Assembly: GCF_003231495.1 (NCBI RefSeq)
Contig: NZ_PQWO01000028.1
Span: 1 to 32,000, forward strand
From: Acaryochloris thomasi RCC1774
Lineage (GTDB): Bacteria; Cyanobacteriota; Cyanobacteriia; Thermosynechococcales; Thermosynechococcaceae
DNA: 32,000 nucleotides
Direction of reading: 5' to 3'
A program made the position numbers and the translations under genes. Within the stretch, counting starts at the first letter, position 1; the number at the start of each line of letters is the position of its first letter. Positions 1 to 32,000 of this stretch are shown here, piece by piece. A model generated the notes under the pieces. That model did no database searches. It was not told the DNA's origin and saw nothing but the letters and a program-made list of their open reading frames with translations.

Positions 1-727
1 AGTTACTAATAAAACACTACCCTTCTACACAAGTATACATAGTACATACAACGTATACTTGTACTTATCGCCCTGTGCGTGCTCCGCAAAATCGTCAAGA
101 ACTACTAGCCATTAGTTCGCAGCAGCTCCCCATTAGCAAACGTTTCAGCACTTATTTATTGTCTTCGGTAGCTTAGCACTCATAGTATGTACGGCGTTCT
201 CTGCTCTTACATACTATACATAATAAATTTATACGCGCTAGGAATTTTCTAATGCTTGCACAAATCACAAACATCGGTACATCGAAACAACTAAAGCACT
301 CTTTATTCAAGAGTTATATCTTCTCGCCTCAAAGAGAACAAATTAAATGAGACATATTACTTTTTCTAAAAGATACATAAAGAGACAAGATGAACTCAAC
401 CATGTATAGACGATCAATTGAATATACGCTATTAAAGCTCATTATTCTTGCGTCTTCAGTAAAGAGTCTAGGACATGAGGTCGCTCTCATAACATTTTCT
501 AGGGCTGCCTCATTATATGCATCAGGAAGGGATGAAGATGCGCTCTATCAAAGCTACTAAGCAGTATCAACTATCTACAGGTGAAGAGAAAATACGATCT
601 TACTCTTCTAGACGATGCCTATTGATGATACTCGAACACGGCTCTATTGGAAATTTCATCCACGTATATTAATAGCGGATACTAAGAATGGATAATATAC
701 GTCATTAATACTTAAGGCGATGTGCGA

Positions 728-964
728 CTAATCAATAACTAGGGTATCGAAGTGCAGCAACTCCCACCCCATCTGATGATTGAGAGAACAACAGACCGTG
801 TGCGCCAGTATTTTTCGATTGATTCGACTGGTTAAATGCCATCGGTCCCTAGCCCACACCCTTTCAAAGTGAAATCGTTCACTCAACTGACTATTGACCG
901 TCTCAATCAAACGCCTCAGTCGTTGCAGTAAGTGAGTACAAGCCTTGGGCTGTTTAGTCTTCAT
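728..964 (-). pseudogene. IS982-family-like DDE transposase, C-terminal fragment only
   Basis: The 78-aa ORF contains RLRRLIETVNSQLSERFHFERVWARDRWHLTSRINRKILAHTV. This matches my recollection of the C-terminal R-x-R-IET-x-F/N-SQL ... TRI-x-RKI-x-AHT pattern of IS982-type transposases. The N-terminal two-thirds is missing, and the frame is broken where IS630 copy 1 begins at about 935. Confidence 0.5.
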
Positions 965-992
965 ATTGGAGCGTACAGAGGAAGCGATACCA

Positions 993-1370
993 ATGCCATA
1001 CAGCTATAACCTTCGCCGCAAAGCCATTGACGCCATCAACAGCGGTCAACGCAAAGTAGACGTGTGTCGTATACTCAATATCAGTCGCAACACCCTACAT
1101 CTATGGCTCCAGCGAGCGGAGTCTATCGGTGACGGCCAGGCCATCACAAACTATCAGCAAGGTAACCGTCATAAAATTACAGATTGGCCTCGTTTCCGCG
1201 AGTTTGCCCAGCAGCATTGTGACAAGACTCAAAGTCCAATGGCGGCTCTGTGGGGAGAGTCGGTGACGCAGCAAAACATCAGCGATGCCTTTCATAAGAT
1301 TGGCTTTACTCGAAAAAAAAGACCTATGGTTATCAAGAACAAGATGAAGAGCAACGCCAAGCCTTTGTAG
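993..1370 (+). pseudogene. IS630-family transposase, N-terminal HTH portion (copy 1)
   Basis: The ATG is at 993 (MPYSYNL...) and the product has an HTH-like N terminus. The frame ends shortly after the A8 slippery run at about 1313-1320, and the downstream DDE part is disrupted and truncated. Confidence 0.7.
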
Positions 1371-1450
1371 AACGTTTGCAAACGAAACAGCCTCATCAGA
1401 TTGCCTATGTTGATGAAGCTGGTATTGATAATCGAGATGACTATCTCTAT

Positions 1451-1710
1451 AGCTAGTCGTCCCTGAAAAACCCCTTGCATTTTGAAGGTATTTTGCTGCG
1501 GCCCCTGTATATCAGAGCTTCTAGAGACCCGATTTAGAGCACATAGATTTGTGAAAACACATGGATTGGGGGCTTCAAGCAATTAAGAAAAGCGCCATTT
1601 CACCAGTTTTTGCAAGGGGCAGCGAATTGACTTGCAATTTAGATCCACATTTTAGTGCCTGAAAGGCTGGTGATATATGGGCTAATGAGGTTTTTCAGGG
1701 ACGACTAGCT
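1451..1710. mobile_element. MITE-like insertion (~260 bp) with perfect 22-bp terminal inverted repeats
   Basis: AGCTAGTCGTCCCTGAAAAACC at 1451-1472 is the exact reverse complement of GGTTTTTCAGGGACGACTAGCT at 1689-1710. Removing the element, allowing for an AGCT/TAGCTA duplication, restores ctc tat agc tac ggt cca (LYSYGP). This is in frame and colinear with LYGYGP of copy 2. There is no ORF inside. Confidence 0.75.
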
Positions 1711-1776
1711 ACGGTCCAATCGGAGAACAGGTTCATGCCCTCAAGTTAGGGAAACGAACTGAGCGAGTCAGTTTTA

Positions 1777-2716
1777 TAGCAGTACAAAATCATGTTAGTA
1801 CTGTGTGACAGCATCATTATTTGAGACCCATGCCAGCTCCCTATAGCTATGACCTTCGCAGCAAAGCCATTGATGCCGTCAACAGTGGTCAGCGCAAAGC
1901 AGCAGTGTGTCGGATGTTCAATATCAGCCGCAACACTCTACATCTATGGCTTCAACGCCAATCATCAACAGGCGACTATCAGGCGAACACAAACTATCAA
2001 CAAGGCAACCGACATAAGATCACAGATTGGCCGCGTTTTCGAGCTTTTGCCCAGCAACATAGTGGCAAAACTCAGGGAAATGGCAAAACTTTGGGGCGAG
2101 GGCGTCAGCCAGCAAAATATTAGCGATGCTTTTGTTAAAATCGGCTTCACGCGAAAAAAAAGACCTACGGTTATCAAGAACGAGATGAGCAACAACGCCA
2201 AGCCTTTGTAGAACGCCTCAAGACAAAGCGTCCTCATCAGATCGCCTATGTTGATGAAGCAGGCATAGATAATCGAGATGAATACCTCTATGGCTATGGT
2301 CCAATCGGGGACCGAGTTCATGCCCTCAAGTCAGGGAAACGGACAGAGCGAGTCAGTTTTATCTCAGCGCTCAAGAGCGGCAAAGTGTTTGCACCGATGA
2401 CGTTTAGTGGCTCTTGCAACCGCTCATTATTTAAAATGTGGCTTCAGGAGAGTCTGCTGCCGCAGTTAAAGCCAGGAGATATCATTGTTATTGACAATGC
2501 CAGCTTTCATAAAGGCCAAGCGATAGAGGAGATGGTCACTGAGAAGGGCTGTGAGATTTGGTATCTGCCGCCCTATTCACCAGACCTCAACAAGATAGAA
2601 CGATGGTGGTTTGTACTTAAAAATTGGATGAAGCAACGGTGGATGGAGTTTGACACCTTTCGAGACTGTGTCGATGCCGCCTTCAAAAATAGTCCTAACG
2701 TATATGCGTAATGCTA
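1777..2716 (+). mobile_element. IS630-family element, copy 2 (full length ~940 bp, TA-flanked)
   Basis: The left end TAGCAGTAC (1777-) and the reverse complement of the right end TAGCATTAC (-2716) form imperfect terminal inverted repeats. TA dinucleotides lie at 1775-1776 and 2717-2718, as expected for IS630/Tc1-type TA target duplication. Confidence 0.65.
1830..2711 (+). pseudogene. IS630-family transposase (copy 2), frameshifted
   Basis: Three consecutive frames are needed. The first is MPAPYSYDLRSKAIDAVNSGQRK...AQQHSGKTQ. The second is ...LREMAKLWGEGVSQQNISDAFVKIGFTRKK. The third is KKKTYGYQERDEQQRQAFVERLKTKRPHQIAYVDEAGIDNRDEYLYGYGPIG...DNASFHKG...LPPYSPDLNKIERWW. The second shift is at the A8 run shared with copy 1 and is a candidate programmed -1 frameshift. 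The first shift, at about 2066-2075, is a 2-nt deficit relative to copy 1 and looks mutational. Confidence 0.7.
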
Positions 2717-2718
2717 TA

Positions 2719-3400
2719 CACCTTCTTGAGCGCTATCTCCAACGGCTGAGGATGATAACCGTTGTCTAGCAAGATCGTTATTTTAGGAATGTTCACTGGC
2801 TTCGAGCGAAAATAATCGATGTTGTCAATCAGCATTTCCAATAAGCCAGCGTCGTCTGACAGATTCGCAGCGGTGCAGTGAGTAAAGAAGGGAAAAGGGT
2901 ATCAACCGCTAGATGCCGCTTTATTCCATTGGTTGCTTTGTAGAAACAGAAGCCTTTGGACTCAACAGAGGCATTGCAGGTATTAATGACGGCCTGGGAG
3001 TCGGCCATCATTAATGTGGTCCATGTGGGCTTTTTTTAACCTGCTCTCGGACCCGCTCGTGCAGCAGCGTCATCAGCTTCTCGATGGAGCCGGCTTGAGG
3101 CCACTGATTGTAATGCCAAAATACCGTTGAATAGGGAGGCAGGTCTTTGGGTAAGTCTTGCCAATTGCAGCCATTCTTGAGTCGACAGAGCATCCCATTA
3201 ATCAGGTCTCGATAGCCCCATGCAAGCGGACGGGTCTTCTTCTTGGGAGGCAGAACTTCTGGCAACAGCGGTTCGAGGATTTCCCATTCTGAATCAGTCA
3301 GACTACTGGAATAGGTCATGACACTTGGACTTGACGACACCTATCATTTCCGTCGATTAGAAAAAAGATTTCAAATGGGTTCTATACATACACCTAAGCA
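2719..3400 (-). mobile_element. IS5-family (IS427/IS1031-like group) element, 3'-truncated by IS630 copy 2
   Basis: orfA (LTDSEWEILEPLLP...KKKTRPLAWGYRDLINGMLCRLKNGCNWQDLPKDLPPYSTVFWHYNQW) is followed by an A7 run. The -1 frame then reads ...MADSQAVINTCNASVESKGFCFYKATNGIKRHLAVDTL. After a further indel it reads FPFFTHCTAANLSDDAGLLEMLIDNIDYFRSKPVNIPKITILLDNGYHPQPLEIALKK, running straight into the IS630 end at 2718. The outer (5') boundary near 3400 is approximate. Confidence 0.6.
3011..3319 (-). pseudogene. IS5-family transposase orfA (element is defective)
   Basis: The ATG at 3319 gives MTYSSSLTDSEWEILEPLLP..., the typical orfA of two-ORF IS5-family elements. The ORF-track start at 3340 is an alternative GTG. 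Confidence 0.6.
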
Positions 3401-3421
3401 CGGCAGTCAGTGCAGAAGATA

Positions 3422-3643
3422 TCAAAAGATAGGATTGCCAATCTCCCATTCATTTTTGAGCAGTTCTTTGTAGAGAGTCTCGCGCACAATCATTTGCTCG
3501 TAGAGCTGCACTAGGAACTCCTGAGACTGCTCTCGACTCATTCCTTTGACCTGAGTCATAAAGGAGCGCAATTTAAACTGCTGTTCTAACGATAGCTGTA
3601 CAGACTCACTCACAAACATTTGCTCCACTACGAAAAGGTCCAA
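3422..3643 (-). CDS. nblA: Phycobilisome degradation protein NblA
   Basis: LSLEQQFKLRSFMTQVKGMSREQSQEFLVQLYEQMIVRETLYKELLKNEW is near-colinear with my recollection of Anabaena NblA (LSLEQQFSIRSFATQVQNMSHDQAKDFLVKLYEQMVVREATYQELLKHQW). The true start may be the internal Met at 3619. Confidence 0.85.
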   Translation of the reverse strand: MDLFVVEQMFVSESVQLSLEQQFKLRSFMTQVKGMSREQSQEFLVQLYEQMIVRETLYKELLKNEWEIGNPIF

Positions 3644-3708
3644 ACCTTAAGATGCTCAGCCTGTCAGGCAGAAAAAAGACTAGGTTAGCAATCTCAATTT
3701 GGCTTACT

Positions 3709-3738
3709 ATATTATGCAAAGTAACAATTTTTTGACAA
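3709..3738 (-). promoter_or_regulatory. Candidate sigma70-type promoter for nblA
   Basis: On the minus strand this reads TTGTCA (3738-3733), an 18-nt spacer, then TAATAT (3714-3709), about 65 nt upstream of the nblA start. The -35 sits in the centre of the inverted repeat at 3721-3747. Confidence 0.35.
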
Positions 3739-3882
3739 AATTGCTACAAATGTGATCGTTCTCATTGAGATATTATTCGTAGTGTTCCCTGCTCAGGGAT
3801 TCAGCACACATTTGTGAAGCATCTTCTCCTCTCATCTGCAGAATCGGAGACAGGTTGACCCACGCTTCACTACGCTTTTGCC

Positions 3883-5124
3883 TCAGACCAGGAGATTCAC
3901 CTCGAATTTGACTTCCGACAGGGCCAAGCTAGGATAAGCCGCCATATAGCCATGGCTAAACTCTTGAATCGCATCTAAGTAGCTAAACGCTTGGATCAGC
4001 TTCTCCCAACTAGGAGCGCCATGGAACTGAATGCCCCGCGCTACTGCGATCTTGCAGCACTCGTTGTAAGATCCATAGCGCTCGATTAATTCAGCTTTCT
4101 CTAGGGGGGTAGGCACAGGAACTAAGGGAAAGGGTTTTGGTTCGTCTGCTTTTGGAGAGCGGCCGGAGGAAGCGGTTGGCAGCGGCAACTGAAAGGAAAC
4201 GCGATCGCTAGTCTCAGAGTTCGATAACAGCGTCGGCAGAGCCAGCCCCGTCCCTAAAAGCCCGAAGGCCCCTACAAATCGCAAAAACCTCCGTCTTGTC
4301 GGCACAGCGGCAGAACGTCGCGGTGTCTCGAAAAGTGTATTGATACTTCTCAGGGCTTCGGAAGCCGAACTATAGCGATCTCGCAGCTTATAACAAACCA
4401 TCGTGTCGATCACGTTGGCCAGATCAGAACTAATTTTTGGATACCGACCCCAATTCACTTTGCCCGTGCGCTCATCAACATCGAAGGCTCGCTTCGTAGG
4501 ATCAATGCCCGTCAGCGCCTGGAGCGCCACCATGCCCACAGCATAGACATCGCTACACAGATTGGGATATCCCTGGAGCTGTTCGGGGGGGATGTAGCCA
4601 TCGGTCCCCACCACCGCATCTGAGCTAGTTTGACACTGCTGAATACTGCCAAAGTCAATTAGAACAATACTTTGGTCTGACTGACGCCGAATCAGGTTCT
4701 GCGGCTTCAGATCTCGGTGAATCACACCCTGACGATGGACAAACGCCAAGGTAGTCAAAATGTTCTGCAACAGCTCTAGCACCCGAGCTTCGCTCCAGTT
4801 CCGCCCCCATCGCAGCTCCCGGGCAAGGCTGCGACCCACAACAAATTCTTCAACCAAGTAAAAATCAGACCCATCCGTGAACGTTGTATATAGTTGAGGG
4901 ATCTGTGTATAGTGTCCCAGCTTCTTAAGGGCATTCACTTCTTCTGTAAACAGATGGCGAGCCGTCTTAACGGTGAACGCATCGGTGTCCTGAGGCTGCA
5001 GTTTCTTGATCACGCAGCGCCGCTGTTGGGGATGACGCTGATCCTTAGCCAAAAAGGTCTGGCTAAAGCCGCCATCCTTAAATTCTTTAATGATTTTATA
5101 GCGACCTGCTAGCATAGTGCTCAC
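3883..5124 (-). CDS. Ser/Thr protein kinase (Hanks-type) with a predicted TM segment and an uncharacterised C-terminal domain
   Basis: Kinase motifs are present: GGFSQTFLA...VIKKL (ATP-binding Lys), HRDLKPQNLI, DFG and GTDGYIPPE. These are followed by the hydrophobic FLRFVGAFGLLGTGLALPTLL and about 120 aa with no motif I recognise. Confidence 0.85.
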   Translation of the reverse strand: MSTMLAGRYKIIKEFKDGGFSQTFLAKDQRHPQQRRCVIKKLQPQDTDAFTVKTARHLFTEEVNALKKLGHYTQIPQLYTTFTDGSDFYLVEEFVVGRSLARELRWGRNWSEARVLELLQNILTTLAFVHRQGVIHRDLKPQNLIRRQSDQSIVLIDFGSIQQCQTSSDAVVGTDGYIPPEQLQGYPNLCSDVYAVGMVALQALTGIDPTKRAFDVDERTGKVNWGRYPKISSDLANVIDTMVCYKLRDRYSSASEALRSINTLFETPRRSAAVPTRRRFLRFVGAFGLLGTGLALPTLLSNSETSDRVSFQLPLPTASSGRSPKADEPKPFPLVPVPTPLEKAELIERYGSYNECCKIAVARGIQFHGAPSWEKLIQAFSYLDAIQEFSHGYMAAYPSLALSEVKFEVNLLV

Positions 5125-5617
5125 CTTGCAAATGGAATATCGAGTTCTCGTGAAATAAGAGCGGCAGTGCCGCTATTCCCTTAATCAACAAAAGACAATA
5201 GATTCGATGTATTGACGTTGATGATCAGAAAATAGTGTCGAGCAAATTCACGCCAACCTTAAATATATTTCATAACTTATAAAGGCTTGCGATCGCAAAG
5301 TCTCAAACAATTATATTCTTCAGAAAAGTTAAGTTTCTTAGGCATCTGTATCAAAACATAGATCTTTATTGCTATTCTCAATAATCAGAGGATAAATCTC
5401 TTAACAGAGCTGTAGGAACTCACTAGGCTCACCAGTGTCGTCATTTTTCTACACAAAAATCAGACTCGATTAAGATCTGAGACAATCCGATCTTGCTGCT
5501 TCTCTCTTGACTCCTGTCTCGACACTGAAGGCGTTGACTTAGAGAAAAGTATAGGAATTAAATAAACGTTTTTAGATAGTCAGAAGGCATAAGAGCCTAC
5601 ATCTGATCGGTGCATCT

Positions 5618-7204
5618 ATGAAAGTCTTATTAATAGAAAATGACAATTTACTGATTAAAGACTTGACCAAGTATTTGATGCTCCGCCGTTATATCTTAGA
5701 TGTCGCCAAAGAGGGTGAAATGGGCTGGACCTATGGGTCAACCTTTGACTATGACCTAATCATATTAGATGTCGCAGTCCCAAAATTAGATGGCATTAGT
5801 CTGTGTAAACGGTTCCGTACAGAAGGCTTTACCACGCCGATCTTGCTGCTGTCGGATCAGGATACAACAACAGCGAAGGTCGAAGGACTAGATGCGGGCG
5901 CAGACGACTATGTCGTCAAGCCCTTTGAAGCAGCAGAACTCTTGGCACGTGTGCGCGCCTTACTACGGCGCAGCAGCACCAATCCCTTACCGATTCTCGC
6001 ATGGGGAGATCTGCTGCTCAATCTCAGTACCTATGAAGTGAGCTACAACGGCCAGCCCTTAACGTTAAGCACCATGGAGTATGAGCTATTAGAGCTGCTG
6101 CTGCGCGACAGCCAACACGTCTTTAGCACCGATGAAATTATCGATCGCCTGTGGTCCTTAGAACAATTTCCATCGGAAGCCACCGTGCGCTCCCATATTC
6201 GGCGCGTGCGGCAAAAGCTAGTGGAATCCGGTGCCCCGAAAGATTTTATTGCCACAGTCCACGGGCGGGGGTATTACCTGAAGGCCTCCAAGCGAGAAGA
6301 GGCATCCCCGTCCTCAACCATACCGGCTCAGGCTTTACCCTTCTCTGAGCCCCATTCTCTCCTGAGGCCCGCAAGGCAGAATCAGCCGACGACGCACCGC
6401 ACCCGAAACTTAATCCTCATGAGTTCAGATGTCGACATTAGTCACTCCCTGGTGCAGGCAGCAGAAAAGCATGGTCTGCATCTTCAAAGCCTGTCAGGTC
6501 TACCACAGCAATCAGGCTTAGATTTACAGGCCTCTAACGGTGAATTTATCACGCAATATCCCGATGCAATTTTGTTTCAGTTCCCTTCAGAATCGCGGCG
6601 GGGAGACACGGCCCGCAAACCCATGGATCAGTCAAGCGAACTGTCAAAAACATGGCGTTTTTTTAGCCACTATTATCCAGACGTACCTGTGTTGGTGATG
6701 GCTGAGCAGGGAGAGTTACGCGATCGCATCGAGGTTCTCCGTTGGGGCGGGCGGCTATTCCTAGAGCTGGGGCAGCCAGAGCAGGTCATTGAGGCGGTTG
6801 TCCAGTTTTTAGACCGGCTCAATCGATCCAGCAAAGTCATGGTTCTAGATGACGATCAAGATTGGCTATACGCCGTGACCACGCTGCTGAAGCCGTGGGG
6901 TTTTAAGGTCACGACCCTCGCCGATCCACAGCAGTTTTGGACCGTGATTAAAGCGGTGATGCCCGATGCCCTTGTCCTAGACCTACATCTATCTGAGGTG
7001 AGCGGGCTAGAAATTTGCGGGCTGCTGCGCAGCGATCCGGTTTGGTGCCAGTTGCCCATACTCTTCCTCAGTGCTCCCGCCGATGCCGCCACTCAACGCC
7101 AAGCTTTTAAAGCAGGTGCAGACGACTATCTACATAAACCAATCATGGGATTCGAGCTAGCCGAGCGCATTCTCAATCGGCTACAGCGCCGAGCAGCGCC
7201 GTAG
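5618..7204 (+). CDS. OmpR-class response regulator with an extra pseudo-receiver and a C-terminal receiver (REC-wHTH-pseudoREC-REC; RcaC-like architecture)
   Basis: The N-terminal REC reads MKVLLIEND...DLIILDVAVPKLDG...DAGADDYVVKPF. The winged helix reads LTLSTMEYELLELLLRDSQHVFSTDEIIDRLW...VHGRGYYLK. The middle region (NLILMSSD...VLVMAEQGE) is receiver-like. The C-terminal REC reads KVMVLDDDQD...ALVLDLHLSEVSGLE...AGADDYLHKP. Confidence 0.8.
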   Translation: MKVLLIENDNLLIKDLTKYLMLRRYILDVAKEGEMGWTYGSTFDYDLIILDVAVPKLDGISLCKRFRTEGFTTPILLLSDQDTTTAKVEGLDAGADDYVVKPFEAAELLARVRALLRRSSTNPLPILAWGDLLLNLSTYEVSYNGQPLTLSTMEYELLELLLRDSQHVFSTDEIIDRLWSLEQFPSEATVRSHIRRVRQKLVESGAPKDFIATVHGRGYYLKASKREEASPSSTIPAQALPFSEPHSLLRPARQNQPTTHRTRNLILMSSDVDISHSLVQAAEKHGLHLQSLSGLPQQSGLDLQASNGEFITQYPDAILFQFPSESRRGDTARKPMDQSSELSKTWRFFSHYYPDVPVLVMAEQGELRDRIEVLRWGGRLFLELGQPEQVIEAVVQFLDRLNRSSKVMVLDDDQDWLYAVTTLLKPWGFKVTTLADPQQFWTVIKAVMPDALVLDLHLSEVSGLEICGLLRSDPVWCQLPILFLSAPADAATQRQAFKAGADDYLHKPIMGFELAERILNRLQRRAAP

Positions 7205-7229
7205 CGACCAGGCCGCTGCGTTTATATTG

Positions 7230-8000
7230 TCAGACTATCGCGCTGAGAGTAACGCCCACAGTACTTTGCTCAAACGCCCGCAGCTGATCTCGAATCACAG
7301 TCCAGTCCTTTTCGGTCAGGGGTGAAGGCTGTTCAGCCCTTGCTGTTGTCGTCTGATCGTCCATAGATTGCAGGTGCTGCTGCGCCATCTGAACGCGGGC
7401 ACGCACGGCGAGACTGTGTTCAGATGGCAGCATCTGCGCTAGCTGGGTCTGAATTTGCGAGCATCTTTCCTCAGTCCTCGGCCATTGGTGGCTGGCAAAC
7501 TGCTGCAGACCCACCACTGCGGCATAGCGAACGACCCATTCATCATCCTGTTGGGCAATTTGCAATAGCGCCGACAGCGCAATAGTCTGAGCCGGCTGCA
7601 AAAGCGAAGCCGGAAAACCGTCCCACTGGATAGAACCGAGACCCTTCGTTGCCGCCCGTCTGACGCTGACTGCAAAGTCAGAGGTGGCAGCCTCTAATAA
7701 AATTGCCATCCCCCTCGGGTCGCCAATCTCGGCCAGTGCCCGAATGGCCCAGGCTCTAGCCGTATAGTTGTGACCGTCAAGCTGCGCCATAATCGCTGGG
7801 ACCGACGCGGTCCCCAACTGTACAAGTCCGCTAACGGATGCGATCGCAGCGCCAGGATTGTTGTAGCTCAGGGCCGCAATTAGGGTCGGAATCGCACCCT
7901 CTAGACCCGCCCCTGCCAAATTTTGCACAGCTCGAAACAGTGATGCAGAGGAATCAGCAGCATCAACGGCCTCAATTAAAGAAGCAAGATCGTCAGCCAT
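7230..8000 (-). CDS. cpcF: Phycocyanobilin lyase subunit CpcF (HEAT-repeat)
   Basis: It is a HEAT-repeat protein (AIPTLIAALSYNNPGAAIASVSGLVQLG...ARAWAIRALAEIGDPRG...VSVRRAATKGLG) immediately downstream of cpcE in the cpcBAEF arrangement. Confidence 0.75.
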   Translation of the reverse strand: MADDLASLIEAVDAADSSASLFRAVQNLAGAGLEGAIPTLIAALSYNNPGAAIASVSGLVQLGTASVPAIMAQLDGHNYTARAWAIRALAEIGDPRGMAILLEAATSDFAVSVRRAATKGLGSIQWDGFPASLLQPAQTIALSALLQIAQQDDEWVVRYAAVVGLQQFASHQWPRTEERCSQIQTQLAQMLPSEHSLAVRARVQMAQQHLQSMDDQTTTARAEQPSPLTEKDWTVIRDQLRAFEQSTVGVTLSAIV

Positions 8001-8077
8001 AGGGAAAATCAGTCGTTAACATCCAAAGTCTTTTGCGTGCCGTTATTTTTTGTGCTGCTGCGGTTCAGGGTAGCCCC

Positions 8078-8890
8078 CTACAGTAAACCATCCATCAAGG
8101 TCATCACCTCCACGGCCTCGGCAGAGAGGTCAGGCCCAGAAACCTGCTTTTCTAATACGCCTTTGAGGGCGATCAGCTTCAAACTATTTTCAGCCGGGGT
8201 GCGTGCGATCGCAACCGCCGCCGGCAAATATCCAATGGCTCCCAAATCAGAGAGCACCACCCGTCGGAGCGACAGATTGTCATGGGACAGCGCCTGCACC
8301 AGCCCCTCCCCATATTGGCGAGCAGCCTGAGGATCTGAGGTCAGTTGAAACATCGCACGCAAGGCCGCATATTGAATGCGCGGAACACTGTGATCTAAAA
8401 AGGGTTCAATTAAAGACCGCGCCTCTTGCGCCCCCAGCGTCCCCAACGCTTCAATAATCGCCTCAAAGGGTTGGACTAGATGCGGAGGTTCCGGTGCCGG
8501 TAGCGTCCCAGGGACCTGATCATTGAGCAATGCCACGAGCCGCGCAATACAGTCTGGATGGCCTAAACTTTCGAGTGCCTGCGCCGCCGCTTCGCGCACA
8601 TAAAAGTCAGAACACTCTAGAGCCACCAGCAAAGCTGAGACTGCCCTTTGATGCCCCAGCTTCCCTAGCGCCCTAGCCGCATTGCGCCGGAGGGGATATC
8701 CACCAGCCTCTGTGCGATCGTCCTCATCCGCTAAGGCTGCAATTAAGCCATCCACGGCATCCGGTGTATCCACCCGAAACCGTCCTAGCCACCAAGCCGC
8801 ATAGACGCGTAGCCCTAGGTCCTCTCCCTGTAAATGATCAACAGCCTGCTCAACCGTAAGCTGCTGATTTTCCTGCTCGCATGTATCCAC
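8078..8890 (-). CDS. cpcE: Phycocyanobilin lyase subunit CpcE
   Basis: LTVEQAVDHLQGEDLGLRVYAAWWLGRFRV...DEDDRTEAGGYPLRRNAARALGKLG...CSDFYVREAAAQALE is the characteristic CpcE signature. Confidence 0.85.
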   Translation of the reverse strand: MDTCEQENQQLTVEQAVDHLQGEDLGLRVYAAWWLGRFRVDTPDAVDGLIAALADEDDRTEAGGYPLRRNAARALGKLGHQRAVSALLVALECSDFYVREAAAQALESLGHPDCIARLVALLNDQVPGTLPAPEPPHLVQPFEAIIEALGTLGAQEARSLIEPFLDHSVPRIQYAALRAMFQLTSDPQAARQYGEGLVQALSHDNLSLRRVVLSDLGAIGYLPAAVAIARTPAENSLKLIALKGVLEKQVSGPDLSAEAVEVMTLMDGLL

Positions 8891-8901
8891 AGCTATCCCT
8901 C

Positions 8902-8949
8902 AAAAAAAAACCGGAGAAATGCTCGCGTTAGCGATCGCATCTTCTCCGG
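8902..8949 (-). terminator. Rho-independent terminator between cpcA and cpcE
   Basis: The minus-strand RNA reads CCGGAGAAGAUGC-loop-GCAUUUCUCCGG. This is a 12-bp stem with one bulge, followed by U9 (forward A9 at 8902-8910). Confidence 0.7.
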
Positions 8950-9065
8950 AAAAGCAATGACCAATACAAGGTGGCCCGAGTATATGTTTAGCCGTGATGA
9001 CAGGCCCAGCAGGTGCAAAAAGCCGCGACAGTTTGCGATTGCCAGGCCATCGAGGTTAAGCGATC

Positions 9066-9554
9066 TTAGCTGAGCGCATTAACAGCGTGGTCAATATAGG
9101 AGTTCGCTTCCAAAGCAGCATCTCCATTCAAGCCATGATTTGACTTGATGTACTTAAGCGCTTCAACATACCAGCTCGGTGATAGCTCAAAAGTGCGGTT
9201 AATTTCAGCGACGCCGCTGAGCAAGTACTCATCCATAGGGCCAGTACCACCAGCCACGCAGCAGTAAGTCACCATCCGTAGGTAGTAACCAATATCACGG
9301 GCACACTTATCTTTCCCTCTAGGGGTTGAAGAATAGTTATCGCCATCTAGCTGAGTGGTGTAAGGGAACTTTGAATACACCGCAGAAGCAGCACCACTGA
9401 TGAGGCTATCAGCTTTGCCTGTTAGGGCTTTTGCAGCCTGTAAACCTGCAGTTGCTTGCTTGTAGCGGCCAAACGCAACCTGCATTTCGCTATTGGTGAG
9501 AAATTGGCCTTGAGAATCCGCAGAAGCCAGTGCTTCAGTCAAAGGGGTTTTCAT
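9066..9554 (-). CDS. cpcA: C-phycocyanin alpha subunit
   Basis: The 162-aa product reads MKTPLTEA...ADSQGQFL...[10 protein letters not shown]...KFPYTT...[20 protein letters not shown]...[10 protein letters not shown]...[15 protein letters not shown]...NALS. This is a near-canonical CpcA, including the Cys84 context KCARD. Confidence 0.95.
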
Positions 9555-9653
9555 TAATTATCTCCCGAAAAGAATTGAGTTCACGAGTAGGGTGACTCGC
9601 GATTGAGGTCATGCCCTCATCACGAGCCAAAAAGACAAGCAGTCTGAAGCAGA

Positions 9654-10169
9654 CTACACAGCGCGAGCGGCTAGATCAAAGTAACTGCCAACTTCAGCGA
9701 TCAGGTTGGAGCAGTCCCCTTGAGTAAAGGCACTTGGGTCGCTGATGAGCGCAACGCCCTCATCCTTCATGTTCTTAACCGCAGCTGACATCGAAGAACT
9801 AGGAACGCCTAGAGCTTGATAGGTTTCCTTGAGGCCATTCAAGCAGCGGTCCTCTAAGATACTGGCATCGCCAGCAAAGGCAGCATAGGTGATATAGCGC
9901 AGAATGATCTCTAAATCACGCAGGCAAGCAGCCATCCGTCGGTTGGTGTAGGCATTCCCACCGGGAGCGATTAGAGCAGGCTGACTGTCAAACAACGCGC
10001 GGGCTGCATTCGACACGATGGTCGAAGAATTGCTAGTTAAAGTATTGACAACATCCAAACGCTTGTTGCCATCTGAAACCATCGCCTGTAGGGCGTCGAT
10101 TTGAGAATCATCGAGGAAGTCACCCCGCGTGTCAGCCTGAGAGACTACTTTTGCAAATGCATCCAACAT
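9654..10169 (-). CDS. cpcB: C-phycocyanin beta subunit
   Basis: The canonical start [19 protein letters not shown] is at 10169. [18 protein letters not shown] (Cys82 site) and the GDCS (Cys153) context are present. The 47-aa upstream extension in the ORF track is not homologous to CpcB. Confidence 0.95.
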
Positions 10170-10772
10170 AAAATTCAACTCTCCTAGAATGGATATGGGA
10201 GTACGCTTTATAAGCCAATACAATGGCGCGGCAAAAAGCTCAAGACTTAAAGTCTCTGAGCCTGCCTGAAGCAGGTAAAGCAGTGAAACGGGCCTTTGCC
10301 CTGCCTTCATCCCTAAAGCAGATGAAGGACTTTACCTATCTTTTTGTAGTAATGAAACTTTGTTGCATTACTTTGTTTGTACTATGTCGCAGGTTCCTTA
10401 TTTATTACGAATTATAAAAAACCAGGGCTTCTATGAAGACCATAAATCGAGCGAATAATCGCTAGAGCCCAGAAACTACAAGCAGTTTGCGCCTCATCAT
10501 AGCGCAATAAATCTAAAATATATTACTGCCCATATTAGCCAACCTTCTTCAAACTTCTTCGCTTTACTATAAGGTTGGCCAGCAGAAAATCTTTAAGCCG
10601 AGGCAACAGAAGGCTGACTCGACTCAAGACTGAGATGGGACTGAACCAGAGAAGACTCTCGGTGCCCCGCTTCCCCATCCTACGCATCTAATAGGTAAAG
10701 AGGGAATGGACAGGTAAAGTGCCCCCGTCCATAGACTTACATCTATAGATGAAGGGTCAGGCCGTAGACCGA

Positions 10773-11501
10773 CTATCCGGCTGGCGCATGCAGTACCAGC
10801 CACAACGCCGCTGCCGCTACAACAGAGATAGCAACGATTAGCAGACGTTTTTCATCCGAGCCCAGATTTAGGCGCAGGCCAGAACCACTCAGCCCTGACG
10901 CTCGGAGAGGGTCCTCACGACTCGGGCGAGGCAGCTGATCGCGATAATCAGTGCCGTAGCGGGCCGTATGGGCAAAGGTCCATTCGCCCTGCGTTCGCTG
11001 CGGCAAAACCCGACGCCGCTGGTAAGGAACCGTATGCTCGCCAAAGTGCCGCATGTATTCATCACTGTCAATCAGCTCGGCAATGAAGCCCTGCAGTCCC
11101 CTTGTAGCCAAGATAATCGACCAAGCAAGCTTCTCCCGTTCGCTGTAGACCTGCCGACCCAGAATCCGCTGCACACACAGTTCAGTAAATCGATAGTTAT
11201 TGTTGACCTCATAGTTGAGTCGGCGAAAAGCATCAGATGTAGCCAAACCACGAATAAATTCTCGCACCGTTATTTGCCCAATCATGAGCTGCGACTCTAG
11301 AAAGGTTTGACGACAGAAAGACAGCATCTGCTGCTCGTGGAAGATCTGTAGATAGGCAGCCTCAATCAGGTCGCCTTTCTCACTCACCGACAGTGAACGC
11401 TCTGTCGAATAGAGTCGGGGTTGCTCATCACCAGGAAGCTCAAATCCTGGGACACGAGTATTTCGAGAGGTCGGAGTAAACTCCAGTAAAGGTAATGGCA
11501 T
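10773..11501 (-). CDS. cpcL: Phycobilisome rod-core linker paralog, CpcL (CpcG2) type with C-terminal hydrophobic anchor
   Basis: The sequence reads MPLPLLEF...IEAAYLQIFHEQQML...ITVREFIRGLATSDAFRRLNYEVNNNYRF...LGRQVYSEREKLAWSI...VPYQRRR (PBS-linker domain). The C terminus LLIVAISVVAAAALWLVL is a predicted TM helix. The start at the ATG at 11501 is set by alignment with the two paralogs. Confidence 0.8.
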   Translation of the reverse strand: MPLPLLEFTPTSRNTRVPGFELPGDEQPRLYSTERSLSVSEKGDLIEAAYLQIFHEQQMLSFCRQTFLESQLMIGQITVREFIRGLATSDAFRRLNYEVNNNYRFTELCVQRILGRQVYSEREKLAWSIILATRGLQGFIAELIDSDEYMRHFGEHTVPYQRRRVLPQRTQGEWTFAHTARYGTDYRDQLPRPSREDPLRASGLSGSGLRLNLGSDEKRLLIVAISVVAAAALWLVLHAPAG

Positions 11502-11951
11502 ATTCAACGCACCTCCAACGAGTGTAATGGACTCCAAAAGTTCAATACGAATCTAATGGCACCCGCCCCGGCAGCAATCCTAGCCCCGCATTCAGGCCAC
11601 CAAACTACGGCAAAACAGAATCGTTCAACGTCCCGCATCTTTTCTTAAAATCGGCGTTCAAGCTCCGCAGGCCATCGCTCCAACAATGAGTGCCGAAGAC
11701 GTGAGGGTTGATACGAAAAAATGTCTAGAGCCCCAATATCAAAGGTTCCTGACTCTGATTTTAAAGCGGATAATATTGACTTTTAAAGCCTAGGCCTCAA
11801 TCATAAGGTAAATAAGTATTTTTGCTTAAGCAATTCGACTATAAATTAGGAATTATTCACAATAAGGCGATCCAAGCAACATCGACGGCTTGTCACACCC
11901 TGCGGCCCACCGCTGTGGAGACGGGGTCGCATAGAGTCACAGGAGCTATGC

Positions 11952-13052
11952 TTAGAGCTTATGAATGGGTTGCCCGGTCACGGCCCAGGCTGCAAGGGCT
12001 TCTCGACAGCGGCTTGGGTCAGGCTCGGCACAGAAGCTGCTGCAGTCCATTTCTTCAATCAACAGAAAGCTCGAAGGGTCGGGCAAGTTCAGCATCACCA
12101 CCGTATCCTCTGCATCCGTAGTGCCGGAGAGGCTATTGTAGATAATGTTCCGCAGCGTTTCTAAGTGAATCTCTCCAAGATGCTGACTGTAGAAGGCCAA
12201 CACGCTTTGGGCCTCCAGCGGCAGACTGGGTAACCATTCCTCAGAGGTCGAGGGAAACAACAGCAACAGGGTAATCTCGGCAGGCAGCAAGGCTTGAAGT
12301 TTACGAGAGGATTGATTCCCACAAAAAAGCCGATGGCGACGGCCCAACAGCCAGGTCTCACCTTTTTTGACCGTGGGCGGTTCAACGCTCACCAACGGCG
12401 CTGCAGGGGATGGCTTTTGATGTCTGTTCCTGGTTCTAGAAGAGAGGCTGCCGCCAATATTGCTGACATCGACGGTATAGGTTTTTCCGCCCCTTTGAGC
12501 GAGACGAGGTGAGGGTTCAGAAACATCAGGCGCAGCGGGCTCACCCTTTCGGCCCTGCCGTTCTTGGCGCAGCTGACCTACGAACGGATGGCTCACGTGA
12601 CAACGCGCGGCAATTTCGCGATCGCTCCACTGTCGCCACTCTGGGTCATCAAGCAGAGTTTCGACCACCCGCCGCTTATCGGCATTAGACCGCCGCAGAC
12701 CGTGGGTCGCGTTGGCCCCTGCACTATACAAAATGGCATCTCGCCGTGTACCGGCTTTCACTTCAGCCGCAATTTCCTTCCGCTCAGCCACTTCATGGGC
12801 TTTAACGCGATGAAAACCGTCGGCGAGCCAATAGCTCTCGCCATCGTAGAACAAAGTAACAGGCGGGAACTGCTCCCCCTCGTTTAGACTACGGCGATAG
12901 GTCTCTAGGGTTTCTGGGTCCAAACAGGCACGAGACTGAGTACCACCATCCCGACGAATGCTTTGAATACGGATCCAGTCAACCTGGACTGTAGAGACGT
13001 CGGTCCCTGCTTCTAGACGGCGCGACTTCGGATGGGATTGGATCGCAGACAT
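11952..13052 (-). CDS. ParB/Srx-like N-terminal domain protein fused to a degenerate, shortened DNA methyltransferase-like domain
   Basis: The ParB-N-like part reads IRIQSIRRDGGTQSR...PPVTLFYDGESYWLADGFHRVKAH. An HTH-like part reads WSDREIAARCHVSHPFVGQLR. The C-terminal part begins GETWLLGRRHRLFCGN (compare W-x-LG-x-HRL-x-CGD of ParB-methylase fusions). It has FPST where DPPY is expected and PDPSS where FGGSG is expected. It ends EPDPSRCREALAAWAVTGQP (compare E-x-DP-x-Y-x-x-x-x-x-RW-x-x-x-TG). The start is set at 13052 because a terminator lies inside the longer ORF. Confidence 0.65.
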   Translation of the reverse strand: MSAIQSHPKSRRLEAGTDVSTVQVDWIRIQSIRRDGGTQSRACLDPETLETYRRSLNEGEQFPPVTLFYDGESYWLADGFHRVKAHEVAERKEIAAEVKAGTRRDAILYSAGANATHGLRRSNADKRRVVETLLDDPEWRQWSDREIAARCHVSHPFVGQLRQERQGRKGEPAAPDVSEPSPRLAQRGGKTYTVDVSNIGGSLSSRTRNRHQKPSPAAPLVSVEPPTVKKGETWLLGRRHRLFCGNQSSRKLQALLPAEITLLLLFPSTSEEWLPSLPLEAQSVLAFYSQHLGEIHLETLRNIIYNSLSGTTDAEDTVVMLNLPDPSSFLLIEEMDCSSFCAEPDPSRCREALAAWAVTGQPIHKL

Positions 13053-13321
13053 GGACGCTCTTGGATAAGGCCAACCAAAAATGTAAAGAAATATATCTGG
13101 TAATCTTAACAGATACATTTCCTTGTATAGGCCAATGAGAGTCATTGAGTATACGAACCTGTTCTGCTGACCGTCTATAGAACAGTCAGTATAGGTAGGA
13201 CAGCCCTTAGGGATATTCTTCCCCTCCTTAGGTCTGGAGTCAGGATATCCGGCAATCGCTGCATGAGCAGAGACGCATCGACAGAAAACGGTTATCCAGT
13301 TTAGCCTTTGCAAAACGCACT

Positions 13322-13356
13322 CAAAAAAGGCTTCCACTTGTCTCAGTGGAAGCCTT
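13322..13356 (-). terminator. Rho-independent terminator downstream of the second cpcG paralog
   Basis: The minus-strand RNA reads GGCUUCCACU-GAGACA-AGUGGAAGCC. This is a perfect 10-bp stem, extendable by A-U pairs, followed by U6 (forward A6 at 13323-13328). Confidence 0.75.
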
Positions 13357-13408
13357 CAGAAATGTCTTGATTTAAAGCATGGCCAGCGAGTAAGCCGCTG
13401 GCATTGAG

Positions 13409-14272
13409 CTAAGAGCTAAATAAAGCAACAGCTCCGACAAGAGTAATCAGTACCGAAATAATCAGCACAGGTGCTAACAGCTCAGTGAACTTGATTTGAC
13501 CACCATCGGACGTTGAAGAGGAGGAGGAGCGGCTAACGCGAGCTGCTGCAGGACGGGCTGCAGGACGGGCTGCAGGACGAGGAGCTGCTGCAGGACGACG
13601 GGCTGCTGCAGGACGAGCAAAGGTACCACCGGAAGGACGCTGAACCCGAGTTTTGGCACTCGATCGTCGAGAAGAACGATTAGATCGCCCAGAACCGGAT
13701 AGCTGGTTTCTGTAGTCGTCGCCATAGCGAGCTTCGTGGGCAAACGTCACCTCGCCTTCGGTTCGCTGCTGTAGAATCCGGCGTCTTTGGTAGGGCACCG
13801 TATACTCGCCAAAGTTATCGAGGTATTCATCACTCTCTAGCAGGGCATTCACAAAACCATTGAGGCCTTTAGTAGCCAAGACGATAGACCAAGCAATGGT
13901 TTCACGATCGCTATAAACCTGTCGGCCGAGAAGGCGCTGCACACAAAGCTCAGCGAAGCGGTAATTGTTGTTGACATCAAAGTTGAGACGACGAAAAGAA
14001 TCAGAGGTGGTGAGGCCCCGAATAAAGTCTTTGACGGTGATCTGGCCGGTCTTCAGCTGAGATTCTAGAGCGGTCTGGCGATTGAAGTCCAGCATTTGCT
14101 GCTCATGGAAAATCTGTAGATAGGCAGCCTCAATCAAAGTCTCCATGTCACCGGGTGACAGAACATTCTCAATGGTAAAAACCCTGGGCTGCTCATCACC
14201 AGGAACATCGAAACGAGAAGAGACACGCGTATTCTGAGACGTAGGAGCATATTCCAGCAACGGCAACGGCAT
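13409..14272 (-). CDS. cpcL: Phycobilisome rod-core linker paralog, CpcL type, with Arg/Pro/Ala repeat spacer and C-terminal TM helix
   Basis: MPLPLLEYAPTSQNTRV...PBS-linker domain is about 85% identical to the paralog at 14877-15566. It is followed by ARPAAARRPAAAPRPAARPAARPAAAR and then LLAPVLIISVLITLVGAVALF. The ATG at 14272 aligns with the other paralogs. Confidence 0.8.
   Translation of the reverse strand: MPLPLLEYAPTSQNTRVSSRFDVPGDEQPRVFTIENVLSPGDMETLIEAAYLQIFHEQQMLDFNRQTALESQLKTGQITVKDFIRGLTTSDSFRRLNFDVNNNYRFAELCVQRLLGRQVYSDRETIAWSIVLATKGLNGFVNALLESDEYLDNFGEYTVPYQRRRILQQRTEGEVTFAHEARYGDDYRNQLSGSGRSNRSSRRSSAKTRVQRPSGGTFARPAAARRPAAAPRPAARPAARPAAARVSRSSSSSTSDGGQIKFTELLAPVLIISVLITLVGAVALFSS
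13542..13618 (-). repeat. In-frame 12-bp tandem repeat (GCTGCAGGACGG units) encoding (R-P-A-A)n
   Basis: There are direct tandem copies at 13545-13556, 13557-13568 and 13569-13580. Degenerate copies continue to about 13618. Confidence 0.8.
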
Positions 14273-14792
14273 ATTCAAAACACCTCAAAAATGAATGATT
14301 TACAAAAATGAATGATTGATATGAAAGACCCCGACGTTAATAAAACGCACCAGCCTTCGGCAGTCGTCACTATTGAATAGAATAGCCATGAGCCTACAAT
14401 GAAGCTTCAATGCGCTGATGGAGAAAGCTTATGGCTGATTTGCCACAGGCAATAACTCGGTCACTGCCATCGTGGCTTTAAATAGCACTGGCAAAGGGTG
14501 AGATCTCTAGTGCTCATCATACGCTAGTGCCCACACATTAATTTACGAAGTTATTTGAAGGCGAAATGAGAGTTCATCAAAAATTCTCAAGGGAATTGCG
14601 ACCCTACAGCATCACAACATCACCTCAACCGGCGCAGGTTTCTCTATCCATATCTTTCATGCTGCTGCACCTCGCTAAACCCGCATCTCTAATCCATAGA
14701 GTGGTCTGATCGCCTAAAGCTCTAGCACCGGAGAAAAGTGGTGTCGGATTAGACGTATCGGTGAGCGCGTGTCCCCTTTCACCCAGGTGAAT

Positions 14793-14837
14793 TCCATAAT
14801 TTGACCAGCCGTCAACAATAACTGATCAAATTATGGA
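14793..14837 (-). terminator. Possible terminator hairpin downstream of cpcG (12-bp perfect stem, weak U tract)
   Basis: TCCATAATTTGA (14793-14804) is the exact reverse complement of TCAAATTATGGA (14826-14837), with a 21-nt loop, 40-85 nt after the stop at 14877. The stem is AU-rich and there is no clear U run, so the functional assignment is weak. Confidence 0.3.
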
Positions 14838-14876
14838 GACATTCCCACTGAAGTCATATGCACCAACGACGAAGTC

Positions 14877-15566
14877 TCAGCGACTCGCTCCAACCCTGGT
14901 CGCCCTGGTCATAAAGTTTAGAATTCGAGTTGTTGTTTTTTTCTTCGATTTCGCTGCGCTACGTTGAGAGCGATTAGAGCGTTCAGCACTCGCCTGCTGA
15001 TTCCGGTAATCAGTACCGTAGCGGGGCATATGGGCAAAGGTCACCTCGCCTTCGGCTCGCTGCTGTAAGACCCGACGTCTTTGATACGGAACGGTATATT
15101 CACCAAAGTTATCGAGATATTCGTCACTCTCGAGTAGTGCGTTAATGAAGCCGTTCAGACCTTTGTTCGCTAGCACAATAGACCAAGCGATTGTTTCCCG
15201 ATCGCTGTACACCTGTCGGCCTAAAATCCGCTGAACACAGAGTTCAGAAAATCGGTAATTGTTGTTGACATCAAAGTTGAGACGGCGAAAAGAATCAGAG
15301 GTAGCCAGACCTCTAATAAAATCTTTGACGGTGATCTGGCCGGTCTTCAGCTGAGATTCTAGAGTCGTCTGGCGATTAAAGTCCAGCATCTGCTGCTCGT
15401 GAAAAAGCTGCAAATAGGCAGCCTCAATCAAGGTCTCAATGTCGCTCGGTTCAAATAGATCGTCTGTTGAAAAAACCCGTGGCTGTTCATCGCCAGGAAC
15501 ATCAAACCGAGAGGAGACACGCGTATTCTGAGAGGTAGGAGAATATTCCAGCAATGGCAACGGCAT
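14877..15566 (-). CDS. cpcG: Phycobilisome rod-core linker CpcG (CpcG1 type, no hydrophobic tail)
   Basis: The sequence reads MPLPLLEYSPTSQNTRVSSRFDVPGDEQPRVF...IEAAYLQLFHEQQMLDFNRQ...NNNYRFSELCVQRILGRQVYSDRE...VPYQRRRVL. The C terminus is basic and hydrophilic. Confidence 0.85.
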   Translation of the reverse strand: MPLPLLEYSPTSQNTRVSSRFDVPGDEQPRVFSTDDLFEPSDIETLIEAAYLQLFHEQQMLDFNRQTTLESQLKTGQITVKDFIRGLATSDSFRRLNFDVNNNYRFSELCVQRILGRQVYSDRETIAWSIVLANKGLNGFINALLESDEYLDNFGEYTVPYQRRRVLQQRAEGEVTFAHMPRYGTDYRNQQASAERSNRSQRSAAKSKKKTTTRILNFMTRATRVGASR

Positions 15567-15758
15567 GTTTAAAACACCTCAAAAATTAATAATTTATAGG
15601 AAAAACCTCGACGTTAATACAAAGCGTCAGCATTCGGCAGCTGCAAATAATGAATGAATGATAGTAATGAACCGACGATCGAGCTTGGACTCACTAACGA
15701 AAAATGCTTATGTTTTCCATTAGCTGTCACTCAGTCCTTGCTATCGAGACCTGAAGCA

Positions 15759-15804
15759 GCACTAGCGTATAGCGAGATCTTTAGTCGCTATCATACGCTA
15801 GTGC
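15759..15804 (-). promoter_or_regulatory. 46-bp imperfect palindrome upstream of cpcG (GCACTAGC motifs around a GAGATCT core)
   Basis: The element reads GCACTAGCGTAT-AGCGA-gatctttag-TCGCT-atc-ATACGCTAGTGC. A degenerate paralogous copy lies at about 14484-14530 upstream of the neighbouring paralog and shares ATCATACGCTAGTGC and GAGATCT. Each lies about 190-260 nt upstream of its start codon. Confidence 0.3.
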
Positions 15805-15899
15805 ACATACATTAATTCACAAATTTATTTAAAGAAACAATGCACAGTTCATAGAGAATCCCTATCCCTGCAGATCTAAACAATCTGGCATAAGCAGAT

Positions 15900-16520
15900 T
15901 TACGAACCGAGACGTGAATAATCTTGCGAGGGCGAATCTGCTACTGCATCGGAGGATAAGCTTGATTGGACAGCTTGAGCGGCAGGTGGAACTGAAGCGA
16001 GCCCACGCCGTAATTCAGTACAGAAGGTTGCGGTGGTGAAAGATTCGAACCTTTTTACGGTACTGGTTCGCATACGGAGATTCGGACTGGCAAACCAAAA
16101 GCGCTCCACTGAACTCATCACTTCGTATTCGGTCGTGAGGACAAGAGCATCCTGTTCATCCATGTAGTATTGCCCAGCCACGGGAACCGTTTCGGCATAG
16201 CCCTGTTCTCTGAGGAGTTTCCCCCGTCGGGGATGGTCAGCATCTGGAATCAGCGCAAAGACACTGGAGGAGTCATGGCTTTCATTTTCTTTATCCCACG
16301 CCATTGAACCTTTCCAGCCTACGTACGCGCCACCCACGGCCAAACTGGAGTCGACACCATGCAGTTGACAAAGCTCGACAATGCGCGGATCGCTTGCGGG
16401 CAGGGCCTCGACCTGAATCTCAAATTGACCCGATTCAGCCTTTTTGAAGGCCAGATGATGTGTGGTCCGATGAGATTGCCATGTGCCAGTACTCAGTTCA
16501 AAAAACGCCATTACATCCAT
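15900..16520 (-). CDS. cpcS: Phycobiliprotein bilin lyase, CpcS/CpeS (S/U-type) family
   Basis: MDVMAFFELSTGTWQSHRTTHHLAF...WKGSMAWDK...LLREQGYAE...ERFWFASPNLRMRTS...ATFCTELRRG matches the conserved S-type lyase pattern (FF-x-S-x-G-x-W-x-S-x-R-x-x-HHL ... ER-x-WF-x-x-x-NLR-x-R). Confidence 0.8.
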   Translation of the reverse strand: MDVMAFFELSTGTWQSHRTTHHLAFKKAESGQFEIQVEALPASDPRIVELCQLHGVDSSLAVGGAYVGWKGSMAWDKENESHDSSSVFALIPDADHPRRGKLLREQGYAETVPVAGQYYMDEQDALVLTTEYEVMSSVERFWFASPNLRMRTSTVKRFESFTTATFCTELRRGLASVPPAAQAVQSSLSSDAVADSPSQDYSRLGS

Positions 16521-17128
16521 TTTTTATACTCTGCTAAAAGCTGTACTTTCTCGCACCCGATATCACAGTTCACCCAGATAAAGGGCGATCCGTTGAATAG
16601 TCGATTCGCCATAGCCAGAATGTTAGGGCGGAGGAGGATGTGGGCTGATATCCCACAGGAAGTTAGATTTGGGGCCGCAATAACGGCGCTTGATGTCTCA
16701 GGCTGATTGGGGCCATCGACTGACTTTAAGTATGCAGTGGGGCGAACACAAGTTCAAGCCCACAGAACGATTAAGACTGAGAAGGGCCTCAATATCGAGA
16801 GGTAAGATGATAGCCATCAACACAGCGCCTGCCTCCTCAACAGAATCAGTACTCAACCACCGCACAAATATTGCACATCAGCTTGAGTAAAATTTGGCGT
16901 AGCGCTGGAGACAGCGTCTAGCCCCTCAATTACAACAGAGCGCGAGGAATATAACTTCTATAGAGCAGTGAAAATACTGTACAAGAAGTGTTGCGTTGGG
17001 ATCTGGTTGAAAAATATCGCCCAGACCGATAAGGATGGGGCGATCCTCCCTAGCGCCACGGCTTGAAGACCGTCTTCTAGATTTCTTCATCTGCTGTTTG
17101 GTACTTAGCCAGTTAATGGATTGTTGCC

Positions 17129-17554
17129 ATGAAGCCATTCCCCAAGAGCGACGTCAAATCTGATGCCTATTTATGGGCGCTCTCCCAAGCCTCAGACGCG
17201 AGGCTTGGGTCAGGTGCCAATCACTGGCAGAAAGCAGAGAGACTGCACTATTGCTCTGATTTGCTCAACGAGATCGCCCACCACTACCACCTCTATGCAG
17301 AACTGTATGCAAGACAAGGCAATCTGACCAAGACTCAAGACTGTCTGGCAAAGGCCCAGGATTTGCAAGCGATCGCAACCCATAGCCACAGATCTGAGCG
17401 ACGGGAGTGGCAACTAGCCCACCAGGCAAAGCAATCGGCTCAGCAGTCTCAAAGCCTGATTCAACAGGGATTTCTGCGGATGGCTACGGTCTATCTAGTC
17501 GGTTGTTTATCGGTGATTATACTGGGCGCAAGAATGCTTTTTTATACACAATAG
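17129..17554 (+). CDS. Hypothetical protein with C-terminal TM segment
   Basis: This is a 141-aa ORF with no motif I recognise. It ends in the hydrophobic MATVYLVGCLSVIILGARMLF. Coding status is uncertain. Confidence 0.3.
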   Translation: MKPFPKSDVKSDAYLWALSQASDARLGSGANHWQKAERLHYCSDLLNEIAHHYHLYAELYARQGNLTKTQDCLAKAQDLQAIATHSHRSERREWQLAHQAKQSAQQSQSLIQQGFLRMATVYLVGCLSVIILGARMLFYTQ

Positions 17555-17610
17555 GCGGTACAACGTTGGATGAGCCCAGCGATGGTTTAGCGTACCCGAG
17601 CGCTGCTGAT

Positions 17611-18822
17611 TTAGGCTTCGGCAGGGGAAGGCGTTAAGAGAATCAACTGCTGTCGGTGCAGCGATCGCACAACCTCTAGGCTACTGTCGATTTCCTGGAG
17701 CAGCTCACCCACGCTTTTCAGCGAGTTTTGATTGCCGTCACAGATCAGCAAGAAGTCCCATTCTGATGGCTCTAGCTTGATGAGGTCGTAATTAGGCCCG
17801 AAGAACTGGGGACTGTCGCGCCAGTGCTCTAAACAGGGGCTCGGTTCAGGGATGGCCCGCAGGAGCTGTTCATCAATAGTCCAGGTCTGCTGAGGCAGGG
17901 GGGATCGAGCCAGGAAAAATTCGTAGTGTGAGATGGCGGAGGGATCTAAAAGCTCGATCAGGCGATAGGTTTGGCGATCGCTGAGGGTCTGCGCCCGTTC
18001 TAAAAGGTCAGGCGCTCTGCTGATCAGCCGGTTTAAATCCCAAACGCGAGGATTAGAAAAACCAATAAACTCAAGCCCAGAGGCATCAATCAACTCGAAG
18101 AGCGTCGGGATGCTGTAGTCAATCTCTTGGGGATGAACGTACATATCGGCAAAGTAGCCGTCCCGATGGTTTTCCAATGACCAGCGCTCTTGCTCACGCT
18201 GACGCAGGCGGTTCTCGGCCGGCAAGGTCTCAAAGAGCTGCCGCCCCACTTGAACGCCATCTTGATAGTCGCCCCGCTGATCGCCCTGCAAAAGTGCGAT
18301 CGCCTCTTGCATCAGCTTAATTTCCCAACGGCCCAGTTCGCCGTAGACGAAAATATGCATCAGGCCCCCAGGCGCCAGCTTCTGCGCCAGAGCCTGCAGA
18401 CCCCGGATCGGATCTGCAGTATGGTGCAGCACGCCGACGCAGTTGATCAAATCAAACTGCCCCGGCAATTGTGCCACATCAAACAAGCTAAGGGGATGGA
18501 ATTGAGCACGCTCAGCTCCTGACTTCTGGCAGCGCGCTTGGGCCACCGCCAGTGCCTCAACACTTAAGTCAATCCCCACCACCTCAGCGGTGGGGTTCAG
18601 GTGCACAAGATACTCTGTCCCCACCCCCGTACCGCACCCTGCATCCAGAATCCGAACATTTTGCCGGGCAGGCTTTTGCCCTGTGCAAAAGTGATAGGCC
18701 GTCAGCCAATTCCACCGCCAGTTATGGCCGGGTGGGGGATGATCTAACAGAGGTTCTGGTGGAAAGGGATAGGTATTATAGAGCTGCGCAACGGCCGCAC
18801 TCACGGAAGACACGTCAGACAT
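17611..18822 (-). CDS. cpcM: Class I SAM-dependent methyltransferase, probably phycobiliprotein beta-Asn72 methyltransferase CpcM
   Basis: YNTYPFPPEPLLDHPPPGHNWRWNW is followed by ILDAGCGTGVGTEYL (SAM motif I) and FDLINCVGVLHH. The size of about 403 aa and the position directly after cpcC and cpcD fit CpcM. The start ATG at 18822 overlaps the upstream stop (TAATG). Confidence 0.65.
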   Translation of the reverse strand: MSDVSSVSAAVAQLYNTYPFPPEPLLDHPPPGHNWRWNWLTAYHFCTGQKPARQNVRILDAGCGTGVGTEYLVHLNPTAEVVGIDLSVEALAVAQARCQKSGAERAQFHPLSLFDVAQLPGQFDLINCVGVLHHTADPIRGLQALAQKLAPGGLMHIFVYGELGRWEIKLMQEAIALLQGDQRGDYQDGVQVGRQLFETLPAENRLRQREQERWSLENHRDGYFADMYVHPQEIDYSIPTLFELIDASGLEFIGFSNPRVWDLNRLISRAPDLLERAQTLSDRQTYRLIELLDPSAISHYEFFLARSPLPQQTWTIDEQLLRAIPEPSPCLEHWRDSPQFFGPNYDLIKLEPSEWDFLLICDGNQNSLKSVGELLQEIDSSLEVVRSLHRQQLILLTPSPAEA

Positions 18823-19259
18823 TAGGCCGGAGACACGTCCACAACCCGATTTCCGCGCTGATTGAGTCGCTGCAGGGTAGACGAGAGCTGTCCCCGAGAA
18901 ACAACGCATTCGTTCATGCTGCGCCGCACCTGCGGCGTGCCGGGACGACCTGACTGCGCAAACCGCACCCGATAGAGGGACTCCTGATTCGGCGCAAAGG
19001 ACCGCAGTGCTTTTTTGCGCGTCTTACCCACGGGGGTGCTGCCGTCCAGCGGGCGGATGCTGACGATTTTGCCGCCCAGACGACTAATGCGCTGCATCTC
19101 TTCATTCATGCGGCGATAGGGAACCTTCAGCAAGACGGCGCTATCCCGAATCTCATGGCTGTTGCCTTCAGTTTGGTCGTTTTGCCGCAGTCCTTCGACT
19201 TCGTAAATAAAGACGCGACTGTTGGCAGAAGATGGGGCACTCTGGAATTTTCCTAGCAT
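18822..19259 (-). CDS. cpcD: Two-domain CpcD-like small rod linker (tandem CpcD/PF01383-like domains)
   Basis: Domain 1 is SRVFIYEVEGLRQNDQTEGNSHEIRDSAVLLKVPYRRMNEEMQRISRLGGKIVSIRPL, a typical CpcD. Domain 2 is SLYRVRFAQSGRPGTPQVRRSMNECVVSRGQLSSTLQRLNQRGNRVVDVSP. It resembles the C-terminal domain of CpcC (RMYRIEVTG...[34 protein letters not shown]). The start is taken as MLGKFQS at 19259. Confidence 0.75.
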   Translation of the reverse strand: MLGKFQSAPSSANSRVFIYEVEGLRQNDQTEGNSHEIRDSAVLLKVPYRRMNEEMQRISRLGGKIVSIRPLDGSTPVGKTRKKALRSFAPNQESLYRVRFAQSGRPGTPQVRRSMNECVVSRGQLSSTLQRLNQRGNRVVDVSPA

Positions 19260-19263
19260 GGCT

Positions 19264-20145
19264 CTATTCTCCTGTGCTGCAGGCAAGGGTAACGCTGGCG
19301 ACTTTGCCGCCTCTTTTCTTAATTTGCTGCAGGGTGCTGTAAAGCTGCTCGTAGGGCACCACGAATTCTTGGTTGCTGCGCCGCACTTTGGGATAGCGCT
19401 GCAGACTGAAGCCAGTCACTTCAATGCGATACATGCGGGAGTTGGAAGCAGCAGGCTGAAAGGTGCGAGCCGGGGTTGTGCCCTTCTCAGCGGGCTGATA
19501 AGACCAGCCAGCCGTGTCACCGCTTGAAGGCGGCATGATGCTAGCAGCACTATTGGTGGCTAGGCCAGTGGCCAGACAAGACTTGGTCCCTGAAAGCTGG
19601 GCGCGATCGCTATTGGCATAGCCGCGATACAGCTGAAAAAAGCGGGTAAACCCAACGGTTTGCTGACCGGCACCGGTGGTCACTAAGTCGCAGTAGTAGG
19701 GAACAATGGCGTCGCCAAACTTCCGGTCATACTCCGCCGAATCAAGATAGGAATCGATATCAGCGTCAAACCCCTCATTCTGATAGCGATCAAGGTGCTC
19801 AATCACTTCAGATTCGTCGTAGGGGGCCCGACCCAACAAATGCTTGCAGTTCAGTTCAATCACCCGCGTGTGGAAATGAGGGTAAAGAAATTTGGTCTTG
19901 TAAATCTCAGATTTAGCCAGCCCTCGAACAAAGTCTCGGACGCTAATTTGACCGCCAATCAGGAGCGATTCCAGATCGCCTTGACGATCTGACTGCATCA
20001 AATAGTCGTTGCCTAAAATCTGACGATAGATAGCACGAATGACGACTTCGGCCTCTTTTTGGGTCGCGTTGGGCCGCAGCTCAACGGGTTTTGTTTCGTT
20101 GAAGGCCCGTGCCCCCAGACGAGACGCAGTAGTGGTAATGGCCAC
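19264..20145 (-). CDS. cpcC: Phycocyanin-associated rod linker CpcC (PBS-linker domain + C-terminal CpcD domain)
   Basis: The GTG start at 20145 gives (M)[10 protein letters not shown]..., the canonical CpcC N terminus, with AGGAG 9 nt upstream. The sequence continues [16 protein letters not shown]...[17 protein letters not shown]...[16 protein letters not shown]...IVPYY, plus the C-terminal CpcD-like domain. Confidence 0.9.
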
Positions 20146-20389
20146 GAATAACGCTCCTTTAATCAAAGAAAGTAGGCTGAAACGCCGATCACAGATGACA
20201 AGGCGACAGGCATTGGTGTTCAGCGCCACCAAGCTAGCCCCCAATGAGCACCGTCAAACGGCTCATGGGAACGGCACCGTCAAAGACAGCTTCTCTCCGT
20301 CACTTTGTAAGTCTTGTGTCTGAGCGGCACCCTGACTAGGCAGACGTCTCAGAAGGCTTGCAGCACTGCCCACATTAAAGCAGTCCAAT

Positions 20390-20407
20390 TGTGCATTTTT
20401 TGTGCAA
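20390..20407 (-). promoter_or_regulatory. L-box-like OmpR-class direct repeat (TTGCACA-N4-ATGCACA)
   Basis: The minus strand reads TTGCACA AAAA ATGCACA with 11-bp periodicity. It lies 245-262 nt upstream of the cpcC GTG, in the cpcC/hemH divergent intergenic region. Confidence 0.35.
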
Positions 20408-20456
20408 AATGGGGAATTAACGGCGCATTTGATCTCTGCGGCATGCATTCTAGAAG

Positions 20457-20499
20457 TTGAGGTCACACCCAGCGTTCAGAGCGCTGGGTGTGACCTCAA
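20457..20499. other. Orphan 18-bp perfect stem / 7-nt loop hairpin in the cpcC-hemH divergent intergenic region
   Basis: TTGAGGTCACACCCAGCG (20457-20474) is the exact reverse complement of CGCTGGGTGTGACCTCAA (20482-20499), with loop TTCAGAG. There is no flanking U/T tract on either strand and no upstream gene for it to terminate. Confidence 0.5.
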
Positions 20500-20730
20500 G
20501 AGGGAGCTGCAGGGCTGGAGAGCAAGCGGGGGCAAGCAACCGGCCTCTCAAGAAGTTTTGTTGCGTCTAGCATAAAGAAGGACTTAATCTGACCGTCTTC
20601 TTGGTACCGTTAAGCCTATACACCTACGGGTAATGACGCTTTCCAATCGACCGATTCAGCTCAGCAGACTGTTCTGCTTGCATTCTTTTGGAAGTGACAT
20701 GTACAGATAAATAAAAATAGAGGACTTGCT

Positions 20731-21894
20731 ATGGGGCGGGTAGGCGTTCTACTGCTCAATTTGGGAGGGCCAGAACGACCTCAAGATGTTCGGCCTTTTT
20801 TATACAATTTGTTTTCAGACCCAGAAATTTTGCGGCTGCCTGCACCTTGGCTGCAGGCTCCACTGGCTTGGCTCATTTCAACGCTGCGGTTTCAAAAGTC
20901 ACGGAAAAACTATCAAAAGATTGGGGGTGGTTCACCCCTGCGGCAGATTACGGAAGCGCAGGCTCTAGCGCTGCAGCGTCGTCTGCAAACGCAGGAACAA
21001 TCGATCAAGGTCTATGTGGGAATGCGATACTGGCATCCCTTTACCCAGGAAGCGATCTCACAGATCAAGCGTGACAACATCGAACGATTAGTGATTCTGC
21101 CTTTGTATCCGCAGTTCTCGATCAGCACCAGCGGCTCCAGCTTTCGAGAGCTAGAACGACTCTGGCAAGAAGATCCGCAGCTGCAGGACATTCAATATAC
21201 GGTGGTGCCCTCTTGGTACCACAACCCCACCTATATCCGGGCCATGGCGGCGTTGATTGAGAAGACAATGGCCCAGGTGGATGATCCACAGAATGTACAT
21301 GTTTTCTTCAGCGCCCATGGTGTCCCGGTTAGCTATGTGGAGGAGGCGGGGGACCCTTACCAGCGTGAAATTGAGGGCTGCGCGCAGCTGATCATGCAGG
21401 CGTTGAAAAGGTCTAATCCCTATACGCTGGCCTACCAAAGCCGCGTGGGACCCGTCGAATGGCTGCAGCCCTACACCAATGAAGCGATTCAAGAACTAGC
21501 CGACCAAGGAACCAAAGAGCTGGTGGTGGTCCCCATTAGTTTTGTCTCTGAACACATTGAAACCCTTGAAGAAATTGATATTGAATATCGCGAGGTGGCG
21601 CTGGAGGCCGGGATTAAAACCTTTGCCAGGGTGCCGGCCCCGGATACAGATCCTGTGTTCATTCAGGCGCTGGAGGAAATTGTGACGCAATCCCTGGAGG
21701 AGCCACCTACTTTTTTCTCGGAAACTGTGCGGCCGCAGAAAAGCGTCAAGCTCTATCCGCAGGAACGCTGGACCTGGGGCATTACGACGTCGGCGGAGGT
21801 CTGGAATGGACGGCTGGCAATGCTGGGCTTGGTGGCAGTTTTGGTGGAGGTTTGGATGGGGTTAGGCCCCTTTCATTTATTAGGATTTATGTAG
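20731..21894 (+). CDS. hemH: Ferrochelatase with C-terminal CAB/LHC-like helix
   Basis: The sequence reads [11 protein letters not shown]...[15 protein letters not shown]...[10 protein letters not shown]...LPLYPQFS...FSAHGVP. The C-terminal [14 protein letters not shown] is the chlorophyll-binding-like motif typical of cyanobacterial and plant ferrochelatase. Confidence 0.95.
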
Positions 21895-22094
21895 AGGATA
21901 TCGCCTTTACCACTCTCATTGAGAGGCCAAAACGGCGGTGGAGCTACGTAAAATAAGTTAATGAAAAAATGAAACGAACTAGATTATTCTAGAGAGTCAG
22001 ATAGGTGGTTTAAATCATGCGCTGTTAATGCTTTGATTTGCGTAAACCCACTGCACCAGCTTTGCAAAAATTAGTCGTTTAACAAGAGTTTAGT

Positions 22095-22811
22095 ATGAGC
22101 ACTGACTTAGCAACTCAATTACGTGAAGGCACTAAAAAGGCGCACACGATGGCGGAAAACGTGGGCTTTGTAAAGTGCTTTTTAAAGGGCACGGTAGAGA
22201 AGAAGTCCTATCGACGGCTGGTGGAAGATTTATATTTTGTTTATTCAGCGCTGGAGGTCGAACTCAAGCGTCATCGAAATCACGATGTTATTTCGATGAT
22301 TTACTTTCCTGAGCTGAATCGAAAACAAAGTCTCGAATGTGATCTCAATTATTACTATGGTCCCAATTGGAAGGGGGAAATCGCGCCGTCTCCTGCGGCT
22401 CAAGCCTATGTTCAGCAAATAGAAAGGGTGTCGGAACAGGCACCAGAGCTGCTGGTGGCCCATTCCTATACGCGCTACCTCGGTGATTTATCGGGGGGAC
22501 AAATTCTTAAAAATATCGCGCAGCGAGCGATGCGGTTGGCCGATGGCGCCGGCACGGCTTTCTATGAATTCGATGAAATTTCGGATGAGAAAGAGTTTAA
22601 GTCGGTTTACCGGCAGGCGTTAGATAATTTGCCCATTGACCAAGCCGATGCAGAGCGCATTGTGGAGGAGGCAAATGCGGCTTTTGGCATGAATATGGCC
22701 ATGTTTAATGAGTTAGAAGGAAGTCTGATCGCGGCCATTGGTAAGATGCTCTTCAATACGTTGACCCAGCGACGGCCTCGCAAAAATACGGCGCTGGCGA
22801 CGGCGGAGTAA
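22095..22811 (+). CDS. ho1: Heme oxygenase 1
   Basis: LATQLREGTKKAHTMAENVGFVKCFLKGTVEKKSY...LYFVYSALE...AHSYTRYLGDLSGGQILK are canonical heme oxygenase motifs, including the proximal His. Confidence 0.95.
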   Translation: MSTDLATQLREGTKKAHTMAENVGFVKCFLKGTVEKKSYRRLVEDLYFVYSALEVELKRHRNHDVISMIYFPELNRKQSLECDLNYYYGPNWKGEIAPSPAAQAYVQQIERVSEQAPELLVAHSYTRYLGDLSGGQILKNIAQRAMRLADGAGTAFYEFDEISDEKEFKSVYRQALDNLPIDQADAERIVEEANAAFGMNMAMFNELEGSLIAAIGKMLFNTLTQRRPRKNTALATAE

Positions 22812-22866
22812 GGTTGGGTCTCAAGATGGCGCTACGGCTAATACTCTTTCCTCTAGGCAAGCGGCG

Positions 22867-23478
22867 ATGACTCACAATACGGATATAGCGACGCTGGCAA
22901 GATGGATGGCGGGAGATTTTAGTAATCAAGAGCAGGCTTTTGAAAATCCGCCGTTCTTTGCCCACATTCGGGTTTGTATGCACCCCCTTGCGCTAGATGA
23001 TCTTGATGCGGGCGTTAGCTTCTATCTGGAGCAGGCCTATGATTATCAGCTCCAGCATCCCTATCGGACGCGGGTGTTGAGTCTGATGCCACAAGATGAC
23101 TGCATTATCATCCGAAACTATCGGTTGAATGATGCAGAAAAGTTTATAGGGGCGGCGCGGCAGCCGGAACGACTCGACTCCCTCGCTCCTGAGGATCTAG
23201 AGGTCATGGAGGGCTGCAACATGGTTGTCCAGTGGCAAGATGACCGATTCAAAGGAAGGGTGGAGCCGGGAAAGGCATGCCGGGTCGTACGCAAGGGCAT
23301 GACGACGTACCTCGATAGTACGTTCGAAATTGATGAAAAAAGGATGCGTAGCTTCGACTGCGGGAGAGATCCGGAAACGGACCAGAGAGCATGGGGTTCG
23401 GTGGCGGGGCCCTTCCAGTTCCAACTCACTCAAAGGTTCCACTTTGAAAATAAAAACAATATGGTGAACATTGTATAA
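22867..23478 (+). CDS. cpcT: Phycobiliprotein bilin lyase CpcT/CpeT (T-type)
   Basis: LARWMAGDFSNQEQAFENPPFFAHIRV...FYLEQAYDYQLQHPYRTRV...GCNMVV...GRVEPGKACRVVRKGMTTYLDSTFEI...RDPETDQRAWGSVAGPFQF matches the CpcT family pattern. Confidence 0.85.
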   Translation: MTHNTDIATLARWMAGDFSNQEQAFENPPFFAHIRVCMHPLALDDLDAGVSFYLEQAYDYQLQHPYRTRVLSLMPQDDCIIIRNYRLNDAEKFIGAARQPERLDSLAPEDLEVMEGCNMVVQWQDDRFKGRVEPGKACRVVRKGMTTYLDSTFEIDEKRMRSFDCGRDPETDQRAWGSVAGPFQFQLTQRFHFENKNNMVNIV

Positions 23479-23510
23479 TCAATATATACACAATAAATAT
23501 ACGCCATACT

Positions 23511-23882
23511 CTATCTATACAGGGACCACGCAATAAAACGCTCTACTGTGTATAGCGCTAGCTGGTTGCTCGCTCCGTTGAACACACTGTCAAACGAATG
23601 GCCCGCCCATGGTATCTCTATATACACCGATACGTTGCCAAGGCCCTTAAGACGACGGTGAAGATGACGGCCATAACGAGATTCCACTAGCTGATCCCGA
23701 CTCCCATAAAGCAGCAATGTTGGAGGAAGACCTTCTGCAACATACGTCAATGGAGAGGCTCGACGATATAAATCTGGACGCTCAGAGGGAAGGCTACCTA
23801 AAAAATCCTCGAGGACCGAGCGCGTATCTATCGGATCCGGATCCGGGGGACGATACAGGCTTTTAAGGGAGGTAGAGTAAAG
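23511..23882 (-). pseudogene. alpha/beta-hydrolase (esterase/lipase-like) remnant, C-terminal part only
   Basis: The open frame runs from an upstream in-frame TAG at 23883-23885. It reads ...DTRSVLEDFLGSLPSERPDLYRRASPLTYVAEGLPPTLLLYGSRDQLVESRYGRHLHRRL...IPWAGHSFD. This is the C-terminal Asp/His part of an alpha/beta hydrolase. There is no N-terminal oxyanion or GxSxG region and no plausible start. Confidence 0.6.
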
Positions 23883-23946
23883 CTAGACAACATTCAATGA
23901 GATACGTATAGTAAATGGAATTATATACAGCCTAAAGGCTCAAGAC

Positions 23947-25827
23947 GTGATATCCATGGACGCTATCGCCGCCAGAGAAACTATCATTGAACGTTACAGA
24001 CAAAGGATCTCGCTCGGCAAACACGTTCGACTCTACAAGCGTGAACTCGAAGAACTTATACATGGATTCATCAATACACTCGAAACTATACATGAACCCG
24101 AGAGAATTCAAGCTGCCTGCCAAAACGAAATTGAACTATTAGAAGAAGGCTATCCACGACCAACGCTTGCTAGTTCTTATATTCCTCGCTACCGAAAAGC
24201 AATTGCTGAAGCGATCGCAACCCAAAAACTCCCTTCCTCAAAGCATCGATACCTCCATCACCAACGTCTGACCGGTCTTCCTCAAGAGCGTGACGAACAC
24301 TGGGCCTTAACCTTCTTCAAGTATTCGCAGGAACAGTACGAACACCTTGACCACCGACAGGCAAAAACCAATCGCAAGCGCCTCCTGAATTTACAGAAGG
24401 TGAATCCTTGGCAGTATCTCGATACTCTCAATGAGCTGCTGCTGGCGACCGGGAAATTTGCGGCTCGGCATCGCACTATCGCCATTGTCGGGTTCACGGG
24501 TCGCCGCTTTGGAGAAGTGGTCGCTCGCGGTTCGTTTTCATTAACGTCCCATCCCTACTTACTGCGCTTTGAAGGTCAGCAAAAGAGTGAGCGCGACGGC
24601 TATGACATCATCACCCTCATTCCTGCTGAGATTATTCTCATGCACCTCGAACGCCTCCGAGAAATGCCGGAACTGAAGCCTTTGGCAGCCATGCAGGGTC
24701 AAGAGTTGAAGAAAGCGATTAACAAGTTTGACGTTCAGGTCAACCGTGAATGCGACAAGCTATTGATGAAACCTGGCGTCATGCCTCCTCTCGATGGTAA
24801 AGAGCATGTGACCATTCATAACCTGAGAAGTCTATGGGGGGCGATCGCAACCTTCCTATTCTGTCCACCGGAACAACACGAGTATGCCTTCTTGCAGCAT
24901 TATCTCGGACATATTTTGGAATCATCTGCCACAGGACACTACTTTCGATACATACTAGTTGACCGTCAAGGACAGCTCTTGCAGCAAAAAGGTGTCAAGC
25001 TCCAAGACATCCCCCCTCTGCCGTTGTTGGAGATCGAGAATGCCTCCGAAGAAGTAGATGAAGCAGGCTTTGATACGGTGGATCCGTCACTAGATCTATC
25101 GCCAGAACAGCAGCCTCAAGACAGAGAAGTAACCCTAACAGCGCCACGGCAGAGGAATAACGAAGAAATGAATACGGAAGAACTTCAGGCAACACTGCGG
25201 CAAGATTGGCTGCAGGAGATCGAGCAGGTCAAACAAGAATTGCGCTCAGATTGGTCAGAGCAATTAACGACATTTAAACAACAGATCGAGCAGCAAATGA
25301 CAACATTGCGGCGGCAGCTCCAGCCAGAAGCCGTACAGGAACTCACGCAGGAAATTGACACCCTAAAAACCGAGCTGGATCAGGCACAGCAAGAGAAGCA
25401 AGAAATCGCAGCACAGCTTGCAGACGCCCAAGCGAAACTCAACAGCTTTCGTCAACTATTGTTGGGCAACGAGGAAGTCAAAAAAGAAGTCGAAGAGCAG
25501 CCGACAGAACGCAAGACAAAGGAAAGCCCTACAACAACGACACAGCGGAGAAGGCGGGCACCCGGAAAAGCAGCTCAGAGAGCACAAATCATTTTCGATG
25601 CCATACGAGCATGGAATGATCAGCATCCAGATGACACCTTAGCCTTTAGCCCTGGACTTCTAGAGACAATCTTCAAAGTTCACCGCAAAGCCGCGAAGGA
25701 ATTCTGCCAAGAGTTTCAAAACGAAATTGAAGATCACCATGCTGAAATCGGTGTCGAAAGACTACTGACACACAACAAAGGCAAAGACATTGACGGATTT
25801 AAACTGTTTGCCGAGGCGTTCCAATAG
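23947..25827 (+). CDS. Protelomerase / telomere resolvase family protein (TelN/TelK/ResT-like catalytic core) with coiled-coil and extra C-terminal domain
   Basis: The motifs are colinear with my recollection of phage N15 TelN. IAIVGFTGRRFGEVV corresponds to AAVSGRRMIEIM. LLRFEGQQKSERDGYDIITLIPAE corresponds to VNFSGQAKKRSEDK..IYTLCEA. VTIHNLRSLWGAIATFLF corresponds to VYKDSRAIYARIAYEMFF. FLQHYLGHILESSATGHYFRY corresponds to FMEILGHDDENTQLHYKQF. The R-K-R-H-Y catalytic set is present. The likely ATG is at 23956; 23947 is a GTG. Residues from about 400-520 are Q/E-rich heptad-like sequence. Confidence 0.8.
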   Translation: MISMDAIAARETIIERYRQRISLGKHVRLYKRELEELIHGFINTLETIHEPERIQAACQNEIELLEEGYPRPTLASSYIPRYRKAIAEAIATQKLPSSKHRYLHHQRLTGLPQERDEHWALTFFKYSQEQYEHLDHRQAKTNRKRLLNLQKVNPWQYLDTLNELLLATGKFAARHRTIAIVGFTGRRFGEVVARGSFSLTSHPYLLRFEGQQKSERDGYDIITLIPAEIILMHLERLREMPELKPLAAMQGQELKKAINKFDVQVNRECDKLLMKPGVMPPLDGKEHVTIHNLRSLWGAIATFLFCPPEQHEYAFLQHYLGHILESSATGHYFRYILVDRQGQLLQQKGVKLQDIPPLPLLEIENASEEVDEAGFDTVDPSLDLSPEQQPQDREVTLTAPRQRNNEEMNTEELQATLRQDWLQEIEQVKQELRSDWSEQLTTFKQQIEQQMTTLRRQLQPEAVQELTQEIDTLKTELDQAQQEKQEIAAQLADAQAKLNSFRQLLLGNEEVKKEVEEQPTERKTKESPTTTTQRRRRAPGKAAQRAQIIFDAIRAWNDQHPDDTLAFSPGLLETIFKVHRKAAKEFCQEFQNEIEDHHAEIGVERLLTHNKGKDIDGFKLFAEAFQ

Positions 25828-25922
25828 CGATGCTCAAACAGAGGATACAGGGGGTTTTGCCGCGTCTAGTAAAGCCGTCTGAGTGCAAGAGGAAAAGAAC
25901 CGCGCCGTCAACATAGAGACCA

Positions 25923-28283
25923 TTACACCGCACAGTGAGCAATGGTTACGCCTGTGCCCCCCTCAGATTGTTCAGCGAACTCATAGCGTTCGACTCGGGG
26001 ATGCTGCTTCAAGTATGCCTGCACACCTGCACGCAACTTTCCGGTGCCGTGGCCGTGAATAATCCAGAGAGAGCCGTGGGCCTGTGCGATCGCATCATCT
26101 AAAACCCGCTCAGCATCAGCGACCCGTGATCCGCGAAGGTCCAGCGTATTTTCAGACGTCCGTACTGTCAACGGTTTGGGAGCCGGAGGTGCAGGGGCCG
26201 GCTTCGGCTTTGGCTCTACCTTCTCACCCGTCATTGATTCAATCTCGGTCACACTAACCGTCATTTTCATCAGACCAAAGCGTACCGTCACCTCATCTGC
26301 ATCTGGGGCTAGACCAATCACCTCCGCCTTTTGTCCAATACTGGGAATCCGCACGCGGTCGCCCATCTGTGGCTTAAAAGTCGGCACCTTTGCCTTTGCA
26401 ACAGGCTTCTGAGACGGGAGGCGCTGCTGCGTTACCTGCTCCAGTTTCTGAGTCGCCTCCTGCGCAGCCTGAGCCGTCATCGGTCCCTGCTGCAGTTGCC
26501 GAATAACCTTGGCAATCTCTTTGCGAGCAATCTTAATTTCATGCTGAATCGCTCGCTCCTGCTGCTGCCTCAGTTCTCGCTCTCGCGCTTTGAGTTCAGA
26601 AGCCTTGTCAGAAACCTTTTGATGGAGTTGCTCCGTACTTTGGAGCAAGCGTGCCGCTGCCTGCGCCTTGGTTTCCTGCTGTCGCCGCTGATCTTCAAGA
26701 CCAGCAATCACTTCGTTGACTTCCTGGGTACCCCCACCAATGGACTGCTGGGCCTGATCAAGAATGGACTCTCGAAATCCAAGACGTTTGGCAATGATCA
26801 GGGCGTTCGAGCGCCCTGGAATACCCCACAGCAAGCGATAGGTGGGCGAGAGGGTTTGGTCATTGAATTCAACCGAGGCATTTTCAAATCTTGGGTCTTG
26901 GTATTTAAGCGCTTTGAGTTCACCAAAGTGAGTTGTGGCAACCGTAAGCTGAGCGTGATCAGCCAGGTGCTGCAGAAGTGCGATCGCCAACGCACTTCCT
27001 TCTAATGGATCAGTCCCGGCCCCGACCTCATCCAGTAATACTAGAGAGCGATCCGTCAGACTTTCAATGATGGATTGAATCCGCCGAATATGACCTGAGA
27101 AAGTAGATAGGCTCTGCTGCAGAGATTGCTCATCGCCAATATCGGCCAGCACCTGATCGAACCACGGCAGCTCAACCGGTTCTTGAGCCGGGACGAACAA
27201 ACCCACCTTTGCCATTAGGAACGCCAGCCCTAGCGTCTTCAAGGTGACGGTTTTGCCGCCGGTATTGGGGCCGGTAATCGCGACAACCCTAATCTGGGGC
27301 GAGACCACCACGTTGATAGGCACAACAGGATCGCCTTGCTCATGATTCTGCTGCCAAACCAAAAGAGGATGGCGAAGCTGCCGCAGCGTTAAAGGTTCTT
27401 CTGAATCAACAAATCGAGGCTGGTTAGCCCCCAGCCAATAGCCATAGCGCGCCCGCGCTGCGGCCAGGTCTAACGTAGTTACAATCATGACCAGATGTTC
27501 AAGGTCAGCCTGGACCTCTGCGACCTTTTCCGTCAGACGCCGCCGAATGGCCTCTGATTCAGCCTCTGCTCTTCGCTTAAGTTGGCGCAGTTGATTATTG
27601 AGGTTGACCGTAGACTGTGGCTCGATATAGAGCGTCACCCCACTGGTGGACGTATCGTGAACAATACCAGGGATGGCATCTTTCTGAGGTGCCTTCACAG
27701 GCAGAACAAAGCGATCGCCCCGTTGTGTAACCAACTGTTCCTGAAGCGCCCCTGCCTTGCGCTGCAGCAAACTCTGCAGAACTTTCTGAATCTGAGCGTG
27801 GGTCTGACGCTGTTTGGCACGGATTCCGACCAACTTCTCACTAGCGCGGTCAGCAACATCTCCTCGATCATCAATACAGTGATGAATTTCCTGTTCTAGT
27901 TCCGGGTAAGTTCTCAGATCAGCCACCAGGCGATTGAGTGCAAGAAGCTCAGGCTGGCGATCAATCAGGCGTCGCAGCTGCCGGGTGCCAGCGAGGGTGG
28001 TCGCCAACTGCAGCAATTCTTCACCACTGAGAACGCCCTGCTTTTCGGAGCGCTCCAAAGCCGCTCGGATATCGTAGATGCCATTAAAGACCAGCGGCGT
28101 CAACAGCCGATTTTCTAAGTCATAGACCTCTCGGGTCTGATTGAGAAGCGTCTGACTCTCAGACAGTTGCCCCGGAATCTCCAATGCCTGTGCTGCGGCA
28201 ACCCCTAACTTTGTTGCAGCGAAAGTCGATAGGTGCTGGCACAGACGCGGCCATTCCAGCAAATCCAGAGTTTTGACAGGCAT
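25923..28283 (-). CDS. mutS2: Endonuclease MutS2 (MutS domain V ATPase + C-terminal Smr domain)
   Basis: The start is MPVKTLDLLEWPRLCQHLSTFA. The Walker A is ITGPNTGGKTV, followed by LLDEVGAGTDP and TTHFGELK. The C-terminal Smr part reads LDLRGSRVADAE...IIHGHGTGKLR. Confidence 0.9.
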   Translation of the reverse strand: MPVKTLDLLEWPRLCQHLSTFAATKLGVAAAQALEIPGQLSESQTLLNQTREVYDLENRLLTPLVFNGIYDIRAALERSEKQGVLSGEELLQLATTLAGTRQLRRLIDRQPELLALNRLVADLRTYPELEQEIHHCIDDRGDVADRASEKLVGIRAKQRQTHAQIQKVLQSLLQRKAGALQEQLVTQRGDRFVLPVKAPQKDAIPGIVHDTSTSGVTLYIEPQSTVNLNNQLRQLKRRAEAESEAIRRRLTEKVAEVQADLEHLVMIVTTLDLAAARARYGYWLGANQPRFVDSEEPLTLRQLRHPLLVWQQNHEQGDPVVPINVVVSPQIRVVAITGPNTGGKTVTLKTLGLAFLMAKVGLFVPAQEPVELPWFDQVLADIGDEQSLQQSLSTFSGHIRRIQSIIESLTDRSLVLLDEVGAGTDPLEGSALAIALLQHLADHAQLTVATTHFGELKALKYQDPRFENASVEFNDQTLSPTYRLLWGIPGRSNALIIAKRLGFRESILDQAQQSIGGGTQEVNEVIAGLEDQRRQQETKAQAAARLLQSTEQLHQKVSDKASELKARERELRQQQERAIQHEIKIARKEIAKVIRQLQQGPMTAQAAQEATQKLEQVTQQRLPSQKPVAKAKVPTFKPQMGDRVRIPSIGQKAEVIGLAPDADEVTVRFGLMKMTVSVTEIESMTGEKVEPKPKPAPAPPAPKPLTVRTSENTLDLRGSRVADAERVLDDAIAQAHGSLWIIHGHGTGKLRAGVQAYLKQHPRVERYEFAEQSEGGTGVTIAHCAV

Positions 28284-28598
28284 TCTAGACCTAAAACAGC
28301 TAACAGAATTATCGTGACACACTCCTACGCTAGACGCTATGTGGGACAGACGCTACAAGGGTCAAAAGACCGCTAATCAGATCGACGAGGAAAATTTCTC
28401 TTCAAGATGCTTAACATTTTGTAAAGATTGGGTATACTGGGTATTAATTCTTATTGCAAGCGTTTTTGATTAGCGTAGCCACCGTTCAGGCAACCTGAGC
28501 TGGGGTAGCCCAAAGATGGTTTCGTTGGTCTGTTCAGCAAGATACTCTCTTAGCTCAAACCTATAAACCGCCTCAATTCTCTGACCGCCCTAGCGTCG

Positions 28599-30221
28599 AT
28601 GATTATGCTTACTCAAATTCCTTGGCTTACGGTTTTAATCGCCTTTCCTTTAGTGAGTGCGATCGCAATTCCCATCCTTCCAGATCCAAACGGGAAAACG
28701 ACTCGCTGGTACGCCCTCTCTACGGCCTTAATTGAACTGGCCCTAATGGTTTACGCCTTCTGGGGAAACTACACCTTTAGCCTTGCAGACCTTCAGCTCA
28801 CAGAGACCTACCCGTGGGTCCCACAAATTGGCCTCAATTGGTCTCTAGCCGTTGACGGCCTTTCAATGCCGCTGATTCTGCTGACGGGCTTCATCAACGC
28901 ATTAGCAATCTTCGCCGCCTGGAACGTCACGAAAAAGACAAAACTGTTCTACTGTTTGATGCTAGTTCTGCTCAGTGCTCAGATTGGAGTCTTCGCCGCT
29001 CAAGATATGCTCCTGTTTTTCCTGATGTGGGAGATTGAGCTGATTCCGGTCTATCTACTGATTTCGATTTGGGGCGGACCGCAGCGTCAGTACGCCGCCA
29101 CTAAGTTCATTCTTTACACAGCCGTTGGCTCCATCTTTATTTTGGTCGCTGGCCTAGCAATGGCTTTCTATGGCGACACCACCACCTTTGATATGGCAGC
29201 ATTGGCTCAAAAGCATTATCCGCTGGCCTTTGAGATGCTTAGCTACATTGGTCTTCTGATTGCCTTCGGCGTCAAGCTACCAATCTTCCCATTCCACACA
29301 TGGCTACCTGATGCCCACGGTGAAGCCTCTGCTCCCGTCTCAATGGTTTTAGCTGGAGTTCTCCTGAAGATGGGAGGCTATGGATTGATTCGTATGAACG
29401 TCCAAATGCTGCCCCACGCTCACATTCACTTAGCCCCTATATTGGCAGTCCTAGGCGTAGTCAACATTGTCTACGGGGCATTGAACGCCTTCAGCCAAGC
29501 TAACTTGAAACGTTGTCTGGCCTGCTCGTCTATCTCTCACATGGGATTCGTTCTGATCGGCATCGCCACCTTGAGCAACCTGGGTCTCAATGGAGCAGTC
29601 CTCCAGATGGTCTCGCACGGACTGATTGCAGCCTCACTCTTCTTCCTCGCTGGGATTATCTACGATCGCACCCACACCCTCACGATTGAGAAAATGGGTG
29701 GCATGGCAAAGCTAATGCCCACAGTCTTCGCTTTATTCACGATTAGCGGCATGGCGTCATTGGCGCTACCCGGCATGAGTGGCTTCGTGGGTGAGCTAAC
29801 GATCTTCCTGGGTGTAGCGAACACAACGGTCTACACCGCTTCCTTCAAATTGATGGTGATCTTGTTAGCGGCGGTTGGCTTGATTTTGACCCCTATTTAT
29901 CTGCTATCCATGCTGCGCCGCGTGTTCTACGGCAAAGCAGGTGATATTGCATCTTCTGCCTGGATTGATGCCCAGCCTCGAGAAGTCTTCATCACCATCT
30001 GCCTATTGCTACCGATTATTGGGATTGGTCTCTATCCCAAAATAGTGATGCAGACCTACGATGTAACGACGATGGCCATTGCCCAGAATCTAGAGCAAGA
30101 AGTGACGGTTGTTGCGCAGCAAGGTCATTTTTCCAGTGCGCTGGCGCTTCAAGAATTTCATGCCCCTGACCTATCTACTTCTGGTCAAAAAATCATGGGA
30201 GTTATGAATCCAGCTCGATAG
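28599..30221 (+). CDS. ndhD: NAD(P)H-quinone oxidoreductase subunit 4 (NDH-1 NdhD, D1/D2-like)
   Basis: This is a polytopic membrane protein with [47 protein letters not shown] and [18 protein letters not shown]. These are the characteristic NuoM/NdhD motifs. Confidence 0.9.
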
Positions 30222-30283
30222 ATAAATCTTTCTAGAAAAGGATTGGGGATAAACCAAACCGTCACTCTCAAATTTTCAAAACG

Positions 30284-30319
30284 AAGCTGGCAGCGGATCT
30301 AAACCGTTGTCAGCTTTTT
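30284..30319 (+). terminator. Rho-independent terminator after ndhD
   Basis: AAGCUGGCAGCGG-AUCUAAA-CCGUUGUCAGCUU forms a 13-bp stem including two G-U pairs that exist only in the plus-strand RNA. It runs into U5. Confidence 0.6.
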
Positions 30320-30381
30320 AGTTGGTAGAGATCCCGTCAAATCACATTGCAGCGATTTGGGGTTGGTCAGTGACCCTCACC

Positions 30382-32000
30382 TCACACGGCCAACGCTTTT
30401 GGAAGTTCAATATCAAAACCCTGCACATAATTGACGCTGATGCTCTGAAGTTTTTCTCGAATCTCTACACTGCTAACGAATTCAGCAATCGTTTGCAGCC
30501 CCATCACATGCCCAATATGGTTGATGGATTCCACAATCGCATAGGTCGCCGGGTCATCTGCCAGGTCATCCATAAACCCACCATCAATCTTGAGATAATC
30601 GACGGGCAATGTTTTGAGATAGGCGAAAGATGACATGCCTGCCCCAAAGTCATCGAGCGCAAACGAACAGCCCAATTCCTTGATCTCCTTCATAAAGCTA
30701 ACGGCTTGGCCCAAGTTGGAGATAATCGCCGTTTCCGTAATTTCAAAGCAAATCCACTGGGCCGCCTCTGGATGTTGCCCCAATTGCTGCTTCAGGAAGT
30801 GAAGGAATTGCCCATCCCCCACACTCGCCCCGGATAGGTTAATCATATATTGGGTAGGCTGTGCCTTCTGTTCCTTGCTCATATGTAAACGAGGATAAAA
30901 GTCGTTCAGGAACTTACTAATCACCCATTTATCAACCTCTAAGATGAGATTGTAGCGTTCTGCTGCCGGAATAAACTCCCCTGCCGTAACCACCCTATTC
31001 TGCTCATCAATCATCCGCAGCAAAATTTCACAGAAGTATTGCTTTCCAGAATTCTCTATCGTTGGGACGATTGCCTGACCATATAAACAGAAAAGATCAT
31101 CCTCCAGCGCTTGCTTAATCCGTACGCTCCACTGCTGTTCTCCACGCTGTTGTAAGAGGGTTGCATCATCATCCTGATACACTTGAATGCGATTGCGGCC
31201 CTTGGCCTTCGCTGCATAGCAGGCTGCATCAGCAGCCCCCACAATGCTCTCTAGGTCAGCACTCTCTTGATCTATAGTCACGAGGCCAATGCTTGCTCCA
31301 ATGCTAAACGCTTTATTGTTCCATTGAAATCTAAAGGATTGAATCGCTTGGCGTAGGTTTTCCGCAATCTCAGTCGCCCGCTCCAACGGACATTGATGAA
31401 GGAGAATTGCAAACTCATCTCCTCCTAAGCGAGCTAGAACATCTGTTACCCGAATGGCCTGTTGCAAAAGCTTCGACACCTGACGGAGTACTTCATCACC
31501 CGCTGCGTGGCCACAGGTATCATTGATAACCTTGAACTGGTCAAGGTCCAAAAAGCAAAGCACATGCTGCTGTGCCTCTTCTTGAGATACCTGCAGTGCG
31601 TGGAGGAGGATCTGTTCAAATTTGCGACGATTGGCAAGGCCGGTCAATGGATCATGACTGGCCTGCCATGAGAGCTGACGGGTGAGATTACGAGAATGAG
31701 TCACATCATGAAAAACCATAACGGCCCCGATAACCTGACCATCTCGGTCTTGAATGGGGGCTGCAGAATCCTCAATTGCATATTCAGTTCCATTACGAGC
31801 CACTAGAACCGTGTGGTTGGCTAGACCCACCACACGGTCTTCCCGCAATGCTTTTTGAATAGGGTTCTCGGCAGGCTGCCGCGTTTCTTCATGGACAAGG
31901 TGAAAGACCTCAGCGAGGGGGCGTCCTTGTGTCTCCGACGTTTTCCACCCTGTAAGGTGTTCTGCCACTGGATTGAAGTGGTAGATATTTCCCTGGGTAT
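30382..32000 (-). CDS. PAS-GGDEF-EAL signalling protein (c-di-GMP turnover), N terminus outside the window
   Basis: The PAS-like part reads AEHLTGWKTSETQGRP. The GGDEF part reads RLGGDEFAILL. The EAL domain contains EILLRM, ..INLS.., ..FEITET.., ..ALDDFGAG.., ..LKID... The frame stays open upstream of the GTG at 31968 to the window edge (...TQGNIYHFNPVAEHL). Confidence 0.85.
   Translation of the reverse strand, partial: TQGNIYHFNPVAEHLTGWKTSETQGRPLAEVFHLVHEETRQPAENPIQKALREDRVVGLANHTVLVARNGTEYAIEDSAAPIQDRDGQVIGAVMVFHDVTHSRNLTRQLSWQASHDPLTGLANRRKFEQILLHALQVSQEEAQQHVLCFLDLDQFKVINDTCGHAAGDEVLRQVSKLLQQAIRVTDVLARLGGDEFAILLHQCPLERATEIAENLRQAIQSFRFQWNNKAFSIGASIGLVTIDQESADLESIVGAADAACYAAKAKGRNRIQVYQDDDATLLQQRGEQQWSVRIKQALEDDLFCLYGQAIVPTIENSGKQYFCEILLRMIDEQNRVVTAGEFIPAAERYNLILEVDKWVISKFLNDFYPRLHMSKEQKAQPTQYMINLSGASVGDGQFLHFLKQQLGQHPEAAQWICFEITETAIISNLGQAVSFMKEIKELGCSFALDDFGAGMSSFAYLKTLPVDYLKIDGGFMDDLADDPATYAIVESINHIGHVMGLQTIAEFVSSVEIREKLQSISVNYVQGFDIELPKALAV

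Follow-up and report, generated by a model that had tools for sequence, protein, structure and literature searches.

Gene content of the locus

Within the window (the whole stretch of DNA that was analyzed, 32 kb in length), positions 23947-25827 of the forward strand are occupied by an uninterrupted open reading frame that encodes 626 amino acids when counted from a GTG codon in the list of open reading frames, in agreement with the intact gene described in the original prediction. The GTG at 23947 is not conserved and reads GTA in the orthologue with 94% identity, whereas the ATG at 23956 is kept. Because only the ATG is conserved in this orthologue, it is the more likely start of the two, and the protelomerase (telomere resolvase) coding sequence, with a dN/dS of 0.08-0.11, would probably extend from 23956 to 25827 (forward strand, stop codon included) and give a product of 623 amino acids. 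The stop at 25827 and the 623-residue product proposed earlier were thus retained, but the start at 23947 gave way to the conserved ATG. Residue numbers used below refer to the 626-residue frame from GTG 23947, which is the maximal open reading frame. All five motifs that had been quoted as resolvase signatures were found in the translation in the order claimed: TGRRFGE (residues 184-190), FEGQQKSER (208-216), IHNLRSLWGAIA (290-301), LGH (320-322) and TGHYFRY (329-335).

The sole sigma-70-like site found in the region 23400-26000 is a promoter-like sequence, TAGACA-17-TATAGT, at 23884-23912 on the forward strand, which is located inside an upstream block of about 110 nt that is conserved in loci L048 and L049 and partly in L004. 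An Rfam search of the window found nothing.

A CpcT gene (PF06206, E=4e-69) is located upstream of the protelomerase gene and a convergent MutS2 gene (MutS_V and Smr domains) downstream, which are the two flanking genes named before. The surrounding block contains genes for a phycobilisome linker, ferrochelatase, heme oxygenase and NdhD, and the non-phage context noted earlier holds, all neighbours being host pigment, repair or respiration genes. No TnsB, TnsC, TniQ, phage or plasmid genes were detected anywhere in the 32-kb window. The sole transposase in the window belongs to a broken IS630 element, 21 kb from the gene; this element lies at 1-2708 together with an AT-rich segment containing words that resemble the telomere of the cyanobacterial protelomerase TelT. 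The open reading frames at 936-2708 recur near relatives of the gene, and a functional link to them was ruled out because they represent the broken IS630 transposase. Just upstream of the protelomerase gene there is a gene remnant (23511-23750), and in each of the five closest orthologues the contig is interrupted 70-420 nt upstream of the gene.

Family membership, active site and fold

The predicted product matches the Pfam family PF16684 (ResT/TelK_cat) with E=8.2e-61 and 205 bits (cutoff 27), and the match spans residues 148-335 (24388-24951, forward strand), corresponding to the complete profile (positions 1-181 of 181). Two checks had been named for the assignment, a profile match to the telomere-resolvase family and the register of the catalytic residues; the first gave this full-length match, and in the second the Arg, Lys, Arg, His and Tyr were aligned with R255, K286, R366, H394 and Y405 of Agrobacterium TelA. 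In the family profile alignment, R187 (codon 24505-24507), K213 (24583-24585), H291 (24817-24819), R294 (24826-24828), H322 (24910-24912) and the nucleophile Y332 (24940-24942), all on the forward strand and with verified coordinates, are in register with TelA R255, K286, Y363, R366, H394 and Y405, respectively, as are the GRR, GQxK, HNLR, LGH and HYF blocks as a whole. R187, K213, R294, H322 and Y332 are invariant across 23 homologues, and H291 is invariant in alignment A1 except in the N-terminally truncated protein P0022.

Residues 1-147 (23947-24387, forward strand) form a predicted N-terminal helical DNA-binding (core-binding) domain, as suggested by the alignment to TelA and a confident AlphaFold2 model. 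Profile positions 36-123 of this domain align to TelA chain residues 154-240, and the domain also weakly matches the N-terminal part of the NCBIfam TelA model. A beta-hairpin at residues 99-118 carries Y102, which aligns with TelA Y201, and the invariant R107, which is one position off TelA R205; both TelA residues were reported in the TelA structure paper to be essential for hairpin formation.

When compared with PDB sequences, the family profile detected TelA (4dwp, 1.7e-16) and TelK (2v6e, 3.9e-13), whereas a phmmer search with the single protein returned coiled-coil noise only, and hence the family profile, not a single sequence, was needed to reach these two structures. The only significant Foldseek matches of the AlphaFold model were TelA (6e-11), TelK (2e-9) and ResT (2e-4), followed by XerH (0.014). 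The NCBIfam TelA equivalog model NF052462 was matched in an N-terminal stretch only (24.3 bits versus a cutoff of 800). On the basis of its sequence, the gene product is a protelomerase of the ResT/TelK/TelA superfamily that belongs to a cyanobacteria-specific subfamily and has an intact active site, and it is predicted to be catalytically competent.

C-terminal modules

The catalytic domain is followed by an acidic linker (residues 361-409; 25027-25173, forward strand) that is predicted to be disordered (pLDDT <50 over 362-409), evolves fast (dN/dS 0.3-0.5) and varies in length across the family. A pair of long helices rich in Q, L and E comes next in the AlphaFold2 model (410-456 and 460-505; 25174-25461, forward strand), with 21 Q, 14 L and 13 E among 96 residues and a dN/dS of 0.06-0.09. 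Matches of the helix pair to coiled-coil families are weak only; the model suggests that it is probably a coiled coil, which may serve as a dimerization or telomere-bridging module. A second linker with predicted disorder (residues 506-539; 25462-25563, forward strand; pLDDT <50 over 507-538) has the basic patch QRRRRAPGK at its end, and the R/K-G-R-x-P-G-K motif is kept across the family alignments.

The protein ends in a conserved helical domain (residues 540-626; 25564-25824, forward strand) with six predicted helices, an AlphaFold2 pLDDT of 88 and a dN/dS of 0.03-0.10. Among 1.84 billion proteins, this domain was found in 81 cluster representatives and forms the C-terminus in nearly all of them; a partial ResT/TelK catalytic domain was present in 3 of the 10 shorter carriers scanned. 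Its fold had no significant match in PDB or BFVD and its sequence none in Pfam, and the weak top fold matches were winged-helix DNA-binding domains (E >3). The domain appears to be specific to this cyanobacterial protelomerase subfamily and may bind flanking DNA. The subfamily with the C-terminal helical domain is defined here from alignments A1 and A3, in which the domain has invariant W, N, P, E, F, R, H and HN-GK positions, and the protein studied here has the complete subfamily layout, i.e., the core, a variable coiled-coil linker, the basic R-x-P-G-K patch and a C-terminal domain of about 85 residues.

It had been claimed that about 230 additional C-terminal residues set this protein apart from phage enzymes. 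The non-catalytic part is longer, about 265-290 residues, and phage enzymes do have C-terminal additions of their own: the crystallized TelK chain runs about 100 residues past the aligned core, and a 'stirrup' domain at the C-terminus of TelK is mentioned in the TelA paper. Thus, it is the identity of the C-terminal module, not its existence, that distinguishes this protein from the phage enzymes.

Selection and residence in the genome

The composition of the gene is host-like, as had been stated: it has a GC content of 0.488 and a GC3 of 0.496, and its codon-usage distance of 0.115 falls inside the range of its neighbours (0.08-0.17). The two HIP1 octamers (GCGATCGC) reported within the gene are exactly at 24211-24218 and 24841-24848, and the 32-kb window contains 18 such sites versus 0.62 expected. 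The dN/dS values against orthologues of 94%, 84% and 73% identity are 0.096, 0.110 and 0.081, respectively, and that of the catalytic domain is 0.04. Against L049, dS is 0.74 for the protelomerase gene and 0.84 for the adjacent mutS2. The order tel-mutS2-ndhD is kept in L004 and tel-mutS2 in L049, and in four more distant genomes (L005, L009, L012 and L013) the orthologue adjoins cpcBA or linker genes. The long residence suggested earlier is borne out by this conserved synteny, by a dN/dS of about 0.1 and by a dS similar to that of mutS2; the gene has been under purifying selection in the chromosome for a long time. Most likely, it is a chromosomal gene that is inherited vertically and has a promoter of its own.

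Target palindromes, replicon ends and telomere-like words

No large palindrome near the gene was found in a scan of the 32-kb window, as had been noticed before, and the window shows no linear end. The sole above-chance palindrome in the window is located at 20457-20499 (43 bp with a 7-nt asymmetric centre) and was rejected as a target: besides its asymmetric centre and odd length, owing to which it cannot be a replicated hairpin junction, it sits inside an intact divergent promoter region and is absent from all 50 loci compared. If the cellular resolvases ResT and TelA likewise act on telomeres that are distant from their genes, the lack of a palindrome beside a chromosomal gene is nothing unusual.

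The search for telomere sequences in relatives recovered none. Hairpin read-through palindromes were absent from the loci of 16 relatives, most of which have the gene near a contig end, and one weak internal repeat was seen. The terminus of L054 and L055, two independent assemblies that end 29 nt apart, contains no palindrome. A scan of the contig ends of all loci revealed short terminal palindromes only in L044 (22+22), L045 and L030, which may be assembler artefacts. A telomere at the points where the contigs of these five orthologues break upstream of the gene was rejected, considering that L048 runs on into the remnant gene of the window and that no stub is palindromic.

The sequence ATACGTATAGTAA at 23902-23914 overlaps the promoter site and resembles the validated TelT telomere half-site, and a telomere-like word, ATACGTATA-GTAA, overlaps the -10 box of the gene and is kept in close orthologues. 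Additional telomere-like words (TATTAATATACGT / AAGTATAC) are present at 29-62 and 647-702. When compared with the TelT telomere, the best gapped match was not significant (p of about 0.10), and the ungapped match at 647-674 had a p of about 0.002. Upstream enrichment of the telomere-like motif is confined to four non-independent orthologues, and no enrichment of the promoter motif was observed upstream of distant orthologues. As a putative telomere-like element, ATACGTATAGTAA is a tentative lead only.

Distribution and comparison with known systems

When 185,579 species genomes were scanned, alignment-based patterns identified the subfamily at 42 loci in about 35 genomes, whereas single-sequence patterns, which fall in variable regions, gave no matches. 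The rarity implied by the original prediction was not borne out: the orthologue of 94% identity is already annotated as a "protelomerase family protein", and a preprint of 2024 surveys cyanobacterial protelomerases, one of which was shown to be active (bioRxiv 10.1101/2024.11.13.623437). To this annotated and partly studied family, the gene contributes a well-characterised member along with a defined C-terminal module. No relatives of the subfamily were found on IMG/VR viral contigs, and the phage database contained only a marginal match, the protelomerase of Vibrio phage VP882 (30% identity over 22% of the query).

A subfamily mate with about 50% core identity, WP_013335026.1 (P0096), is encoded on a 474-kb accessory element (Cy782202) of Gloeothece verrucosa (Cyanothece) PCC 7822, which has been reported to be linear in a published statement. 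This protein also has the coiled coil and the conserved C-terminal domain, but it is 830 residues long with an extra inserted region, and its gene is located among transposases and hypothetical genes, not in a core neighbourhood. In the Gloeothece record deposited as linear, the termini lack inverted repeats and the right end is inside a transposase gene; being weak evidence of linearity on its own, this record was set aside in favour of the published statement. Relatives are also present in Crocosphaera chwakensis CCY0110, whose genome is the only partially sequenced one with reported synteny to the linear chromosome of Cyanothece 51142. Internal chromosomal copies of the subfamily are common; one is located about 1 Mb into a 3-Mb contig, and a complete chromosome of 5.79 Mb has copies at 2.37 and 2.43 Mb. 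Cultured strains that carry an orthologue include Altericista sp. CCNU0014, Petrachloros mirabilis ULC683 and Lyngbya confervoides BDU141951. To our knowledge, no linear replicon has been documented in Acaryochloridaceae or Thermosynechococcaceae, to which the closest relatives belong.

Among solved structures, Agrobacterium tumefaciens TelA (PDB 4DWP/4E0G) is the best match by both profile and fold (E-values given above). The two proteins have alignable N-terminal and catalytic domains with active sites in register and both are cellular and chromosomally encoded, but they are only about 20% identical, and TelA lacks the coiled coil and the C-terminal helical domain. TelA also has Tyr363 at the position of His291, whereas His at this site is as in tyrosine recombinases. 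Borrelia ResT (PDB 8VS5) is similar in the fold of the catalytic domain (E=1.9e-4, TMt 0.65), but it is much smaller, about 12% identical and equipped with other accessory regions. The cellular enzyme ResT serves many telomeres in trans, at a distance from its own gene.

The phage enzymes TelK (phiKO2, PDB 2V6E) and TelN (N15) have the PF16684 catalytic domain and the catalytic residues in common with the protein studied here, and TelK is matched by profile (E 3.9e-13) and by fold (E 2e-9). Phage protelomerase genes adjoin their target palindrome in a linear plasmid-prophage, whereas here there is neither a phage context nor an adjacent palindrome; in addition, the muzzle and stirrup domains of TelK are unmatched and the C-terminal modules differ.

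The TelT protein of LoPAST, compared here by description, is another cyanobacterial member of the superfamily with a C-terminal extension beyond the core, and its telomere word GTATACGTATATGTAA resembles words in the window. In vitro, TelT resolves a 2x28-bp palindrome into hairpins and bridges the ends, and according to a prediction its C-terminal extension binds outer telomere DNA (bioRxiv 10.1101/2024.11.13.623437). TelT differs in being encoded on a one-ended Tn7-like telomeric transposon near a replicon end, whereas the gene in the window is located in a conserved core neighbourhood. The cargo layout of such PAST elements (tnsB, tnsC and tniQ upstream, with a replicon end) was not seen, as no Tns-type genes occur in the 32 kb.

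Proposed function and alternative explanations

It is likely that the enzyme resolves, in trans, the hairpin telomeres of a linear replicon located outside the window. The original prediction had left two alternatives, hairpin telomeres elsewhere or recruitment to another DNA breakage and rejoining role, and the evidence favours the former. The linear replicon (both its existence and its identity), the enzymatic activity and the roles of the C-terminal modules are what we infer. By homology with TelA and TelK, a dimer would bind the palindromic junction produced by replication through a hairpin telomere. Each subunit would use its Tyr332 to attack one strand, producing cuts a few base pairs apart and 3'-phosphotyrosyl intermediates, while the transition state would be stabilized by R187, K213, R294, H322 and H291 (at the position of TelA Tyr363). 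Refolding of the overhangs may be assisted by the N-terminal domain with its residues Y102 and R107, and each free 5'-OH would then attack the opposite strand, so that two covalently closed hairpin ends result. A probable role of the coiled-coil region is to strengthen dimerization or to hold the two ends together, and contacts to DNA beyond the core site are probably made by the basic patch together with the C-terminal helical domain. One or more linear replicons may be the target, and a plasmid, a chromid or the chromosome itself could be involved.

A second explanation, which appears unlikely, is that a domesticated protelomerase no longer serves telomeres and has another role on circular DNA, in breakage and rejoining or in DNA binding; candidate roles are repair or recombination, resolution of palindromes or cruciforms, strand annealing, and gene regulation via telomere-like half-sites. 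A position deep in the core chromosome, stable across cyanobacterial families and beside pigment genes and mutS2, would fit such a task, but a vertically inherited core gene is also expected where a linear replicon has a stable place in the genome. Strong purifying selection with no visible substrate in the window points in the same direction; however, all catalytic residues are retained, as expected of a true resolvase, including Tyr and Arg at or beside the TelA refolding positions Y201 and R205. The conserved coiled coil and C-terminal domain have no counterpart in solved resolvases, and yet subfamily members with a matching C-terminal module are located on replicons reported to be linear. 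The telomere-like word over the -10 box of the gene may hint at regulation, but the motif is not enriched upstream of distant orthologues. Moreover, the patchy occurrence of the subfamily is more in keeping with a function tied to a replicon than with general housekeeping.

A related but doubtful proposal is that the cpc-linked, vertically inherited clade of the Acaryochloridaceae/Thermosynechococcaceae type does not encode an ordinary accessory telomere enzyme at all. Its members would serve either a permanently hairpin-ended linear chromosome or essential chromid, which is so far unrecognised for these families, or a circular chromosome as domesticated half-site enzymes. In the latter version, the enzyme might act on half-sites, including ATACGTATAGTAA in its own promoter and the TATTAATATACGT / AAGTATAC words, in autoregulation or another DNA transaction.

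It is quite improbable that the gene is a selfish relic left behind by a linear plasmid-prophage after integration or by a telomeric (PAST-like) transposon, intact but with no present function for the host. Cyanobacterial protelomerases often ride telomeric transposons and swap between them (bioRxiv 10.1101/2024.11.13.623437), the region just upstream is unstable, as indicated by the remnant at 23511-23750 and the contig breaks of the orthologues, and the first 2708 nt of the window combine the broken IS630 element with the TelT-like words. However, the dN/dS values of the gene and its catalytic domain are incompatible with neutral decay, its dS matches that of the mutS2 gene beside it, and several genera and families have kept it at this location. 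The lack of Tns, phage and plasmid genes in the 32 kb, the absence of subfamily relatives from viral contigs with a marginal phage match only, the host-like composition and the HIP1 sites also speak against a relic. Finally, a misassigned ordinary tyrosine recombinase or integrase (Xer- or phage-integrase-like) is extremely improbable and already effectively refuted, since, although some metagenome annotations name homologues 'integrase' and the two groups have the catalytic fold in common, with XerH as a weak fold match, the best Pfam family is resolvase-specific, no integrase family was matched even at E up to 10, the TelA, TelK and ResT fold E-values are 7 to 9 orders of magnitude better than that of XerH, and the N-terminal domain can be aligned to that of TelA.

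Returning to telomere resolution in trans, a protelomerase gene is a near-diagnostic marker of hairpin-ended linear DNA, and a core copy kept in several cyanobacterial genera under strong purifying selection predicts that these organisms carry linear replicons that short-read assemblies miss or mis-circularise. This would affect genome finishing, plasmid biology and tool building; protelomerases are in use as tools for producing closed linear DNA and for linearising chromosomes. Should there be no linear replicon, the gene would be an example of a telomere resolvase that has taken on another function, a far more interesting outcome. The organisms that carry the gene are mostly known only from fragmented metagenome bins.

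Identification of the protelomerase

The open reading frame at 23947-25827 (+) is uninterrupted and encodes 626 aa counted from its GTG codon (the frame used for residue numbering below), in agreement with the original prediction of an intact protelomerase (telomere resolvase) gene. The five motif strings quoted in that prediction all occur in the order given: TGRRFGE (residues 184-190), FEGQQKSER (208-216), IHNLRSLWGAIA (290-301), LGH (320-322) and TGHYFRY (329-335). The GTG codon is not conserved, being GTA in a 94%-identical orthologue, whereas ATG 23956 is kept in the four orthologues that align across the start; because of this difference, the real product most likely comprises 623 aa from ATG 23956, judging from sequence conservation, which agrees with the annotated orthologue P0001 (623 aa).

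The profile search suggested in the original prediction matched the protein to the catalytic domain of telomere resolvases over the whole profile (Pfam PF16684, E=8.2e-61, residues 148-335 vs profile positions 1-181 of 181), and Pfam reported no tyrosine-recombinase family. Solved structures were not reached by the single sequence; a profile built from an alignment of 23 homologues matched TelA of Agrobacterium tumefaciens (4dwp, E=1.7e-16) and TelK of phage phiKO2 (2v6e, E=3.9e-13). With TelA numbering fixed via the R255A mutant chain and the active-site list of the TelA paper, the catalytic residues, whose alignment had also been suggested, are in register at all six positions: R187, K213, H291, R294, H322 and the nucleophile Y332 correspond to TelA R255, K286, Y363, R366, H394 and Y405, respectively. 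Five of them are invariant across the 23 homologues, and H291 is invariant except in the N-terminally truncated P0022. TelA has a Tyr where the protelomerase has His291, and His at this position is the tyrosine-recombinase state according to the TelA paper. The N-terminal domain aligns to TelA chain residues 154-240, with Y102 aligned to TelA Y201 and the invariant R107 one position off TelA R205; according to the TelA paper, hairpin formation requires both Y201 and R205. An AlphaFold2 model was confident over residues 1-360 and 540-626, and its only significant PDB fold matches were TelA (6e-11), TelK (2e-9) and the Borrelia resolvase ResT (2e-4), followed by XerH (0.014). The PF16684 match, the active site and the resolvase fold thus support identification as a protelomerase. 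It is not a TelA orthologue (24 bits vs an equivalog cutoff of 800 for that group). The phage genome collection gave a marginal match only, and IMG/VR contigs gave none.

The gene is a well-supported addition to a known, already annotated family, and the family is not new. At least 140 homologues are present in the database; nearly all named homologues among the matches listed are cyanobacterial, and many, including the 94% orthologue (Cyanobacteria bacterium P01_A01_bin.17), are already annotated as 'protelomerase family protein' or 'telomere resolvase'. Cyanobacteria were listed among bacteria with hairpin telomeres in the TelA structure paper, and a 2024 survey (bioRxiv 10.1101/2024.11.13.623437) placed all putative protelomerases of cyanobacteria in a tree, noted their differing domain architectures and demonstrated resolution activity for one of them. 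Linear chromosomal elements have been reported in Cyanothece 51142 and PCC 7822; a subfamily member that shares the C-terminal domain of the window protein is encoded on the 474-kb element of PCC 7822, and relatives are also present in Crocosphaera chwakensis CCY0110. Two results go beyond annotation: a C-terminal module specific to the subfamily is delineated, and there is evidence that the gene has long been inherited vertically within a core phycobilisome neighbourhood.

C-terminal module

According to the AlphaFold2 model and the sequence, the catalytic Tyr is followed by a disordered acidic linker (residues 361-409), a pair of long helices rich in Q, L and E (410-505), a second disordered linker with the basic patch QRRRRAPGK at its end (506-539) and a compact six-helix C-terminal domain (540-626). 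This domain is well conserved in alignments throughout the subfamily and under purifying selection (dN/dS 0.03-0.10). It is rare (81 cluster representatives in 1.84 billion proteins) and nearly always lies at the extreme C-terminus of its carriers; three of the ten shorter carriers scanned have part of the ResT/TelK catalytic domain, and the shorter carriers thus include truncated protelomerases. No match was found in Pfam, PDB sequences, PDB folds or viral folds, the weak top fold matches being DNA-binding domains of the winged-helix type (E >3). We infer that the basic patch and the C-terminal domain may bind flanking DNA, and that the helical region would support dimerisation or end-bridging.

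Genomic context and residence

Pfam assignments bear out the predicted photosynthesis and repair neighbourhood. The gene order is a broken IS630 transposase, a Ser/Thr kinase and a response regulator; CpcF and CpcE, then CpcA and CpcB; three phycobilisome linkers; a CpeS-like lyase, a methyltransferase and a CpcG-type linker; ferrochelatase, heme oxygenase and CpcT; the protelomerase; and then MutS2 (convergent), NdhD and a PAS-GGDEF-EAL protein. No phage, plasmid or Tn7-like gene was detected by Pfam in the window, consistent with the non-phage context originally proposed. Among the linker genes lies a 461-aa ORF (11955-13337, -) with no Pfam match and with host-like GC and codon usage. A 79-aa ORF between cpcT and the protelomerase (23511-23750, -), also without a Pfam match, resembles the C-terminal remnant of a larger gene that has decayed, and part of its sequence recurs with internal deletions upstream of the 94% orthologue (locus L048). 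The IS630-family transposase (936-2708) is split by ~800 nt into HTH_Tnp_IS630 (936-1367) and DDE_3 (2139-2708); homologous copies occur <10 kb from protelomerase genes at four loci of relatives (L009, L024, L025 and L017), which probably merely reflects IS abundance.

Composition and codon usage of the protelomerase fall within the range of its neighbours, and the two HIP1 octamers predicted in the gene lie exactly where they had been placed, HIP1 being far more frequent in the window than expected (18 sites vs 0.62). Compared with three orthologues, dN/dS is 0.08-0.11 for the whole gene and 0.04 for the catalytic domain alone, with fast evolution confined to the two disordered linkers. One relative, L004, keeps the order protelomerase, mutS2, ndhD; its protelomerase is ~70% identical overall and 91% in the catalytic domain, and its neighbours 92-93%. 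The protelomerase-mutS2 pair is also kept in L049, where dS is similar for the two genes (0.74 and 0.84, respectively), and therefore both diverged together. In more distant genomes, the protelomerase and cpcBA are immediate divergent neighbours (L009 and L012) or lie a few kb apart (L013), or the protelomerase is near a linker gene (L005); the window gene likewise lies at the edge of the phycobilisome cluster. Such repeated linkage to a single-copy phycocyanin locus is hard to explain unless an old chromosomal position has been inherited. Other orthologues are in unrelated, clearly chromosomal contexts. Synteny, selection and composition thus support the long residence originally proposed.

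A sigma-70-like promoter (TAGACA-17-TATAGT, 23884-23912) is predicted within a block of upstream sequence that is conserved among the closest orthologues. In the five closest (L048, L049, L050, L004 and L006), the contig breaks off 70-420 nt before the start of the protelomerase gene. A telomere at these ends was rejected, as the stubs are not palindromic and L048 runs into the same remnant as the window; strain-variable upstream sequence that breaks assemblies is the likely cause.

Functional interpretation

The protein probably works as a resolvase, acting in trans on the hairpin telomeres of at least one linear replicon outside the window. No telomere was found in the window and, as originally noted, no large palindrome lies next to the gene; contig ends of relatives gave no convincing hairpin read-through. 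The missing palindrome is no counter-argument because copies located inside chromosomes are frequent in this subfamily, and ResT and TelA likewise work at a distance from their own genes. Domestication, in which the protelomerase has moved to a non-telomere role, appears unlikely, given that the resolvase active site is retained in full, that similar Tyr and Arg residues stand at the TelA refolding positions and that the subfamily is patchily distributed. Still less probable is a selfish relic, against which the selection and synteny data count, and an ordinary integrase is effectively refuted. The finding would become far more interesting if the host had no linear replicons, or if its main chromosome were linear.

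Telomere-like sequences in the window

The validated telomere of TelT, the enzyme of the 2024 survey, is TATTAGTATACGTATATGTAATATAGAA|TTC... (oligonucleotide table, bioRxiv 10.1101/2024.11.13.623437). Gapped matching of its half-site across the whole window yielded three best matches; the maximum score was not itself significant (p ~0.10). One lies inside the imperfect palindrome 29-62 (AGTATACGTTGTATGTACTAT); another, at 647-674 (TATTAATATACGT), is 21/28 identical ungapped (shuffled-query p ~0.002) and has an inverted 10-mer partner (662-671 paired with 693-702), the copies at 647-702 facing outward and therefore forming no resolvable junction. The segment 1-750, which contains these two matches, the best two in the window, is AT-rich (GC 0.40), apparently non-coding and adjoins the broken IS630 element; a MITE, an IS end, a fossil subtelomere and chance resemblance are all conceivable. 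The third match (23902-23921) precedes the protelomerase ATG by 35-55 nt and coincides in part with the -10 box. Upstream enrichment of the word is limited to four closely related orthologues with the same promoter; among 30 more distant loci, three reach their own top 5% upstream vs 1.5 expected. The word could represent an operator, a telomere fossil, or a coincidence of AT-rich promoter words. The surrounding block 23896-23927 (GAGATACGTATAGTAAATGGAATTATATACAG), conserved in L048, L049 and L004 and overlapping the predicted -10 box, resembles the TelT telomere word GTATACGTATATGTAA and is a possible autoregulatory operator, its likeness to that word being not statistically established.

The sole above-chance palindrome in the window, 20457-20499, has 18-bp perfect arms and a 7-nt centre (TTGAGGTCACACCCAGCG TTCAGAG CGCTGGGTGTGACCTCAA) and is located between the divergently oriented CpcG-type linker gene and hemH. 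It is not followed by a T-run, none of the 50 relative loci examined contains it, and a role as regulatory operator or RNA hairpin is possible.

Protelomerase loci in relatives

Perfect or near-perfect palindromes occur exactly at the contig termini of L044 (Chroococcus sp. FPU101; 1-45, 22+22 nt with a 1-nt centre), L045 (right end) and L030 (left end), and each of these contigs has a protelomerase gene or a fragment of one as well. Hairpin read-through would be expected to leave just this signature, but assembler artefacts could also account for it. A 163-kb metagenome contig (L054) has two protelomerase genes 10 kb apart in its last 13 kb, accompanied by transposases of the Tn5/IS4 type and by toxin-antitoxin pairs (BrnT, HicAB); L055, which was assembled independently, stops only 29 nt beyond its end, where no terminal palindrome was found, and this end looks like a subtelomeric region. 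In Lyngbya confervoides BDU141951, protelomerase genes lie on small contigs of 9.2 kb and 4.5 kb (L014 and L021) whose names state assembly coverages of 358x and 1308x, one being labelled plasmid; no terminal inverted repeats were found in them, and they may be small multicopy linear plasmids. The Altericista sp. CCNU0014 chromosome (CP137338.1, deposited complete) carries two diverged protelomerase genes at ~2.37 and ~2.43 Mb (L008 and L028; 41% and 49% identical to the window protein). They are on opposite strands and separated by ~60 kb, and this intervening region could be an integrated linear element.
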